A stretch of 58,128 bases of DNA from a virus. The notes under the pieces are model-generated. The model was not told where the DNA came from, ran no database searches, and was given only the letters and a program-made list of their open reading frames with translations. The DNA lies in IMG/VR virus record IMGVR_UViG_3300014488_000003, positions 1 to 58,128 of that record. The stretch is one strand, 5' to 3'. The stretch's first letter is position 1. Each line of letters starts with the position of its first letter. Positions 1-58,128 of the stretch are shown one piece after another. The translations under genes and the position numbers were made by a program.

Positions 1-123
1 GCGTGAGTCCTGAGACGCTTTCTAAGATGGCGGCTAGGATTCGCAACCTCCTGACTCGCGCGGAGGACCCGCGCTTGGAGCACGAGGAGGAGCGCCAAGC
101 CTTCTTCAACAAGGCTGAGGAGC
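1..123. repeat. terminal direct repeat or circular-assembly overlap (identical to 58006-58128)
   Basis: Base-by-base comparison of the first 123 nt with the last 123 nt shows identity. Confidence 0.9.
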
Positions 124-1043
124 TGCGCCGTAAGTACAAGATCGCAGAAGAAGGGCTCATCGCTACCGACCAGTTCAGTGCGGATGTTGCGGTCACCAAG
201 ATCGTCATCAGCAGCTGGCACTCCCCTTTCTGGAACGATCACCTCTACATGTGGAACCACACCGCAGCCTTCGCTGGGGTTATGTCCAAGGCGGAATTCG
301 TCGGCTATGACATCGTGGCGACGGTGGTTGGTTATACCTCCGACATCCAGCACGCGGAGGGCCTTTATCAGGCCGCCTGGATGATGATGGCTGGTAAGCT
401 GGAGCCTAAGGTGGACCCGAAGCTCTCGGACGCGGATAACGTCTATGTACTCCGTGGCGCGGGGATCGAACGTAACCGAGTCGCGCAGATGCTGTGGGGA
501 GCTGACCTCGGGAAGGCCGGGCACTCCGCCCACGCGAAGGTAGGGAAGCTCTACGCGGAGGCGTGCCGCGCCCGGGGCGAAGACCCCATAGTGGCCGGTC
601 GCGGTGTGAACAAGAAGGTCTACCGCGAACTCTACGGAGAGGAGTTCGCTAGGAGCTTCGCTAACCGGCTTCGATTCGCGAGGGACGCTACCGACTCGAC
701 GGGTGGGACGTTGGTTCTTGCCGGACGCGAGCAGCGGGTGAAGGAAGCCTTTTGGAAAGAGTTTCCCGAGGAGCACCCCGACGCGAAGGCAGCCGCTGCA
801 GCAGAATTCGCCGCGCGGCTCGCGGAAGAGGCGAAGACCCCCGGGAAGAAGGTGGCGAAGCGCGAAGCCAGATGGACTAAGCGAGATCAGGACGCTTGGG
901 AGCGCCGAAACTTCTCGGCAGCGGCCGTGGCCGGTAGAGTGGCCGGAAAAGATGCAGCCGACCGGGTGGAGATAACCCGTACGTCGAAGAGGGCACAGCG
1001 GGTAGAGGCGGCGCAGTCAAACGGGATCGCGCTGGGGGATTGA
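3..1043 (+). CDS. DUF2786-like protein, 3' part (gene starts at 57966 across the junction)
   Basis: Long ORF. The N-terminal helix MAARIRNLLTRAEDP...EEERQAFFNKAEELRRKYKI resembles the DUF2786 motif. The reading frame continues from 57966. Confidence 0.8.
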   Translation: MSPETLSKMAARIRNLLTRAEDPRLEHEEERQAFFNKAEELRRKYKIAEEGLIATDQFSADVAVTKIVISSWHSPFWNDHLYMWNHTAAFAGVMSKAEFVGYDIVATVVGYTSDIQHAEGLYQAAWMMMAGKLEPKVDPKLSDADNVYVLRGAGIERNRVAQMLWGADLGKAGHSAHAKVGKLYAEACRARGEDPIVAGRGVNKKVYRELYGEEFARSFANRLRFARDATDSTGGTLVLAGREQRVKEAFWKEFPEEHPDAKAAAAAEFAARLAEEAKTPGKKVAKREARWTKRDQDAWERRNFSAAAVAGRVAGKDAADRVEITRTSKRAQRVEAAQSNGIALGD

Positions 1044-1104
1044 GAGCTAGGGGCTGGGGTGAGCGCAGACTTAGGGTCACGCTCGCTTGAGCCCCATCTC
1101 TCTT

Positions 1105-1171
1105 TCAAGATTTCTGCAGTTTCCTGTAGCCATCATTCTGCAGTTGGCGTAAACTGATCTTTGTAAGGGGA
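1105..1171 (+). repeat. promoter/leader module copy A (about 67 bp, roughly 75% identical to 1352-1417)
   Basis: tcaagatttctgcagtttcctgtagccatcattctgcagttggcgtaaactgatctttgtaagggga aligns with copy B. Confidence 0.7.
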
Positions 1172-1196
1172 AGGCCAAGACTGAAGGAGCGAGAAG

Positions 1197-1340
1197 ATGA
1201 AGACCAAGCCACAGATCCGCAAGGAGATCAAGCAGATCCGCGAGCGCGCCGAGCGTAGCCGCTCCCAGGCCGACCGAGTCGGTTACCGTCGCCGGATCGC
1301 CAACCTGCTGATTGAGCTTGAGAGCGCCCCTAACTTCTAG
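1197..1340 (+). CDS. hypothetical small basic helical protein (47 aa)
   Basis: ATG preceded by GAAGGAGCGAGAAG. Follows promoter module A. Too short for the ORF track. Confidence 0.55.
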   Translation: MKTKPQIRKEIKQIRERAERSRSQADRVGYRRRIANLLIELESAPNF

Positions 1341-1351
1341 ATTGTATTTAT

Positions 1352-1417
1352 TCAAGATTTTTGCAGTTTTCTGTAGCCATCTGCACTGCAGTCAGGTAAG
1401 ATGGATCTTGTAAGGGA
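1352..1417 (+). repeat. promoter/leader module copy B
   Basis: tcaagatttttgcagttttctgtagccatctgcactgcagtcaggtaagatggatcttgtaaggga aligns with copy A. Confidence 0.7.
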
Positions 1418-1443
1418 AAGCGGAGCGAGCGAAGGAGATCGAA

Positions 1444-1569
1444 ATGGGAATCATCACCGAGGCGAAGACGGGCCGCAAGTACCAGCTTTGGAAGGTCTGG
1501 AGCCCGGAGGGTAGCTTCCTTGAGGCCCGTACGCTCCGCCGTTACAACCTGGTGAAGAAGTACATCTAA
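1444..1569 (+). CDS. hypothetical small protein (41 aa)
   Basis: ATG preceded by GAAGGAGATCGAA. Follows promoter module B. Confidence 0.5.
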   Translation: MGIITEAKTGRKYQLWKVWSPEGSFLEARTLRRYNLVKKYI

Positions 1570-1601
1570 GACATCCCGACCGAGTGAGAGCGGTGAGGAA
1601 A

Positions 1602-2243
1602 ATGGCGAAGAAAATCTGCAACATCTGCAACATCCGTCCGGTGGACCCGAGCGCGGGCATCGAAGGTGCCTGCCACCCCTGCTACGACGAAGGCGGCTGG
1701 GAGAACGCGCACACCGACGGCGACCACGACGGGCTGCAGGCAATCCTGGAGACTCTGGACGAGACCGGGGCGGTGGCCCTGCGGAAGCTCGCCGGAAACC
1801 CCCACATCAAGGTCAAGAATGCCTCCAAGTTCAAGAGCGTTGAGCTTCGTCAGAAGATCCGCGAGGCGATCGAAGCGGAGAAGGACGGCTGCTGGATCTG
1901 CCACCCGGAGCTGAACGAGGCCCAGAAGACCAAGAAGACCCGCAAGGCCACTGATGGCGAGCGTCCGAGCCGTAAGGGACAGAAGATCAACGTCCCGCTC
2001 CGCGCGCCTGGCGAGGTCAAGGCCGCTGTGGTCATCAAGGCCGCTGGCGAGGATAAGGCCACGCTCCGAATCCTGGGTGGGATGGTGGCGGTGCTGGACG
2101 TCAACCTCGGGCACGCCACGCTGCACCTGGCCTGGGATGCTGACGGCCGGTACGACTACGCAGAGGCTTTCGTGAACGCGGATGGCAAGAAGAAGGCCGT
2201 GCGGAACGTGGCCGAGGCTCTTCGGATCATCGGAAGTAAGTAG
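1602..2243 (+). CDS. hypothetical zinc-ribbon protein
   Basis: ATG after the leader CGAGTGAGAGCGG plus GAGGAAA. CxxC pairs present (CNIC, CHPC, CWIC). Stem-loop downstream. Confidence 0.75.
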   Translation: MAKKICNICNIRPVDPSAGIEGACHPCYDEGGWENAHTDGDHDGLQAILETLDETGAVALRKLAGNPHIKVKNASKFKSVELRQKIREAIEAEKDGCWICHPELNEAQKTKKTRKATDGERPSRKGQKINVPLRAPGEVKAAVVIKAAGEDKATLRILGGMVAVLDVNLGHATLHLAWDADGRYDYAEAFVNADGKKKAVRNVAEALRIIGSK

Positions 2244-2251
2244 CCAAAAGA

Positions 2252-2271
2252 GGGAGGGCTTCGGCCCTCCC
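2252..2271 (+). terminator. stem-loop terminator (gggagggc-ttcg-gccctccc)
   Basis: 8-bp GC stem with a tetraloop just after the stop at 2243. Confidence 0.6.
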
Positions 2272-2283
2272 CCGGCTTTACTT

Positions 2284-2314
2284 CTGCAGTGCCGATAGGA
2301 TAGAGTTGCAGTAT
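2284..2314 (+). promoter_or_regulatory. promoter-like motif CTGCAGT-N5-TAGGAT plus AGAGTTGCAGTAT
   Basis: ataggatagagttgcagtat (2295-2314) is identical to 4944-4963. TAGGAT matches the actinobacterial -10 pattern TAnnnT. Confidence 0.5.
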
Positions 2315-2338
2315 CACCGAGTGAGAGCGGAGAAGAAA

Positions 2339-2578
2339 ATGAACCAGAAGCGTTCCGAAGGCCGGAAAGACTGCCGGACGAGCAATGGAGTCTTGATTGC
2401 CCGCGCCAAGGATCTTTGCGAGGATAGCGCCTGCACAGGTGAGGTCGAGAGCTGCTACGGCGGTCAGTGGACGATCCATCCGGCCCACGACTACACGATT
2501 CTCCTGCAGAATTACCTCGGAGGCGGGAAGCGGAAGATCCACTGCCCCGGGAAGACGTCGGAGACGGTGCTCCGCTGA
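2339..2578 (+). CDS. hypothetical Cys-rich protein (79 aa)
   Basis: ATG 9 nt after the leader CGAGTGAGAGCGG. Strong terminator downstream. Confidence 0.65.
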   Translation: MNQKRSEGRKDCRTSNGVLIARAKDLCEDSACTGEVESCYGGQWTIHPAHDYTILLQNYLGGGKRKIHCPGKTSETVLR

Positions 2579-2585
2579 GGCCGGA

Positions 2586-2620
2586 GGGCCGAGCCGGGTA
2601 GCGGGGACCCGGCTCGGCCC
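2586..2620 (+). terminator. stem-loop terminator (13-bp perfect stem)
   Basis: gggccgagccggg ... cccggctcggccc. Confidence 0.7.
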
Positions 2621-2662
2621 AGGCACCTCAGATAGGGGTAGCCGGGAAGGGAAGGGCTGGCA

Positions 2663-2812
2663 ATGGGAAAGTTTTGGGGATTCGTCCTCATCGCATTGAT
2701 ACTCGCGTTCATCTACTGGCTGCGGAATGACGGGGCCTGGCTCGCCGAGTTGATCTTCGACCAGAACACGGAGAACGTCCCCGTACCGGAGATTCCCATC
2801 CCCGGTAACTAA
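2663..2812 (+). CDS. small membrane protein (49 aa)
   Basis: ATG after GGGAAGGGAAGGG. Hydrophobic segment FWGFVLIALILAFIYWL. Confidence 0.5.
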   Translation: MGKFWGFVLIALILAFIYWLRNDGAWLAELIFDQNTENVPVPEIPIPGN

Positions 2813-2821
2813 CCAACGGGT

Positions 2822-2843
2822 GGGGAGGGCTCCGGCTCTCCCC
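2822..2843 (+). terminator. stem-loop (ggggagggc-tccg-gctctcccc)
   Basis: 9-bp stem with one mismatch, after the stop at 2812. Confidence 0.5.
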
Positions 2844-2867
2844 GCCTTCACAGTGAGAGGTGAGATC

Positions 2868-3827
2868 ATGACTACCACGGCCAGCAGGCAAGGGCTCCGC
2901 GCGGCAGCGACCGAGCGCCGGAACCGACACGCTCAGCGCACCCAGCTCCCACCCAAGGATGGGGCGGAGAAGATCGAACTGCCGGAGTACGCGGAGGAGT
3001 ACGGCCGGATGACCCAGCCACAGCTCCGCAAGGCGCTCAAGGAGAGGTTCGGTGTGCAGAGTGCTAACGACTGTCCGAAGGGCAAGCTCCTGGAGGTCTT
3101 GCTGAAGAAGGAGCGCGCCCAGCGTGCCGAGGCAGAGGAAGCTGCCGCTATCGCGAAGCAGCAGACGATGAAGCGACGGGGAGATGGATGGGGGCAGCCG
3201 CCAGCGGGCTCGAAGTCATGGGGGAAGGCTGAGGCGTGTATCTCTATCGCGCTGCAGCACGGCTGGGACGCCACTCCGGAGCTTCTGGAGGGAGACGTCT
3301 GTGAGCTGACGCTCCGGCGGGGCCACGAGACGCTGTGGATCTCCTGGACGGCTGGGGTGCTGACGACCGAGCCCATGCCCACGTATACCATCGCAGAGCG
3401 TACGATCCGACTGCGGAACGCGAGTGCGGTGAAGCAGTACGCGGAGCGGACCCCCGACGCTGGGACGCGAGAGCTGGAGAAGGTCTCCTCCAACAAGTTC
3501 TTCAAGCGTCGGCCGACCGAGCCGAAAGCGAGCAAGCTTCCCTTCGATCCCGAGACTGCCACCGAGGCGGAGATCATCGAAGCTCTGATGGGGAAAGCCG
3601 TGGCCTGGCACAACCGGCTCCGCGAGATTCCCGAGACCGCGCAGGTGGGGAAGAACCCCCGGAAGATCTACTTCACCGAGTTCGCTGGTGAGCGAATCTT
3701 CAACTTCATCTGCCCGGCTACCGGCCACCGCGCCTTCCGGCTCGCCGCGCTGACTCGGGTGAGCGGAAAGGCGAAGCCCATCACGAAGGGGGCTCGTTCG
3801 GCTACTGTGGAGCTGGAGGAGGCTTAA
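2868..3827 (+). CDS. hypothetical protein with SAP/Rho_N-like helix-extended-helix motif
   Basis: ATG after CAGTGAGAGGTGAG. The motif TQPQLRKALKERFGV...KGKLLEVLLKK resembles SAP-type DNA-binding motifs. Confidence 0.75.
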   Translation: MTTTASRQGLRAAATERRNRHAQRTQLPPKDGAEKIELPEYAEEYGRMTQPQLRKALKERFGVQSANDCPKGKLLEVLLKKERAQRAEAEEAAAIAKQQTMKRRGDGWGQPPAGSKSWGKAEACISIALQHGWDATPELLEGDVCELTLRRGHETLWISWTAGVLTTEPMPTYTIAERTIRLRNASAVKQYAERTPDAGTRELEKVSSNKFFKRRPTEPKASKLPFDPETATEAEIIEALMGKAVAWHNRLREIPETAQVGKNPRKIYFTEFAGERIFNFICPATGHRAFRLAALTRVSGKAKPITKGARSATVELEEA

Positions 3828-3830
3828 GCC

Positions 3831-4094
3831 ATGGAGGGGAGTCAAGAGATCTATCTACTTCGGGCTCCGCTGGAGGGATCGGAGGAGCCAGGCCACGCCA
3901 AATGGTGTCGCTGGCCGAGTGGACCTCCTTGCCGGGAGTTCTCCACAGACGGCACGCTGCTCGGAGCGGAGATAGCTCACGCAATGGGAACTACGAGTGA
4001 CGCACAGATAGCTCTTATGGGTAGGCAGGAGGCCCAATCGGCTTTCGTTTCTGACGTGGAGGAGGAGCAGGCTGACTGGGACAGCCTCGAATAG
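3831..4094 (+). CDS. hypothetical protein (87 aa)
   Basis: ATG 8 nt after GGAGGAGG. Terminator downstream. Confidence 0.55.
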   Translation: MEGSQEIYLLRAPLEGSEEPGHAKWCRWPSGPPCREFSTDGTLLGAEIAHAMGTTSDAQIALMGRQEAQSAFVSDVEEEQADWDSLE

Positions 4095-4106
4095 AGCACT
4101 CCAATA

Positions 4107-4155
4107 GCAAATGCACTGCCCGCTACCTGCTAAAAGGAGGCGGGCATTTGCTTTA
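4107..4155 (+). terminator. intrinsic terminator (bulged stem followed by a TTT tract)
   Basis: gcaaatgc(a)ctgcc ... ggcgggcatttgc, then tttat. Confidence 0.6.
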
Positions 4156-4302
4156 TGAATGGCTGTGGGAAAGCGCTTTCCGATTACAATTGAATTTGTG
4201 AAAAATCTTGCAGAATTCCCCCATTTTCTGTTTTGCAATTCCCATCTTGTAGGTTACGATTACTACATAAGGGAAGATGGGAACTCGGGAAGGGGTTCTG
4301 AA

Positions 4303-4890
4303 ATGAACAAGGTCAAGATGGTTAAGGGAATCACGAAGCTCTACTTCGCCGGAGCGCTCACCGGTAGCTTCATCCACATCGTGATTGCCGCCGAGAAGCT
4401 GGGTGGCTCGGGAGTCGAGGCGTACGCCACCCCGTTCATGATCGATGGAATCGCGATCATCGGAATGGTGATGCGGGGCGAGGAGTTCAGCACCCGGACT
4501 AACAAGATCGGCTTCCGGGTCCAGTGCGTGATGGGGGCGATGAGCCTGGCGATGAACGTCTACGCGGCCCACAGCCTCTTCGGGGTGCTCTTCGGGATCG
4601 CGATCGTGGGTCTGTTCGTCTTCGCCGAGTGGCTGAAGGACCAGATCGAGGGCCGCGAGGTGGACGAGGTAGCACAGGCACAGCAGGCGATCGCCTGGCA
4701 GGCCGCGTGCTCCCACCCGACGAAGTGCGGGACAGCTGAGCGCTGCGCGAGCAAGACTGCAGCCACCGCGAAGGCGAAGAAGACCAACGCCAAGAAGGCC
4801 CGGGTCCGGAAGGCTCAGGAGAAGGCCCTGGAGAGCCTGCTGGAGCAGCCGGTGGTGGAGCCCGGGGTGCGGGTGCTGAAGGCAGCCTAA
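4303..4890 (+). CDS. DUF2637-like membrane protein
   Basis: SFIHIVIAAEKLGG...ATPFMIDGIAIIGMV matches my memory of the DUF2637 pattern. Several TM segments. AT-rich promoter region 4160-4300 upstream. Confidence 0.7.
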   Translation: MNKVKMVKGITKLYFAGALTGSFIHIVIAAEKLGGSGVEAYATPFMIDGIAIIGMVMRGEEFSTRTNKIGFRVQCVMGAMSLAMNVYAAHSLFGVLFGIAIVGLFVFAEWLKDQIEGREVDEVAQAQQAIAWQAACSHPTKCGTAERCASKTAATAKAKKTNAKKARVRKAQEKALESLLEQPVVEPGVRVLKAA

Positions 4891-4893
4891 CCC

Positions 4894-4929
4894 AAAGAGG
4901 GGGAGGGGGTGAGAGCCCTCCCCCTCTTT
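4894..4929 (+). terminator. stem-loop terminator (14-bp perfect stem)
   Basis: aaagagggggaggg ... ccctccccctcttt. Confidence 0.75.
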
Positions 4930-4933
4930 CCAT

Positions 4934-4963
4934 ATGCAGATCCATAGGATAGAGTTGCAGTAT
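4934..4963 (+). promoter_or_regulatory. promoter-like motif ATGCAGA-N4-TAGGAT plus AGAGTTGCAGTAT
   Basis: Shares 20 identical nt with 2295-2314. Confidence 0.5.
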
Positions 4964-4990
4964 TGGTCGCCTAGTGAGAGAGGCAAGCAG

Positions 4991-5131
4991 ATGAACCCGA
5001 GCCCCAGCCCCCAGCCCCTTCCGGGAGCCGACACCATCGAGGGTGGAACGCTCCTGATCATAGCGATCGTGATTGCGGTCTGCGGAGTGATCCTCTACTG
5101 GTCGAACCGTCCGCTGGGCGGGAAGCAGTAA
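4991..5131 (+). CDS. small membrane protein (46 aa)
   Basis: ATG 8 nt after TAGTGAGAGAGG. TM segment LLIIAIVIAVCGVILYW. Confidence 0.55.
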   Translation: MNPSPSPQPLPGADTIEGGTLLIIAIVIAVCGVILYWSNRPLGGKQ

Positions 5132-5137
5132 GAAGTT

Positions 5138-5161
5138 GGCCCTCCGGTTCGCCGGAGGGTC
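5138..5161 (+). terminator. stem-loop (ccctccgg-ttcg-ccggaggg)
   Basis: 8-10 bp stem with a tetraloop after the stop at 5131. Confidence 0.6.
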
Positions 5162-5175
5162 ACCCCAAGGGAAGG

Positions 5176-7134
5176 GTGAGGGCCGTGATCCAGATCAGCC
5201 GGGTGGAGAACCGTATCCACTTGACGTCTCCGTATGACCCGTTGACGATCGCTCGCTGCAAGCGGGTGGCCGGGGCTAATTGGAGTAAGACCGCGTCGGC
5301 ATGGACGTTCCCGCTGACGATCGAGAGCTGCCTCCGGCTGCGCCAGGAGTTCGGAGGCGCGCTGAAAGTCCATGCCGGTCTCTCCGGGTGGTACCGGGAG
5401 GAAACTGGCCGGAGAAGCCAAATGAGCGCGCTCGCTGCGGGCCGGACCGCGAGCCCGGAACTGAAGGAATTGGGTAAGCGCTTTCCCGCTCTCCACGCGG
5501 CTGTGACGGCCGCGCGTCCCTATCAGGCATTCGGAGCCCAGTTCATTGTGGATGGCCGGAGCGTCCTGATTGCCGATGACCCTGGGCTGGGAAAGACCCT
5601 GGAAACCCTCGCGGGCGTGGTCGAGAGCGGCGTGCCGGGACCGTATCTGGTCGTGAGCCCGAAGACCGCTGCCACCACCGTCTGGCCCTATGAGATCCCG
5701 CGCTGGCTCCCTGGACACCAGGTGCTGCAGCTCCCTGAGGGGCGCGCCAAGCGCAACGCGCTCCTGAGCGGTCTGGCCGAGGTGGAGCGGCAGAACCGGG
5801 GTGGGGCACAGGGGTTCACCCTGGAGGAAACCTGGGTCAGCGTCCACCCCGAGGCGGTACTCACCAAGAGCTTCTGGGACTGCCCCGAGTGTGGCGAGCC
5901 GACCCCATACACGAGGAAGCCAACTAGCGTCCTAGGATGTGGCCACGATAAGCCAAAATCGATCAAGGTCCGGAATGAGCACACCTTCCCCCAGCTATTC
6001 GGCATCAAGTGGGGCGCGATCGTCGTTGACGAGAGTCACGAGAGCCTGGTTATGAAGTCGGGTACCCCGACCCAGCGTAGGCGTGGGATGGACCTGCTTC
6101 AACTTCGCGAGGGCGGGCTGCGCGTCGCGGTCTCTGGAACGCCGTGGAGAAGTAAGCCGCAACAGCTCTGGGGGACGCTCAACTGGCTTAACCCGAAGGT
6201 CTACTCCAGCAAGTGGCGCTGGATCGGCCAGTACTGGCGGCTGGGCGGGTATTCCGGTTATGAGGTTGGTGAGTTCATCCCCGAGCGCGAGCAGATGCTG
6301 TGGGACGAGCTTAGCTCCATCGTCCTTCGCCGGACCAAGGCCGAGGTGGCTGCCGACCTTCCGCCCAAGGCTTACGTGGGCACGCCGCTGGATCCGAGTG
6401 ACGAGACCTCGCCGGTGGGGATCTGGCTTCCCATGGATAGCAAGCAGAAGAAAGCTTACGAGCAGATGGCTCGGGAGAGCGCCGCAGCCATCGAGGGCGG
6501 TACGGTGAACGCCAATGGCGTCCTGGCTGAGCTCACGCGACTGGCTCAGTTCGCTTCCGCGTACGGCTCGGTGAGCACCGGTGACTTCATGCCGAACCCG
6601 CCCAGCAACAAGATGGATTGGGTCGAGCAGTTCCTGGAGGAGATGGGTTTCCCTGGCGAGCCGACCGGTAAGGTTGTGATTGTGTCGCGCTTTACTCGGT
6701 TGCTGAAAATGCTCTCTTTCGGGCTCACTGCCGCGCAGGGCGGGATGTCGTGCATGCTCACCGGAGATATCTCCGGAGCTAAGCGGAAGGCGATCATCGA
6801 CGCTTTCAACCAGCCGGTGGGGACAGACTCCCCGCACATCATGTTCCTTCAGGTAGAGGCCGGAGGAGTCGCGATCACGATTGACTCGGCCGACCACATG
6901 GTGTTGCTGGACGAGGCGGACCCGGATACCATGACCCAGGTGGAGGACCGGATTCACCGAGTGTCTAACCCCCGACCTGTGTTCTACTACTACCTTCGGT
7001 CACTCGGGACGGTGGACGTCGGCACGGCTGTGGTAAACGCTGAGCGCGCTGCTCGTGGTAGGCGACTGATGGACGAGCGTCGTGGAGTAGAGTACTTCCG
7101 CAGAGTTCTGGAGGCCGTGCATCCAAATGGGTGA
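5176..7134 (+). CDS. SNF2-family DNA helicase with inserted zinc ribbon
   Basis: Motif I LIADDPGLGKT, motif II VVDESH, C-terminal helicase motifs, and a CPECGEP...CGHD insertion. GTG 5185 is an alternative start. Confidence 0.9.
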   Translation: MRAVIQISRVENRIHLTSPYDPLTIARCKRVAGANWSKTASAWTFPLTIESCLRLRQEFGGALKVHAGLSGWYREETGRRSQMSALAAGRTASPELKELGKRFPALHAAVTAARPYQAFGAQFIVDGRSVLIADDPGLGKTLETLAGVVESGVPGPYLVVSPKTAATTVWPYEIPRWLPGHQVLQLPEGRAKRNALLSGLAEVERQNRGGAQGFTLEETWVSVHPEAVLTKSFWDCPECGEPTPYTRKPTSVLGCGHDKPKSIKVRNEHTFPQLFGIKWGAIVVDESHESLVMKSGTPTQRRRGMDLLQLREGGLRVAVSGTPWRSKPQQLWGTLNWLNPKVYSSKWRWIGQYWRLGGYSGYEVGEFIPEREQMLWDELSSIVLRRTKAEVAADLPPKAYVGTPLDPSDETSPVGIWLPMDSKQKKAYEQMARESAAAIEGGTVNANGVLAELTRLAQFASAYGSVSTGDFMPNPPSNKMDWVEQFLEEMGFPGEPTGKVVIVSRFTRLLKMLSFGLTAAQGGMSCMLTGDISGAKRKAIIDAFNQPVGTDSPHIMFLQVEAGGVAITIDSADHMVLLDEADPDTMTQVEDRIHRVSNPRPVFYYYLRSLGTVDVGTAVVNAERAARGRRLMDERRGVEYFRRVLEAVHPNG

Positions 7135-7369
7135 GTTCTTGCTAAGCCTCGGGGCTGTAGCTCTTTGCTCGTGTCTGGCCTTTCACCTGGGGGTCAGACG
7201 CGAGCGCGGGAGGCAGATGCGGTATGAGGAAGTTAACCGGGTGAGGAAGACTCCCAAGCAGGGAGTCAGGCTGAAAAGGACAAGAGTCAGGCGGTAAGCC
7301 TTCTTTCGCCAGTTTCAGTTTAGCAATACGATCAAGAGAAATCGTCAACAAAAAACGAGGAGAGCAGAA

Positions 7370-7831
7370 GTGCCCAAGAAGCCCCAGCCGGAGCCCGAGG
7401 CGACCGAGGAAGAGCGCGACTACACCGTCTACCTGGAGAAGGCTCCCACCGACCTCCAGAAGCGCTTCGCCGAGTGGCTGATGGATGAAGACATCGTCGG
7501 CTACGACCCCAGCAAGGCCAAGACCAAGCAGGAAGCCTTCGAAGAGGGCGTGCGGCTGGCGACGGCCATGCGGATGGTCTTCCAGGCCTCCCCGGAGAAC
7601 AGGGCCGCCAACGAGGAACGGAAGGCCGCGCGTGCCGATGAGTCCGAGGAGGAGCCCGCGAAGCCCGCTAAGAAGGCCGCTCCGGCGAAGAAGGCCGTAA
7701 AGAAGGCCGCTGCCCCGGCCGAAGAGGAAGAGCCCGAAGAGGAGGCTCCGGCACCCAAGAAGGCGGTGGCGAAGAAGGCTCCCGTGAAGAAGCGTCGTCC
7801 GGCCTCGGATGAGGATGAGGCTCCGTTCTAA
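7370..7831 (+). CDS. PAKKA-repeat (histone-like) protein with SSB-like acidic C-terminal tip
   Basis: GTG after GAGGAGAG. Contains PAKKAAPAKKAVKKAAAP repeats and ends in DEDEAPF. Confidence 0.8.
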   Translation: MPKKPQPEPEATEEERDYTVYLEKAPTDLQKRFAEWLMDEDIVGYDPSKAKTKQEAFEEGVRLATAMRMVFQASPENRAANEERKAARADESEEEPAKPAKKAAPAKKAVKKAAAPAEEEEPEEEAPAPKKAVAKKAPVKKRRPASDEDEAPF

Positions 7832-7866
7832 CCGGCGCACGACCCCCGCGAAGGTAAGAACGGAAT

Positions 7867-7894
7867 GGGGAGGGTAATTCGCGGTGCCCTCCCC
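7867..7894 (+). terminator. stem-loop (ggggaggg ... ccctcccc)
   Basis: 8-bp GC stem with a 12-nt loop, 36 nt after the stop at 7831. Confidence 0.5.
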
Positions 7895-7898
7895 AACT

Positions 7899-7982
7899 GG
7901 GGTGGTCGGCGTAATGAGGAGCTGGTACCGAATCCACAGCGATGTGGTTGCCCTTGCGCGGGTTCGAATCCCGTCCACCCCA
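7899..7982 (+). ncRNA. non-canonical tRNA-like element 1
   Basis: 7-bp acceptor stem GGGGTGG/CCACCCC, canonical T arm GCGGG-TTCGAAT-CCCGT and discriminator A. I could not fold a D arm or a 7-nt anticodon loop by hand. Internal hairpin CCACA-GCGA-TGTGG. Confidence 0.45.
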
Positions 7983-8127
7983 CTAGGGGAAGCATTGACA
8001 TTGATGCGACTCATCGTGAGTTCCTAGGACTAGCCGACCAGGAGACGTCCTCGGTCAAAAGCGATGAGGAGAAACGGGTGAAAGTCCCGTCCCCTTCCGA
8101 TAGGTGAGTGAGAGCACCGGAGGAGAC

Positions 8128-9276
8128 ATGATAGATCTTAGCAAGATTCCCGAGGTACGGACCTCGGAGCGACAGCTGTGGAAGCGCTGTCCTTGGGCCT
8201 GGAATCAGGCTTACCGTATGGGGATGCGGTCGAAGCGCGTAAGCGATCCATTGTGGTTTGGAGAGCTTGTCCACATTGCGCTCGGGGCTTGGTATGTGGG
8301 GCCAGGGCTCCGGCGCGGTCCCCACCCGGCCGAGACCTTCGAGAAGATCAGCGCCTCCGAAGAGATGCGCTACTTCAAGACCAAGGACGCCACCGAGGAC
8401 GAGCAGGCGAAGTACGCGGACATGCGGGCGCTCGGCGTGGTGATGCTGGAGGGATACGTTGACCTCTATGGGCGGGACGAATCCTGGCACATCATCAGCC
8501 CGGAGCAGACATTCTCCTTCAACATTCCCTTCCCAACGGACTGGGAATGGGAGGAGACGCGCGAGTTCTTGGCACGGTATGTGGGAACCTATGACTTAGT
8601 GTACCGAGACCTCATCAATAACTGGATCTGGCTGGGAGAGCACAAGACTGCCAAGGTCATACGCGTTGACCATCTTCCCCTCGATGATCAGGCCGGTCCC
8701 TACTTCGCGACCGCTAAGCAGTCGCTTCTCAAGCAGGGCTTGATTTCCCCGAAGGACCACTTCAAGGGCATTATGTATAACTTCCTACGAAAGGGCCTTC
8801 CTGACCCGAGGCCGGTGGATGCCCAGGGGTACGTCGTCAATAAGCCGACGAAGGAACACTACGTCGCTGCCATTGAGGCGTACCAGGCGGATGCTCTTAC
8901 TGGCAAGGAAAGCCTGGCAAAGCTCGCACAGGTGGCCGAGGCCCTAGGCATCACGGTCCTCGGAGAGCGCTCGAAGGTGCAGCCTGCCATTCTCTTCAAG
9001 CGACACCCGGTCCCCCGTACCCGCGCGGAGCAGGCGAGTCAGCTCCAGCGGATGCAGGATGACCTGACGGTGATGGAGTACCACCGGAGAGGTCTCCTGC
9101 CTATCACCAAGACTACTCACTACAGCTGTGCTCGATACTGCGACTTCTATGATGTATGTCGTCTGCACGAGGCTAGCGGCAACTGGAAGGAGCTACGTAA
9201 GGTTAGCTTCCGCGTGGAGGACCCGTATGCGGCCCACAGGAAGTCCACAGACGAGATTGGAACGTTTGAGCTATGA
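8128..9276 (+). CDS. PD-(D/E)XK Cas4/RecB-like exonuclease
   Basis: ATG after GGAGGAG. N-terminal Cys (RCPWAW) plus C-terminal C-x3-C-x5-C (SCARYCDFYDVC) is typical of Cas4/AddB-type Fe-S nucleases. Sits in the recombination module. Confidence 0.8.
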   Translation: MIDLSKIPEVRTSERQLWKRCPWAWNQAYRMGMRSKRVSDPLWFGELVHIALGAWYVGPGLRRGPHPAETFEKISASEEMRYFKTKDATEDEQAKYADMRALGVVMLEGYVDLYGRDESWHIISPEQTFSFNIPFPTDWEWEETREFLARYVGTYDLVYRDLINNWIWLGEHKTAKVIRVDHLPLDDQAGPYFATAKQSLLKQGLISPKDHFKGIMYNFLRKGLPDPRPVDAQGYVVNKPTKEHYVAAIEAYQADALTGKESLAKLAQVAEALGITVLGERSKVQPAILFKRHPVPRTRAEQASQLQRMQDDLTVMEYHRRGLLPITKTTHYSCARYCDFYDVCRLHEASGNWKELRKVSFRVEDPYAAHRKSTDEIGTFEL

Positions 9277-9683
9277 AGCACAACATGAGGGAAGCCGAGA
9301 CTGCAAACGTCAATCCAAAAACCCAATCCATGAATCGACGGGCGCGGCGAATTCTGCTGCAGCACCGGCACGTCAGGGGTACCGGACGTCCGTCCGGGAA
9401 GACCGGTCAGCCGGATTGGTCCCGGAGGATGAAGTGGGAGTCGGAGCGCAAGCGGCTCCTGACGAAGCTCCCGGTTTCGGAGCTGGCCGTGCACGGGATC
9501 TGCTCTGCCAAACAGGCCACCGCGCTGTACGAGGCCGGATTCAAGACCGTCTACGCCGTGGCGTCTGCGACGTACGAGGGCCTGCTGAGGGTCACGGGCT
9601 TCGGGCCTAAGACGCTCGCGAAGCTCTGGCAGGATGCGAAGATCAAGGGGCAGCTGGATATGAGCTGGAAGGTCCCTGCCTGA
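9273..9683 (+). CDS. helix-hairpin-helix DNA-binding protein
   Basis: ATGA overlap with the upstream gene. HhH motif LRVTGFGPKTLAKL. Confidence 0.7.
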   Translation: MKHNMREAETANVNPKTQSMNRRARRILLQHRHVRGTGRPSGKTGQPDWSRRMKWESERKRLLTKLPVSELAVHGICSAKQATALYEAGFKTVYAVASATYEGLLRVTGFGPKTLAKLWQDAKIKGQLDMSWKVPA

Positions 9684-10552
9684 TGGCTGGCCGGGCAACG
9701 CCGGACTCTGCAAAAGCTAAGGGGCGGCAGGGGGCAAAGACCGACCTCCATGTGGTGAGCGCCAATGACTTCGCCAAGGCTATCCAGGAGCTGGACGGCG
9801 ACTGCGAGACCCGTAACATCATGTTGTACGGAGACTCGGGCTGCGGCAAGACGGTCGTCGCGGGTACCTGCCCCAATTCACTTTGGCTGGCATGCGAGCC
9901 GGGATATATCAGCGCTTCAAAGAATCGCTGGGGATTGGAACTCGGGAAGCGTGAGGTACGTCCCATACCCCACAGCGCTGCTATGCTGGGAGGACTTGAC
10001 TGGCTGGAGGGCGGGGGGTATCGGAAGTTCCAGTGGATCATTCTCGACGGGGCAAGCACCCTGGACAAGAAGGTCCGGCTGAACTTCGCGGCCGAAGCTT
10101 TCGATCACAACCCAGCGTCCCGGGCCCACCGTAACCTCCCAATGGAGGCCGACTACTTCAATACCCAGAACTTCATGATCTCGACCATCTCTCGACTCGT
10201 GGACCTCCCGGTCAACATCCTCATTACCGCGCACGCTATGCGGATGGACGACGATGCGGGGGACACCCGAGTCATGCCCGAGTTCCAGAAGAAAGGCGGC
10301 GGTCTCTCCAACTATGTGAGCGGCCTCATGCATGCTGTCGGCTTCATGCGCAAGCGCTCGATCAAGAACAAAGAGTCCGGTGATACCCGAGAAGTCAGAC
10401 GGATACTATGGCAGCAATCGGTTGATCCGAAGTCGGGAACCGTCTACTTCGCCAAGGACCAATTCGACGCCTTCGGGCGATACACCGACGACACCAACAT
10501 TTTCGAACTCATGAGCATGATAGATGACTCTGAGTCCAACGAGGAAGAATAG
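9683..10552 (+). CDS. RecA/Sak4-like AAA ATPase
   Basis: Walker A GDSGCGKT, Walker B WIILDG. TGATG overlap with the upstream gene (stop and start share one A). Lies between the exonuclease and the SSB-like gene. Confidence 0.85.
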   Translation: MAGRATPDSAKAKGRQGAKTDLHVVSANDFAKAIQELDGDCETRNIMLYGDSGCGKTVVAGTCPNSLWLACEPGYISASKNRWGLELGKREVRPIPHSAAMLGGLDWLEGGGYRKFQWIILDGASTLDKKVRLNFAAEAFDHNPASRAHRNLPMEADYFNTQNFMISTISRLVDLPVNILITAHAMRMDDDAGDTRVMPEFQKKGGGLSNYVSGLMHAVGFMRKRSIKNKESGDTREVRRILWQQSVDPKSGTVYFAKDQFDAFGRYTDDTNIFELMSMIDDSESNEEE

Positions 10553-10565
10553 GAAGGATAGCCGA

Positions 10566-11333
10566 GTGGCAAAGGTAACATGGGGCGGCGGGGTAACCGG
10601 CCGTGCCCTGGACGAAGCGGACCGGAGTCAGTTCACTCCGTATGACGGGCCTGTCCCGCCCAACAAGCTCTTCTGCTTCAGGGTCAAGATGCTGAAGAAG
10701 GGCAAAAGCTCCAACGATAACCCGCAGCTGATCATCGGCCTGGAGCTGGTGCCGCGCCGGACCCGCCCGGAAGAGAAGCAGTACAAGGGGTACTACATCA
10801 CCGACTATATTGTGGTGCTGGAGTCCACGACGTTCCGGGTGGCCCCGTTCCTCGATGCAATCGGGGTGTCAGGGCGGGAGTTCGCCGAGCACACATCGGT
10901 CGGTCCGAAGGACGATCGGGGCTCCAAACCGATCACGAAGATCGGGCACTGGGTCAACGACGGAAAGCAGTTCGTCCTCGCTACGCTGAAGGACGGCATG
11001 GACCAGAAGGGGAACCCCCGAAAGGAAATCGCCGGTTACCGGCCGGTGGAGGAGCTGACCTCCAAGAGTGACGAGGAAGAGGACGACAGCATCGGCGAGG
11101 AGGAAGAGGAGGAAGAGGCCCCCGCCCGCAAGCCCGCGAAGAAGGCGGCACCGAAGAAGCGCCAGCCCGAGCCGGAGCCGGAGCCCGAGGAAGAAGAGGA
11201 AGAGGAAGAATCCCCACCTCCCCGGAAGAAGGCTGCAGCGAAGAAGGCCGCTCCGAAGCGTCGCCGTGACGAGGACGAAGACGAGGAAGGTGCCGACGCG
11301 GAATCGGACGAGGAAGACGAAGCCCCGTTCTAG
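10566..11333 (+). CDS. putative ssDNA-binding protein (DUF669-like) with acidic/PAKKA tail ending in an SSB-like tip
   Basis: GTG after AGGAAGGA. Position matches the exonuclease-ATPase-SSB order. Tail EEEEE...PAKKAAPKK...DEEDEAPF. Confidence 0.65.
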   Translation: MAKVTWGGGVTGRALDEADRSQFTPYDGPVPPNKLFCFRVKMLKKGKSSNDNPQLIIGLELVPRRTRPEEKQYKGYYITDYIVVLESTTFRVAPFLDAIGVSGREFAEHTSVGPKDDRGSKPITKIGHWVNDGKQFVLATLKDGMDQKGNPRKEIAGYRPVEELTSKSDEEEDDSIGEEEEEEEAPARKPAKKAAPKKRQPEPEPEPEEEEEEEESPPPRKKAAAKKAAPKRRRDEDEDEEGADAESDEEDEAPF

Positions 11334-11351
11334 CCAACGGCATTTAGCTCA

Positions 11352-11390
11352 AGAGGGGCTGGCCCGATTCCCCGGGCCGGTCCCTCTTTC
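11352..11390 (+). terminator. imperfect stem-loop followed by TTTC
   Basis: agaggggctggcccg ... cgggccggtccctct. Confidence 0.55.
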
Positions 11391-11415
11391 CGCAGTCGGA
11401 TGAAAGGAGTAGGCT

Positions 11416-11952
11416 GTGCTCATGTCGATTGCTCGGGTGACGGATGACGAGATCATCTCACATTTCGAGCGTTATCACAGTAGCGGCCTGGCAATTAGTT
11501 GGCCTGAGAGCGGGCTACACCGTCGGCTCGCGAGTCGTAGCGTGTGGCTCGCTTACCACGATTACCTCCACAAGCTCCCGAGGATAGCGGGGCATAACCA
11601 TGCAAGGACGGGATGGGAGAGAACGAATATGTCAGTAACAACTAGGTGGGAACAGCGCACGCCCTGCAACTGCCTGCACCCGCCTACGCACCAGCCCGAC
11701 TGCACCGGACGCCAGGGCCTCGTGGTGATCTCCTCGGAGCCGGGAAGCTCGGCGCAGGACCGGCTGTGGGAGGAGCTGATTCGCTGCATCGGTCAACTGA
11801 TGGGCCCCAAGAAGGGCGACACCGGAATGTCGGAGTACGCCCGGGGGATCGCCACCGCGCTCGCCTACATCCGGAGCCCGCTTGTACCGAACGTGGACGC
11901 AATCCGGAAGGACGCTATGTCGATGTGGAAGAAGAAGCAAAATGCCGAATGA
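11416..11952 (+). CDS. hypothetical protein
   Basis: GTG 6 nt after AAAGGAG. 178-aa ORF. Confidence 0.65.
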   Translation: MLMSIARVTDDEIISHFERYHSSGLAISWPESGLHRRLASRSVWLAYHDYLHKLPRIAGHNHARTGWERTNMSVTTRWEQRTPCNCLHPPTHQPDCTGRQGLVVISSEPGSSAQDRLWEELIRCIGQLMGPKKGDTGMSEYARGIATALAYIRSPLVPNVDAIRKDAMSMWKKKQNAE

Positions 11953-12136
11953 GATGAGCTGGACGGCAGACGACAAGAAGCTGGGCATGAGCATGGCGGA
12001 GCTGGAGCGAGCCGTGGATATCGTGCGGCAGACTCGTCCGGGGAAGAGGTTCCGAATCAAAGCCGTAGTCGGCTTCAGCCAGCAGCTCCAGAAGATCACC
12101 TTTGTGGAGGCGGAATATGTTGATCCGCAGGCGTAA
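11942..12136 (+). CDS. hypothetical protein (64 aa)
   Basis: ATG overlaps the upstream stop. Internal start within ORF 11882..12136. Confidence 0.5.
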   Translation: MPNEMSWTADDKKLGMSMAELERAVDIVRQTRPGKRFRIKAVVGFSQQLQKITFVEAEYVDPQA

Positions 12137-12920
12137 GCGAAGCGTGGCAATCCTAGGATGCGGCCCGGCCGGACTCTTCGCGGCGCATGCCTTCTATGAA
12201 GCAGGCTGGGAAATATCCATCTTGTCGAGGAAGCGCCGGAGCGAAATGTTTGGGGCACAGTATCTTCACCAAGAGATCCCCGGGCTGCCCGCGTATCGGG
12301 CCACTCTTAACTACACGCTCACCGGTACTGTGGAGGGATACGCCAAGAAGGTATACGGCGGTACTCTTCCGCCAGAGAAGGTCAGCCCGAGCCATCTCCT
12401 AGGCGTCTCCACCGTCTGGGATATCCGGGCAGCTTACTATGGGGCCTGGGATCGTTACGCGGGCATGATCACCTCCATGCACGTTAACCCAAGCGACGTC
12501 TCCAGTATCAAGCAATCCTTTGACCTCGTGGTGTCCTCGCTACCGGTCCCTGTACTGTGTGCGGATATGAATCAGCAGCATTCGTTCGAGGCAGGGAAGG
12601 TATGGGCGATTGGGGACGCGCCGGAGCGCGGGATCTTCTGTCCGGTCAGCACCCCGCATTTTACGGTGCGTTGCAACGGCGAGGAAACTCCGGCGTGGTA
12701 CCGTGCCAGCAACGTCTTCAACTATCAGACAGCTGAGTGGCCTCAGGATAACAAGCCCCCTATCGAGGGAATAGCAGAAGTAATCAAGCCCTTGCAGACG
12801 AACTGCAACTGCCACGTCGATGGCAAGTTCATCCGCGTCGGGCGTTACGGCACGTGGGCCAAAGGCGTACTATCGCATGAAGCATACCTTACCGCGCAGG
12901 AGAGAGCGAGGAAGCGATGA
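12117..12920 (+). CDS. Rossmann-fold FAD/NAD(P)-binding protein of unknown specificity
   Basis: N-terminal VAILGCGPAGLFAAHAF (GxGxxG) followed by ILSRKRR. ATG after GGAGGCGG. Confidence 0.7.
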   Translation: MLIRRRKRSVAILGCGPAGLFAAHAFYEAGWEISILSRKRRSEMFGAQYLHQEIPGLPAYRATLNYTLTGTVEGYAKKVYGGTLPPEKVSPSHLLGVSTVWDIRAAYYGAWDRYAGMITSMHVNPSDVSSIKQSFDLVVSSLPVPVLCADMNQQHSFEAGKVWAIGDAPERGIFCPVSTPHFTVRCNGEETPAWYRASNVFNYQTAEWPQDNKPPIEGIAEVIKPLQTNCNCHVDGKFIRVGRYGTWAKGVLSHEAYLTAQERARKR

Positions 12921-13375
12921 TACCTGCAATCTTTATCGCCATCTGGATCCTCGGAGTCCGTCTCCGGGCTGCGTTCCGCCTCACCCTCGGGGCAGCCGTG
13001 GACCTCTGGCAGACCTTCCGCTACATCCGGATGCGCTATCGGTTCTCTGCGAAGACTACCGGCCACCGCTGGCACTCCGACGCGGTCAGCGTCTGGGATA
13101 TCCTGGAGCGCAACGCGGATAGTGAGTGGATTGCTTCCCGCCCTGGGCGGCATGCCGATACCCGGGGAGCCCGCTACGCTCCGGCAATCTGGTATCTGCT
13201 GCGACGGTTGTGGGATGACCGGGCGGCACAGGACATGGCTGTGGCTGCAGTCGGGAAGCTCATGCAGCAGATCCGCTGGATGCTAGACAATCCGCCCGAG
13301 CCGGAGACCGAGCACGGCTGCATCAACTGCACCTGTAACGCGCTGGCTCGCTGGGAATCGACGGTGGCCGCGTGA
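12917..13375 (+). CDS. hypothetical protein with N-terminal TM segment
   Basis: ATGA overlap with the upstream gene. MIPAIFIAIWILGV. Confidence 0.6.
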   Translation: MIPAIFIAIWILGVRLRAAFRLTLGAAVDLWQTFRYIRMRYRFSAKTTGHRWHSDAVSVWDILERNADSEWIASRPGRHADTRGARYAPAIWYLLRRLWDDRAAQDMAVAAVGKLMQQIRWMLDNPPEPETEHGCINCTCNALARWESTVAA

Positions 13376-14019
13376 TCGCGATGAACCGGGATGGTGTTCC
13401 CCTGGTTTCCCTGGACATAGATGGCACACTCGGGGACTACCACGGACACTTCCTGAAGTTCGCGAGTAAGTGGTTTGGCCGAGAGTTCCCTGATCCCAAG
13501 ACCATCAACCCCGGCTTACGGCTCAGTGAGTTCATGGGCGTGCCCCATCACGAGTACCGTCAGTGCAAGCTCGCCTACCGACAGGGCGGATTGAAGCGCT
13601 GGATGCCCGCTTACCTGGGGGCGGGAGATCTGACGCATGCCATCCGGGCTATGGGGGTGGACGTCTGGATCTGTACGACTCGCCCTTTCAACCGTCTGGA
13701 TAATATCGACCCTGACACCCAGGAATGGCTGAGACGTAACGGAATTGTATTTGATGGACTGCTGTTCGGCGATGACAAGTACGCGGAACTGGAACGGCAG
13801 ACCCGAGGACGGAGGACGGTCCTGGCCGTGGCGGAAGACCTCCCCGAGCTAGCCGATGAGGCTGCGCAGTATGGATGGCCGGTCCTTCTCCGTGATCAGC
13901 CGTACAACCGGCACTATCAGGGGCCAGCGAATCGGATCCACAAGATTAGCGAGATCCTAGATTTCGTTGCCGCTCACAAGGAATGGATCGAGAAAGGACC
14001 CTGGCCCCGTGTCGACTAA
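13372..14019 (+). CDS. HAD-superfamily 5'(3')-deoxyribonucleotidase-like phosphatase
   Basis: HAD motif I LDIDGTL. Size and layout resemble NT5C-type nucleotidases. GTGA overlap with the upstream gene. Confidence 0.75.
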   Translation: MIAMNRDGVPLVSLDIDGTLGDYHGHFLKFASKWFGREFPDPKTINPGLRLSEFMGVPHHEYRQCKLAYRQGGLKRWMPAYLGAGDLTHAIRAMGVDVWICTTRPFNRLDNIDPDTQEWLRRNGIVFDGLLFGDDKYAELERQTRGRRTVLAVAEDLPELADEAAQYGWPVLLRDQPYNRHYQGPANRIHKISEILDFVAAHKEWIEKGPWPRVD

Positions 14020-14461
14020 AGAAGAGCTTCGGTACATTGCGGATTGCCTCATCCCCGAACTGCTGCAGGATTTCGAGAGGTACGCGAAAGAATACCAGCA
14101 GCCGCGTGATCTCGGCATACGTGGTGAGTTCGTGGGACTGTACCGGAAGGTCAGGAAGCTGAAGACCATATTCTGGGACGGGGTGGACGCGAGTGGCTGG
14201 CGCGAGGACGAGCGGACGATCCTCAAGGAGGTCATCTCTCACGGGCTCTTGATGTTGTTGGATTACGACGATACCCGCAAGGGGAGTAAGTGGCAGCCCA
14301 TGTCCTCTAAAGCGGAGCAGGCCCGCGTCGTCGAGATGCAGGCCGGGCCTGATGAGGAACCTGACGACGAGGACGAAGATCCTCCGCCCCGTGAGCGGAC
14401 CAGGATACGCCGCAGTCCCAGGCCAGTTCAGGGGGTTCTTATAGTTGGTGACAACGTATAA
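14009..14461 (+). CDS. hypothetical all-alpha protein (DUF1599/MazG-related?)
   Basis: GTG start. DLGIRGEFVGLYRKVRKLK...ILKEVISHGLLML resembles the DUF1599 pattern from memory. Acidic tail. Confidence 0.55.
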   Translation: MSTKEELRYIADCLIPELLQDFERYAKEYQQPRDLGIRGEFVGLYRKVRKLKTIFWDGVDASGWREDERTILKEVISHGLLMLLDYDDTRKGSKWQPMSSKAEQARVVEMQAGPDEEPDDEDEDPPPRERTRIRRSPRPVQGVLIVGDNV

Positions 14462-14556
14462 TGTGGAGGATAATCCGAGATGTCGCCCTGGTATTGGTCG
14501 GCTTCTGCATCATTCTCGTCTTCCTCATTATCGGCGAGAGTCTGAAGGGTAGATGA
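14461..14556 (+). CDS. micro-ORF, single-TM peptide (31 aa)
   Basis: TAATG and ATGATG coupling on both sides. VALVLVGFCIILVFLIIG. Confidence 0.4.
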   Translation: MWRIIRDVALVLVGFCIILVFLIIGESLKGR

Positions 14557-15212
14557 TGGGTAAGGTGGACCATGCCGCGCTCATCGACCTCTGGGATGAG
14601 ATCCGGGAGGCGAAGGAGTTTGCGCACCTACAGACCAAGGGCATACGTTTAGTGCCCGGAACTGGCTCCTCCCGGCCGTTGGCTATGGTTGTGGGCGAGG
14701 CCCCAGGGGCAACCGAGAATGCACGCGAGGAGCCATTCTGTGGGGCTAGCGGACAGGTGCTGCATCAGCTTATGGAGTTGGCCGGTCTTCGGTCGAAGCC
14801 AGGTGTGGGCCTCCGTTTCCGGTGGGAGGGGGACGTCAACGGAGAAGAGGTGCCGCAGAACGTCTGGCTGACGAATGCGATCAAGTTTCGGCCTCCGGGG
14901 AACCGCACGCCTAACGTTCGGGAGCAGTGGGATGCCCGCCCGTACCTTCTCCGAGAGTGGAAGCTGATCGGACGACCCCGGCTGATTGTGGCTGTCGGAT
15001 CAGTAGCGGCAGATACAATCAACGCTCATCCTATACGTATGCAACGGGGCGAGCTTCACCCGATGCGGGATGGAAAGACTTGGATCTGCTATCAGTATCA
15101 CCCTGCATATGGACTGCGCAATACGAAGGCGCAGCCGACTATGGAGCGGCACTGGGAGCAGCTGGGACAGGCAATTGGGGAGATGAGGGAGGAACTTCAA
15201 TGGGAAGTCTGA
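14553..15212 (+). CDS. uracil-DNA glycosylase family-4-like protein (lacks the usual Fe-S cysteines)
   Basis: Motif A GEAPG..E..PFCGASGQVL and motif B YHPAYGLRN. Only 2 Cys in the whole protein. Confidence 0.75.
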   Translation: MMGKVDHAALIDLWDEIREAKEFAHLQTKGIRLVPGTGSSRPLAMVVGEAPGATENAREEPFCGASGQVLHQLMELAGLRSKPGVGLRFRWEGDVNGEEVPQNVWLTNAIKFRPPGNRTPNVREQWDARPYLLREWKLIGRPRLIVAVGSVAADTINAHPIRMQRGELHPMRDGKTWICYQYHPAYGLRNTKAQPTMERHWEQLGQAIGEMREELQWEV

Positions 15213-15529
15213 CGATGCCGAAGACCCGTTTGATCGAGCTCATGCGGCAGCTGGAGTACAGATCCTTACAGGCCGAGCGCGCCTCAGAGAAGTGGGAGAA
15301 GCGTAAGGCTCAACTGGAGCGCTATTGCGACCGTAACAAATACACCGAAGAACAGAAGCGTAACAAGTTCAGGATCGACTGGGATCTTAACGACGCCATG
15401 GATTCCTGGAACTGGAACCGGCGCGAGGCGAACCGGATCGCACAGTTCATCTTGGCCGAGAAGGCTTTTCGGGACATGATCGGCCGTGATGCCATGCCGT
15501 CTGAGGGGATCGTTATCCATGCTGAGTGA
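15200..15529 (+). CDS. hypothetical coiled-coil protein (109 aa)
   Basis: ATG after GAGGGAGGAA, overlapping the upstream stop. Confidence 0.6.
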   Translation: MGSLTMPKTRLIELMRQLEYRSLQAERASEKWEKRKAQLERYCDRNKYTEEQKRNKFRIDWDLNDAMDSWNWNRREANRIAQFILAEKAFRDMIGRDAMPSEGIVIHAE

Positions 15530-16022
15530 CCGGACGATCCGACGTCTTCTCAGGACGGGCGAGCTGGAGATCAGATACATCGACTTCGATCAGATCCAAA
15601 GCGTCAGCGTGGACTTGCGGCTGGAGTCTATTGCCGACTATCAGGGGAACCTGTTGGGGTTCGATGGCGATTACCTCGGCCGGACGGGATATTGGATGGT
15701 GCCCCAGCAGTTCGTCTTGGGTTGTACTATCGAATACCTCAAGATACCCAACAACCTGGTGGGTCAAGTTCACGGCAAGTCCACCCGGGCTCGACAGGGG
15801 CTGATCGTCGAGTCGGCCGGTCTCGTGGACCCCGGTTTCCAGGGGCAGCTGACTCTGGAGATATTCAACATGAGCCATATGCCGGTATTTCTGGAGTTCG
15901 GAAGCCTGATGGCACAGATCTCCTTCGACTGGGTAGACACGACTCCGGAGCATTCCTACGGGCACCCAGCGCTCAACTCCCACTACCAAGGTCAGACCGG
16001 CCCGACACCAGCGAGGTTCTGA
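15519..16022 (+). CDS. dcd: dCTP deaminase (dUTPase-fold)
   Basis: MLSDRTIRRLL N-terminus, GxVHGKSTxAR-like segment and VDPGFQGQLTLE motif, typical of Dcd. Confidence 0.85.
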   Translation: MLSDRTIRRLLRTGELEIRYIDFDQIQSVSVDLRLESIADYQGNLLGFDGDYLGRTGYWMVPQQFVLGCTIEYLKIPNNLVGQVHGKSTRARQGLIVESAGLVDPGFQGQLTLEIFNMSHMPVFLEFGSLMAQISFDWVDTTPEHSYGHPALNSHYQGQTGPTPARF

Positions 16023-16255
16023 TGATGTGGCACGGGCATCTCTGGGGCGGACCGGACCACGGAAATCTAGTCAGCACAACGGTGGATAGGTTCCGCTGTA
16101 TCCGGACGATTACCATGCACCTCGATGGCGGATACAAGACCCCCTCCGTCACCGAAATCGATGGGGTGTATATCTGGAACCCGGAAAAGTCTAGGTTTGA
16201 TTGGGAGGGTCCGGGGGCTAGCGGGGACACCATAGAAAGGTTGCGGTTGCAATGA
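16022..16255 (+). CDS. hypothetical protein (77 aa)
   Basis: TGATG overlap. Internal start within ORF 15692..16255. Confidence 0.55.
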   Translation: MMWHGHLWGGPDHGNLVSTTVDRFRCIRTITMHLDGGYKTPSVTEIDGVYIWNPEKSRFDWEGPGASGDTIERLRLQ

Positions 16256-16341
16256 TCTTCAAGAGGTGGTGGTTCTGGGCTCTGCTGGCGGTGGTGTTCT
16301 ACATCCTTTTGGTGGCCGGAGTTATCGGAGGGGGAGAGTGA
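16252..16341 (+). CDS. micro-ORF, single-TM peptide (29 aa)
   Basis: ATGA and GTGA coupling on both sides. WWFWALLAVVFYILLVAGVIG. Confidence 0.4.
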   Translation: MIFKRWWFWALLAVVFYILLVAGVIGGGE

Positions 16342-19300
16342 AGTTCGTCTCTACGCACCACCACACCACGTTCTCGTACCAGGACGGGCACGGAACGCCG
16401 GAGGACCACGCGAAGCGGGCTGCCGAACTCGGTATGTCCGCTCTCGCGGTTACGGACCACGGCAACGTCTCGGGCCACGTCGGGCTAGAGAAGGCAGCAA
16501 CGAAGGCCGGGATCAAGCCGCTCTTCGGGCTCGAAGCCTACACCGCAATGACGGACAAGTCCAACCGAAAGTTCCATCTTACCATACTCGCGATGGACGA
16601 AGGCGGATACCGTAACCTCAATCGCCTCACCACGGACTCTTGGGAGGACTTCCACCGATGGCCGACTGTTCGCGGGAAGCACCTTGCTGCCCACCACGAG
16701 GGCCTGATAGTTCTCTCTGGGTGCAGCGACTCTCTGCTTTCCTGCTCTCTGCTGGGCGGGAAGGCGATCAGCCCGGAGAACGCCAGCTGGGACCGGGCTC
16801 TTCGATACGCGAGCCGGATGAAGGATCTCCTCGGTGATCGGTTCTATCTGGAGTGCCAGATGTTTCCGGAGCTACCGAGAACCCTCAACCTCAATACCGC
16901 CTTCGAGCGTATGGGGAAGCTCCTCAAAATCCCGCTCGTTGCGACGGCTGACGTTCACACGCTCCGCCCCGGAGACAGCAAGCTTCGAGCGCTCCTCCAC
17001 GCGGCAGGCCGGGGCAATAACACGATAGCGCAACAACTCTCCTCGTGGGAATACGATGTGCCGGACTACACCCCCATGAGCGACAAGGAGGTATACCGGC
17101 GCATGGTTGCTACCGGGCTGACCCCGGCCGCAGCACGAGAAGCCTGCCGTAACACTATGGAGATAGCAGAACGATGTAACGTAGTCCTTCCGAAGGCGAG
17201 GCAGTTCCGATACCCCTGTGCCGATCCGGTGCAGGAGCTTTGGGCTTGGCTTCGAGAGGGCTGGGCCTACCGGGTAGCACAGGGCAACCGGCGCATGGTA
17301 AAGAAGAAGGCGGAGTATGAAGCGCAGATCCGTATGGAGATGGAACGAATCCTGGAGAAGGGATTTGAGAGCTACTTCCTTCTGGCCTCTGATCTCATCA
17401 AGTTCGCCAAGAGCCAAGGAATTGCTGTTGGGCCCGGTCGTGGTTCCTCCGCAGCCTCGGTCGTTTGCTATCTTCTTCGCATCACAGAGCCTGACCCACT
17501 GGCCTTCCCGCTCACAGACTTCTCAAGGTTTGTCGATCCGACTCGCGTTGATCTACCGGACATCGACACCGACTTCGACGACTCGCGACGGCACGAGGTA
17601 CGCGCGTACGCGGTCAAGAAGTTTGGCGCGTCAAACGTCGCGAACATCGGTACCTTCACAAAATACAAGGGAAAGAACAGCCTTGATGATGTGGCGCGGG
17701 TGCACCGAATTCCGAAGGTGGATATAGAGGTAGTGAAGGGCATGATCGTGGAACGCTCGGGCGGAGACTCCCGGGCGGACGCGAGCCTGGTCGATACCTT
17801 CGAGATGTTCCCTACAGCTAAGGCGATCCTCAACAAGCACCCCGCGCTGGAGCAGGCGATCCGGCTGGAGGGCAACTACAAAGGGATGTCGGTTCACGCG
17901 GCCGGTCTCGTGATCACCGATACCCCCATCAGCGAGATATGTGCGATGTATACCCGTGAGGAACGGAAGACCGGCGAACGGCTAACGGCTGTCTCGGTCA
18001 ACAAGTATGACGCTGAATACCTGAAGCTTATGAAGTTTGATCTCCTCGGCCTCTCCACGATGGGAACTCTTTCGACTATCCTAGGATGGCTCGGCTGGAG
18101 CCTTGAAGATCTCTATGCGCTACCGTATGACGACCCTGAAACCATTGACGCTTTTAGGAGAGCGGATGTCGTCGGCATCTTCCAGTTCGAAGGACGTGCA
18201 ACCCGGCTTGTGTGTCGGGACATCAGACCCGATACGTTTCTTGACCTTATCGACATCAATGCCCTTAGTCGGCCTGGCCCGCTATTCTCGGGGACGACGG
18301 CTGAGTATATTGATGTTAAACATGGGCGTAGAGAAGCCATGCGTATACACCCTGTTATCGATAGAATCGCGAAAGGCACCCGGGGACAGATCATCTACCA
18401 AGAGCAGATCCTTCACGCGCTCGCGGAGTTCGGTGGGCTAAGCGTCGGGCGGGTACACGAGATCCGGCGCATCATCTCGCAGAAGCTCGGTGAGGCTCAG
18501 TTCAACACGAGTGCCACCGACTTCGCGGAGAACGCGATGCGGCTGCACGGGGTGAGCCGGGAGACCGCGATGAAGGTCTGGGAGCGGGTTGTCACGTCCG
18601 CCTCATACGCCTTCGTTTACTCGCACTCGCTCAGCTATACCATCATCGCCTACTGGTGCATGTACTTCAAGATCCACCACCCCGCTCAGTTTTATGCGGC
18701 CCAGCTGCAGAAGATGAAAGAGGAGAAGTGGCCCCGACTCATTAAGGACGCCGAGAAGCATGGGGTGAAGGTGCTGGGTGTACAGCCGGGACGCTCGGGC
18801 CTAAATTGGCTTCCAGTCTCCGACCACGAGATAGCTGCGGGTTGGAAGACCCTCAAGGGAATCGGCCCCTCGAAGGCTGACGCGATCATGGAGTATTTGG
18901 AGGAGCACGAGATCAAGCGGGTCGAAGACCTCTTGAATGTGCACGGGATTGGGCCCGGCATTCTCGCCAAGATGCGGGATCAGATTGAAGGAGATGATCC
19001 GTTTGGCCTCCGGGCGGTAGAGCGAGCGCTTAACGCCGTGCGTGCGGAAATCAAGGACGGCTCGATCCCCCTTAGCCCGCCCACGGTGCGGAGCGACGAC
19101 ATCCTAGACCTCCCGGGCGATAGTGACGTAACATGGATCGGAATGGTGCGGCTGAAGGAGTTCAAAGACTACATAGAGGACGAGCGGGCGCGCTCCGGCC
19201 GGACCCCCGAAGAGATCAAGCGCGAGATGTGGTGGCCCGACTTACCAACCTCCTGTGTCCTGCACTGTCACGACGATGGCGACGAAGATGTGTACGTTCG

Positions 19301-19451
19301 TGTCAAGCGGCAGGACTATCCCAAGTTCCAGGCCGGACTGGAGGCTATCCGCGTAGGGCGGGACGTGATCTATGTACGCGCCCGCAAGTCGCAGAACTCC
19401 TTCGGAGCGAGCCTCTACGTGAAAGACTTGATCGTGATCAACCCGGACTAG
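16338..19451 (+). CDS. dnaE: DNA polymerase III alpha subunit (DnaE-type)
   Basis: PHP domain start FVSTHHHTTFSYQDGHGT...LAVTDHGN, palm/fingers region and HhH near the C-terminus. GTG 16338 preferred over 16266. Confidence 0.95.
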   Translation: MKFVSTHHHTTFSYQDGHGTPEDHAKRAAELGMSALAVTDHGNVSGHVGLEKAATKAGIKPLFGLEAYTAMTDKSNRKFHLTILAMDEGGYRNLNRLTTDSWEDFHRWPTVRGKHLAAHHEGLIVLSGCSDSLLSCSLLGGKAISPENASWDRALRYASRMKDLLGDRFYLECQMFPELPRTLNLNTAFERMGKLLKIPLVATADVHTLRPGDSKLRALLHAAGRGNNTIAQQLSSWEYDVPDYTPMSDKEVYRRMVATGLTPAAAREACRNTMEIAERCNVVLPKARQFRYPCADPVQELWAWLREGWAYRVAQGNRRMVKKKAEYEAQIRMEMERILEKGFESYFLLASDLIKFAKSQGIAVGPGRGSSAASVVCYLLRITEPDPLAFPLTDFSRFVDPTRVDLPDIDTDFDDSRRHEVRAYAVKKFGASNVANIGTFTKYKGKNSLDDVARVHRIPKVDIEVVKGMIVERSGGDSRADASLVDTFEMFPTAKAILNKHPALEQAIRLEGNYKGMSVHAAGLVITDTPISEICAMYTREERKTGERLTAVSVNKYDAEYLKLMKFDLLGLSTMGTLSTILGWLGWSLEDLYALPYDDPETIDAFRRADVVGIFQFEGRATRLVCRDIRPDTFLDLIDINALSRPGPLFSGTTAEYIDVKHGRREAMRIHPVIDRIAKGTRGQIIYQEQILHALAEFGGLSVGRVHEIRRIISQKLGEAQFNTSATDFAENAMRLHGVSRETAMKVWERVVTSASYAFVYSHSLSYTIIAYWCMYFKIHHPAQFYAAQLQKMKEEKWPRLIKDAEKHGVKVLGVQPGRSGLNWLPVSDHEIAAGWKTLKGIGPSKADAIMEYLEEHEIKRVEDLLNVHGIGPGILAKMRDQIEGDDPFGLRAVERALNAVRAEIKDGSIPLSPPTVRSDDILDLPGDSDVTWIGMVRLKEFKDYIEDERARSGRTPEEIKREMWWPDLPTSCVLHCHDDGDEDVYVRVKRQDYPKFQAGLEAIRVGRDVIYVRARKSQNSFGASLYVKDLIVINPD

Positions 19452-19485
19452 CGGCAGTAATATTCGATCGAATAAGGTTGTGCAC

Positions 19486-19824
19486 ATGGGAATTGATAGG
19501 AAGGCAATCTACACCCCTCGTAAGGGGGAAGTCCTCTTCATCCGGGGAAGCGTCATGGCAGATGGTCATCAGAGGACAACCCAGTGGGGTTTTCAGATGA
19601 CCGGTAACGGAATCTGGACCCCCGGAGCTGACTACAACATGCAGCTCATCGGGAAGATCATCGGCGCCAACTTCGCAGCGGCCGAGGACGACCGGATAGC
19701 CCAGCAGCGGAGGAGCATCGACTTGATGCTTGATCACCTCAGGGACCACTGCCCGAAGCTCATGGGCACGGGTGACTGCGTCCACATCGGCACTCCGGAA
19801 GGGATCGCTCGTGGCAAGTCCTGA
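19486..19824 (+). CDS. hypothetical protein
   Basis: ATG (or GTG 19480) after a 14-bp palindrome. 112 aa. Confidence 0.6.
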   Translation: MGIDRKAIYTPRKGEVLFIRGSVMADGHQRTTQWGFQMTGNGIWTPGADYNMQLIGKIIGANFAAAEDDRIAQQRRSIDLMLDHLRDHCPKLMGTGDCVHIGTPEGIARGKS

Positions 19825-20905
19825 ATGGTTGGAGTACCACCGCGAATCCCGCCCGTACAACAGGCTGTCGGGCCCAATCTACTCCCGCAACATCATCAGT
19901 GCTCACCCACCCAAGCCCGGCTTCCTGGAGGATAACTCCTTCAACGACCATGGCAAGAACGACGGCACCCATGTCTCGCCGTACGACGAAGGCCGGGTGC
20001 TGGCTGGGCTCGATGGCTTGGAGGTCCGGCTGATCCAGGGGATCGACGAAGAATCCTTTCGGCGTGTGCTCTCCCGAGCGCTCCGCGCAACAACGGGGAT
20101 CTCTCCGAAAGAGCCAGAGGAGCCGACCGACGCGGACGAGATGATGCGTGGTGGGCTGCAGGCTGCTCTGGAGACTCAGGTCCTCGTCTTCGAGATCCAC
20201 GGCGCGTCCCGCGCTCTGACCCATCAGCTGGTACGTACGCGCAAGGCCGGGTTCCACCAGCAGTCGCAGCGGGCCACGTGGTATGGTGACCGGCCGAACG
20301 TACGCTGGCCGGAGAGCGTTGTCAACCCCTCGGGCGGGCGAACCGAAGAGGCCCTGGAGCTGTTCACCGCTTGGGAACACGCGCAGCAGATGGCCTGGCG
20401 CGCCTACCGCATGGCCTGCGACGCCGGGGTCAGCTATCAGGACGCGCGCTTCATCCTCCCCGAGGGAACCACTAACTACATCCTCTGCGAGTACACCGTT
20501 CGCGAGTTCATCAATGTCTACGCCTACCGTGCCTGCTCAATGTTCATGTGGGAAATGGTCGGCGTAATGCGGGAGATGCGCCGGGTACTCGTGGAGGCCC
20601 ACCCGTTCCTGGAGCCTTACATCAAGATCAGCTGCGAAAAGGGCAGTCTTTGCAATATGTGCAAGGGATCTGGATGGATATTCTGGGACGACGGAACGGC
20701 AGCCGACCCGATCGAGGTCGCAAAGATCCAAGAAGGCGATCCCAACCCCTTTGCTCATTGCCCAGAGTGCAAGGGGAATGGCTCCCGCGAACGCAAGTGC
20801 ACGTTCCAAGGCTGGGAGAACGTGGAGGGTCAGTGCGACTTTCCCTGGGCCAAACAAACCAACCGGGTGTTCCTCCCGACACCCCGCTATCGGATTGGGA
20901 AGTGA
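19811..20905 (+). CDS. thyX: divergent flavin-dependent thymidylate synthase ThyX fused to DnaJ-type CxxCxGxG zinc fingers
   Basis: ThyX-like signature RTRKAGFHQQSQR (consensus RHRxxSxxxxSxR). C-terminal CNMCKGSG and CPECKGNG. GTG after GGAAGGGA. Confidence 0.8.
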   Translation: MASPEWLEYHRESRPYNRLSGPIYSRNIISAHPPKPGFLEDNSFNDHGKNDGTHVSPYDEGRVLAGLDGLEVRLIQGIDEESFRRVLSRALRATTGISPKEPEEPTDADEMMRGGLQAALETQVLVFEIHGASRALTHQLVRTRKAGFHQQSQRATWYGDRPNVRWPESVVNPSGGRTEEALELFTAWEHAQQMAWRAYRMACDAGVSYQDARFILPEGTTNYILCEYTVREFINVYAYRACSMFMWEMVGVMREMRRVLVEAHPFLEPYIKISCEKGSLCNMCKGSGWIFWDDGTAADPIEVAKIQEGDPNPFAHCPECKGNGSRERKCTFQGWENVEGQCDFPWAKQTNRVFLPTPRYRIGK

Positions 20906-22251
20906 TGGAAGAATTCAAGTTCAACAAGCCGGAGGGGCAATACCTCCTGCTGGACGACGCGATTCGCCAGGCACTGGAGGCTGTAGCCCCTGCAGGGATG
21001 GTGGGGGAGGAGTTCATCCATACGGTCGGCAAGCAGCTGGCCGAGTTCGTCAACGACTACGCGGTCAAGACAGCGCCGGTTTCCGATGCACAATCCACGC
21101 TGGACGAGATCCTGAACGGATTCGCTGAGATCTTCCCGAACGAGGGCTGGACGACCGAGCCGCACCCCGAGATCGGAGACATGGGTGAGGAGACCGCTTC
21201 GCTTGTCCTGAGACGGGTGAAGCTGCTGAAGTCGCATCAGGAGATGTCGGATGAGGCCGTCACTCAGTTCAAGAAGATCCTGGTGAGCGAGACCGAGCGG
21301 CTGCGCAGCTTCCTGCAAGCCGACCGCGACCGGCTGAACCAGGCGCTGCTGGAGCTGTTCCCGCATGAGTTCACCGAGGGCATGCTGCAGGCGGGCATCG
21401 AGACGACTGTCAACCGGGTGATCCGGAAGCTGTGGGAGCAGAAGAACTTCGCGGACGGAGGTGGGGCGCACGTCGCGGCTATCTCCGAAGAGCTGCAGCG
21501 CCTTCGCCGGGTCCTGGAGTGCGTGACTATGGCTGCGGACGGCACGTTGCCCGAGGCGCATCTACCGGAGTTCAAGGAGGGACACCCGCACTGGAGCGAG
21601 GCGGCGCAGAAGGTAATCGACCTCCGGGCGAGCGCGGCTTCAGCCATCCTCATGGCGAACCAGCGGAATACCAGGGCGAAGAGGTTCCACACGCCCGAGT
21701 TCTTCGCGCAGATCCACTACACCGCGTATGCTCGGATGTACAACCAGATCAACGGCGATAGCCTCCCCGACTGGGATCACCTTACCCCGCCGAACCGGAT
21801 GGAGCTGATTGGGCTCGCGACCGTCATTCAGCAGATGCATTCCGAGGCCATGGACGGCCATGGCCAGGAAGAAGACCCCATCGTGCTACAGCTGATCGAG
21901 GAGGGAAACATTCTCACCCGGGCGGTGGATCTTCTCGTGGATCTCCGGAAGGGCGAGCCGTACAACCAGCTGTCACAGCTGGATGCGTGGCTGCAGGAAG
22001 CCTGGCCTACCATGGTGATCCAGCACAACGACCCGGCCATGGACGCCGTTCGGCGAGCGCTGGAGCTGCTGAAGCTGATGCGGACCTACTGGCCCGAGTA
22101 CACCCGGCAGACGTGGGAGAGCGTGATTCGGCCCTCGATCCACACGCTCTCGGTGCTCGGGATCGACATCCTCCCCAAGGGCACCATCGTGTACGGCGCT
22201 CAGCCCCACAGTCACTCGCACGGAGAGGGTCACCATCATCATGACCACTAA
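20905..22251 (+). CDS. hypothetical helical protein with His-rich C-terminus
   Basis: TGATG overlap with thyX. Ends HSHSHGEGHHHHDH. Confidence 0.75.
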   Translation: MEEFKFNKPEGQYLLLDDAIRQALEAVAPAGMVGEEFIHTVGKQLAEFVNDYAVKTAPVSDAQSTLDEILNGFAEIFPNEGWTTEPHPEIGDMGEETASLVLRRVKLLKSHQEMSDEAVTQFKKILVSETERLRSFLQADRDRLNQALLELFPHEFTEGMLQAGIETTVNRVIRKLWEQKNFADGGGAHVAAISEELQRLRRVLECVTMAADGTLPEAHLPEFKEGHPHWSEAAQKVIDLRASAASAILMANQRNTRAKRFHTPEFFAQIHYTAYARMYNQINGDSLPDWDHLTPPNRMELIGLATVIQQMHSEAMDGHGQEEDPIVLQLIEEGNILTRAVDLLVDLRKGEPYNQLSQLDAWLQEAWPTMVIQHNDPAMDAVRRALELLKLMRTYWPEYTRQTWESVIRPSIHTLSVLGIDILPKGTIVYGAQPHSHSHGEGHHHHDH

Positions 22252-22399
22252 CCGTGACAAGGTTAGCTCCTGGGTGGTGATAGGGATCGTCGTGGCCGGA
22301 GCGGCAATCGTGTTCTGCCTCTGCGGCGGACAGAACGTTACAGTCTGCGACGGGAAGATCACTACCGTCCAGCGCGGGCAAAGCTGCCCGGAGAAGTGA
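22241..22399 (+). CDS. small membrane protein (52 aa)
   Basis: ATG overlaps the upstream stop. SSWVVIGIVVAGAAIVFCLC. Confidence 0.45.
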   Translation: MTTNRDKVSSWVVIGIVVAGAAIVFCLCGGQNVTVCDGKITTVQRGQSCPEK

Positions 22400-22554
22400 G
22401 ACTTCGCTTTAGGCCGCTGCTTCCGGTTAGCGAACTGGACTCGCCTTTCAACAGGGGTTGGCGATTCTGGGTTGCAGTTTCGGGGGCAGCGGTCCTCTCA
22501 ATCCTGATACTTAGCCATCTGGCTATCCTACTCAGCCTGATTGGATTGCTATGA
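22396..22554 (+). CDS. possible small membrane protein (52 aa)
   Basis: GTGA overlap upstream and ATGA overlap downstream. FWVAVSGAAVLSILILSHLAILLSLIGLL. Confidence 0.35.
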   Translation: MRLRFRPLLPVSELDSPFNRGWRFWVAVSGAAVLSILILSHLAILLSLIGLL

Positions 22555-23051
22555 CTGATCTAAATGACCTCGCCCGAGAGATCCACGCCATCTCGATCGA
22601 CAAGGGCTTCTGGCCCGAACTGGAGCGTGAAGGGGTTGTCAAGCCCTGGGGGCCTGGGGGTCGCAACCCCTTCGAAGTCCTCGCGCTGATCCACTCCGAG
22701 GTTTCGGAGTGTCTGGAAGCTATGCGCGACAGGAAGTGGGAGTCTTCTGTCTCGTGGCATCCGACAGCTAATACTCCGCCCTGGACTCAAGAGGAAGGTA
22801 ACTTTGAACTAGGGCCTGACGGGGTGCGATACTGTCCGGCTGGTTCCGATCGTCAGGTTGAGGTCACTGACGAGATGATGCGCGCCTGGGGATATGTTCC
22901 TAAGCCGGAGGGGGTACCCAGCGAGCTAGCCGACATTATCATTCGTGTGCTGGACGCCTGTGCCGGTTGGGATATCGATATCCAGACGGCCGTGGAGCTG
23001 AAGATCCAGTACAACGCCACCCGCGAGTACAAGCATGGGAGGGCCGCATGA
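22551..23051 (+). CDS. MazG-like nucleotide pyrophosphohydrolase
   Basis: LIHSEVSECLEAMRD and ELADIIIRVLD helices. C-terminal KIQYNATREYKHG. Confidence 0.8.
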   Translation: MTDLNDLAREIHAISIDKGFWPELEREGVVKPWGPGGRNPFEVLALIHSEVSECLEAMRDRKWESSVSWHPTANTPPWTQEEGNFELGPDGVRYCPAGSDRQVEVTDEMMRAWGYVPKPEGVPSELADIIIRVLDACAGWDIDIQTAVELKIQYNATREYKHGRAA

Positions 23052-23338
23052 GCCAGGAAGTTAGCTTCACCGCGATACCAGCACCAGCAGGGGTGCGGAC
23101 GCTTGCCGAGATCCGGGCTGAGCGAGGAGATTCGGTGCACGGCTTCGCGCTGATCGTTACCGGGGCGATTACTGGCGAGCACAGGGCCGCCTACACAGCA
23201 ATCATCCGCGACCGCGTGGACGAAGCTATGTCGGCTATCGAGCGTGACTCAGCCGGAGCCGTAGAGCTAACCGGCCTCGCGCTCCGGGTCGAGACGGCCG
23301 AGGCTTATACGAAGGCGGGGCTGCCGAATGCTGGGTAA
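23048..23338 (+). CDS. hypothetical protein
   Basis: ATGA overlap. 96 aa. Confidence 0.6.
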   Translation: MSQEVSFTAIPAPAGVRTLAEIRAERGDSVHGFALIVTGAITGEHRAAYTAIIRDRVDEAMSAIERDSAGAVELTGLALRVETAEAYTKAGLPNAG

Positions 23339-23732
23339 CGCTGTGAAGGTCTACGCCGACGAGTTCGGCGGGTTCCAGGTGGGCCGGTTGCCCACAGAGC
23401 AGGTCGAAGCAAGGCTATGCTGCGCACGGGGCTGCGACCGGCTCGGAAAGGTCCAGATTGACGTTCCCGGTGGATATCGGGTCGTCTGCGGGCGGCACGC
23501 TGTGCTCGTGCTGATGATGACGCTCGGGCTCCTAGGCGATCCGTCACCGGTATCTGAAGTCCGTGAGTACGCGGAACAGCTAGGCGTGGACTGGCAACTT
23601 CTTCTTCAGGCTGAGCCGATCCACCCGACCCTGCCCGAGAACTTCTCCTGCCTCCGGTGCGGCGGGAAGTATCTCGCCGAGACCATCGGGATGTTCAGGG
23701 GAACACGCTACATACACAACTGTGGAGAGTGA
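23328..23732 (+). CDS. hypothetical Cys-rich protein
   Basis: ATG after AAGGCGGGG. Cys clusters CCARGC, VCGRH, CLRCGG. Confidence 0.6.
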   Translation: MLGNAVKVYADEFGGFQVGRLPTEQVEARLCCARGCDRLGKVQIDVPGGYRVVCGRHAVLVLMMTLGLLGDPSPVSEVREYAEQLGVDWQLLLQAEPIHPTLPENFSCLRCGGKYLAETIGMFRGTRYIHNCGE

Positions 23733-23977
23733 AGAGATTGATCACCATACAGCTAACGGTCTACGTCCTGAGCGACTGCGAAGGCGAACCCGGCACAATC
23801 GGAGTCTTCGGCAATCGATCAGCGGCCGAGGTGAAGGGGGTTGACGTCTGGATCAAACGACACCCCAAAGAATTCGGGGAAGTCATGTGGAATGGCGGAG
23901 TCCTCGTCAAAAAGAGGGCCGATCGAGACGGCTGGGAGAACACCAGCTTCAGAATCGAATCCTGGAACGTGGAGTAG
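23729..23977 (+). CDS. hypothetical protein
   Basis: GTGA overlap. 82 aa. Confidence 0.55.
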   Translation: MKRLITIQLTVYVLSDCEGEPGTIGVFGNRSAAEVKGVDVWIKRHPKEFGEVMWNGGVLVKKRADRDGWENTSFRIESWNVE

Positions 23978-23986
23978 GAGTTGACG

Positions 23987-24304
23987 ATGACTGAATCCGA
24001 CTGGACTAAGAAGCAGCCGATGCCATTGGCGGTGATCCCCGAGACCCAACTCATTCCTCCGCTCCTCAACGAGGTCAACTGCGGGCCGTGTCAGTTTAGC
24101 GCGAGCGCGGTCGATCCGGAGGTCTTGGAGCGGATGTTCCGGGATCACAACTGCGAGCCCTTCAAGCTCGACCCGGAGCCGCCCCGGTGGCACGAGAGCG
24201 TCTTCAAGTTCCTTCGCACCTTCGTCGGCTGGGCCGGGTTCGTGGCATTGGCGTACATACTCGTTGCGGCTGATGGCCGCCTGCCCTGGCTATGGACGAA
24301 TTAG
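23987..24304 (+). CDS. hypothetical protein with C-terminal TM segment
   Basis: ATG 7 nt after AGGAG. FVGWAGFVALAYILVAA. Confidence 0.6.
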   Translation: MTESDWTKKQPMPLAVIPETQLIPPLLNEVNCGPCQFSASAVDPEVLERMFRDHNCEPFKLDPEPPRWHESVFKFLRTFVGWAGFVALAYILVAADGRLPWLWTN

Positions 24305-24885
24305 AGAGTTGGGTTGCGCCGGTGCGGCCTTCGATCCGGAGGGCTGCGCCGGTCAACCCGGAGAGCATGGGTTTCGACTTCGCCGATCCCTGCACCACGA
24401 TCATCTGGTTTGATCAGGGCGGGACAACAGGATGGACGGTGTTCAATATCTGGCCCGAGGCGCTGACGGAGCCCGACGTCAAAATCCTCGCCAACATAGC
24501 CTCCTGGTCAGCTGGAGAGTTTACCGGCTCTGAAGCGGAGATGACTGACGCTATGATGGATCTTATCGACGCCTGGAGTGAGAATGCTCTGGTGGGGTAT
24601 GAGGATTTCATCCTGCGCACCTTCTCAATGGGACGGGAGTTGCTTTCGCCGGTCCGGCTCGGTGCTCGACTCGAAGACCGGATGTACCGTGAACAGCGAA
24701 TGTCCCAGCTTCAAAAGCCTCAGCAGGCCTCCCTGGCTCTCAAAAAGGTTACAGACGAGAGATTAAAGCGGTGGGGCTTCTGGGATCTCCTTAAGGGGCA
24801 AGAACACGCCCGGGACGCGGTACGGCACGCGATCACCTTCGCTAGCAGGCTCAAGGAAATCAACCTCAAGGAAGCCGCGCGGTAG
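24292..24885 (+). CDS. RuvC-like Holliday junction resolvase
   Basis: IIWFDQGGTTGW (first catalytic Asp strand), YEDFIL and ARDAVRHAITFA are consistent with a RuvC/RNase H fold. Confidence 0.7.
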   Translation: MDELESWVAPVRPSIRRAAPVNPESMGFDFADPCTTIIWFDQGGTTGWTVFNIWPEALTEPDVKILANIASWSAGEFTGSEAEMTDAMMDLIDAWSENALVGYEDFILRTFSMGRELLSPVRLGARLEDRMYREQRMSQLQKPQQASLALKKVTDERLKRWGFWDLLKGQEHARDAVRHAITFASRLKEINLKEAAR

Positions 24886-24927
24886 AATCGGCTCCTTATC
24901 CGATCGAATATTCAAGATGGAGCGACC

Positions 24928-25095
24928 ATGGGCGTTGGTAGGCCAGGGATTGGCCCTAAAGAACAGGCGTCAGTCCCGCCCGAGGTGGCTGACTGGATCA
25001 CCGAGGAACAGAAGCGCCGGGGTGAGCGCGACCGGGCGGTGATCGTACGCGAGCTAGTTACGGCTGGATATGAAGCCGTGAGGAGCGAATCGTGA
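24928..25095 (+). CDS. hypothetical small protein, possible ribbon-helix-helix (55 aa)
   Basis: GTGA overlap with the primase gene. Too short for the ORF track. Confidence 0.5.
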   Translation: MGVGRPGIGPKEQASVPPEVADWITEEQKRRGERDRAVIVRELVTAGYEAVRSES

Positions 25096-27581
25096 GCGGC
25101 CCATTCGAGTTAGCAGCTGCGGCCTATTTCGAGGCGGGTTGGAGCCCAATCCCCCTTCCGCCCCAGCAGAAATTCCCGCCCGCTGACGACTTCACCGGTA
25201 CAGCCGGTAAGTTTGTTGACGAGCTAACGCTTAAGCGCTGGCTGAAGGGTGGTAAGGCTTCGGCCGGGAAACTGTCTTGGTCTGCCTCGCGGGGGAACGT
25301 CGCGCTCCGGGTACCGCCTCGTGTCCTCGGAATCGACGTGGACATGTACGAGGGGAAGGCCGGACGCGAGACCTTCGAGAAAGCTAAGGCAGCCTGGGGC
25401 CCACTGCCGCCTACGTGGTACACCTCCTCGCGCTTCGACGGCTCGGGCATCCGCCTCTACCGGATACCGGAGGGCCTAGCGTGGCCGGGAAAGCTCCCGC
25501 AAGGCGGAGGGGTAGAGCTAGTCAGGTGGGATCATCGCTTTGCTATCGTCAGCCCCTCGATCCACGACAAGACCGGCGAGCCGTACGGCTGGTGGGTGGA
25601 GAGCAAAGACCTAGCTGAGGACGTGGCGGAAGACGACGCAAACGAATTTGGCTGGCGGTCGCTGACTGAGTTCCCCTCGATCGAAGACCTCCCCGAGTTA
25701 CCGCCCGAATGGGTTGAAGCGCTCACGAGCGGGAAGCTGTGGACTGAACGCGCTGCGGCCGATATGGACGCTGACGACGTCCGGCTGTGGCTCTCGGACC
25801 GGAACGGGCCGGAGCTTTGCGCTACGATGCGCGGGACGCTCACCCGGTACTCCCGCCTATTGCGGGCGGCTGGAGACGACGGAGGGTCGCACGACGTAGC
25901 GCGGGACGCAGCCTGGGCCGTGATTGGAGACGCGCACGCCGGGCACGCCGGAGTAGAGAAGGCGCTCTCGAAGCTCAAGAAGGTCTTCATCCCCGCTGTA
26001 GCGCGCCGGTCGGATAAGCGCCAGGCAACAGACGAGTGGGCCCGGATCGTTGTGCGTGGTGTGCAGAAGGTAGTGGCGGAGGGGGAGGCTGAGCGCGATG
26101 ATCTATGCGCAATGCTCCGTGATAGCAACAGCAATGGAGGGGACTCTGGCAGCGGAGAAGGCTCGGGCGGTAGCCCGCGCACAGGCTCGTCTCACCTACT
26201 GTTCGCCCGGACCGACGCCGGGAACGCGGAAAGGCTGGCCCTGGCTTATCGTGGTGAACAGATTTTTGTCGATGGCGTTGGCTGGCATATCTGGAACGCT
26301 GAGGAGCGCCGTTGGGTGCTGGATAAGAAGGGCCTCGTCAATCGGCGCGCTATCTCGGTCGCGCGCTCGATCACGGAGGAGGCTGAATACCTGGCGGAGG
26401 AGGACCCAAAGGAGTACGCGGAACTGAAGAAGTTCGCCCGAGCTTCGGAGAACCTGGGGAAGCTCCGCGCAATGGTCGATATCTGCAAAGACCTCTCGGG
26501 CATGACCGAGTCGTTGTCGGCCTTCGACGCGGACCCGGCGCGCCTCGGGCCGATCCTCCTGAAATCCAATCCGGGTGTCGAGGTCACACCCGCCCTCCCG
26601 GAGCATCGCGTCACGCTCCGCCTCGGAACTGAGTTTGTGCCCGGGGCTCGATCGCGTGAGTGGGACAAGTTCCTGAACCGGGCGCAGCCTGACCCAGAGG
26701 TGCGCGAGTGGCTACAACGGCTCGTGGGGTACTCCCTGTATGGGTCTAACCGGGATCGCCTCTTCGTCGCCAACCTAGGGGTGTCCTCCACAGGTAAGAC
26801 GACGTTCATGGAGTCGCTTCGTTCCGCGCTCGGCGAGTACGCGGCGGTTGTAAATATGACCGTGTACCGCGACAACCAAGATGACAAGCCCCGTCCTGAT
26901 ATCCTCCGCGCGCTTAGGAAACGGCTTCTCCTAAGTGAAGAGACCTCCCCCGCGTGGCACCTGCATGCGGATCAGGTGAAGCGGGTAACCGGTGGCGCGC
27001 CAGCCGTAGCGCGGGGGATGCGCTCGAACGACTTCGTGGAGACTGTACCAGCGTTCACGCCCTGGATCTTCGTCAACACCCCGCCCACTATTGAGGGCGC
27101 GGACGAGGCCGTGCTTAGGCGGCTGGTTGTTGTGCCCTGGGACGTGGTGATACCGAAGCGGTCGGAGGACTCGGCGCTCCGGGAGCGGCTCATGGCCGGA
27201 GACAATCAGAAAGCGGTCCTAGCGTGGTCGCTAGACGGCTGGACGGCGTACGCGGGTAACCCGGACCTAGAAGCCCCGCTGGCAACGATCCCGGCGCGGC
27301 AGAAGTTCCTCTCTGAGCTGAGTGATCTCGACCGGGCGCTGTGGGAGATTGCGGTGATCGAGGAGGAAGCTCATTGCCTTCCGATGCAACTGTATGGAGT
27401 CTACAAGCACTGGGCAAACCTGAATGGTATCCGGAACGTCGAGTCAGCTACAAAATTTGGTACATTCCTCTCTGGACGGGGGTATGAGAAAGTGAGGAAA
27501 AGGATCGACGGAAAGGTCACGTGGGTCCGCGTCGGAATCCGTATTTCTGCAGAATATGAGAGGATTTTTAGCAATTCCTAG
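25092..27581 (+). CDS. bifunctional primase-polymerase / D5-type primase-helicase
   Basis: N-terminal prim-pol-like AAAYFEAGWSPIPLPPQQK.P, central D5_N-like region, and Walker A GVSSTGKTT with Walker B LLSEE. Confidence 0.9.
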   Translation: MSGPFELAAAAYFEAGWSPIPLPPQQKFPPADDFTGTAGKFVDELTLKRWLKGGKASAGKLSWSASRGNVALRVPPRVLGIDVDMYEGKAGRETFEKAKAAWGPLPPTWYTSSRFDGSGIRLYRIPEGLAWPGKLPQGGGVELVRWDHRFAIVSPSIHDKTGEPYGWWVESKDLAEDVAEDDANEFGWRSLTEFPSIEDLPELPPEWVEALTSGKLWTERAAADMDADDVRLWLSDRNGPELCATMRGTLTRYSRLLRAAGDDGGSHDVARDAAWAVIGDAHAGHAGVEKALSKLKKVFIPAVARRSDKRQATDEWARIVVRGVQKVVAEGEAERDDLCAMLRDSNSNGGDSGSGEGSGGSPRTGSSHLLFARTDAGNAERLALAYRGEQIFVDGVGWHIWNAEERRWVLDKKGLVNRRAISVARSITEEAEYLAEEDPKEYAELKKFARASENLGKLRAMVDICKDLSGMTESLSAFDADPARLGPILLKSNPGVEVTPALPEHRVTLRLGTEFVPGARSREWDKFLNRAQPDPEVREWLQRLVGYSLYGSNRDRLFVANLGVSSTGKTTFMESLRSALGEYAAVVNMTVYRDNQDDKPRPDILRALRKRLLLSEETSPAWHLHADQVKRVTGGAPAVARGMRSNDFVETVPAFTPWIFVNTPPTIEGADEAVLRRLVVVPWDVVIPKRSEDSALRERLMAGDNQKAVLAWSLDGWTAYAGNPDLEAPLATIPARQKFLSELSDLDRALWEIAVIEEEAHCLPMQLYGVYKHWANLNGIRNVESATKFGTFLSGRGYEKVRKRIDGKVTWVRVGIRISAEYERIFSNS

Positions 27582-27584
27582 TCA

Positions 27585-27614
27585 GCTACGAACCCGGCTA
27601 CGAACCCGGCTACG
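27585..27614 (+). repeat. tandem repeat GCTACGAACCCG x2.5
   Basis: gctacgaacccg gctacgaacccg gctacg read directly. Confidence 0.85.
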
Positions 27615-27636
27615 CTCGGAAAATGCACAGCTGGGT

Positions 27637-27688
27637 GTAGCTGGGTTGGGACTGGGACGTAGCTGGGTTCAAATGGCAACCCAGCTAC
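27637..27688. repeat. iteron-like 11-mers GTAGCTGGGTT (27637, 27659) and inverted AACCCAGCTAC (27678)
   Basis: Exact copies. Further copies at 27726-27736 (GTAGCTAGGTT, one mismatch) and 27846-27856 (AACCCAGCTAC). Confidence 0.8.
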
Positions 27689-27870
27689 GCTGTTTCTGCA
27701 GGTCGGAGTGTATATTTACTACTTCGTAGCTAGGTTAGATTAAATATTAGTAAGTAGAGAAGAAGTATATAGCGTTTACCTGCTAAAACGTAATAGAAAG
27801 ATCGAATAGCGCCTCGCGTTTCGCGTATACGTACTAAGTGAAATGAACCCAGCTACCAAGATCGCGATTT

Positions 27871-27885
27871 CTGCAGTTTCAAACT
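27871..27885 (+). promoter_or_regulatory. promoter-like motif TTTCTGCAGT-TTC-AAACT
   Basis: Same TTCTGCAGT word as at 1111, 1136 and 2282. About 26 nt upstream of GTG 27911. Confidence 0.4.
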
Positions 27886-27910
27886 GCAGACGAACGGATG
27901 GAGAATTGTT

Positions 27911-28144
27911 GTGGCTTATCGGAAAGCACCAAAGGGACATACTGAGTTTGGTGGTGGCCCCGGATTGATAGATCCGGAGAGCCGGAAGGACCGCAATCTG
28001 ACGAATGAGGAGGAGTTGTACGAGATGTACGCCTCCAATCCGAACGACGCGAAGACGCCGATGGCCGAGGTTGACTTGGAGTACCGGCCTCTGCCCAAGC
28101 CGACCGAGTGGGACGACCCGACTACAGCGAAGGGGACCGAGTGA
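27911..28144 (+). CDS. hypothetical protein (77 aa)
   Basis: GTG 8 nt after GGATGGAG. Confidence 0.6.
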   Translation: MAYRKAPKGHTEFGGGPGLIDPESRKDRNLTNEEELYEMYASNPNDAKTPMAEVDLEYRPLPKPTEWDDPTTAKGTE

Positions 28145-28401
28145 TGGTCCCGTTTCAGCTCGACTACAGAGGGAAGAGCTACAAGCTTCCGGACGATCCG
28201 GAAGTGAGGAGGTTTGTCCGGGATATCGCTGCGGCGAGCTTTGAGATCCTGGAGGAGCTTGGCGTTGGGTTATGTGGCCAGAGAGGCGACCACGAGCCGC
28301 ACTACCACGAGAGCGCTAGCCTCGGCGCGTTCCGCTGCCCAGGGTGGGAAGCGGACAGGCTTCCCGGGAAGGCCGAGCGAGCGCGGAGGGCCAATGCCTA
28401 G
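28144..28401 (+). CDS. hypothetical protein with C-x5-H-x-P-H...CPG motif
   Basis: TGATG overlap. LCGQRGDHEPHYHESASLGAFRCPGW. Confidence 0.6.
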   Translation: MVPFQLDYRGKSYKLPDDPEVRRFVRDIAAASFEILEELGVGLCGQRGDHEPHYHESASLGAFRCPGWEADRLPGKAERARRANA

Positions 28402-28531
28402 GTTCACGTGCTGGCGACCCTGGCGCCACCGACCGCATGTCGTCCTCGGGGCGGATCTCGGCTATGAGGGCTTTGTGGACGCGCTCTGCACCGGGCACAA
28501 TACCAAACGCGACTTCCGGCTAACGAGGTAG
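28394..28531 (+). CDS. hypothetical small protein with C-x5-H-x-P-H...CTG motif (45 aa)
   Basis: ATG after GGAGGG. TCWRPWRHRPH...ALCTG. Confidence 0.45.
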   Translation: MPRFTCWRPWRHRPHVVLGADLGYEGFVDALCTGHNTKRDFRLTR

Positions 28532-28533
28532 CT

Positions 28534-28725
28534 ATGGCTATTCCAGCTCATGACCTATTCGGCTGCTACGACCGCGACGGGCAGTGCTATTGTCCGGTCC
28601 ATAATCGCTACCGCATGAAACTCAATCCAGATGGATCGCACGAGTGCGGAGTACGGGGCTGCCCAGAGAGGATCGAGCCAAGGAAGACGTCAGGAGACGT
28701 GTCTCCGATGAACATCAATATGTGA
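28534..28725 (+). CDS. hypothetical Cys/His-rich protein (63 aa)
   Basis: ORF from the track. GCYDRDGQCYCPVH ... HECGVRGC. Confidence 0.55.
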   Translation: MAIPAHDLFGCYDRDGQCYCPVHNRYRMKLNPDGSHECGVRGCPERIEPRKTSGDVSPMNINM

Positions 28726-28737
28726 GGAAGGAATCCC

Positions 28738-28917
28738 ATGCCCAATGTCTGGATCTCAGTTGGGTTCGATCACCAAAACGAGGCGGAGTTCAAACTACAG
28801 GACCCCGTGCTAGTCGACGACCCTACAGACCGGGTCCTCCAGCTCATTGACCGTGCGGCCGAAGACGCCAAGCAGTGGGCTCGCAACCAGCGCGGAAAGG
28901 TGGGAGAGGGTGACTGA
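28738..28917 (+). CDS. hypothetical protein (59 aa)
   Basis: ATG after GAGGAAGGAA. Just below the track length cutoff. Confidence 0.5.
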   Translation: MPNVWISVGFDHQNEAEFKLQDPVLVDDPTDRVLQLIDRAAEDAKQWARNQRGKVGEGD

Positions 28918-29386
28918 GCCGACGCGGCCTCCGAGAGAGCAATGCTGGCGCTTCTGGCGGCACAACCCGCACACCCATCGAGAGGCCGGGAGTCTGCTCT
29001 ACTGTCCCGGGCTAGCTCGGGGAACTAACGAGAGCGCGACCCATACGATCTCGCGGCTGTTTCTCGACGTTTTGTGGCTCGGTACAACACCAAGCACTTG
29101 GCTCCAGTTCTACTCCCTCCAAGATCGCGACCGGCGTGAAAGCGTCAATCTGGAGGCGGGTGTTTGGCCCGAAGACACGCTAGGCCAGATCAGGATACGG
29201 CGAGCCGGAGCCCAGAACTTCGTCAGGATACCGATCGAGGAATGGACGCCAATACCTGGCCTCCTCCGGGCGCAGGTAATCTGTAGGCCAGACTGGGAGG
29301 TTGGAGACTTCGTCTTACGCCACCCTCGGGGCTGGAACGGGAACCTATCGACCGTTGACCCTTCGCCCACGATTGTGAAGAAGTAA
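28910..29386 (+). CDS. hypothetical protein with C-x5-H-x-P-H...CPG motif
   Basis: GTG after GGGAGAGG. QCWRFWRHNPHTHREAGSLLYCPG. Confidence 0.6.
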   Translation: MTEPTRPPREQCWRFWRHNPHTHREAGSLLYCPGLARGTNESATHTISRLFLDVLWLGTTPSTWLQFYSLQDRDRRESVNLEAGVWPEDTLGQIRIRRAGAQNFVRIPIEEWTPIPGLLRAQVICRPDWEVGDFVLRHPRGWNGNLSTVDPSPTIVKK

Positions 29387-29619
29387 TGGCACGGGACAGG
29401 CGGTGTGGCTATCGCGGCTGCACCGCCAAGCCCCGACCAAACGCCAAACGATGCCAGGAGCACCATGGCTGGAAGCTCGAAGCGGCCGACCGAGGAGAGC
29501 GCCCGCCGAAGCCTTCGCGGGGAACGATGTGGTGCGATCCCTGCCAGCAATGGGTCGATAGCTTTCTTCACTTCCCGACTCGCTCCATCAGTCGTCCTGG
29601 TCTATCATCGTCCGCGTGA
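29386..29619 (+). CDS. hypothetical Cys/His-rich protein (77 aa)
   Basis: TAATG overlap. CGYRGC...RCQEHH resembles the zinc-binding N-terminus of HNH-type proteins, but there is no HNH core. Confidence 0.5.
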   Translation: MARDRRCGYRGCTAKPRPNAKRCQEHHGWKLEAADRGERPPKPSRGTMWCDPCQQWVDSFLHFPTRSISRPGLSSSA

Positions 29620-29629
29620 GGGGAAGAAA

Positions 29630-29914
29630 GTGCATCACCTGCAGCGAAACACGGGTGATAACAAATCCGCTTCAGCTACGGATGATGCTGGAGTGCATGG
29701 GGCGCCGAGGAGTCATACGACTTCAGAGTATCGAAATTCCAAAGAGGGCCAGAACGACGTGAAAGAGCAGATCGTGGATTGGGAGATGGACTCGGGGCTC
29801 GATGAAGAGCCCGAGTCCGACCCCACAGACATTGAAGCCATATACAATCGACCGCTATCCCCGAAGGAGCAGATCTGTGAACAATGCAGAATTCCCGTAC
29901 CTTGTTGGTGTTGA
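29630..29914 (+). CDS. hypothetical acidic protein with C-terminal CxxC...CxC
   Basis: GTG after GAGGGGAAG. Only the 3' part of ORF 29405..29914 looks coding. Confidence 0.5.
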   Translation: MHHLQRNTGDNKSASATDDAGVHGAPRSHTTSEYRNSKEGQNDVKEQIVDWEMDSGLDEEPESDPTDIEAIYNRPLSPKEQICEQCRIPVPCWC

Positions 29915-29942
29915 GGGCTTCTCTGCGCGAGATTCCAAAGGG

Positions 29943-30398
29943 ATGGCTGAGGCGAAGGCCGGACAGTGCCCTCATCCCGTCTGGGTCACGCGCATCTTGG
30001 GCGGGGAGCCGCTGAGCGTGAGTATCTGCCAGCTGTGCGGAGACGTTAATTGGAAGCAGCTCCGGGAAGACTTCAAGGAGGCCGCTGCACTAGACTACAT
30101 GAGTTTCCTGAAGAACACGCTAACCGGAGCCTTCGCTTCAGAGGACCGATCGGTCGTCAACTGGCAGGGCCAGAACTACATCAAGCAGCCTGACCCGGCG
30201 AAGGACACAGAGGAGTGTCCCGAAGACGCCGCACGACGCTACGCGCGACAGCTCTTGGAGCTTCAAGAGGGGCTGAAGGAGCGCGGAGTAAACCTCGATA
30301 ACATCTGTGAGGACCACCTGGTCAAGGTGGCCTTGGAGTGCTGGGACGAGGCAATTGATGTAATCAAACGAATCGGATCTAGACCTAGTAATGCCTAG
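29943..30398 (+). CDS. hypothetical protein
   Basis: First ATG after the upstream stop. GTG 29877 is an alternative start. Confidence 0.55.
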   Translation: MAEAKAGQCPHPVWVTRILGGEPLSVSICQLCGDVNWKQLREDFKEAAALDYMSFLKNTLTGAFASEDRSVVNWQGQNYIKQPDPAKDTEECPEDAARRYARQLLELQEGLKERGVNLDNICEDHLVKVALECWDEAIDVIKRIGSRPSNA

Positions 30399-30495
30399 CA
30401 ACAAGATGCTAGCCGCGCTAGCCATCTCGATCCTCCTCGGAATCGTGATGGGCTATCTGTGTACGGCCGCTGAGCGCTCGGGGGTAACCCCCTGA
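30391..30495 (+). CDS. micro-ORF, single-TM peptide (34 aa)
   Basis: ATG overlaps the upstream stop. LAALAISILLGIVMGYL. Confidence 0.35.
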   Translation: MPSNKMLAALAISILLGIVMGYLCTAAERSGVTP

Positions 30496-30614
30496 TGCGG
30501 GCGTTTTGGGTAATCACTATTGCCGTGCTGTTTGTAGTATTCGTGGCCTGGCAGTGCAACGGAGCCTCGAAGCGTATGGAGGGAGTCAGCAGCATTGAAC
30601 TCGGTGAAGCATGA
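30495..30614 (+). CDS. micro-ORF, single-TM peptide (39 aa)
   Basis: TGATG overlap. FWVITIAVLFVVFVAW. Confidence 0.3.
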   Translation: MRAFWVITIAVLFVVFVAWQCNGASKRMEGVSSIELGEA

Positions 30615-30945
30615 GACCACAGTCACCTTCGTGGGCGAGGACCGGCGCGTCTCCGATCCCATCGCAGTCCCGCTGTGGAGCACGGTCACCCTATCGGATC
30701 GCCCCGGTCGGCCGATGATATACATGGGCGCTTCGAAGATGGTTTTGTACTCTGGACCCTATGAGGTCGATGGCAAGCAGTACCCGGCTCCGGCGATGCG
30801 GCTGGTGACAGCGGAGACCCGTTTGCTCCCGAGGCCAAAGCCAAAGCGTCGCCGGAAGGTCACCGTGCCGCTTTGGTTCGCCATCCTCTTCGGAATTACG
30901 TTCTGCAGCACATACATGGCTATGATCTGGTTTGCAATCTACTAG
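30595..30945 (+). CDS. hypothetical protein with C-terminal TM segment
   Basis: ORF from the track. Start uncertain (TTG 30595 or GTG 30604). PLWFAILFGITFCSTYMAMIWFAIY. Confidence 0.6.
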   Translation: MNSVKHETTVTFVGEDRRVSDPIAVPLWSTVTLSDRPGRPMIYMGASKMVLYSGPYEVDGKQYPAPAMRLVTAETRLLPRPKPKRRRKVTVPLWFAILFGITFCSTYMAMIWFAIY

Positions 30946-31153
30946 CGGCACGTCTGCACCCCAGGCTACCGTCGTCGGCGTGAAAACGTTTTTTGTGGTG
31001 GTCGTGTTCTACGCGGTTTGCGTGATTGTGTCGCGCGTGGTGGCCTGGATTCTGGACAGTGACCCTGACAGGACACTTCTGTACATCCTACTAGCGTCGG
31101 TCGCATCGATCTTCGTGAAGGTGATGAAAATCGAAGACAAACTGCAGAACTAG
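30932..31153 (+). CDS. hypothetical membrane protein
   Basis: Two hydrophobic segments. Start uncertain (GTG 30980 possible). Confidence 0.5.
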   Translation: MQSTSGTSAPQATVVGVKTFFVVVVFYAVCVIVSRVVAWILDSDPDRTLLYILLASVASIFVKVMKIEDKLQN

Positions 31154-31158
31154 CCAAA

Positions 31159-31176
31159 CTGCAGTCGATCTCGTAT
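31159..31176 (+). promoter_or_regulatory. promoter-like motif CTGCAGT-N5-TCGTAT
   Basis: aaactgcag occurs twice (31140-31148 and 31156-31164). About 25 nt upstream of ATG 31202. Confidence 0.4.
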
Positions 31177-31201
31177 GCTTGTACCAAGGAGGGAGGGCGA
31201 G

Positions 31202-31381
31202 ATGATCAAGACGAGTGTATCAGCGATGGCAGTCACAGTTGTGACCGTGGTTTCCTTGCTGGCTGAGAGTTGCGGCGGTGGGCCGACCGGAGATCGCAAC
31301 GAGCGGCCTCCGACGCCAACGGGGTGCAGGACGGACGCGGCAGGGAACCTGGATTGCCCGCTGCAGACTGGGAGGGGATGA
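31202..31381 (+). CDS. secreted protein or possible lipoprotein (59 aa)
   Basis: ATG after GGAGGGAGGG. Signal-like AMAVTVVTVVSLLAESC followed by GGG (weak lipobox). Confidence 0.5.
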   Translation: MIKTSVSAMAVTVVTVVSLLAESCGGGPTGDRNERPPTPTGCRTDAAGNLDCPLQTGRG

Positions 31382-31566
31382 AGATGAGCCGTCGTATGCT
31401 ACTGGGTATCCTGATGGTCGTGATCGCGATCGGGTTCGCGCTCCTGGCTGGCGCGCTCGATGACCACGGCCGCTGGGGCGGGTACCTTCCTGCTCTGCAC
31501 TATGGGCCCCTCATCGTTCTGTTCCTGGCGGGCTCGTTGGTGATGCCACATGGTCGTCGCCGATGA
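31378..31566 (+). CDS. small two-TM membrane protein
   Basis: ATGA overlap. LLGILMVVIAIGFALLAGAL and GPLIVLFLAGSLV. Confidence 0.55.
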   Translation: MKMSRRMLLGILMVVIAIGFALLAGALDDHGRWGGYLPALHYGPLIVLFLAGSLVMPHGRRR

Positions 31567-31970
31567 GCCAGAGCTCTTTCCAGCGGACTAGCTTCCGCTT
31601 CGATATGATGCCCTGGAAGCTAGTCTTCTGTGAGGTGGCCTGTGCGAATTGTCCCTTTGGACACTTCTTCCTGATCAAGGATCTTCCTGACCCGCCCGAA
31701 CCGGGACGGGTACCGAAGGACGTAGATCACCTGCACATCGTACCGAAGCTTTCCGGCGAGCGCGACGCGCGTGAAGAGGAGAAGTGGCGCGCCCTGCTGT
31801 GGGGAACGGCTCGTTGCGACCACGGAAGGCTGCCCGGGGATCGCTGCAGAGGATGCGGAGCGTTTGCGCCAAACATGGAGGGTGTCCGGATAGGTACCAC
31901 CTCGGGGCAGAAGGCCATCATCATCCCGACGCGCGAGGAAATGAAGGACATTGCTAAGTGGTTCCGCTAG
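31563..31970 (+). CDS. hypothetical Cys-rich protein
   Basis: ATGA overlap. CEVACANCPFGH and CDHG...CRGC. Confidence 0.65.
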   Translation: MSQSSFQRTSFRFDMMPWKLVFCEVACANCPFGHFFLIKDLPDPPEPGRVPKDVDHLHIVPKLSGERDAREEEKWRALLWGTARCDHGRLPGDRCRGCGAFAPNMEGVRIGTTSGQKAIIIPTREEMKDIAKWFR

Positions 31971-32016
31971 CGGCAATTTCAACAGCCGTCTAGACTGAAC
32001 TCAGAAAGGGTGAGAG

Positions 32017-32262
32017 ATGAGCCTGAAGACGATTGACTTCCGTTCCGCGCGGCACCTGAGCCCCGTGAGTGTTGACCCGCTCCGGGAGCCAGACCTGAGG
32101 ACGCTGCTGCGTGGCAAGGCGGTCGGTGGACCGCTGAACGGGGCAAAGATCGAAGGTCCGGTTAACTGGAATGGCGTGGTTGGCCGGGGGTCTCTCGCAA
32201 AGCCGTATCCAGGCCGGTACGTGTACAAAACGGGACGCATCTGGGTATGGCAGGAAGAGTAA
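32017..32262 (+). CDS. hypothetical protein (81 aa)
   Basis: ATG immediately after GAAAGGGTGAGAG. Confidence 0.6.
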   Translation: MSLKTIDFRSARHLSPVSVDPLREPDLRTLLRGKAVGGPLNGAKIEGPVNWNGVVGRGSLAKPYPGRYVYKTGRIWVWQEE

Positions 32263-32288
32263 CACCCCATCACCAGGGCTCGCGATCG

Positions 32289-32302
32289 GGTAGGATCGAT
32301 CC
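32289..32302. promoter_or_regulatory. GGTAGGATCGATCC motif (contains TAGGAT -10-like hexamer and GGATCGATCC palindrome)
   Basis: Identical 14-mer at 54170-54183. 32 nt upstream of ATG 32334. Confidence 0.45.
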
Positions 32303-32333
32303 GAGCTTAAAACAACAATCTGTAGGAGGAACC

Positions 32334-32483
32334 ATGACGCAGGCCGACTTCCGTGAGCCGGGCGAGCCGAAGAATGAGCAGAACGACGCCGTCGGCAACG
32401 ACCAGGGCACCGAGGCCAGCGACCGCAACACCGAGGTGATGAGCGACGCGGAGCGCGACGCCACCGGCTCGGACGAGGACTGA
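32334..32483 (+). CDS. small highly acidic protein (49 aa)
   Basis: ATG after GTAGGAGGAA. 15 D/E versus 4 K/R. Own terminator downstream. Confidence 0.55.
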   Translation: MTQADFREPGEPKNEQNDAVGNDQGTEASDRNTEVMSDAERDATGSDED

Positions 32484-32502
32484 CACTACCCTTCCCCCGG
32501 GT

Positions 32503-32538
32503 GAACAGGGAGCTACCCCGCCAGGTGGCTCCCTGTTC
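32503..32538 (+). terminator. stem-loop terminator (11-bp stem)
   Basis: gaacagggagc ... gctccctgttc. Confidence 0.65.
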
Positions 32539-32577
32539 CATTCCTCCAGGTATGCTTAGGCAGACCGGAGGTGTGAG

Positions 32578-33162
32578 ATGGCGCAAAACCAGAAGACCAA
32601 GAAAGGCAATATCCCGGCTGATGACGAATTCATCGCCTGGATGCAGAGACGGGAAGGCTTAGAAGTCCTCGACCCGATGAAGGACGAGGATCATGCCCTG
32701 CCCTTCGCGGCCAAGCTCCGCTGGAAGGGCGATAGGGATGACGACGACAGCCCCTGGAAGATTCCTCCGCCCGGGAAGCGCTGCAACGGAAAGGCGTACG
32801 TCCGCGACGTAGATGGCGACTACATCGTGGACTTGAACAACGAGCGCATCATGCGGCCCTGCTACAACTGGCCGATGAAGGGGATGACGGTCTGCCTGTT
32901 TCATGGCGGTGGGGTTAAGCGCGTCAAGAAGGCGGCTGTTGAGCGGCTAGTCTCCGCGCTCGACGCGGTCTCAGGAGAGCTGATCAAGATAGCGCTCAAC
33001 GAGGCCAATGACCCCAAGGTGCGCGTTCAGGCGATCAACTCCATCATGGATCGCGTCGGCGTCCGGGGCGGGACGGAGATCGACCTCAAGGACCCCGGCT
33101 ACCTCGATGTGATGCGCGAATTGTTCGCCCAGGGCGGGGAGCCGACCGATGACGATGAGTGA
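32578..33162 (+). CDS. putative terminase small subunit (function tentative)
   Basis: ATG after GGAGGTGTGAG. Lies two genes upstream of TerL (33463), with 33149..33418 in between. Cys/His motif CNG...PCYNWP...CLFHGGG. Confidence 0.5.
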   Translation: MAQNQKTKKGNIPADDEFIAWMQRREGLEVLDPMKDEDHALPFAAKLRWKGDRDDDDSPWKIPPPGKRCNGKAYVRDVDGDYIVDLNNERIMRPCYNWPMKGMTVCLFHGGGVKRVKKAAVERLVSALDAVSGELIKIALNEANDPKVRVQAINSIMDRVGVRGGTEIDLKDPGYLDVMRELFAQGGEPTDDDE

Positions 33163-33418
33163 GGAAGCTCGGAAGGCGTACGAGAACCTGGACAAAGCGA
33201 TCGAGGCAGTATTGCGCGCTACTGATCCTGAGCTGAAGACCGTACTGGGCGACTGGGCTATTGTCGCGGCCGGGCACAACTTCGAGGAAGGCCAGGCTAA
33301 CCGGACCACATACAGCCGTCTCTTCCGGGGCGGGTATGTGGCTTATCACGTTGCCATCGGGCTCTTCGGGACTGGCATGGAGCTGACTCAGGAGGACGGT
33401 GCCGAGGACGATGACTAG
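33149..33418 (+). CDS. hypothetical protein (89 aa)
   Basis: Overlaps the upstream stop. ORF from the track. Confidence 0.6.
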   Translation: MTMSEEARKAYENLDKAIEAVLRATDPELKTVLGDWAIVAAGHNFEEGQANRTTYSRLFRGGYVAYHVAIGLFGTGMELTQEDGAEDDD

Positions 33419-33462
33419 CGCTGCCCCTTTCGCATGCTTCGGCAACGGCTAGGAGTGGAGCC

Positions 33463-35031
33463 GTGGCCGTTCTTGATACCCTCCCGATCCCGCCCAAGCT
33501 CTACGCCTCCCTCTGGCGCAAGTCGGGATGGGAGCCGCACAGCGTGCAGCGCGAGGTCCTGCTGGATCCTACGCGCAACAAGGTGCTCGCACTCGGTCGT
33601 CGTGCAGGGAAGAGTCAGACGGGAGGACGGAGGCTAGTCCCCGAGGCTTTCCGGGCCTGGTATGAGGCGGATGTGTTGGAGGAGCTTGGGCAGCGGCGCG
33701 AGTTTTGGATCGTGGGCCCTGAGTACAGCGATAGCGAGAAGGAGTTCAGAACAGCCTGGAACGAATTGAAGCGCCTAGGCTTCGAGTTTGATAAGCCGGG
33801 AAGCTATAACAACCCGGACTCCGGGGATATGGTTCTGTCGATGTTCAATCGGCGATTTATCATCCATGCCAAATCAGCTAAGCATCCGGAGACCTTGGTG
33901 GGTGAAGGTCTCTCGGGTGTGATCATGGCTGAGGCAGCGAAGATGAAGCCGAGCGTCTGGTACAAATACATCCGGCCGACGCTAGCCGACTTCAACGGCT
34001 GGTCTATGTTCAACTCCACCCCGGAGGGCAAGAACTGGTTCTATGACCTGTACATGACCGGTCTGGACTCCCGGAGGCCGGATTGGAAGAGCTGGCGCGC
34101 CCCGTCCTGGGTCAACCATCACGTGTACCCGGGCGGAGTAAATGAGGCTTTCCTAGACCTTGCAATCGAGATGCGTCGGAAGCACGAGCTGGATCTGCTA
34201 TTCAATATATACAAGGCGATTTCACGCTCCGGTACAATGGAGTTCGTCCGTAACACCCAGGAGTCTCGCGCTCCGGGTGGGGGCCTGGTTCATTCGCTAT
34301 ACAAAGAGGGGGTGATTGTCAATGCTGAGATCTGGTCGATGTTCCTGGACATGTCACAGGAGATGTTCAACCAGGAGATTGCGGCCCTGTTTACCGAATA
34401 CGTCGGGCGCGTCTTCAAAGACTTCGACGAAGAGCTGCATGTTGTCCCAACCGAATTCAACCCGGCTTGGACGACATATGCCTGTGTTGACTATGGCTTC
34501 CAGAACCCCTTTGTCTGGCTCCTGATCCAAATCGACCCCCACAAAGAGCGTGTACATGTACTCAACGAGTATTACGAGGTCTACAAGACTACAGAGGAAG
34601 CAGCAGCTGACATTCTCACTCGCGGTCTCGCGCCGAGAACGATTCGCCAATTCTTCCCCGATCCCGCTGAGCCCGACCGAACTAAGGAGCTGGCTAAGAG
34701 GCTCGCTCTCAGGCCATACGATCGGGGATCGATACCGCTTGAAGACCGGATCGAGTGGATCAGACGAGGGCTGAAGCTAAGGGCGGAGCTAGGCGGACCA
34801 TCGCTGACGATCCACCCACGCTGCACCAACACCATACGCGAGATGAATGCATACAAGTACCCCGAAACGGCAGCCCAAGCAGGAGAGCGCGGGAGGTCGG
34901 CTAGGGAGGCTCCGATGGACAAAGACAACCACGCGCCGGAAGCGCTAGGCCGATTCTACAGCGGTTTCTTTGGGAAGCCTTGGGCCGACAGGGGCTCCAC
35001 TCGACAAACCAAAGCGAAGACGAGGAGATGA
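33463..35031 (+). CDS. terminase large subunit
   Basis: Walker A-like LGRRAGKS, C-terminal RNase H-like nuclease region (ACVDYGF ... DKDNHAPEAL). Followed by the portal gene. Confidence 0.9.
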   Translation: MAVLDTLPIPPKLYASLWRKSGWEPHSVQREVLLDPTRNKVLALGRRAGKSQTGGRRLVPEAFRAWYEADVLEELGQRREFWIVGPEYSDSEKEFRTAWNELKRLGFEFDKPGSYNNPDSGDMVLSMFNRRFIIHAKSAKHPETLVGEGLSGVIMAEAAKMKPSVWYKYIRPTLADFNGWSMFNSTPEGKNWFYDLYMTGLDSRRPDWKSWRAPSWVNHHVYPGGVNEAFLDLAIEMRRKHELDLLFNIYKAISRSGTMEFVRNTQESRAPGGGLVHSLYKEGVIVNAEIWSMFLDMSQEMFNQEIAALFTEYVGRVFKDFDEELHVVPTEFNPAWTTYACVDYGFQNPFVWLLIQIDPHKERVHVLNEYYEVYKTTEEAAADILTRGLAPRTIRQFFPDPAEPDRTKELAKRLALRPYDRGSIPLEDRIEWIRRGLKLRAELGGPSLTIHPRCTNTIREMNAYKYPETAAQAGERGRSAREAPMDKDNHAPEALGRFYSGFFGKPWADRGSTRQTKAKTRR

Positions 35032-35032
35032 G

Positions 35033-36589
35033 ATGGCTGGAGTCAGCCCTTACGAGACCGCGCTGGACCTGAAGCGGACCAAGCCCGATTGGGTGCCCAA
35101 TCCTGGGGACAACGCGCGTGTTCAGGCGTACAACACCTACTGGGACATCTTCACCAACGTGAAGGAAGCCTTTAAGGTGGTGCTGCGGGACGACGCGGGG
35201 GACGAGCTTTCGCGCCGGTTTGTGCCTTCGGCCCGGACGATCGTCGAGGCTACCAATCGCTATCTCGCGAAGAATCCGGTCGTGACCCCACTACCGCTGG
35301 CGAAGAACCCGGACGGTTCTGAAGTCCAGGGGGCAGCAGAAACCACAATCGAGATGATGTCTCTCGTCAATGCCTTCTTCAAGCGCGAAGAGTTCTTCAC
35401 CAAGTTCGCCTCGATGAAACGCTGGATGCTGATCCGGGGAGATGGGCTGCTGCACCTGACGGCCAATGATCAGAAGCCCGAAGGTCAGCGACTCCGCCTC
35501 GTGGAGGTCGATCCCGCGAGCTACTTCACCATCAATGACCCGCTGGACGTTGACCGGGTAATTGGCGCATATCTGGTGACGCTCGTGGAGGACGACTCAG
35601 GAGAGCTGATCGCTCAGCGCCAGTCGTACCTGAAGACGGAGACCGGGACTATCTTCACGCAGCTGGCCTTCTTCGAGCGCGACAAGTGGGACGATCGCTG
35701 GCCGATGACCGAGGCCGACCTGAAGGCTGTGGCCCCGCCCTCGCGCTTCGAGGGGATGGAGGGATTGCTGACTGGGTTCGAGCTTCCGCCCCAGATCACA
35801 ACCATTCCGGTGTACCACTACCGCAACCGGCGCTCGGGCGGGCTGGCGTTCGGGATCTCCGAGCTTCAGGGCATCGAAACTCTCCTCGCCGGTATCATCC
35901 AGACCGCTACAGACCAAGACATCACCATCGCACAGACAGGCGTCGGGATCTTTGTTACCAGCTCTGGCGCGCCCAAGAATGAGCAGGGGGAGGAAGAGGA
36001 ATGGGTGATAGCCCCGGCTTCGGTCCTGGAGCTGGAAAGCAAGGATGACTTCTTTAAGCGTGTGGAGGGGGTTGACTCCGTCCAGCCGCTCATGGACCAC
36101 CTGGGAATGCTGGAGGAGCAGGCGAAACAGACGACTGGCACGCCGGATATCGCCGTGGGATCGGTTGACGTTCAGGTGGCTGAGTCGGGCATTGCGCTTG
36201 CTATTCAGATGGCCCCGATCCTCGCGAAGAATGAGGAAACTGAGCTGGAACTGAAAGGCCGGACGGAACAGCTGCTGTACGATCTCGTCAACATGTGGCT
36301 TCCAGCCTACGAGGGCTTTGCCCCGAACGGCGTCGAGCTGGCCATGACGTTCGATGACCCGCTACCGACCGACCGGGCAGCCGTGCTCAAGGAGATCCTG
36401 GACATGGTGGCCGCAAAGGTCATTCCGATCGCCTTCGCACAGCAGCTGATCACGGAGCGCCTGGGATACAGCATCCCCGAGGATGCGCTGGCTCAGATGG
36501 CCAGCGAGAACCAGCAGATGCTAGACTCCGTGGGCGGAAGGCTCGCTCAGGAGGAAGCCGGGGGAGACCCTGACGCCGGAGCTATCTGA
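35033..36589 (+). CDS. portal protein
   Basis: 518 aa, directly after TerL. ATG after GAGGAG. Confidence 0.85.
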   Translation: MAGVSPYETALDLKRTKPDWVPNPGDNARVQAYNTYWDIFTNVKEAFKVVLRDDAGDELSRRFVPSARTIVEATNRYLAKNPVVTPLPLAKNPDGSEVQGAAETTIEMMSLVNAFFKREEFFTKFASMKRWMLIRGDGLLHLTANDQKPEGQRLRLVEVDPASYFTINDPLDVDRVIGAYLVTLVEDDSGELIAQRQSYLKTETGTIFTQLAFFERDKWDDRWPMTEADLKAVAPPSRFEGMEGLLTGFELPPQITTIPVYHYRNRRSGGLAFGISELQGIETLLAGIIQTATDQDITIAQTGVGIFVTSSGAPKNEQGEEEEWVIAPASVLELESKDDFFKRVEGVDSVQPLMDHLGMLEEQAKQTTGTPDIAVGSVDVQVAESGIALAIQMAPILAKNEETELELKGRTEQLLYDLVNMWLPAYEGFAPNGVELAMTFDDPLPTDRAAVLKEILDMVAAKVIPIAFAQQLITERLGYSIPEDALAQMASENQQMLDSVGGRLAQEEAGGDPDAGAI

Positions 36590-38211
36590 TGGCCGCTCCT
36601 GAACCAGCAGATTGGTCTGCCGCTCACGCTAAGATCCAGCGATTAGCCGCACGGGAGGTTCTTAAATCGCTCGAACAGGCGTACAGCGACATAGTACGTA
36701 TGCTGAACGCTATGCAGGGAACGGGACGGGTCGGTGAGCTAGTTCGAGCGGAACAGCTCCGGACGATCCAGCGGAACATGCTCCGACAGCAGGCGATGAT
36801 CTGGAGGAGGCTCGGGGACGTTGTGCGCGCCGGACAGCTTGAGGCCGCCGCTAGGGCCATAACTCTGGGGTCTGCAATAGACGACGTCCTCTTGGCCGCC
36901 GCTGGCCGGGAAGAAGACGCTAGGGCCCTTAAACGTAGTCTTTTGGCCGGAGCTGAGCAAAGCCTGGACGTCGCTATGACGAGGATGTCGGTTAGCGCGG
37001 TCCCACTCGCTGACCGTATCTACAAATCCCGGCTTTTCGTGGATGGCAGCGTCCAACGCATGATCAACTCCGCCCTCGCACGCGGGCTCTCCGCTCGGGA
37101 GTTCGCCAGAGAGGCACGCGACTGGTTCAACCCAAACGTGCCCGGCGGGACGCGGTATGCGGCGATGCGTCTCGCGAGAACGGAGATTAACAACGCCTTC
37201 CACGCAATGTCAGTCATGCAGGCGTCTGAGAAGCCTTGGATTCGGGCTATGAAGTGGCACCTATCCCGGAGCCACCCGAAAGCTGATACCTGTGATCTGT
37301 ATGCGAAGGGCGGGAAGGAAGGGGACGGGGTATATCCGACGCGCGATGTCCCCCGGAAGCCGCACCCACAATGCTTCTGCTTTGTGACCCCGGTGTCGCC
37401 GAGTGAAGATGAATTCCTGGATGGCCTACTGGGCGGGAAGTACGACAGCTATCTGAAATCCAAGATGTCAACTCCCCCGGCTCCGCGTCCATCTCCAGCC
37501 GTTCAGAAGCCGACCCCCGTGGCAGCCAGGCCCAAAGCGGCAACTGCTCCGCCGAGCGCTACTTCTGGAATCTCGAAGGAGCTGCAAGATCATATCAATA
37601 AGATCAACAGGATCCAGGGGGCTGAGGGTGCACAGACAGCGAGGGCACTCCTCAATCAGGCGAGATTCGCTCCCAATGCGATGCGGAGACTAGACAATGT
37701 AAGCTCTCTTTCTCCGACCGAGGAGAGAGCCTTCTATGCCCGCTTTGGGAAGGATGCGCTAGGCGGGTATGTGCCCGGAGAGAACAGATTGCTCGCTACT
37801 AGGCAGGTATTCGGATCCAGATATGAGCAAACCTTCCAGAAAGAGCTCAAGTCAGGTTGGAGCTCGAAGTGCGGCCACTCCGGGGCGGAGTCATTCATAG
37901 CCCACGAGTGCGGCCACCACATGGACGCTGTGATCCGCAGAGGAGGCCCGGCTAAGGCGAAAGAGATCTGGAGCACCCTTGCGAAAGAGCTGAACCTGAA
38001 ACCTAGCCTCCTCTTCGACAAGGGGAGCCTGGATCGCTGGGTGGCGAAGAACTCGGACGTTCTCCGTAAAGGAGTGTCCAAGTATGGCGCTACCGACTCG
38101 GAAGAGATCATCGCGGAGATATGGGCCGAGTATACAACAAATCCCAATGCACGGGCGCATATCAAAGCTGTAGGTCAAGTAATCCAGCGGATAGTGGAGG
38201 CTGCGTCATGA
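36589..38211 (+). CDS. MuF-like head morphogenesis protein fused to a C-terminal HEXXH metallopeptidase-like domain
   Basis: SPP1 gp7/MuF-like central region (ARTEINNAFH, HPQCFCF). HECGH at 37903-37917 plus a downstream EEIIAE. TGATG overlap with the portal gene (stop and start share one A). Confidence 0.8.
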   Translation: MAAPEPADWSAAHAKIQRLAAREVLKSLEQAYSDIVRMLNAMQGTGRVGELVRAEQLRTIQRNMLRQQAMIWRRLGDVVRAGQLEAAARAITLGSAIDDVLLAAAGREEDARALKRSLLAGAEQSLDVAMTRMSVSAVPLADRIYKSRLFVDGSVQRMINSALARGLSAREFAREARDWFNPNVPGGTRYAAMRLARTEINNAFHAMSVMQASEKPWIRAMKWHLSRSHPKADTCDLYAKGGKEGDGVYPTRDVPRKPHPQCFCFVTPVSPSEDEFLDGLLGGKYDSYLKSKMSTPPAPRPSPAVQKPTPVAARPKAATAPPSATSGISKELQDHINKINRIQGAEGAQTARALLNQARFAPNAMRRLDNVSSLSPTEERAFYARFGKDALGGYVPGENRLLATRQVFGSRYEQTFQKELKSGWSSKCGHSGAESFIAHECGHHMDAVIRRGGPAKAKEIWSTLAKELNLKPSLLFDKGSLDRWVAKNSDVLRKGVSKYGATDSEEIIAEIWAEYTTNPNARAHIKAVGQVIQRIVEAAS

Positions 38212-38438
38212 CCACACGAGCCCCTAATCTTTGCCGGGCCTGTAGCCACTATCGAGGTGATGGGAAGTGCGCCGCCTTCCCTGGAGGGATTCCCGATGAT
38301 ATATTGCTCTTCGGGGCAGACCATCGGACTCCAGTCCTGGGAGATGGGGGTATAGTTTTCGATCCAAAATCCGACTCGGAATCACAACAATTGGCCTCCG
38401 ATTGGGACTTATTCAATCAGTCGGTGTCCATCAAGTAG
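38208..38438 (+). CDS. hypothetical protein (76 aa)
   Basis: ATGA overlap. CRACSHYRGDGKC. Confidence 0.6.
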   Translation: MTTRAPNLCRACSHYRGDGKCAAFPGGIPDDILLFGADHRTPVLGDGGIVFDPKSDSESQQLASDWDLFNQSVSIK

Positions 38439-38478
38439 ACTCGTCTTCACGATGGGTTAAGATACGGAGGAAAGTTCC

Positions 38479-39150
38479 ATGACACAACCTGATCCGGGCG
38501 CACAGAGCGGCGCTGAGGGTGCACAGGGCGGCACCCAAGATGGAGGAGCAGGGAGCGGCAACGACCAGGGCACCGGCGCACAGAGCGGCGCGGGGAACCA
38601 GGATGGCGGCACCGGCCAGCAGCCTCAGACCGGGACAGTGAGCCAGGCTGAGTATGACCGGCTTCGGGCGCAGCTACAAGCCGCAGATCAGAACAAGCAG
38701 AAGGCTCTTGATGAGCTCAAGCAGATCCGCGACAAGGACCTGCCAGCTATCGAGAAACTGACGCGAGACGTCACCGAGGCGACGCAGCGGGCTGAGAAGG
38801 CCGAGGCAGACCTCATGAAGGCTCGGTTGGAGAATGCCTTCTTCACCGATAACAGCTACAAATGGAAGAACCCCAAGACCGCCCTGAAGCTGGCTGACCT
38901 GTCCAAGGTCGAGATCGACGATGACGGAACGGTGCACAACCTGAAGGGGGCGCTCGATGCGCTCGCGAAGGCCGAGCCGTACCTGATTGACTCCGATGAG
39001 GGGTCCGGCGACGACGACAAGGACAAGGGAGGCAAAGGCAGCACCGGAGCACTCGGGACCGGTGGCGCTGGCAACATGAAGCCGGACGCCAAAAAGGTTC
39101 TAGGCGCACGGATTCCTGCCCTTCGGACGCGCGGCATCACTGGGGGATAA
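38479..39150 (+). CDS. scaffolding protein
   Basis: Gly/Gln-rich N-terminus then coiled coil. Lies upstream of the capsid gene. Confidence 0.75.
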   Translation: MTQPDPGAQSGAEGAQGGTQDGGAGSGNDQGTGAQSGAGNQDGGTGQQPQTGTVSQAEYDRLRAQLQAADQNKQKALDELKQIRDKDLPAIEKLTRDVTEATQRAEKAEADLMKARLENAFFTDNSYKWKNPKTALKLADLSKVEIDDDGTVHNLKGALDALAKAEPYLIDSDEGSGDDDKDKGGKGSTGALGTGGAGNMKPDAKKVLGARIPALRTRGITGG

Positions 39151-39184
39151 CCCAACGATAGCCCGCAAAGGAGGGTAGAGGCAG

Positions 39185-39544
39185 ATGGCAGTCGGAACGA
39201 TTAACCCTGTGGACCCGCGAGGAGCGACGGGGGCAGCGAAGACGACAGCAGCCGCGACAGCCACGGATGGCGACAACATCCCGATGCAGCCGGGGCGCAC
39301 CTATCTGGTCGTGGTCAACAACGGCAGTGGGGCTCCGATCACGGTCGATATCGACGACCCAGCTTCAGGCTCGGGTGGCACGCCCGAGTACAACGATGTG
39401 TCGGTGACCAACGGTACGTCGCGCGTGTTCTCATTCCAGCGTCCGCTGTTCGGGAAGACCCCAACGGCCAATGTCCTGGTGCTGTGCTCGGCGGTGACCT
39501 CGGTCACCATCGAAGCGTATGGCCCGCTGGACGGACCGAAGTAA
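39185..39544 (+). CDS. head-module small beta-rich protein (119 aa), paralog of 45258..45617
   Basis: Shares GD..x..G..Y...N.S..P..V.[IL]DDP.S with the 45258 product, and is the same length. Confidence 0.7.
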   Translation: MAVGTINPVDPRGATGAAKTTAAATATDGDNIPMQPGRTYLVVVNNGSGAPITVDIDDPASGSGGTPEYNDVSVTNGTSRVFSFQRPLFGKTPTANVLVLCSAVTSVTIEAYGPLDGPK

Positions 39545-39562
39545 AGGGAGGAGGAGAGCTAA

Positions 39563-39952
39563 GTGGCAAGGTTCGACAAGTACAACGGTCACGTTGGTGG
39601 CTTCCGCGCGCCGCTTGAGGCGGCACTCGCTGTTGCTGACGTGGGCAAGATCTATGCCGTTTCCATCAACAGCTCCGGCCGGGCTGTGATCGGTGGTGCG
39701 GCACAGACGGCCATCAGCGGCCTGATCTGTGCTGTGCGTCCGATGGCGGCTGGTGAGCCGATTGATGTGATGACGGCTGGGGAGATCGAGGAGGCGACCG
39801 AGACCGCAGGCACCGCCTTCACCCTCGGGGCTCCGGTCTTCGCGCACGCGGATGGCACTGTGGATGACACTTCGACGAATGGCGTGGCAGTCGGCATCAC
39901 GGTGACGCGGGCAACCCGCCTCATCGTCCGCTGCGCGTCTGCGACCACCTGA
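39563..39952 (+). CDS. putative head decoration protein (DUF2190-like)
   Basis: GTG after GGGAGGAGGAG. 129 aa, Gly/Ala-rich, immediately upstream of the major capsid gene. Confidence 0.6.
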   Translation: MARFDKYNGHVGGFRAPLEAALAVADVGKIYAVSINSSGRAVIGGAAQTAISGLICAVRPMAAGEPIDVMTAGEIEEATETAGTAFTLGAPVFAHADGTVDDTSTNGVAVGITVTRATRLIVRCASATT

Positions 39953-39967
39953 GAGGGGTGAGAAAAG

Positions 39968-41119
39968 ATGGCCAAGGGTTACAACACCTCGGGTGATATT
40001 CTCACCCGTACCCGGGACGGCCAGGATCTCAATGAGATCTGGCGTCTCTACCAGGAGGGGCTGGCTGCGTTCAACGAGCAGCGTCAGCCGCTGATCGACC
40101 TGCTCAGCTTCACTGTGGAGCAGGTTATCGAGGATGTCGTCCAGCCGGGACAGGAGCGCTTCGAGGAAGCGACCGAGTTCGGTATCCCCACCGGCATTCG
40201 TCCGGCTCCGGCTCCGACCGCGCGAGCCTATCCGTTCAAGTGGTATGACCTCCGCGCGGCCTATACCTTCCAGTTCCTAGTGGGCGGGCCGAACAACAGC
40301 CAGGGTGCCTCTACGGCGCAGTTGGACCAGCTCCTCAACACGGCCATGGAGGCCGACAACCAGCTGCAGTTTGAGCTGGTGATGAAGGCGCTCTTCAACA
40401 ACGCCAACCGTGACACGCTGATCGACAACGCCATGTACAAGGTGACCGCGCTGTACAACGCGGACGGCAGCTACATCCCGCCGTTCCAGGGTACATCCTT
40501 CGACGGCACGACCCACACGCACTACCTCGCGACCGGTTCCGCCCAGGCCCACATCTTCGACCCGGGCGACTTCCAGACGGCCGCAACGCACGTCGAGCAC
40601 CACGGCTACACCCGGGCACAGGGGTACAACGTCATCTTCCTGATGAACGACTCCGACGCTACGGCGACCATCGCGCAGTTCGCTCGTGGCGTCACGTTCG
40701 GTGGTGTCAACTCGGTGTACGACTTCATCCCGTCCACCGGCCAGAACCTCGTGATGCAGCTGCCGCCCGGCTTCACCCTCGTGGGCGGGCTGCCGCCGAA
40801 CCGGTTCGCCGGTCTTGATGTCAAGGGCTCGTGGGGTCCGTACCTCGTGGTGACGCACGGCAATATCCCCTCAGGGTACTTCGTCGCTGTGGCCACTCAG
40901 GGCACCAACACGAATACCAACGTGGTGGGCATCCGCGAGCACGCCAACACCGCGCTGCGTGGCCTGATTCTCAAGCCGGGCAACAACGCCAACTACCCGC
41001 TCATTGACTCGTACTACGTGCGTGGTCTTGGGACCGGAGTTGGCCCGCGAGGAGCGGCGGCAGTCATGTTCAACGGCACGGCATACGCGGTTCCGGCCGC
41101 ATACGCCTGGTCTGCGTGA
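39968..41119 (+). CDS. major capsid protein
   Basis: 383 aa, after the scaffold and decoration genes. Strong RBS. Followed by a terminator at 41481. Confidence 0.85.
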   Translation: MAKGYNTSGDILTRTRDGQDLNEIWRLYQEGLAAFNEQRQPLIDLLSFTVEQVIEDVVQPGQERFEEATEFGIPTGIRPAPAPTARAYPFKWYDLRAAYTFQFLVGGPNNSQGASTAQLDQLLNTAMEADNQLQFELVMKALFNNANRDTLIDNAMYKVTALYNADGSYIPPFQGTSFDGTTHTHYLATGSAQAHIFDPGDFQTAATHVEHHGYTRAQGYNVIFLMNDSDATATIAQFARGVTFGGVNSVYDFIPSTGQNLVMQLPPGFTLVGGLPPNRFAGLDVKGSWGPYLVVTHGNIPSGYFVAVATQGTNTNTNVVGIREHANTALRGLILKPGNNANYPLIDSYYVRGLGTGVGPRGAAAVMFNGTAYAVPAAYAWSA

Positions 41120-41131
41120 GGAGGCTGACCG

Positions 41132-41458
41132 ATGTCGCGCACTGACATTCCGATGGACAGGCCCCTGTCAGACGATGACCGGGCCTACCTGCTGATGCGG
41201 GGTGAGAACGCCAAGGTGGCCTGGTTCGATCAGAACCGACCGGCTGAGGCCGAGGAGCCCGAGGTGGACGCTGACACTGAGGTGGAGGCCGAGGAGGAAG
41301 GCGACAACTATGATTCGTGGACTGTCACCGAACTCCAGGACCGCGTGAAGTTCCTCAACACCGAGCACGGTGCGGAGATCGTTCCGGCTTCCACCAAGAA
41401 GGCCGATCTCATCGCCGCGCTCCGCGAGTACGACGCGCTGCCGGACGAGGACGAGTAA
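41132..41458 (+). CDS. acidic protein with Rho_N/SAP-like motif
   Basis: WTVTELQDRVKFLN...KKADLIAALREYD. Confidence 0.65.
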   Translation: MSRTDIPMDRPLSDDDRAYLLMRGENAKVAWFDQNRPAEAEEPEVDADTEVEAEEEGDNYDSWTVTELQDRVKFLNTEHGAEIVPASTKKADLIAALREYDALPDEDE

Positions 41459-41480
41459 GACATTTGCGAGTGATGGGGAT

Positions 41481-41518
41481 GCCGGTAGGGAGTTGTGGGG
41501 CAGCTTCTCCCTACCGGC
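41481..41518 (+). terminator. stem-loop terminator (12-bp stem)
   Basis: gccggtagggag ... ctccctaccggc. Confidence 0.65.
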
Positions 41519-41537
41519 TAAAACGGAGGAGGCATCA

Positions 41538-41861
41538 GTGGCGACAGCGGAACAAATTGCGGCGCTCAGGTTTCTTATAGCCGAGCCAGCCGACTCCGAG
41601 GTGTACACGGATGCCGTCCTGGGATCCATCATCGACGCGGCAGCCAATGATCTGAACAAGTCAGCGTATAACGTCTGGGTGCAGAAGGCTGCGGCTTCTG
41701 CCGAACTCGTGGACATCTCTGAGGGCGGGAGCACCCGTAAGATGGGTGACGTCTATGAGCAGGCGCTCGCTATGGCGAATCACTTTGGCTCACAGGTCCC
41801 TGGAGGGGTTGAGCCGGACGCTCCAAAGTACACTCGCCTGAAGAAGCTCGCGAGGCAGTAA
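41538..41861 (+). CDS. head-tail connector/adaptor protein
   Basis: GTG after GGAGGAGG. Size and position are typical of gp6-like adaptors. Confidence 0.6.
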   Translation: MATAEQIAALRFLIAEPADSEVYTDAVLGSIIDAAANDLNKSAYNVWVQKAAASAELVDISEGGSTRKMGDVYEQALAMANHFGSQVPGGVEPDAPKYTRLKKLARQ

Positions 41862-42241
41862 TGAACGCCAACGAGCTACGGGTGCACCGGAAGAACACCA
41901 AAGCTTTCATTGATGCCAACCCAATCGTCCTCGCGCTGATCCCCCGTGAGGCGACGAACTCTGGCACGGGGCAGAAGCTTGTGGATCAGACTCAGCGACC
42001 AGCCCAGACCTTCCGGCTCATCGACCAAACCCGAGCCTTCGGCCCCGAGCCCGGTACAGTCCTCGCGAGCGATGGTAAGCAGCGCAAGGCTGAATTTCAG
42101 TTGCTAGGCGAGCACGATGCGGTGATAGGGATTTACGACTACTGGACGGATTCGGCAGGCATTCGCTTCGAGGTAGCGAACCTCATCCATGATAACGACT
42201 ACGAGGTGAGGGCACAGGTGATCCGCTATGGCGAAGGATAA
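41861..42241 (+). CDS. head closure protein
   Basis: TAATG overlap. 126 aa, in the connector block. Confidence 0.6.
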   Translation: MNANELRVHRKNTKAFIDANPIVLALIPREATNSGTGQKLVDQTQRPAQTFRLIDQTRAFGPEPGTVLASDGKQRKAEFQLLGEHDAVIGIYDYWTDSAGIRFEVANLIHDNDYEVRAQVIRYGEG

Positions 42242-42608
42242 CACCGGCTTTCACTTCGAGTTGGACATGGCTCCGCTCCTCAAAGGTATTGAGGTGCTTG
42301 ACGAGCGAACGGATCTGGGCGTGGCCGGGGTCGTGGAGTATTGGGATTCGCGGATAGAAGCCCATATGAAGGTCAACGCGCCGTGGACCGATCGAACGGG
42401 TAACGCGCGTGCCGGACTCTTCGCGAAGGCCGGACACCAGCGCGGTCAGCGCCACTGGATCGACCTCGGGCACCGAGTCCCCTATGGGATCTGGCTTGAG
42501 GTCCGTTTCGCGGGTAAGTACGCGATCGTGCTACCCTCGTTGATCCTATTCGGACCGAAGATTATGAAAACTCTGGATAAGCTCTTCGCCCGACTGGGCA
42601 CCAGCTGA
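42228..42608 (+). CDS. HK97 gp10-like neck/tail-completion protein
   Basis: APWTDRTGNAR motif, characteristic of the HK97 gp10 family. Confidence 0.7.
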   Translation: MAKDNTGFHFELDMAPLLKGIEVLDERTDLGVAGVVEYWDSRIEAHMKVNAPWTDRTGNARAGLFAKAGHQRGQRHWIDLGHRVPYGIWLEVRFAGKYAIVLPSLILFGPKIMKTLDKLFARLGTS

Positions 42609-42625
42609 GATGAGGTGAGACGGAA

Positions 42626-43045
42626 GTGGCTCTGGGTATATCAACAGCAGTCAGGAATGCCTTGGCCGATGCATTCACGGCACGGGTGGATGCGGGCGCT
42701 GGTGCCGGAGTGCTCGAAGTACGCACGGGCGGCAAACCGGCTAGCCCCAATGACGCTGCGACTGGAACGTTGTTGGCTAGCTTTACGCTGGCTGATCCTG
42801 CCTACGCTGCTGCTGCCAACGGCGTAGCAGCGCTGGACGCTACGCCTGTCTTAACTACCACAGGTCTGGCTGCCGGTACGGCAGGCTGGTTCAGGGTGAA
42901 GGACTCCGCTGGCAACACGGTAGGGGACGGTACGGCTGGCGGCTCAGGCTCCGGGGCGGACATGATATGGGACAACCCGGTGATAGCAGTAGGCCAGACG
43001 CTTAACATCACTGCAGGGTCTGTGACTCAGCCGGTTGGCGGCTGA
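42626..43045 (+). CDS. hypothetical structural protein
   Basis: GTG start. Ala/Gly-rich, 139 aa, in the tail block. Confidence 0.6.
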   Translation: MALGISTAVRNALADAFTARVDAGAGAGVLEVRTGGKPASPNDAATGTLLASFTLADPAYAAAANGVAALDATPVLTTTGLAAGTAGWFRVKDSAGNTVGDGTAGGSGSGADMIWDNPVIAVGQTLNITAGSVTQPVGG

Positions 43046-43065
43046 CATGAAGGGGGTGTGCTGAT

Positions 43066-44118
43066 ATGGCTATTCAGAAATTCTCCTTCGGCGCACCTGC
43101 TGACCTCGATGAGGCTGATGGAGTCCAGCAGCACGTGTTGGGCTGCAGGTTCTTTTGTGATGTGGCTGCCCCTATCGTCGGTGGCGAGTGGTACCGGCCA
43201 ACGAATAACCCGACCAATACGCTGACCATGTGCCTATTCCGTCAATCAGATCAGGCCCTGTTGCGATCCAAGACTTTTACAGCCCCGGTCACTGGCCTGA
43301 CACAGGTGATGTTCGATACCCCTTTTGATGGCCTGGCAGGCGTCCACTATGTGATCGCAGTCTTGACGAATCGTTACGTGTTCACTTCCCCCGGCGGGTG
43401 GCCCTTCACCACAACGAACCTCACGGCTCCGGCTCAGGTAGCAAGCGCCAACGTCAATGGCTGCTTTGCCCTGAACACGGGAGGCGCGCTTACCTACCCC
43501 GCGACGGTCCCAGCCGGAACGACCAACTACCATGTCAGCCCGCTTGTTGACGTCTCCACCGTTAACAACGCGACGGTTCACCTATCACTGCCCGCCCTCT
43601 CCGGAGCGTTCACCGCACAGTCTCCGGCTGGCGCTTCGCTTCATGTCGGCCTTCCTGGCTTGACTGCGGGGCTGTCGGGCACAGAAGGCATCATTGCCGA
43701 GAACCTGAGGGACTTCGTCTGGAAGGCGCTGCGGGGAGATCCCGGACTGAATGCTTTGGGGATCGATGAGAGTTCGCTCTTTGGCACGCTGGCCCCTGAC
43801 TCTCCTGCAGCCAATCTCCAGAAATGGATGGTAATCCGCTGGGGGATTGAGGAAGCGCGCCTGGGGCGGGATACTGATGTGAGGCGACGATTCCTCAGCG
43901 TTTGGGCCTATGACCGGAATCGGGACTTCAATGATGTAGACCTTATGCTGCAGCGAGCGAGGGCAGTTCTCTTTCCCCTCGCTGCCGTTGAGTACAACAC
44001 CAGTGGAGGGTATATCTCTGAGGTTACTGACAATGGCCTCTCGGATGATACATGGGATGACGCCTACGGGGCGGTAACCCGGAACTGGCAACTAACCATC
44101 ACTGCAAGTGGATTGTGA
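43066..44118 (+). CDS. hypothetical structural protein (350 aa)
   Basis: ATG after GAAGGGGG. Lies between the connector genes and the major tail gene. Confidence 0.65.
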   Translation: MAIQKFSFGAPADLDEADGVQQHVLGCRFFCDVAAPIVGGEWYRPTNNPTNTLTMCLFRQSDQALLRSKTFTAPVTGLTQVMFDTPFDGLAGVHYVIAVLTNRYVFTSPGGWPFTTTNLTAPAQVASANVNGCFALNTGGALTYPATVPAGTTNYHVSPLVDVSTVNNATVHLSLPALSGAFTAQSPAGASLHVGLPGLTAGLSGTEGIIAENLRDFVWKALRGDPGLNALGIDESSLFGTLAPDSPAANLQKWMVIRWGIEEARLGRDTDVRRRFLSVWAYDRNRDFNDVDLMLQRARAVLFPLAAVEYNTSGGYISEVTDNGLSDDTWDDAYGAVTRNWQLTITASGL

Positions 44119-44127
44119 GGAGGAGAC

Positions 44128-44478
44128 ATGGCGAAGCGTGTGAGCGTTCCGGCTGGCGCCGAGGACGAACCGCGTGAGACAGCGACTCAGGACGAGGTAC
44201 CGGTTGGCGCGAACGTCGAAGAGGCCAGCGTGCCCGAGGTGCAGGAAGCGCGGCGGGAGCCCGTGGAATGGGTCGTGTACAAGGACGCGCAGCAGTTCGA
44301 GGAGCGCGTTCTGAGCACGAACGACTGGGCGAGGGTCGGCGTGACCGACGCTCCGACGGTGCGATGGGATGCTAGCAACAAGCACCGTGTACGGAAGTCC
44401 GACTTGGACTTTCTGGATGAGGAGCAGTTCCGGCGCTTCATCCTCGATGACCCCCGCTTTGAGGTCGTGGCGGAGTAG
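44128..44478 (+). CDS. hypothetical protein (116 aa)
   Basis: ATG after GAGGAGGAG. Confidence 0.65.
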   Translation: MAKRVSVPAGAEDEPRETATQDEVPVGANVEEASVPEVQEARREPVEWVVYKDAQQFEERVLSTNDWARVGVTDAPTVRWDASNKHRVRKSDLDFLDEEQFRRFILDDPRFEVVAE

Positions 44479-44481
44479 GCG

Positions 44482-44718
44482 ATGGAACTCAGGTGTGATA
44501 ACAAGAAGTTCGCTGAGCTGGCTGATGATGGCTACATCGAGGTCAAGTGCTCATCGAGGTTCTGTGGTGCCGCACCTGGGGTCGTCGTCCTGCACAGATT
44601 CGATCCGTTGACGGGTGAACTGATAACCACCAAGAGGTTCCGTGATCCGGTACCTGTAGAAACTGAGGAGGTGCAAGGTGCCACTCAACACCATCCCGTT
44701 GCCCTTCGGTCTGCGTGA
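44482..44718 (+). CDS. Mu Com-like small zinc-finger-related protein (degenerate)
   Basis: ELRCDNKKFAELADDGYIEVKCSSRFCG resembles the Com pattern RC..C.k.L....g.iEikC.rC. Overlaps the start of the major tail gene by 41 nt. Confidence 0.5.
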   Translation: MELRCDNKKFAELADDGYIEVKCSSRFCGAAPGVVVLHRFDPLTGELITTKRFRDPVPVETEEVQGATQHHPVALRSA

Positions 44719-45244
44719 GATCAAGGTCATCCCGTATACCGACGCGGCAGCGACAACGCTGGGCTCGCCGGTCAAGCTGCCCAACGCCCGGACACTGAGC
44801 TTCGCGGAGGCCGAGGAATTCGAAGACCTACGCGGCGACGATGCGCTTGTCGCGTCGCATGGCTCCGGGGCGAACGTCGAATGGGAGCTTGAGTCGGGCG
44901 GCGTGTCGTTCGAAGCGGTGGCCGTTATGTACGGCGGCATCGTCGCTACGACCGGCGTGACCCCCAACCAGATCAAGAGCCTGAAGAAGTACGTCGGCAC
45001 CACCTACGCGCAGAGCGAGCGCCCATACTTCAAGATCATGGGCCGCTCGATCTCGGACAGCGGTGGCGACTTCTGGTGCGTCATCTACCGCGCGAAGGCG
45101 ACCGACAACCTGGAGGGCGAGATGTCTGACGGGACATTCTTCCTCACCGGCGCGTCTGGTCTCGGCTACAAGAGCAACGAGGCTTCCAGCCTGAACTTGG
45201 TCTGGGAGTGGATCCAGAACGAAACCGCGACTGCGCTCCCGTAA
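44678..45244 (+). CDS. major tail protein
   Basis: GTG after GAGGAGGTG. 188 aa, upstream of the chaperone and tape measure genes. Confidence 0.75.
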   Translation: MPLNTIPLPFGLREIKVIPYTDAAATTLGSPVKLPNARTLSFAEAEEFEDLRGDDALVASHGSGANVEWELESGGVSFEAVAVMYGGIVATTGVTPNQIKSLKKYVGTTYAQSERPYFKIMGRSISDSGGDFWCVIYRAKATDNLEGEMSDGTFFLTGASGLGYKSNEASSLNLVWEWIQNETATALP

Positions 45245-45257
45245 GGAGGGTTGAACA

Positions 45258-45617
45258 ATGGCTACTCTTACCAACATCAACACGCCGGTCGTCGGCCCGT
45301 CGGCAGCGCCGCTTACCCACGCTATCGCGGCAGCCGGAGATCAGTTCGCTGCCGAGCACGGAGCCGTGTACGTCCTCCGTTTCACGAACGCGTCTGCCAC
45401 GCCCGGCAACGTGGTGCTTGACGATCCGGTCAGTGTGAATCCCGGGTCGGCAACGCAATTCAACCCGGACGTCACTGTGTCAGTTCCGGCTGGCCAGACG
45501 CGAGAAATCCGGGTGGACGCGAACCGGTTCCGCAACTCATCCGGCAACATCGTCTGGACCTACAGCGCTGACATGACAAACGCTGGAAGTCTGGTGCAGA
45601 TCAACAAGATTCAGTAA
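45258..45617 (+). CDS. tail-module small beta-rich protein (119 aa), paralog of 39185..39544
   Basis: Shared motif and identical length with the 39185 product. Confidence 0.7.
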   Translation: MATLTNINTPVVGPSAAPLTHAIAAAGDQFAAEHGAVYVLRFTNASATPGNVVLDDPVSVNPGSATQFNPDVTVSVPAGQTREIRVDANRFRNSSGNIVWTYSADMTNAGSLVQINKIQ

Positions 45618-45643
45618 GACCCAACTACCCAAGGAGCACTAGG

Positions 45644-46207
45644 ATGCCGGGTACACCAAGGAAACAACAGCCCGCGAAGAAAGCTGCCCCCGCGAAGGCC
45701 ACAGCCAAGCCTGCGCCTGCCGCCGCGAGCAAGGCCGGGTATGGGATCGGGCTCGCAAACAAGCCGATGGAGCTGCCGCTGCCCAGCGGGGCTGTCTGCC
45801 TCGCTATCCGTCCCGGGGCACAGGGCCTGATCAAACTCGGCCTGCTCGATTCACTGGACCAGCTGACGGGGATGGTGCAGCGCGAGCAGATTGACTCCAA
45901 AGACCCCAAGAAGCAGATGCAGGCGGCCGTGAACTCGATCGCGGCCGACCCAAAGCAGCTGATTGAGGGTTTGGAGATGGTGGACAAGGCTATCGCCCAT
46001 ATCGTCAAGGAGCCGAGGATACACCTTGACGAATATGAGGAAGATGGCGTGACGGCGAAGCCGCGCGACTCGGAGAAGGTCTACGCGGACGAGGTGGACC
46101 TGGAAGACAAGATGTTCATCTTCCAGTGGGCTGTTGGAGGGACAGCCGATTTGGCCACCTTTCGTCAAGAGTCCACAGAACTTATGGGCAACATTCCAGC
46201 TAGCTAA
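45644..46207 (+). CDS. tail assembly chaperone (G-like)
   Basis: Immediately upstream of the tape measure gene. Overlapping downstream ORF in another frame. Confidence 0.8.
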   Translation: MPGTPRKQQPAKKAAPAKATAKPAPAAASKAGYGIGLANKPMELPLPSGAVCLAIRPGAQGLIKLGLLDSLDQLTGMVQREQIDSKDPKKQMQAAVNSIAADPKQLIEGLEMVDKAIAHIVKEPRIHLDEYEEDGVTAKPRDSEKVYADEVDLEDKMFIFQWAVGGTADLATFRQESTELMGNIPAS

Positions 46208-46418
46208 GACCTACAGGTGCCGCCCGAGTGATCTTCTCGGCATCACGGAGCAGCCAGCGGCCTACTACCTCGATCGGGCGGTCGCGGTGTTCGGGATACA
46301 CCTGGAGAACGAACTGGAGAAGGCGGAGCAGAAAGGCAAGTCCGCCCGATCTAAGCAGATGAAGAAGAACATGGTTCTTCAGCAGTATCTGGGCGCAGGA
46401 GCCTTTGCCAACTCTTAG
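45644..46418 (+). CDS. tail assembly chaperone frameshift product (G-T-like), +1 or -2 shift within 46053-46207
   Basis: ORF 46134..46418 is in the +1 frame relative to 45644 ((46134-45644) mod 3 = 1) and is open from 46053. Candidate slip site ACC_TTT_CGT at 46157-46165. Confidence 0.5.
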
Positions 46419-46431
46419 GAGGTGAACCGAG

Positions 46432-49245
46432 ATGGCCGAGTACAGCTTGGGCACGGCGAAGGGTCGCCTCATCATTGATTATGATGACAAGGGCCTGAAG
46501 ATTGCTGCTGATGACTTCGATCGGGTGGAAGGCAGAGCACGCAAGGCCGGTCAAGGCTTCGAGGAAGCTGGCAATCGGATGGCTGTGGCCGGTGGCATCA
46601 TCGCTGCCGGTCTCGGCCTTGCCGCGAACTCGGCCATCAACTTTGAGAAGCAAGTCTCTGCCATCGGGGCGGTAAGCGGGGCAACTCGTGAAGAGCTGGA
46701 GCTGCTGCGGAAGAAGGCGCTCCAGATAGGCAAGGACACGGCCTTTGGGGCCACCGAGGCCGCTATGGCCATGGAGGAGCTTGCGAAGTCGGGTATCTCA
46801 GTAACCGACATCCTCTCTGGCGCAGCAGACGCTACGGTGGCCCTAGCGGCTGCCGGTGGGGTTGAGCTACCGGCTGCCGCCGAGCTAGCTGCCGACGCGA
46901 TGAACTCCTTCGAGCTATCCGCGAAGGACATGCCGAAGATTGCCGATCTCATTTCGGGTGCGGCTAACTCATCGTCCATCTCGGTTAACGACTTTGCCAT
47001 ATCCCTCAAGCAGGTTGGCGCGGTGGCCAACCTTGTGGGCCTTAACTTCGAGGATACAGCTACAGCGATCGCCCTCATGGGTAAGGTCGGCATCAAGGGC
47101 TCGGACGCTGGTACCTCGCTGAAGACTATGTTCCTGAACCTGCAGCCGGTTACCAAGCAGCAGATTGCCCTCTTCAAAGAGCTAGGGATCGTTACCGAAA
47201 ACGGCTCCAACAAGTTCTTTGATCAGCAGGGTAACATACGATCGCTCGCCGAGGTCTCGCAGGTCCTCCAAGACGTGACGAAGAACATGACTGCCCAGCA
47301 GCGCTCGCTCGCGCTGGAGACCATCTTCGGATCAGACGCTATCCGTGCGGCAGCAACGTTAACGGATGCCGGAGCAGCGGGCTTCAACAATATGGCTACG
47401 GCCATGGGGAAGGTCACTGCGCAAGAGGTGGCTGCGGCTCGGCTCGACAATACGGCTGGAGCGATCGAGCGGCTGAAGGGGTCTGCCGAGACCGCTGCTA
47501 TTAGCTTCGGCACGCTGCTACTACCGGCAATTGAGAAGGTCGCTGGCTTTTTGGAGCGAGCAGCCGACTTCTTCACGAATCTCAGCGACTCCACTAAGAA
47601 TGTCATTGTAAATGTCGCGCTCGTGACGTCGGGCCTCCTGCTCTTCCTTGCCCTGGCGGTGAAGGTATTCCAGTTTGCCCAAGCTGTACGGACTATGGTC
47701 GCAGCGCTGCATCTAGTCACGGCTGCGACCAAGATCTGGATGGCTGTGACGAAGGCCGCTGCTGTGGTGTGGAGGCTGATCAACCTCGCCTTCGTCGCAT
47801 CACCGATCGGCCTGATCATAACTGCGATACTGGCGCTGATCGTCGGCCTTGTACTGCTGTGGAAGCATTCCGAGACTTTCCGGAAGATAGTCATAGCGGT
47901 CTGGGAGGCGATCAAGAAGGCAGCGCTAGCAGTCGTCAACTGGTTCCGCGAGAAGGCTTTGCCGATCCTGAAGAAGGTGTGGCAGGACATCGTCACAGCC
48001 TTCCAGTTCGCCTGGAAGATCATCAAGTTCGTGCTGGGGCTTGTGATCGGATATGTCCAGTTCTGGATCAAGATAGTCACTGCAGTCTTTAAGTTCCTCG
48101 CCCCGGTTATCAAGTCTGTCTTTGGGCTGATAGTCTCGATCATCAAAACTGCGTGGTCAATCATATCCGCCATCTTCTCCGTCATCGTGGCTGTGGTGAA
48201 GTTCGTCTTCAATCTCTGGTGGACGATCGTCAGCACAGTGTTCAACGCGATCCTCGGGATCGTGAAGGCGGTCTGGGGATTCATTGGGCCCTATATCATC
48301 CAGTCTATCCAATTCTGGTGGGGCTTCATCAAAGGCGTCTGGAGCTGGCTGCAGACCGCTAGCCAGGCTGTGTTTGACTTCCTCAAGGGGATCATCACTT
48401 CTGTCTGGGGATTCATTGGCCCTTACATCATCAAAGCCGCGCAGGCTATCTGGGACTTCCTCAAGAAGGCTTGGGATGGGATCAGCACGGCTACATCAAC
48501 CATTTGGGAAGCGGTCAAGAACTTCTTCATAGGGCTGTGGGACGCGATTGTGGCGCTGTTTACAAGCGCCCGCGATCGGATCGTGGCGATCATCGACGGC
48601 ATCAAGGTGATCGTGGACAAGATCCGGAATTTCTTCAATCAGCTCAAGGCTGCAGCGGACCAGGGTGTGGGCCCGCTCATCGAATTCGTCAAGGGCATCC
48701 CCGGTCGAATCCTTGACGCGATTGGGAATATAGGTTCCTTGCTCTACAACAAGGGCAGGGATCTGGTGCAGGGCCTGATAGACGGCATTCTGGCTATGAT
48801 CGGGAAGCTCAAGGACGCTGCCAAGAAGCTCGTGGACACCGTAGGCCGCTTCCTTCCTGGTTCTCCGGCCGAGGAGGGGCCGCTCAGCGGACAGGGATAT
48901 GTCTTCAAGCGAGGCAAGCGATTCGTGGACGACTTTGCGACCGGAATTCTCAGCGCTGCGAAGCTTGCGCAGAATGCGGCCAGCTCGATGATAGCGGGGG
49001 TCGCTACACAAGTCCCCCTGGGTGGGCAGTCAGGCGTCACCACGGCACAGAATACGATTGCGCCGGTTACGATCCGCAACACGAGCCCGGAGGCCCTTGC
49101 GGCTGAAGCGAACCGCACTAGCAATGTCACGATCCACAACATGAACATCACGGGGGTCTGGGACCTGAGCAACCCCGAGGCTCCGCGCGAATTCGTGGCC
49201 AAGCTCCACGAGCAGCTGGACCGATACGAGAAGGAGCACGCCTGA
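46432..49245 (+). CDS. tape measure protein
   Basis: 937 aa, helical N-terminus, long hydrophobic repeat region (VWGFIGPYII twice). Lies after the chaperones. Confidence 0.95.
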   Translation: MAEYSLGTAKGRLIIDYDDKGLKIAADDFDRVEGRARKAGQGFEEAGNRMAVAGGIIAAGLGLAANSAINFEKQVSAIGAVSGATREELELLRKKALQIGKDTAFGATEAAMAMEELAKSGISVTDILSGAADATVALAAAGGVELPAAAELAADAMNSFELSAKDMPKIADLISGAANSSSISVNDFAISLKQVGAVANLVGLNFEDTATAIALMGKVGIKGSDAGTSLKTMFLNLQPVTKQQIALFKELGIVTENGSNKFFDQQGNIRSLAEVSQVLQDVTKNMTAQQRSLALETIFGSDAIRAAATLTDAGAAGFNNMATAMGKVTAQEVAAARLDNTAGAIERLKGSAETAAISFGTLLLPAIEKVAGFLERAADFFTNLSDSTKNVIVNVALVTSGLLLFLALAVKVFQFAQAVRTMVAALHLVTAATKIWMAVTKAAAVVWRLINLAFVASPIGLIITAILALIVGLVLLWKHSETFRKIVIAVWEAIKKAALAVVNWFREKALPILKKVWQDIVTAFQFAWKIIKFVLGLVIGYVQFWIKIVTAVFKFLAPVIKSVFGLIVSIIKTAWSIISAIFSVIVAVVKFVFNLWWTIVSTVFNAILGIVKAVWGFIGPYIIQSIQFWWGFIKGVWSWLQTASQAVFDFLKGIITSVWGFIGPYIIKAAQAIWDFLKKAWDGISTATSTIWEAVKNFFIGLWDAIVALFTSARDRIVAIIDGIKVIVDKIRNFFNQLKAAADQGVGPLIEFVKGIPGRILDAIGNIGSLLYNKGRDLVQGLIDGILAMIGKLKDAAKKLVDTVGRFLPGSPAEEGPLSGQGYVFKRGKRFVDDFATGILSAAKLAQNAASSMIAGVATQVPLGGQSGVTTAQNTIAPVTIRNTSPEALAAEANRTSNVTIHNMNITGVWDLSNPEAPREFVAKLHEQLDRYEKEHA

Positions 49246-50462
49246 TGGGGTGGGGCATAGCGACAGTCGGACGGCTCCAGCTCTCGGAGCAGTACACGGC
49301 TGCTGAGAATCACAACGCGGGGACGAAAGAGAAGACGCTCAGTCTAGCCGGACAGCACTATACCGGCTGGAAGGGCATCGACTCGGCTGGAGTCCAGCGC
49401 GTTCAGGAAGACGTCGTAGGACTAGCTGACCGGATTGTGCCGGTGATTTTTGAGCATAAGACGGACCAGAATGGCTACTACAAGGTCCATGACGTCAACG
49501 TTACGACTCTTAACTGGTTGAGCCAAGCAGTTATAAGCTTCGAGTGGTCGTTCATTTTACAGAAATTTGGTCCTGACAACACCGTTGATCTGGAGAGCCG
49601 AGTGGGGACGATCGTCCGCTCCAACAGCTTTTCGCTGACGGGCGAGAGGTGGCAGGCTCCGCCCATCGGGCAGTACGGCTACTTCACCGGTACAACGAAC
49701 CCTTCCGGGTCCGTAACGCGCGCTGGGCAGGATGGGAACATCATCGTGTATCGGGGCATCCCCTCGGGCGTAAACCCGCGCTGGGGCTGTGCCGTTGGGT
49801 CGTACGGCGCTGGCAGAGTGCGGCTCCTGACGGGGAGCTTCGAACGCACCGGCACTGCGATACGGGCCACGCCGACCGGGTGGGAGCTGAATAACGGACT
49901 GGTTCAGGTCACTCCGCTCACCTCTGCTGGTATGTTGCGGATCGGCTCCTGGGGCGGGACTGCATGGGAAACCAAGGACTGGCACATTGCACTAGGTGGG
50001 GCCACGACCTCGCTGGGCAACTTCGACCAGATGACCGTGTTGCGGAATGACCTGGAAATGGTCACCATCCGCCTCATCAAGGCTGCCTCCCCCGGGCGGA
50101 CCCTCGTGGACATCACGCTCCGGCGAGGCTCGCGCTTTATCGAGATCTTCGTGCAGACGAACTCAGCCACGACCCTGGGTGCCTACCTTGAGACCACCGA
50201 GGCCGCTACGGACAACACTGCAACAGGCTACGTTGTCGCTACGGGCGACGATGTGGCTGGGAACAGGTTCATAGTAGGCTCAAGCCAGACGGTGGCCTAT
50301 ACGGCCAACCGAGGGCTCTCGAAGGCTGCCGTCACCCAACTGGATATGTACATCGGCTCGGTTGTTGGCGGAGGCAGCGCGGTAGCCGGGGATCAGGCGA
50401 CCCATCTGCGAGACCAGTACATCGGAGCCGTGTCAGAATCGACGATGGTGGTGAAGCGTTGA
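49245..50462 (+). CDS. minor tail protein (distal tail protein-like)
   Basis: TGATG overlap with the tape measure gene (stop and start share one A). 405 aa. Confidence 0.8.
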   Translation: MGWGIATVGRLQLSEQYTAAENHNAGTKEKTLSLAGQHYTGWKGIDSAGVQRVQEDVVGLADRIVPVIFEHKTDQNGYYKVHDVNVTTLNWLSQAVISFEWSFILQKFGPDNTVDLESRVGTIVRSNSFSLTGERWQAPPIGQYGYFTGTTNPSGSVTRAGQDGNIIVYRGIPSGVNPRWGCAVGSYGAGRVRLLTGSFERTGTAIRATPTGWELNNGLVQVTPLTSAGMLRIGSWGGTAWETKDWHIALGGATTSLGNFDQMTVLRNDLEMVTIRLIKAASPGRTLVDITLRRGSRFIEIFVQTNSATTLGAYLETTEAATDNTATGYVVATGDDVAGNRFIVGSSQTVAYTANRGLSKAAVTQLDMYIGSVVGGGSAVAGDQATHLRDQYIGAVSESTMVVKR

Positions 50463-53197
50463 CGGTCACGGAGGTAAAGCAAGCGCTGGGGTCTTGGGAG
50501 CTGAGGCTTCGGGATAACACCCCGAAGTCTGTGCTCGATCAACTCGACTACTTCGGGCACATCGCGATCATTCCTAACCGGGTCAACCCCGCTGAGTACG
50601 GAGATGCACTGCTGAACGCCTCTCGTTACGTCGGCGTCTACCGGAGCCGCTCCAGCGCTGATCAATTCCTCCTTCGCGGCTCGGGAATGGCGTTCTGGCT
50701 TGGCGACGAAGACAATAAAGGAGACATCTTCGAGAGCGCCGTGACGCTTACCGGCGCTACATTTGCCGCCTCGGTGGCCGCTTTGCTACCTCCGGGCGGG
50801 GCGGTCACCGCAGGCACCATCCACAGTGTGGCCGGAACGTACAGCAATACACACCGCTGGCAGACCTCGCGGCAGGCGCTGGACTACATGACGTCCACCT
50901 TTCAGGGTGAATGGCGCGTCAACAACAACGCGACCCTGGACGCGGGATTGGTACAGGATCTGTACGTGACGACTCCCCGCGCTATGATCATGCGCCACTC
51001 CCTTGGGCGGGACCTCGCGCAGGTTGCCTTACCGGGTCGGCTGGAACTCGGCACGGACGCGGAGGACTTTACGACGCGCGTGGTGCTTCTCGCCGAAGGA
51101 GAAGGAGATCAGATCCAGACGGGGGATGCCGATATCGCTGTTAACCCCTTCAATGACTTGCACGGCAATGACGTCAAGTTCACCCGTCTTATCAGTGAGT
51201 CTGAGACCGATGCAGCCAACGCCGACCTCCGTGCGCAGCTATACCTCAACCAGTTTTCCGTTGAGCGGCAGAGCATTACACTTTCCACGGGCGTCTATGA
51301 CATCAAGGGGAACGTGCAAGTTGGCGACTATGTCAATGTGTATGATCCCGATAGCGGGCTCTTCGATCCGAGTCGTGAGGTATATTGGGAAGGACAGCCG
51401 ATCAACCCGATAGCCATTCGTGTTGTCGAGATGACTTGGCCGGTCCCCGAGGGCTGGACCGTTGCCTTCCGGCGAAACGATGGAACGTGGATCGACCTCA
51501 GCCCATACTATGCCGGAGAGAGCGGTGATACCAGCATTGTCGTCGGGGACCTCTCGCGCTCCCTGCACTCCTCCGAGCCAGTCGGCGTCCGGCCGAATCT
51601 TCCGCCCTCGGGCGGAGCGGACACCAGCATCCCCAACTCTCCGGCCTTCCTATCATGGTCCTTTGGGGCCTATCAGTCGTCCAACACTAACACCACCAAG
51701 GCCGCAATAAGAGTCACCTGGTCGACGCCGTTGAATACCGACTCGTCAACCATTACGGATGGCGACCACTACGAAATCCGGTTCCGCGTGTCGGAAGTGT
51801 TGGGGTATCAGGTACGCTGGGGACAGGTGACCGCCTATCGCTGGGGAGGGGTAAGTGGAAACCGTTGGGGCGCACCGATTAGCGAGCCGGTGAGCGCTGA
51901 CCCCGAGTGGATCTACATGAATGTGCCCTGGGGTACTAACGAAACTACCATACTTGAACTCACCCCCGGCGTAACGTATGAGTTCCAGATTAGGGCAGTT
52001 GACGCGGCCTACCCACCCCACCAAGGGCCTTGGTCTGCTGCGAGCTTCCAAACCACAACCGGAGACCTCTTCGCGCCCAGCGCTCCGGCTGCCCCGACTG
52101 TTGCCGGTAACATGGCTGCTATCCAGGTCACCCATACCCTCGGCAAGAATAGCGGGGGCACATATAACCTGGAGGCTGACCTCGTCCGGCTGGACGTCCA
52201 CGTGGGGGGCTCAAATAGCTTCTATCCAGACGAGACCAACCAGGTTGGCCAGCTATCGGCAAATATCGGAATGATCCAAGGACGAATAGCTGCAGTAGGT
52301 ACATTCCCAATACCGCAGATTGAACAGGTGCACGTCAAAGTCGTTGCGGTAGACCGAACTGGTAACAAGTCGTCCGCCTCGCCTTCCGCTACGGTGACCG
52401 CCCAGCTCATTGATGACTCGCACATTAGCAATCTCTCCGTCAGCAAGCTGACAGCCGGAACCATTACCGCCCAAACAATCCTGGCCAATCTGCTGGAGGT
52501 CGGCTCGGGCGGGACAGTAAGTGTTACCCAGGGCTCCTTCCTCGTGAAGGATGCGCTAGGTCGGACGATCATCCAGATGGGTCTGCTTCCTGATGGGAAG
52601 TATGGCTTCCGTGTCAATGACGCCAGCGGAAACCCTCAGATCCGGGCAGGAGAACTTGTCAGCGGAGGCTATGGGCTCGAAGCCGTAGACGAGACCGGAC
52701 AGCTAGTCTCCTTGAGCACATTGGCCTTTGGCATGGAGGCCGCAAGTGCAATGGGGGCAATTACAGTCGATACTGGCGGTGGATCAAATCCCATCCGTGA
52801 TCCAGATGGCTTGGGGCTATACAATATCCGGATTGGAAACTCCCGGCGTTGTCTGGTGGTACTTTCGTCAGAGATCCAGCACAATCTTAATGACGAATTT
52901 ATCCACTCAGGCTCAATGTCACTTCTGGTGCGTAACAGGACGACAGGACTGACGACGCTAGTCCCTTCTAGCTCTTGGGACCTCTATACCTCCGTGGGCG
53001 GGAACGTCACAGGGGTACCGGAAATTCCGGCGCTCCCTAGCGGGAACAAAATGTCGCACGTCGGCCTCATTGGGGGGCCTGTATTTGGGCCTACACACTT
53101 CCCGACTGTGCCTGGAGACTATGATTTTGAGGTTTGGTATCACGCTTCGGGAGAAGTCTACTTCCAGTCTCGTATGATCGTCGTGATGCCGTTCTGA
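50459..53197 (+). CDS. minor tail protein (tail tip/Tal-like, FN3-like segment)
   Basis: 912 aa, GTGA-type overlap. YEIRFRVSE...YEFQIRAVDA is typical of FN3-like repeats. Confidence 0.8.
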   Translation: MTVTEVKQALGSWELRLRDNTPKSVLDQLDYFGHIAIIPNRVNPAEYGDALLNASRYVGVYRSRSSADQFLLRGSGMAFWLGDEDNKGDIFESAVTLTGATFAASVAALLPPGGAVTAGTIHSVAGTYSNTHRWQTSRQALDYMTSTFQGEWRVNNNATLDAGLVQDLYVTTPRAMIMRHSLGRDLAQVALPGRLELGTDAEDFTTRVVLLAEGEGDQIQTGDADIAVNPFNDLHGNDVKFTRLISESETDAANADLRAQLYLNQFSVERQSITLSTGVYDIKGNVQVGDYVNVYDPDSGLFDPSREVYWEGQPINPIAIRVVEMTWPVPEGWTVAFRRNDGTWIDLSPYYAGESGDTSIVVGDLSRSLHSSEPVGVRPNLPPSGGADTSIPNSPAFLSWSFGAYQSSNTNTTKAAIRVTWSTPLNTDSSTITDGDHYEIRFRVSEVLGYQVRWGQVTAYRWGGVSGNRWGAPISEPVSADPEWIYMNVPWGTNETTILELTPGVTYEFQIRAVDAAYPPHQGPWSAASFQTTTGDLFAPSAPAAPTVAGNMAAIQVTHTLGKNSGGTYNLEADLVRLDVHVGGSNSFYPDETNQVGQLSANIGMIQGRIAAVGTFPIPQIEQVHVKVVAVDRTGNKSSASPSATVTAQLIDDSHISNLSVSKLTAGTITAQTILANLLEVGSGGTVSVTQGSFLVKDALGRTIIQMGLLPDGKYGFRVNDASGNPQIRAGELVSGGYGLEAVDETGQLVSLSTLAFGMEAASAMGAITVDTGGGSNPIRDPDGLGLYNIRIGNSRRCLVVLSSEIQHNLNDEFIHSGSMSLLVRNRTTGLTTLVPSSSWDLYTSVGGNVTGVPEIPALPSGNKMSHVGLIGGPVFGPTHFPTVPGDYDFEVWYHASGEVYFQSRMIVVMPF

Positions 53198-53215
53198 GTC
53201 GGAAGGATACGAGAA

Positions 53216-54157
53216 GTGGCCACCCAAACAACAAAGCTTTTGCTGAGGAAACCTGATCCTGACCCGGCAACAGGTGACTTCATCAACGTCGCAACTGATA
53301 TCAACAACAACGCCGATATAATTGATGCGGCCGTGGGATATTTCATCTGCACGAGCGGAACGCGACCGACTGGGAGTAACAGGTGGGACGGTCGGCCAAT
53401 TCTGGAGACCGATACCCGCCGGGCCTACGTCTGGAATAACGCGCTGACAACCTGGATCCCGCTCTTGATAGCGCGTACTGCCGACGGCCCTTACCTCTTC
53501 GGGCAGAGCACCGACACGAGCGGTGAGGGGGCCAACTTCCGGGGAACGACAGCCGCCGCGAATATCGTCAGGTCCCGTGTGACCTCGGACGCCAACCCCC
53601 GATTCACCATTGACGCTGATGGAAACATGAACTGGGGTCCGGGCTCGGCTGCGTTGGACGTTAGGCTCTTCCGAAGCGGAACGGGTGAGCTGAGTACTGA
53701 TACCGGCGATGCCCTGAAGGTGAGCGGCGACTTTGTTGCAGGATCGGAAAATGGCATCAACGTCACCGGGCCGACCTCTGGAACGGACTCTTCCACCTCG
53801 ACGTCCTACACCAACATGGCGGGCACGGGGGCTACCACAAGCTTTTCGTTCACGAAGAGGTTCGCAGGCACTAGGATCAAGATCGAGTTCGCCGCGACGT
53901 TTTGGAGTACCAACGCTGATACCGGCGTCCAGTTTGGCGTGAACTTCAACGCCACTGACTACGACATCTGTCGATTGATGGGAAACACCTTGACGGCCAA
54001 CCAAAGGCTGCACACGAGTGGGTTCCGCTATATCTCGTCGGTGGCAGCTGGAGCGTACACAATTCAGGCTCGCTGGAAGAAGATCGCAATCGGTACGGGT
54101 CAGATCAACCGGAATCTAGAAGACTTCCTTTGCATTTCGGCCAAGGAAACCAACTAG
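53216..54157 (+). CDS. minor tail protein / putative receptor-binding protein
   Basis: GTG after GGAAGGA. The N-terminal LLLRKPDPDPATGDFINVATDINNNADIID motif is common in actinophage tail fibre proteins. Confidence 0.75.
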   Translation: MATQTTKLLLRKPDPDPATGDFINVATDINNNADIIDAAVGYFICTSGTRPTGSNRWDGRPILETDTRRAYVWNNALTTWIPLLIARTADGPYLFGQSTDTSGEGANFRGTTAAANIVRSRVTSDANPRFTIDADGNMNWGPGSAALDVRLFRSGTGELSTDTGDALKVSGDFVAGSENGINVTGPTSGTDSSTSTSYTNMAGTGATTSFSFTKRFAGTRIKIEFAATFWSTNADTGVQFGVNFNATDYDICRLMGNTLTANQRLHTSGFRYISSVAAGAYTIQARWKKIAIGTGQINRNLEDFLCISAKETN

Positions 54158-54169
54158 ATCTCCCAACAA

Positions 54170-54183
54170 GGTAGGATCGATCC
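54170..54183. promoter_or_regulatory. GGTAGGATCGATCC motif (within the 14-bp perfect palindrome TAGGATCGATCCTA, 54172-54185)
   Basis: Identical 14-mer at 32289-32302. 19 nt upstream of the endolysin ATG. Confidence 0.45.
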
Positions 54184-54201
54184 TAGGAACGGAGGTGAAA
54201 A

Positions 54202-55002
54202 ATGACTTTGACAATAGTATCACGTGCAGAGTGGGGAGCTAGGTCTCCACGAGGAACGGTGACGTATGTTGACTGGGATGACCGCGTTGGAATGGCATTC
54301 CATTACAGCGGTGGGAATCCGGCTTCAACTCCAGCGGACCTCCAAGACTACGCTATGGACTCGCTGGGATACACCGACACCCATTACAACTTCTTCGTGG
54401 ACCGCAACGGGATCGCGTACGAAGGGCGGGGCTGGACCGTTAAGGCGGCCCACGCCAGGGATCAGAATACGCCGTGGATCGGGGCATGTTTCATTGGCCG
54501 CGATCCGGACGTCACCCCTGCCGCGCTTACCACGATGCGCGAGCTATGGGAGGAAGGGAACCGGCTCGCGGGGCGGCAACTCCGGTATGCCGGTCACGGG
54601 CAGCTTCCCGGGCAGAGTACCGACTGTCCGGGCTCCCGCATACTCGAATGGATCGCTCGGGGTATCCCCAGAGAGGAGGGCGAAGTGGCCCTGAAGGATG
54701 AACTGCTGACGCTGCCGGTGCACACGATGAAAGACGGCACGCGAATCCCGCTGACCGGTGACAAAGAGGTTGTAGACGCAGCAAGCGCTGTGGCCTTCGG
54801 TCTTCGCTGGAGCTTCGTGGGAGCGATGTACGGCGAGGACATCTATGTGATGGTGAAAACGCTCCTGGAAAAACCGGGCGGGACGATCGACCCCGAGGCC
54901 CTGGCGCGCGCTCTGGTCGCACAGCCCGAGTTCATCGACAAACTCGCCTCTGCCTTCGCGCGTGAGATGGCCAAGCTCACCTGGCGTGCAACGCCATCCT
55001 AG
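54202..55002 (+). CDS. endolysin, N-acetylmuramoyl-L-alanine amidase (PGRP/amidase_2-like)
   Basis: SRAEWGA...HYSGG...HYNFFVDRNGIAYEGRGW...GQSTDCPG motifs. Confidence 0.9.
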   Translation: MTLTIVSRAEWGARSPRGTVTYVDWDDRVGMAFHYSGGNPASTPADLQDYAMDSLGYTDTHYNFFVDRNGIAYEGRGWTVKAAHARDQNTPWIGACFIGRDPDVTPAALTTMRELWEEGNRLAGRQLRYAGHGQLPGQSTDCPGSRILEWIARGIPREEGEVALKDELLTLPVHTMKDGTRIPLTGDKEVVDAASAVAFGLRWSFVGAMYGEDIYVMVKTLLEKPGGTIDPEALARALVAQPEFIDKLASAFAREMAKLTWRATPS

Positions 55003-55023
55003 GAAGTTGCTTGACCTGTAAAT

Positions 55024-55057
55024 AGTTGGGGAGTACCAAGAGTCTCCCCAACTTTTG
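55024..55057 (+). terminator. intrinsic terminator with T-tract
   Basis: agttggggag ... ctccccaact followed by tttt. Confidence 0.7.
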
Positions 55058-55078
55058 CCTATAAGAGAAAGGGCAAAC

Positions 55079-55306
55079 ATGCCTATCACGGGATTGTCAG
55101 AGCTAGGACCGCAAGGGGCCTTGACGTTGATAGTCCTAGCGGTCTGTTTCGGCTTCCTGATTCCGCGATGGACATTCAACCGTATCGTGAGGGATCTCGA
55201 AAAACAAAGGAGCGAGTGGCGTGCAATCGCGCTGAAGCTGATGGGTACGGGGGAGGTAGCCGTCAAGGCTCTTGAAGAGATCAAGGAAGAGGCGGCAAAG
55301 AAATGA
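55079..55306 (+). CDS. single-TM membrane protein (holin candidate)
   Basis: ATG after GAGAAAGGG. ALTLIVLAVCFGFLIP, charged C-terminus. Confidence 0.55.
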   Translation: MPITGLSELGPQGALTLIVLAVCFGFLIPRWTFNRIVRDLEKQRSEWRAIALKLMGTGEVAVKALEEIKEEAAKK

Positions 55307-55467
55307 TTTGGCCCTGGCGGAAAAGGGACCGCAAGGAGAAGGAGTCGCGAGAAGTCGAGCTAGAAACAGCAAAGAAACAAGCTGAAGAGCTAGTTCAACG
55401 AACGCGAAAACTCTTGAGAGAGAACAACCTAGCTGCTGACATCCGGAAGGCTTTGGGGGCACGGTAA
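55303..55467 (+). CDS. hypothetical charged coiled-coil protein (54 aa)
   Basis: ATGA and TAATG coupling on both sides. Confidence 0.5.
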   Translation: MIWPWRKRDRKEKESREVELETAKKQAEELVQRTRKLLRENNLAADIRKALGAR

Positions 55468-55787
55468 TGGAGTTAATAGACCTCATAGCGATCTGCATAA
55501 CGGGGGTGGGACTCCTCAACTGCCTATCTTTCTGTGTCGCTTACCAGATTCTTACGGGTGGGGCCTGGTTAAAGGATGAGGCCGGAAGATTCCTCATGCT
55601 GTTCTTCGGCTGCCTGGGATCGGTATTTGCCGTCGTCATTGCGAATCGGGTCTTCGATGACTACCCGGGGCGGCGCGTCGTCATCATCGCTCTCTACCTC
55701 ATGCTAGTGCTGGCTACCTTCTGGCCCATGCGATTACTCTTCCAGTCCGTGAAACACAAGAGAAAGGAACGGAAATATGAACAATAG
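55467..55787 (+). CDS. multi-TM membrane protein (holin candidate)
   Basis: 3-4 hydrophobic segments, basic C-terminus KHKRKERK. Confidence 0.6.
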   Translation: MELIDLIAICITGVGLLNCLSFCVAYQILTGGAWLKDEAGRFLMLFFGCLGSVFAVVIANRVFDDYPGRRVVIIALYLMLVLATFWPMRLLFQSVKHKRKERKYEQ

Positions 55788-56181
55788 ACTGATCTTTGGC
55801 CGTGAGCCCGCGCTGTGGATGGCCGCGCTTCAAGCCTTGCTGGGAATCATCGTCGGCTTCCACTGGGACGGGTTGAGCGCCGAGCAGGCTGCGCTATGGC
55901 TGTCGGCCGCTAACGCGATCGTCGCAGTCGTGATGGCCTGGACAACTCGACCGGTGGCCCCCACACTGTTCACCAACGCATTCTCGATCGTCGCCACGCT
56001 GACGGCCGCGTACGGGCTCGACCTCGGTCAGGAACTGGTCGGCTCCATCAACGCGGCTATCGTGGCCGTTGTGATCCTGATCGCCCGAGGCGAGATCTCT
56101 CCGGCACCCCACGCCCACCAGACGGGTGTGCTTGGAGACAAGGTGACGACCGAGGCCAGCACGTTCCGAAGAAGGGACTAG
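55777..56181 (+). CDS. multi-TM membrane protein
   Basis: Four hydrophobic segments. Overlaps the upstream gene. Confidence 0.6.
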   Translation: MNNRLIFGREPALWMAALQALLGIIVGFHWDGLSAEQAALWLSAANAIVAVVMAWTTRPVAPTLFTNAFSIVATLTAAYGLDLGQELVGSINAAIVAVVILIARGEISPAPHAHQTGVLGDKVTTEASTFRRRD

Positions 56182-56383
56182 CGGCAGAAACCGACCTGGG
56201 ATACTCTTGACCTAGGTCGCAAGAACCGCAAGCCAAGGACACCTTCCCGTCCTTCCCAGAATGGCCCTCGCCTGAAACTCTCACCGGGCGGGGGTCATTC
56301 GCTTTGTGCAAAGACTTTACGATCGGATATCTATGGCGTAGGGTATGGATGTCGGGTTGTGAGAGACCTAGGAGGTACCCGAG

Positions 56384-57031
56384 ATGACCACTATGCTGAT
56401 CACCGGAGTCAAGTGCGGCAACCACGGCCAGGAGCGCGTCTACCACCCGAGCGCAGCAGCCGTTCGAGCTTGCTACCGTCATATGACGCAGGCCCAAATG
56501 GATGATCTAGAGCACCAGATGGACATGATGGTTCAGGACGCCGAGCGTGAGGAGGAACGCCGCACGGCTGCCTATAAGGCGCAGCGTGACAAGCTCTACC
56601 CCGGCACCAACCCCTCCACCGCTCACAGGCAGTTTGTCCGGCCGGAGGAGCGCGCGAAGTCGGTGGATCAGGATGGCATGTACAGGAACCCCCAAACGAG
56701 TGAAATCTACAAGGTCCAGTGGAACCGGGGCAGCGGAGACGGCAAGCGCCTATACGCCAAGCAGCTGATCATGCACGTGGATGGAGGTCGGTGGACGCGC
56801 ATCCCGTTGGGGGACTTCCTTCCGAAGCCGGAGGAGACGCACGCTGAGTTTCAGTACGCGCCCGGGGCCATGAAGTTCATTCGGCCGGAGTGGCGCATGA
56901 CCATGGATGAGGCCAAGGCGTTCGGGGCCCTTTACGGAACGTGCCTGCGCTGCGGGCGGGACCTTACCCTTGAGGCGAGTATCGAGCGTGCCATGGGCAG
57001 CACCTGCGCAAAGAAGGCCAACTGGGGCTAA
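56384..57031 (+). CDS. DUF6011-like protein
   Basis: The C-terminal GTCLRCGRDLTLEASIERAMGSTCAKK matches the DUF6011 pattern from memory. ATG after TAGGAGG. Confidence 0.7.
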   Translation: MTTMLITGVKCGNHGQERVYHPSAAAVRACYRHMTQAQMDDLEHQMDMMVQDAEREEERRTAAYKAQRDKLYPGTNPSTAHRQFVRPEERAKSVDQDGMYRNPQTSEIYKVQWNRGSGDGKRLYAKQLIMHVDGGRWTRIPLGDFLPKPEETHAEFQYAPGAMKFIRPEWRMTMDEAKAFGALYGTCLRCGRDLTLEASIERAMGSTCAKKANWG

Positions 57032-57062
57032 AGAATCTTCAATATCAGACTTCCCTTAGCGG

Positions 57063-57079
57063 CTGCAGTCGAGTAGACT
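57063..57079 (+). promoter_or_regulatory. promoter-like motif GGCTGCAGT-N4-TAGACTGG
   Basis: Near-identical to 57593-57614. Lies inside the loop of the 57059-57064/57082-57087 stem. Confidence 0.45.
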
Positions 57080-57129
57080 GGAGCCGCAAGTCGTTAGTTG
57101 AGAACTACACAGAGGGTGAGAGTGAGGCT

Positions 57130-57570
57130 ATGCCTACTGACACAGGCACGAGCCTAGGGGCGAAGGTCAAGCTAGTCTTCGCGCTTGCGGTGTTCGGCAT
57201 CGTAGCCAGCATCGTGATCTCGGTGAAGGATCAGCCGATCGAGACGCGGATTCCGGCCGACGAAGATCTGACGGAGCAGGTAGTGCTGTCGGTCATCTGG
57301 AAGCCGGGGAGACGGGAAGACGACCCGATCAAGATCGAAGCTACGGTGGACGGCGTGATGCTGCTCCAGGATGGAGTCCCGATCGACCAGAAGGACTTCG
57401 TGCAGTCCCCGTATAACGCCATCGTAACGATTCCCAAAGGCGCGAAGGTTAGGCTCACGGCCTTCCAGCCGACCGATGGACAACTGGACTGCCTGATCGT
57501 GGTCAAGGACAGGACGAAGGATCACAGAGATCGAAGCTCCCGAGGAGCGATAACCTGCAAATATAACTAG
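57130..57570 (+). CDS. MmpS-like membrane-anchored protein
   Basis: N-terminal TM followed by a beta-rich domain with paired Cys (LDCLIVV ... AITC), as in the MmpS family. Confidence 0.6.
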   Translation: MPTDTGTSLGAKVKLVFALAVFGIVASIVISVKDQPIETRIPADEDLTEQVVLSVIWKPGRREDDPIKIEATVDGVMLLQDGVPIDQKDFVQSPYNAIVTIPKGAKVRLTAFQPTDGQLDCLIVVKDRTKDHRDRSSRGAITCKYN

Positions 57571-57594
57571 CAGGGCTTTAGGCTTCCGTTCTGG

Positions 57595-57612
57595 CTGCAG
57601 TTGGAGTAGACT
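57595..57612 (+). promoter_or_regulatory. promoter-like motif GGCTGCAGT-N5-TAGACTGG
   Basis: Lies inside the loop of the 9-bp stem ggcttccgt (57581-57589) / acggaagcc (57623-57631). Followed by the leader CGAGTGAGAGCGG. Confidence 0.45.
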
Positions 57613-57654
57613 GGTGTTCAGGACGGAAGCCCGAGTGAGAGCGGAGCGAGAAGA

Positions 57655-57807
57655 ATGACGAAAATGCAGCTGATCGAGAAGCTTCTGGTAGAGACCAACG
57701 TCCACCCTTCGCGCCACGCGAAGGTGACGGATTCTCTGATGAAGCGGAGTAAGGGCTTTCTGGAGCGCTATGTGGCCTCGCAGATTCAGCTCTCAAGGGT
57801 ATCCTGA
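57655..57807 (+). CDS. hypothetical small protein (50 aa)
   Basis: ATG 11 nt after the leader CGAGTGAGAGCGG, preceded by GAGCGAGAAGA. Confidence 0.5.
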   Translation: MTKMQLIEKLLVETNVHPSRHAKVTDSLMKRSKGFLERYVASQIQLSRVS

Positions 57808-57849
57808 TCCTCAGCCGAACAAAAGCCGGGTGGGACCGCTCGAAGAAGT

Positions 57850-57934
57850 TCCCCCGGCCTCATTCCCCTGGTTATTGGAAACAACTGTTCTTTCGGCCGA
57901 AAGCAGCCTCCAGGTTCAATTCCTGGCGGGGGAG
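57850..57934 (+). ncRNA. non-canonical tRNA-like element 2
   Basis: 7-bp acceptor stem TCCCCCG/CGGGGGA, canonical T arm CCAGG-TTCAATT-CCTGG and discriminator G. Internal hairpin CTTTC-GGCC-GAAAG. No D arm or 7-nt anticodon loop found by hand. Confidence 0.45.
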
Positions 57935-57965
57935 CGCAGATAGATCGAATAGGAAGGAAAGCCTC

Positions 57966-58128
57966 GTGAGTGAGAGCGCGAGCAACGAAGAATTCGACCT
58001 CAAGAGCGTGAGTCCTGAGACGCTTTCTAAGATGGCGGCTAGGATTCGCAACCTCCTGACTCGCGCGGAGGACCCGCGCTTGGAGCACGAGGAGGAGCGC
58101 CAAGCCTTCTTCAACAAGGCTGAGGAGC
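57966..58128 (+). CDS. DUF2786-like protein, 5' part (continues at position 3 after the overlap)
   Basis: GTG 6 nt after GGAAGGAAAG. In frame with 3..1043 through the 123-bp overlap. Confidence 0.6.
   Translation, partial: MSESASNEEFDLKSVSPETLSKMAARIRNLLTRAEDPRLEHEEERQAFFNKAEE
58006..58128. repeat. second copy of the terminal overlap (identical to 1-123)
   Basis: Same comparison. The repeat lies inside a coding region. Confidence 0.9.

Follow-up and report, generated by a model that had tools for sequence, protein, structure and literature searches.

A conserved tRNA-like RNA element without an anticodon arm in a tailed phage genome

An 84-nt element at positions 7899-7982 of a phage genome, bearing the acceptor and T arms of a tRNA, is very probably a real RNA unit maintained by selection. 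By the defining tests it is not a tRNA, a tmRNA, a YrlA RNA or a mascRNA. Sequence comparison places it, with three further copies from other viral contigs (L182, L219 and L236), in a discrete family which we call type A. Our preferred reading, held with about as much confidence as doubt, is that the element is a non-decoding tRNA mimic derived from a tRNA gene and acting through the mechanism proposed below. The window, meaning the whole stretch of DNA analysed (58,128 nucleotides), is a ~58 kb tailed phage genome with a G+C content of 60% and nearly all of its genes on the + strand.

Anatomy of the element and tests against known RNA classes

Element positions are numbered such that adding 7898 gives the window coordinate. 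The whole conserved unit of 84 nt, a type-A tRNA-like RNA gene on the + strand (7899-7982), opens with the acceptor 5' strand GGGGTGG (7899-7905), which forms a perfect 7-bp helix with CCACCCC at 7975-7981 (positions 1-7 and 77-83) and is followed by U8 and N9. At the other end the acceptor 3' strand and the discriminator A (A7982, A84) together occupy 7975-7982, and CCA is not encoded. The T arm, GCGGG-TTCGAAT-CCCGT at 7958-7974 (60-76), has G.T as its first pair and is connected by a linker (55-59) to helix P2, in which GGCG at 7908-7911 (10-13) pairs with TGCC at 7949-7952 (51-54). In the comparative model P2 carries both a D-like hairpin and a second hairpin, H3, so that no arm is able to present an anticodon. 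The D-like hairpin, at 7914-7933 (16-35), would be built of A-U, U-A, tandem G.A/A.G, G-C and G-C pairs, a putative pairing of invariant sequence with no covariation. Its loop, AGCUGGUA (also given as AGNUGGUA), contains GG and presumably corresponds to the usual D-loop sequence of tRNA. A K-turn or box C/D reading of the tandem G.A pairs was dropped, the 3-nt bulge being absent. H3 (CCACA-GCGA-TGTGG; 7934-7947, 36-49) has a 5-bp stem and a tetraloop and replaces the anticodon arm.

Much of this had been anticipated in the original prediction. The acceptor helix, T arm and discriminator A that it described were all confirmed by direct reading, the hairpin H3 and the pairing of 10-13 with 51-54 are both present and both kept in the homologues, and the interior indeed lacks a tRNA fold, having neither a standard D arm nor any 5-bp stem around a 7-nt loop that contains U33.

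Two copies of the T-loop motif GGTTCRANTCC are present in the 58 kb, where 0.17 would be expected, and both are accompanied by a 7-bp helix at tRNA spacing. Measured against the features of a tRNA, the element has the 7-bp acceptor stem with an unpaired base 73 (GGGGTGG/CCACCCC plus A, with compensatory changes in homologues) and the 5-bp T stem with a 7-nt loop of the TTCRANY type; as modelled, the 12-bp acceptor/T stack and T loop would supply the structural prerequisites of a substrate for RNase P and CCA-adding enzymes. The D arm pairing 10-13 with 22-25 is absent, 10-13 pairing with 51-54 instead, and the only 3-bp option for a D stem uses position 24, which varies between C, T and A without compensation. 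The anticodon arm is likewise absent, since the arm at that position ends in a variable 4-nt loop; enumeration of interior 5-bp stems with a 7-nt loop containing U33 gave none in the window element, L219 or L182 and a candidate in L236 only. The suggestion that the length of the element would suit a class II tRNA falls with the missing anticodon arm.

ARAGORN at default settings reported neither a tRNA nor a tmRNA in the element, and Rfam gave no match to it at gathering thresholds. In E-value mode the Rfam tRNA model (RF00005) scored 25.8 bits against a cut-off of 29 (E = 0.003 in a 401-nt search), aligning to the acceptor and T arms only. In a scan of the whole window the same stretch was matched as the two ends of the tmRNA model (RF00023), at 24.3 bits against a cut-off of 47; tmRNA is defined by a tag frame with pseudoknots, G3.U70 and a score of at least 47 bits, and the element is only 84 nt long with G3-C70. 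For YrlA, defined by a match to RF02553 and an adjoining Ro60/TROVE gene, the model found nothing in the window at E <=10 locally or <=1 over its whole length, and the 57 window ORFs scanned, a subset of all ORFs, included no Ro60/TROVE, tRNA-related Pfam or integrase match. The idea of a Y-RNA-like module is thus not supported. The mascRNA-menRNA family (RF01684; at least 42.5 bits, at the 3' end of a long nuclear non-coding RNA) does not match the element, and the phage context rules out membership, leaving a likeness in design only. With lowered thresholds, introns or mitochondrial models ARAGORN made dozens of calls across the window, which were rejected; among the relaxed calls was a 'tRNA-His(gtg)' at 7908-7983 with a mismatched acceptor and a 3-bp anticodon stem, regarded as noise.

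Homologues and covariation

The three other type-A copies were found by DNA pattern scans of IMG/VR with interior motifs, and lie at 3147-3229 of L219, 12391-12474 of L182 (- strand) and 8541-8643 of L236. The four members represent three independent contexts, L182 and L219 being related phages and L236 and the window separate, with unrelated flanks and contigs ranging from 48 to 61% G+C. Similarity to L219, L182 and L236 sets in at the first acceptor base and stops at about the discriminator, the flanks showing none; directly 3' of the element the four read CTA, CGG, CAC and ATA. The interior of ~50 nt, TAGGCRTAATGAGGAGNTGGTACCGAATCC...TTGCCCTTGC, is nearly identical across members, even between contigs of 48% and 60% G+C, and its variation is mostly confined to the tetraloop and position 24, which vary freely. 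The D-like hairpin is invariant in all four except at loop position 24. The sequences thus compared indicate that the interior is constrained more strongly than the stems. The window element has each of the features that define type A, namely the acceptor and T arms, the interior TAATGAGGAGNTGGTACCGAATCC and helix P2.

The stems, for their part, vary in a compensated manner. Acceptor helices take the forms GGGGTGG/CCACCCC, GGGAAGA/TCTTCCC and CACTTGG/CCAAGTG, with changes on both sides at six of the seven pairs, and that of L219 has a 1-nt bulge. All cells of the T arm are paired, its third pair being G-C, A-U, A-U and U-A in the four members. In P2, where 93.8% of cells are paired (one is not), G11-C53 becomes A-U in L236 and G13.U51 becomes A-U in L182. 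The H3 stem is kept while its tetraloop varies (GCGA, ATGA, GAAA), and L236 has a different H3 stem with two double changes. For the tRNA-like model as a whole, 96% of cells in the four-member alignment are paired and ten pairs have changed on both sides, a number reached by none of 500 shuffles; control alignments slid out of register pair in only 40-51% of cells. The compensatory changes fall in the acceptor, T, P2 and H3 stems, and with so few members (n = 4) covarying pairs are scarce or absent for helix P2 and the D-like hairpin. Several of the G.U pairs (60:76 and 13:51) would be C.A mismatches on the other strand, so that the RNA is read from the + strand. A rod-like consensus produced by RNAalifold was rejected; it consumes the T arm and loses its pairs exactly at the variable columns of the four-member alignment.

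Thermodynamics alone does not pick out the tRNA-like fold. The window element has a minimum free energy of -35.4 kcal/mol (z = -1.56) in a structure that disrupts the T arm, the tRNA-like comparative fold being worse at -29.4 kcal/mol; for L182 the two are about equal. The z-score of only -1.56 and the Rfam score under its cut-off are the points in favour of a chance resemblance in G+C-rich DNA, to which we assign a negligible probability, because it is contradicted by the compensatory changes in homologues and by conservation that begins and ends where the tRNA-like unit does.

A covariance model of the family, R1, scores 107.7 bits on the window element, 106 on L182, 100.5 on L219 and 80.5 on L236, the next-best score being 32.8 (no more than 33 on true tRNAs and other tRNA-like elements in the ~0.9 Mb searched). 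As R1 was built from these same four sequences the scores are partly circular, and the independent evidence is the finding of the other three by pattern scan. Two scans of 185,579 GTDB species genomes with the interior motifs yielded no true copy; two matches lacking T arm or acceptor were set aside as chance or coding sequence. GenBank phages contain no homologue, only weak T-arm matches to tRNA-His, tRNA-Glu and similar genes. The contig L006 has AATCCA..ATGTGG in common with the window and was rejected, since it shows no type-A alignment and no R1 match at E <=1.

A further reading makes the element an attP core or a piece of a tRNA gene, a remnant of integration into the host copy, whose 5' strand matches by chance. 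Phage attachment sites frequently reproduce a tRNA gene's 3' end, and one weak blastn match does lie within an SSV attachment site. This reading is extremely unlikely: the 5' strand covaries with the 3' strand, contradicting a chance match, no integrase was seen among the 57 ORFs scanned (a subset of all ORFs), and the interior motifs, the part of the element searched for in the 185,579 GTDB genomes, have no true match there.

The original prediction also entertained a degenerate or pseudo tRNA. A decaying, functionless pseudogene, possibly of a former tRNA-His, would explain the missing D and anticodon arms and the lack of the element in cultured relatives (see below). Its 3' half is weakly similar to phage tRNA-His (E ~0.7), its T arm is the same as that of the tRNA-His of Streptomyces phage Kenrey, and it is His(gtg), albeit with poor stems, that relaxed ARAGORN proposes. 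Neutral decay, on the other hand, would hardly keep the interior invariant, compensate changes in the T stem or leave perfect 7-bp acceptors in three unrelated versions, and positions 41-43 of the putative anticodon stem vary without compensation, which places the constraint on H3 rather than on an anticodon arm. Given these compensatory changes, the near-invariant interior and the unrelated contexts, we consider a pseudogene very improbable.

Slightly less improbable, though still a poor prospect, is an unusual decoding tRNA, or an aminoacylated RNA serving as amino-acid donor outside the ribosome. The acceptor, the T arm and the D-loop-like GG are intact, and the L182 and L219 copies sit within clusters of true tRNA genes. 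The H3 region of L236, moreover, can be drawn as TTGGG-CTTCATG-CCTGG with a UCA triplet. Against this, the loop there is of 4 nt and variable in the window, L219 and L182, the family has no conserved 7-nt loop with U33, G3.U70 is absent, and the identity elements of acceptor and discriminator are not conserved. The discriminator base is A, A, A and U in the four members and the acceptor sequence likewise differs; this freedom to vary argues against a specific aminoacylation identity.

Several features of these loci may be recorded in their own right. In its alternative drawing the L236 member (8541-8643) has U33 as well as the UCA triplet, with U at position 37, and an extra 4-bp GNRA hairpin before the T arm resembles a long variable arm. 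The L236 member may represent a decoding or an ancestral form. The clusters of L182 (12290-12940, - strand) and L219 (2600-3550) are tight, and their true tRNAs (Gly in L182 and Asn in L219) are accompanied by several tRNA-shaped genes of non-canonical form; two of the latter, one on each contig, are homologous. A partner protein shared among the type-A loci was sought and none found; the only overlaps are one protein common to L182 and L219, which are related, and a distant resemblance of SNF2 helicases in L182 and the window.

Genomic setting and the slot upstream of the exonuclease gene

The genes adjoining the element are all on the + strand: an SNF2 helicase gene (5176-7134), an ORF for a Lys/Ala-rich protein (7370-7831) and an ORF for a PD-(D/E)XK (Cas4-like) exonuclease, which opens at 8104, probably starts at ATG 8128 after GGAGG and ends with a stop at 9276. 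The element lies, as originally described, between the last two, in a gap of 272 nt. Elsewhere the window encodes an AAA_24 (RecA-like) protein, a DnaE-type polymerase, a primase-polymerase and siphovirus structural genes. A gene of the DUF2786 family runs across the window ends (57966-58128, resuming at 3-1043), so that the window is a complete genome, circularly permuted or terminally joined. Scans for promoters and terminators around the element found none, and a search of the window for antisense targets of the element interior gave matches only at the rate of shuffled queries, with none standing out.

The leader of the exonuclease gene has peculiarities of its own. Ten nucleotides 3' of the element is a hairpin, GCATTG-ACAT-TGATGC (7992-8007), kept with another loop (ATGT) in the relative L002. 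Further on, the stretch 8030-8116 contains a T-arm-like hairpin, CGGG-TGAAAGT-CCCG, whose counterpart in L002 is GCGGG-TTAAAGT-CCCGC, and gives a weak match to the Rfam Tymo_tRNA-like model (19.1 bits against a cut-off of 40). A 12-mer, GTGAGTGAGAGC (or SSGAGTGAGAGC), is repeated at the starts of several early genes or shortly ahead of them, with exact copies at 8104-8115 and 57966-57977 and variants at 1580, 2317 and 57631. Its count at up to two mismatches (8, compared with 6.9 by chance) is not above chance; it is noteworthy for the two exact copies and for its conservation across phages, being kept before the exonuclease and DUF2786 genes of the relatives L002, L003, L162 and L163. It could be a shared leader or translation-start element.

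The exonuclease has hundreds of relatives on soil contigs of 56-60 kb. A strict scan of up to 700 nt upstream of these genes, requiring all seven acceptor pairs, all five T-stem pairs and the T-loop motif, found tRNA-like elements on the gene strand in 13 of 40 relatives with at least 45% exonuclease identity and on the opposite strand in none; below 45% identity the figures were 4 and 2 of 81. A relaxed scan (6/7 acceptor and 4/5 T pairs) was abandoned in favour of the strict one, as its 36 loci were matched by similar numbers (27 and 33) on reversed and shuffled sequence. Among the nearest relatives (exonuclease 74-87% identical) different tRNA-like types stand between conserved flanks. In L162 (87%) there are two elements in tandem, one of which, with a 51-nt anticodon-loop insert, scores 39.3 bits under the tRNA model; L163 (78%) has another element type, L002 (74%) a type of 82 nt and, at 67% identity, L003 a 72-nt near-tRNA without U33. 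Folding of 18 slot elements under a fixed acceptor and T arm gave 13 with a 3-4-nt loop at the anticodon position, and most of those have an ordinary D arm. To judge from these sequences, the slot behaves as an exchangeable cassette. Gene order is the same in two cultured relatives at ~44% identity, Microbacterium phage Hiddenleaf and Arthrobacter phage Wollypog, but these have no room for the element, which is therefore dispensable for this phage type.

Larger inserts are also seen in the wider set. The elements at L162 185-301, L018 1969-2081 and L111 26-147 have different acceptors and a common anticodon-loop insert of ~50 nt, CCAAGGGAATC...CAACCCTCTGAG, whose inner helix covaries (CAC/GTG versus CGGA/TCCG) and which has no Rfam match; it is a candidate for a separate RNA domain. 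In more distant relatives, tRNA-shaped genes of 100-116 nt with large inserts at the anticodon position, apparently related to one another by eye, occur downstream of true tRNA-Met genes (L066 1863-1969, L146 350-451, L147 464-575, L153 440-555).

The window itself has a second anticodon-less tRNA-like element on the + strand, at 57864-57934 (71 nt), or with an alternative 5' strand from 57850 (85 nt). The shorter reading, with acceptor TCCCCTG/CGGGGGA, is that chosen by both Rfam and relaxed ARAGORN. The T arm is CCAGG-TTCAATT-CCTGG, and a constrained fold places GAAA and GGCC tetraloops at the D and anticodon positions. In Rfam the element comes closest to mascRNA-menRNA, with 24.4 bits against the cut-off of 42.5. 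A search for its homologues found none, and a single 18-mer match, in a coding region of a low-G+C contig, was dismissed as chance. The element first reported here as having the same span is thus real and of the same design, but its longer reading is of 85 nt and it is not homologous to the first, the type-A model giving no match.

Immediately 5' of the type-A element, 3 nt before it on the + strand, is a G+C-rich hairpin at 7866-7895 with arms TGGGGAGGGTA and TGCCCTCCCCA on either side of a loop. The 50 nt upstream of the element fold at -21.7 kcal/mol (z = -3.8; RNAfold), and of 19 related elements 9 have a stable hairpin (z < -2) ending 0-7 nt upstream of them. A hairpin motif of another kind, GTGCCGG-N-GGGGTTAG-N-CCGGTGCTT, is found directly 5' of tRNA-like elements in L002 (~2060-2087), L003 (~2284-2311) and L118 (upstream of 944), and is unlike the GGGGAGGG hairpin type of the window, L010, L014 and L016.

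This arrangement raises the question of whether the element is a purely cis-acting processing signal ('tRNA punctuation'), its fold attracting RNase P and 3' enzymes that separate the mRNAs and the freed RNA having no function. The element is intergenic, on the gene strand and without promoter or terminator; the predicted RNase P site is preceded, at a distance of 3 nt, by a strong hairpin, and relatives repeatedly have hairpins too; no particular acceptor sequence is maintained; and the slot holds many interchangeable tRNA-shaped elements. Such a signal, however, needs no 50-nt interior nearly identical across unrelated phages of differing G+C, and in the tRNA clusters of L182 and L219 the true tRNAs already supply processing sites. 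The near-invariant interior argues against an exclusively cis-acting role, which we regard as doubtful while taking it seriously.

Proposed role and comparison with known systems

A tRNA mimic or RNase P/Z processing signal, one of the possibilities raised at the outset, remains on sequence grounds the best reading. As we envisage the non-decoding mimic, the element would be co-transcribed with the early + strand genes, having no promoter or terminator of its own. Host RNase P would cut at G7899, leaving the upstream Lys/Ala-rich mRNA to end in the hairpin at 7866-7895, and after 3' trimming behind A7982 the host would add CCA; excision would also trim the neighbouring mRNAs. The freed RNA of ~84-87 nt would retain the acceptor/T-arm stack and probably a D-loop/T-loop elbow, and could not read codons. 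It may then act in trans through its tRNA body and near-invariant D-like domain by occupying a tRNA-binding protein, candidates being a tRNA-processing factor and a defence or toxin of the host directed at tRNA. A decoy role against such defences appears attractive because the slot seems to turn over like an arms-race cassette.

The presence of tRNA genes in phages is usually explained by codon supply and, more recently, by escape from anticodon nucleases. Neither is possible for a gene that keeps the tRNA body and discards the anticodon, yet selection is clear, and it points to a use of the tRNA shape itself, as decoy, processing handle or protein ligand. Standard tRNA finders miss such genes, which will therefore be under-counted. 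The type-A family is small, sharply defined and easy to synthesise, and the wider set of slot elements amounts to a natural variant series of tetraloop-capped arms and two conserved insert domains. More tentatively, and with less expectation of being right than for the type-A element alone, the soil actinophage-like viruses may harbour a widespread, undescribed class of anticodon-less tRNA mimics, the anticodon loop being replaced by a tetraloop or structured insert. These would be swapped as cassettes among closely related phages and serve both as decoys against tRNA-directed immunity or toxins and as RNase P-dependent modules forming mRNA ends, type A being one specific inhibitor. Full-text literature searches found no description of phage tRNA-like genes without an anticodon; one large survey only mentions 'tRNA or tRNA-like' candidates in IMG/VR.

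By analogy of design, the closest known systems are mascRNA with the MALAT1 3' end, the tRNA-like domain of tmRNA, YrlA and the herpesvirus tRNA-like RNAs. With the canonical tRNA (RF00005) the element shares the 7-bp acceptor, the 5-bp T stem, the TTCGAAT loop, the base at position 73, the D-loop-like AGCUGGUA and residence in phage tRNA clusters; unlike it, the element has neither a D stem 10-13/22-25 nor an anticodon arm, and its 84 nt include a helix P2 carrying two hairpins. In the tRNA-like domain of tmRNA (RF00023), too, only the top half (acceptor and T arm) resembles a tRNA, an anticodon is lacking and GGGG opens the sequence, but the element lacks the mRNA-like frame, the pseudoknots and the G3.U70 alanine identity pair. 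The tRNA-like RNAs of murine gammaherpesvirus 68 are processed by host tRNA enzymes and CCA-tailed without being aminoacylated, and their function is debated. They are likewise virus-encoded and tRNA-shaped, but belong to a eukaryotic virus, are made by RNA polymerase III with microRNA hairpins and have no sequence relation to the phage element.

In M. smegmatis the YrlA RNA, whose acceptor-like stem is of 7 bp, undergoes RNase P cleavage and CCA addition (PMC4201824, Chen et al. 2014). Both the YrlA Y RNAs (RF02553) and the phage element are non-coding mimics of the D and T arms of tRNA, whereas YrlA has a Ro60-binding stem and a gene beside Ro60 (TROVE), and the phage window has neither a YrlA match nor TROVE among the scanned ORFs.

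The vertebrate mascRNA (RF01684) and the phage element both have an acceptor and T arm with a stunted stem at the anticodon position, and both are non-decoding, although mascRNA is eukaryotic, nuclear and not homologous to the phage element. In MALAT1, RNase P excises mascRNA and so makes the 3' end of the upstream RNA, which is shielded by a structure immediately upstream of the cleavage site. The G+C-rich hairpin 3 nt before the predicted cut gives the phage an arrangement that may be likened to this, with a plain hairpin in place of the MALAT1 triple helix and with processing that is predicted rather than observed. Were the tentative wider class borne out, its phage modules could be seen, by analogy, as the bacterial-virus counterpart of the MALAT1-mascRNA system.

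Follow-up and report, generated by a model that had tools for sequence, protein, structure and literature searches.

tRNA-type punctuation of transcripts is found in vertebrate lncRNAs, and RNase P cutting upstream of mascRNA makes the 3' end of MALAT1. The tRNA cluster of phage T4 contains the species 1 and 2 RNAs, which are stable, are matured by the tRNA-processing machinery and carry acceptor-like ends; to our knowledge, the function of these RNAs is still unknown. tRNA-type mRNA punctuation is also documented for plant mitochondria, in which non-canonical cloverleaves called t-elements set the ends of mRNAs by directing cleavage by RNase P and RNase Z (PMC1920247). In viruses, a large survey of structured RNAs refers to 'tRNAs or tRNA-like structures' only generically (PMC10690425), and a further report describes phage tRNA loci as known counter-defence loci (PMC13096335). 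In our literature search we met no report of actinobacterial phages with tRNA mimics that lack an anticodon, and no Rfam family covers the phage unit that we describe here.

The window that we analysed, 58,128 nt in length, is the genome of an uncultured phage of roughly 58.0 kb, with a G+C content of 60% and with long ORFs that lie nearly all on the plus strand. Its bases 1-123 recur as bases 58006-58128, and this 123-base end repeat indicates that the genome is circular or terminally redundant. Pfam matches were obtained for a DnaE-type polymerase, a primase-polymerase/D5 helicase, an SNF2 helicase, a PD-(D/E)XK nuclease, ThyX, UDG and a deoxynucleotidase, and weak matches for a terminase and an SPP1-type portal. 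The major capsid protein shows 43% identity to Microbacterium phages and also matches Gordonia and Mycobacterium phages, and together with the tRNA matches described below it places the phage with Actinomycetota. An archaeal-type intron reading, which had been prompted by the 60% G+C, was dropped on the basis of these same matches. When the region of the element was compared by BLAST with isolated phages at the DNA level, there was either no match or a chance match of about 37 nt inside a coding gene.

The complete tRNA-like unit is 71 nt long (57864-57934; all features below are on the plus strand) and consists of an acceptor stem, a D-like arm, a closed hairpin, a T arm and a discriminator G. 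Its borders are set by an indel in relatives that spans TCCCC(T/C)(G/A) to the discriminator G, and the unit scores 91 bits with the covariance model R1. An earlier note on this DNA had described an 84-nt unit whose 5' border lay 14 nt too far upstream, with TCCCCCG (57850-57856) as the 5' strand of the acceptor. This outer strand is indeed complementary to CGGGGGA (57927-57933), but it forms the 3' arm of a separate hairpin, hairpin H, and when paired manually with the 3' acceptor strand it is mismatched in the related phages L030 and L037. The true 5' strand is the inner TCCCCTG (57864-57870), which pairs with 57927-57933 with U1-A72 and one U-G pair, covaries in the five orthologues and pairs in all five of them. 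The 5-bp stem with a 9-nt loop that had been proposed for the interior is unsupported, its 5' half being this true acceptor strand. Single-sequence folding gave weak z values for the window (-0.77) and L037 (-0.63) and a strong one for L030 (-3.65); the 85 nt delimited in the earlier note fold with z = -0.77, and their MFE fold takes the outer strand and is not significant.

The acceptor strand is followed by a D-like mini arm (57871-57882) with a GTT/AAC stem and an ATTGGA loop containing GG, recognised by RNAalifold and by pairing by hand, so that a small D-like stem exists where the earlier note had seen no D arm. Measured against the tRNA standard it has only this 3-bp stem and lacks the 8-9 spacer; the same place holds GAGC-ATGG-GCTC in L030, a clear arm of 4 bp, and AGC-TAGG-GCT in L037. 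The position of the anticodon arm is occupied by a closed hairpin, CTG-TT-CTTTC-GGCC-GAAAG-CAG (57885-57906), within which the palindrome CTTTC GGCC GAAAG (57890-57903) gains three further pairs, CTG/CAG, across a TT bulge, as had been noticed before. Its loop has 4 nt, which agrees with the earlier statement that there is no 7-nt anticodon loop. The T arm, CCAGG TTCAATT CCTGG (57910-57926), has a 5-bp stem and a 7-nt loop of the TTCRANN type, and the acceptor 3' strand CGGGGGA with the discriminator G (57934) completes the unit at 57927-57934; both were correctly identified from the start. CCA is not encoded, the next bases being CGC, and a T stands directly 5' of the unit in the window and in L028, L030 and L050. 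The GGCC palindrome was also considered as a repeated DNA site, and this was rejected, as it has four loose matches in the 58 kb and none in a comparable context.

When we scanned the window strictly for a 7-bp acceptor, a 5-bp T stem and a TTCRANN loop within a total length of about 60-135 nt, two loci were obtained, namely the unit and element 1 at 7899-7982. Dinucleotide shuffles gave a mean of 0.11 loci, and at least two loci were reached in 3 of 300 shuffles, which upholds the earlier claim that this arrangement occurs twice in the genome beyond chance. Element 1 is truly 84 nt long, and it alone has this length, so that the common 84-nt architecture formerly ascribed to the two elements was a coincidence of length. 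Its surroundings are laid out like those of the unit and begin with a hairpin (7867-7894), followed after 4 nt by the tRNA-like element and then by the leader motif GTGAGTGAGAGC (8104-8115). In element 1 and its orthologues the acceptor, D and T arms have stayed canonical, whereas the anticodon region differs widely, with loops from 4 to 50 nt. The clade keeps non-decoding tRNA mimics at two fixed loci.

The 71-nt unit is separated by 5 nt (CTCAT) from the upstream hairpin H (57825-57858), whose 11-bp stem contains a single bulged T and whose 11-nt loop is CGCTCGAAGAA. Hairpin H aligns in 11 related phages, among which its inner stem pairs vary with complementarity kept, and it occurs in relatives with or without the tRNA-like unit. 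An attenuator-like alternative pairing of hairpin H was considered and set aside, given the outer-strand mismatches in L030 and L037 and the position of H upstream of the unit. On the other side, the leader motif GTGAGTGAGAGC (57966-57977) begins 31 nt after the unit, in keeping with the earlier description of both elements as lying upstream of such a motif. This copy of the motif stands at the called GTG start (57966) of a DUF2786 gene, which has an in-frame ATG at 58032 and whose 360-aa gene call is P0001. Further upstream, a promoter-like motif, CTGCAGTTGGAGTAGACTG, with a TAGACT -10-like hexamer (57595-57613) is flanked by an inverted repeat (57581-57593 and 57619-57631); the motif, as CTGCAGTTGGNGTAGANTG at 57595, has a second site at 1138 with one mismatch. 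The motif at 57595 is a putative promoter and the candidate source of the transcript carrying the unit. Since the same motif is found directly upstream of hairpin H in L003, L031 and L037, hairpin H can hardly terminate transcription strongly and probably lies within a transcript that would run on into the DUF2786 gene.

We considered whether the locus might be nothing more than a transcription terminator, or hairpins brought together by chance, because the region is rich in hairpins and hairpin H, just upstream of the unit, becomes a hairpin followed by a T-run when read on the minus strand. However, our search of 57000-58128 gave no sigma-70-type promoter and, on either strand, no terminator-like site, that is, no GC-rich hairpin followed by a U-run, and neither the internal hairpin nor the T arm is followed by a U-run. 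The chance expectation given above is 0.11 loci per genome, and all four helices of the unit are kept in the orthologues. We therefore regard a mere terminator or a chance arrangement as exceedingly improbable.

The conservation of the fold was examined in five close orthologues. When the five copies were folded together by RNAalifold without guidance, a cloverleaf was obtained with a 7-bp acceptor, a 3-bp D-like stem (4 bp in L030), an 8-bp hairpin at the anticodon position, a short variable region and a T arm, and GG was present in the D-like loop of every copy. Compensatory double changes were found in 10 of the 23 pairs, and 91% of the cells were paired, compared with 45-57% when the 3' partners were slid by 1-3 columns. 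The observed covariation was reached by none of 500 column shuffles, a statistic inflated by the shared ancestry of these five copies, all of which are from metagenome assemblies. In the acceptor stem all cells were paired (100%) and three of the seven pairs (3-70, 6-67 and 7-66) showed double changes, while U1-A72 and G73 were invariant. In the T stem, A-U was replaced by G-C or G-U, and C-G by U-A. The double changes in the acceptor stem and the T stem are unambiguous, and the helices, whose conservation in relatives had been named as a check on the first reading, are conserved with compensatory changes. The hairpin at the anticodon position is in no copy a 5-bp stem with a 7-nt loop. A GGCC loop is carried on a pyrimidine/purine stem in the window (CTTTC/GAAAG), L030 (CCTC/GAGG) and L037 (CTCC/GGAG), and L001 and L028 have other closed hairpins. 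The identity between copies was 62-86% for the unit and 65-74% for the 3' spacer (four copies, with a spacer of 29-34 nt); the L030 spacer, of 118 nt, aligns at only 23-25%. Since the identity of the unit is not above that of the spacer, the case for selection rests on the pattern of substitutions, and on this pattern the structure of the unit is under selection.

The DUF2786 protein has, besides P0001 of this phage, 27 relatives in public assemblies, many of which lie on contigs that measure about 57 kb and share this gene order. The unit is present at the same place in the window and in L001, L028, L030 and L037, whose DUF2786 proteins are 82%, 76%, 55% and 54% identical to that of the window, respectively. 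It is absent at this locus in 7 of 12 related genomes: L002, L003, L027 and L031 show a clean indel of the unit alone, and it is likewise absent from L036, L038 and L029, the last of which also lacks hairpin H. The unit is thus a discrete cassette between hairpin H and the leader. When model R1 was applied to 12 more distant relatives, there was no significant match; ARAGORN instead found a tRNA-like gene in the distant IMG/VR relative L050, in the same position upstream of the DUF2786 gene, with U1-A72, G73, ordinary D and T arms and a 7-bp anticodon stem. Within IMG/VR, no match was obtained with an exact 24-mer or with the neighbouring protein alone as query. A 17-mer from the D-like region hit 23 IMG/VR loci, none of which matched model R1 at E values up to 1, and these were discarded as chance. 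A family-specific pattern run on metagenome and viral collections brought up the L030 contig, a real tRNA-Asn and an odd tRNA-cluster sequence, and nothing else.

The lack of the unit in most relatives and the defective T stem of L037, which has two mismatches, suggest that the unit is dispensable and may be decaying in some lineages. These two features, the more tRNA-like version at the same place in L050 and an identity no higher than that of the spacer would all suit a decaying pseudogene, in which a former phage tRNA-Gln or tRNA-Asn has lost its anticodon and D arms by degeneration and is itself being lost. Decay should break helices, yet 10 of the 23 pairs are compensated and 91% of the cells are paired, the hairpin at the anticodon position is perfect or near-perfect in every copy, the GGCC loop is conserved in three lineages with different stems, and the T loop and the GG of the D-loop are retained. 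Based on these observations, we consider a pseudogene to be unlikely.

We then compared the unit with tRNAs of cellular organisms. When the T arm, the 3' acceptor strand and G73 were searched as one pattern in one genome per prokaryotic species, 75 loci were found, comprising 35 tRNA-Gln(UUG), 34 tRNA-Asn(GUU) and others. The tRNA-Gln and tRNA-Asn matches are nearly all in Actinomycetota, including Actinomadura, Spirillospora, Streptomyces and Nocardioides, and the tRNA-Gln of Nocardioides aestuarii differs from the 25-nt 3' half of the window unit at one base of the T-loop. The starts of the phage units recur exactly in some host tRNA-Gln genes, which begin with TCCCCCA or TCCCCTG, and host tRNA-Gln and tRNA-Asn genes, like the phage unit, have no encoded CCA and a trailer that begins with C. 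Given this near-identity, the host of this otherwise orphan phage clade can be sought within Actinomycetota. The findings are best accommodated if the window unit is a derived branch of a tRNA-Gln/Asn-type lineage in which the decoding arm was lost.

A 3' half one base away from a host tRNA gene would also be expected of an attP-type fragment, in which the 3' part of a host tRNA-Gln or tRNA-Asn gene serves as an integration site. Three of the genomic hits, L063, L085 and L112, have matching 3' halves that are not ARAGORN tRNAs, share the downstream flank GCGGCACACGG and, without a recognisable 5' part, look att-type themselves, so that this tRNA end may serve integration in the phylum. In the phage unit, however, a 5' acceptor strand of its own co-varies with the 3' strand, which an att core does not need, and no integrase or recombinase domain was present in the ORFs tested or in the Pfam lists for nine relatives, which covered about 20 kb around the locus. 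With a second, different tRNA-like element in the same genome, an integration site appears very unlikely.

Of the canonical tRNA features (RF00005), the unit has the 7-bp acceptor with its discriminator and the 5-bp T stem with a 7-nt TTCRANN loop; its anticodon arm is an 8-bp bulged hairpin with a 4-nt GGCC loop rather than a 5-bp stem with a 7-nt loop and U33. ARAGORN with default settings called no tRNA gene in the whole window, and its intron (-i), mitochondrial and tmRNA modes gave nothing on 7801-8150 and 57781-58030. The tmRNA search gave no gene, and the unit is only 71 nt long. At thresholds of 80% or below ARAGORN made inconsistent calls (a tRNA-Glu with a 5-nt 'intron', a 4-base anticodon), which we did not accept. 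Rfam at gathering thresholds gave nothing, and no tRNA match was returned for 57700-58128 even at E values up to 10. The sole family that aligned at relaxed E values was mascRNA-menRNA (RF01684), at 57864-57933 with 24.4 bits and E = 0.01, compared with a gathering threshold of 42.5 bits; this alignment takes the inner TCCCCTG, and not the outer TCCCCCG, as the 5' strand. Standard annotation with ARAGORN and Rfam thus misses such genes in the window. The compensated helices, the tRNA-Gln/Asn-like top half and the lack of a terminator-like site on either strand of 57000-58128 bear out the core idea of the earlier note, namely a tRNA-like RNA element that is neither a tRNA nor a plain terminator, while its anatomy had to be corrected at the border, one stem, the D-like arm and the architecture supposedly shared with element 1.

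Based on these comparisons, we suggest, with a probability of roughly 0.55, that the unit is a non-decoding mimic of the tRNA-Gln/Asn type that would be cut from an early transcript by RNase P and RNase Z. The unit probably folds and is processed like a tRNA but cannot decode; replacement of the anticodon arm by a closed, GGCC-capped hairpin leaves the RNA unable to read a codon. All features that tRNA-processing enzymes read are retained, namely the 7-bp acceptor, U1-A72, G73, the canonical T arm, the 5' T and the CCA-less trailer, and the GG of the D-like loop could form an elbow. What is conserved is thus what RNase P, RNase Z and the CCA-adding enzyme recognise, and a closed helix takes the place of the decoding part. 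Since no promoter of its own was found and the unit stands after hairpin H and before the leader, it is most likely a read-through part of an early transcript, and transcription from the promoter-like site at 57595 would carry the unit within that transcript. Host RNase P would then cut at the 5' end and RNase Z at the 3' end, with CCA added afterwards. Such an excision would sever the transcript, so that hairpin H would form the end of the upstream RNA and the 5' end of the DUF2786 mRNA would be a product of processing; plant-mitochondrial t-elements and the MALAT1/mascRNA module act in this manner and are the nearest functional parallels. It would also free a stable RNA of about 71-74 nt resembling host tRNA-Gln/Asn. 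The selected consequence might be either the severed transcript or the freed RNA. U1-A72 and G73 are invariant though RNase P and RNase Z do not need them, a hint that selection acts on more than processing.

This raises the tentative possibility, which we rate well below the processing of the mimic itself, that the freed RNA acts in trans by mimicking the acceptor/T-arm half of tRNA-Gln/Asn and binding a host factor. Candidate targets would be GatCAB, a reader of U1-A72, or a defence toxin that attacks tRNAs at the acceptor end; the closed hairpin would bar the RNA from the ribosome. U1-A72, C2-G71 and G73 do not vary across six elements including L050, in contrast to pairs 3, 6 and 7, which change, and the top half of the unit is near-identical to host tRNA-Gln/Asn. 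At the element 1 locus, too, variation is confined to the anticodon domain, the acceptor, D and T arms being kept, and the closed hairpins remain well paired with no decay. The counter-defence role of phage tRNA loci, as described in PMC13096335, would fit such a decoy. On the other hand, no target is known, no tRNA-related enzyme or defence-related gene was found beside the unit, and our literature search gave no precedent for an anticodon-less phage decoy. The presence and absence of the unit among relatives suits an accessory counter-defence gene, but it suits the other readings equally.

In a wider form of this proposal, which we offer as conjecture rather than expectation, the phage clade and at least some unrelated phages would use tRNA scaffolds as carriers, with the unit as a trans-acting decoy. 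The acceptor/T/D top half of a specific host tRNA may serve as a handle for tRNA enzymes or defence proteins, and the modules swapped into it may be the closed GGCC hairpin in the present unit, loops of 9-19 nt at the element 1 locus and a conserved, structured insert of 45-50 nt elsewhere. The decoy may then sponge a reader of U1-A72/G73, for example an acceptor-end toxin or the GatCAB transamidosome. If the units act in trans, they would be RNA decoys modelled on the identity half of one particular host tRNA and would be relevant to the arms race over tRNA-targeting defence. A decoy of this kind, if real, would represent a previously undescribed means of counter-defence or host takeover based on RNA.

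Among known RNAs, the closest to the non-decoding mimic in sequence are tRNA-Gln(UUG) and tRNA-Asn(GUU) of Actinomycetota, which have, within one base, the same T arm, 3' acceptor, U1-A72 and G73 and likewise leave CCA unencoded; the phage unit differs in having neither a 5-bp/7-nt anticodon arm nor an anticodon, and in a D arm cut to 3 bp. The tRNA-like domain of tmRNA and the 3' tRNA-like structures of plant RNA viruses are, like the unit, mimics of the acceptor and T arm without a decoding anticodon. However, the phage unit has no tag reading frame, unlike tmRNA, and unlike the plant virus structures it does not stand at the end of an RNA genome and has no pseudoknotted acceptor. The species 1 and 2 RNAs of phage T4 are larger, come from a different phage lineage and have no sequence relation to the unit. 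With mascRNA and MEN-beta (RF01684) the unit shares a reduced cloverleaf with a shortened anticodon arm and a position directly downstream of a stable structure at a 3' end; mascRNA is a nuclear RNA of vertebrates, and the resemblance is one of analogy and not of homology. The t-elements (Forner et al. 2007, PMC1920247) are organellar, whereas the unit belongs to a dsDNA phage of Actinomycetota, with predicted processing, and it carries a conserved closed hairpin as its anticodon arm together with identity bases of the tRNA-Gln/Asn type. Both keep the GGTTCRANYCC T arm and the acceptor stem within a non-canonical cloverleaf, and the t-elements sit, as the unit probably does, within mRNA precursors, adjoining mRNA 5' or 3' ends; if the phage units are processing signals, they would represent a tRNA-type 'punctuation' of phage mRNAs.

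The first 123 nt of the window (1-123) recur unchanged as its last 123 nt (58006-58128), so the contig represents a genome of about 58,005 bp that is either circular or terminally redundant. The end junction is crossed by the DUF2786 gene, which lies downstream of the 71-nt tRNA-like element at 57864-57934. Two sequence motifs recur in this genome. A promoter-like motif, CTGCAGTTGGNGTA(G/A)ACTG, occurs twice on the plus strand, within 57581-57631 and within 1138-1156. The motif at 57595 is enclosed by 13-nt inverted-repeat arms (GGCTTCCGTTCTG / CAGGACGGAAGCC), and a similar arrangement is present in two related phages, L029 and L037; these features suggest an operator-controlled early promoter. 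The second, a leader motif with the sequence GAGTGAGAGC(GG), is found in five plus-strand copies, at 1582, 2319, 8106, 57633 and 57968. Four of these stand 13-17 nt 5' of an ATG start, and the remaining one coincides in part with the GTG at which the DUF2786 gene is called to start. Orthologous genes are preceded by the same leader motif in all relatives examined, and the motif could serve as a signal for translation or for RNA processing.

A separate hairpin, hairpin H (GCCGGGTGGGAC / CGCTCGAAGAA / GTTCCCCCGGC), is located at 57825-57858 on the plus strand, 5 nt upstream of the tRNA-like element. It is kept in 11 related phages with an almost invariant 11-nt loop, and the pairs of its inner stem vary from phage to phage while complementarity is retained. 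On the minus strand, it would read as a hairpin followed by a T-run. In several relatives, the order is promoter-like motif, hairpin H and DUF2786 gene, and because of this placement hairpin H probably does not act simply as a terminator but belongs to a 5'-UTR or protects a 3' end.

Unusual structures were also seen in other sequences. In the related phage L030, roughly 90 additional nucleotides (4640-4730), closed by the long stem GGACGGG...CCCGTCC, lie between the tRNA-like unit and the leader; this stretch is absent from all other relatives and may be another small structured RNA. When one genome per prokaryotic species was searched for the T arm, the 3' acceptor strand and G73, three of the hits that ARAGORN does not call as tRNAs, in Actinomadura genomes (L063, L085 and L112), had a common downstream flank (GCGGCACACGG) and no recognisable 5' half, the flank-sharing sequences being attributed to the three loci via their matching 3' halves. 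They resemble duplicated att sites of the kind that integrated elements leave behind. In a metagenomic tRNA cluster (L033, 2664-2760, minus strand), the T arm and acceptor strand of the window's element (CCAGGTTCGAATCCTGGCGGGGGAG) form the 3' end of a sequence whose 5' part is aberrant and without an obvious 5' acceptor strand, and which may represent either a tRNA that has been disrupted or a further mimic.

The second tRNA-like locus of the window, element 1 (7899-7982, plus strand), is flanked by a lysine/alanine-rich 153-aa gene and a PD-(D/E)XK nuclease gene. The orthologous locus is filled in all relatives examined: L002 (17979-18095), L029 (about 17540-17620), L030 (13712-13783), L031 (18365-18446), L036 (17906-17974), L037 (12897-13020), L038 (17757-17831) and L001, which carries three tRNA-like genes (17845-17919, 18021-18104 and 18108-18181) with 3 nt between the last two. 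The Rfam tRNA model gives 40-54 bits in the relatives, whereas the window copy scores 25.8 bits, below the gathering threshold. Across the orthologues, the acceptor stem (GGGGTGG) and the T arm are conserved, and most have a canonical D arm. The anticodon region is very diverse: it may be a mini-hairpin with a 4-nt loop, a larger loop (9, 13 or 19 nt) or a 50-nt insert.

A conserved insert of 45-50 nt, laid out as AAGGGAAUCUGGGAAGC-[variable hairpin]-GUUCGCCAACCCUCUGAG, occupies the anticodon loop of tRNA scaffolds that are canonical in other respects, in L002 (17979-18095), L037 (12897-13020), L129 (4700-4809, equal to L131) and L130 (6867-6755, minus strand); two of the insert-bearing scaffolds lie on contigs recovered solely through the insert motif. 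The acceptor stems differ among these scaffolds. In the RNAalifold prediction, the insert forms a rod that prolongs the anticodon stem, and 11 of the 29 pairs predicted for the whole molecule show compensatory change. The insert-bearing loci matched no Rfam family except 'tRNA', and the insert could be an undescribed small intron, ribozyme or protein-binding module carried by tRNA scaffolds.
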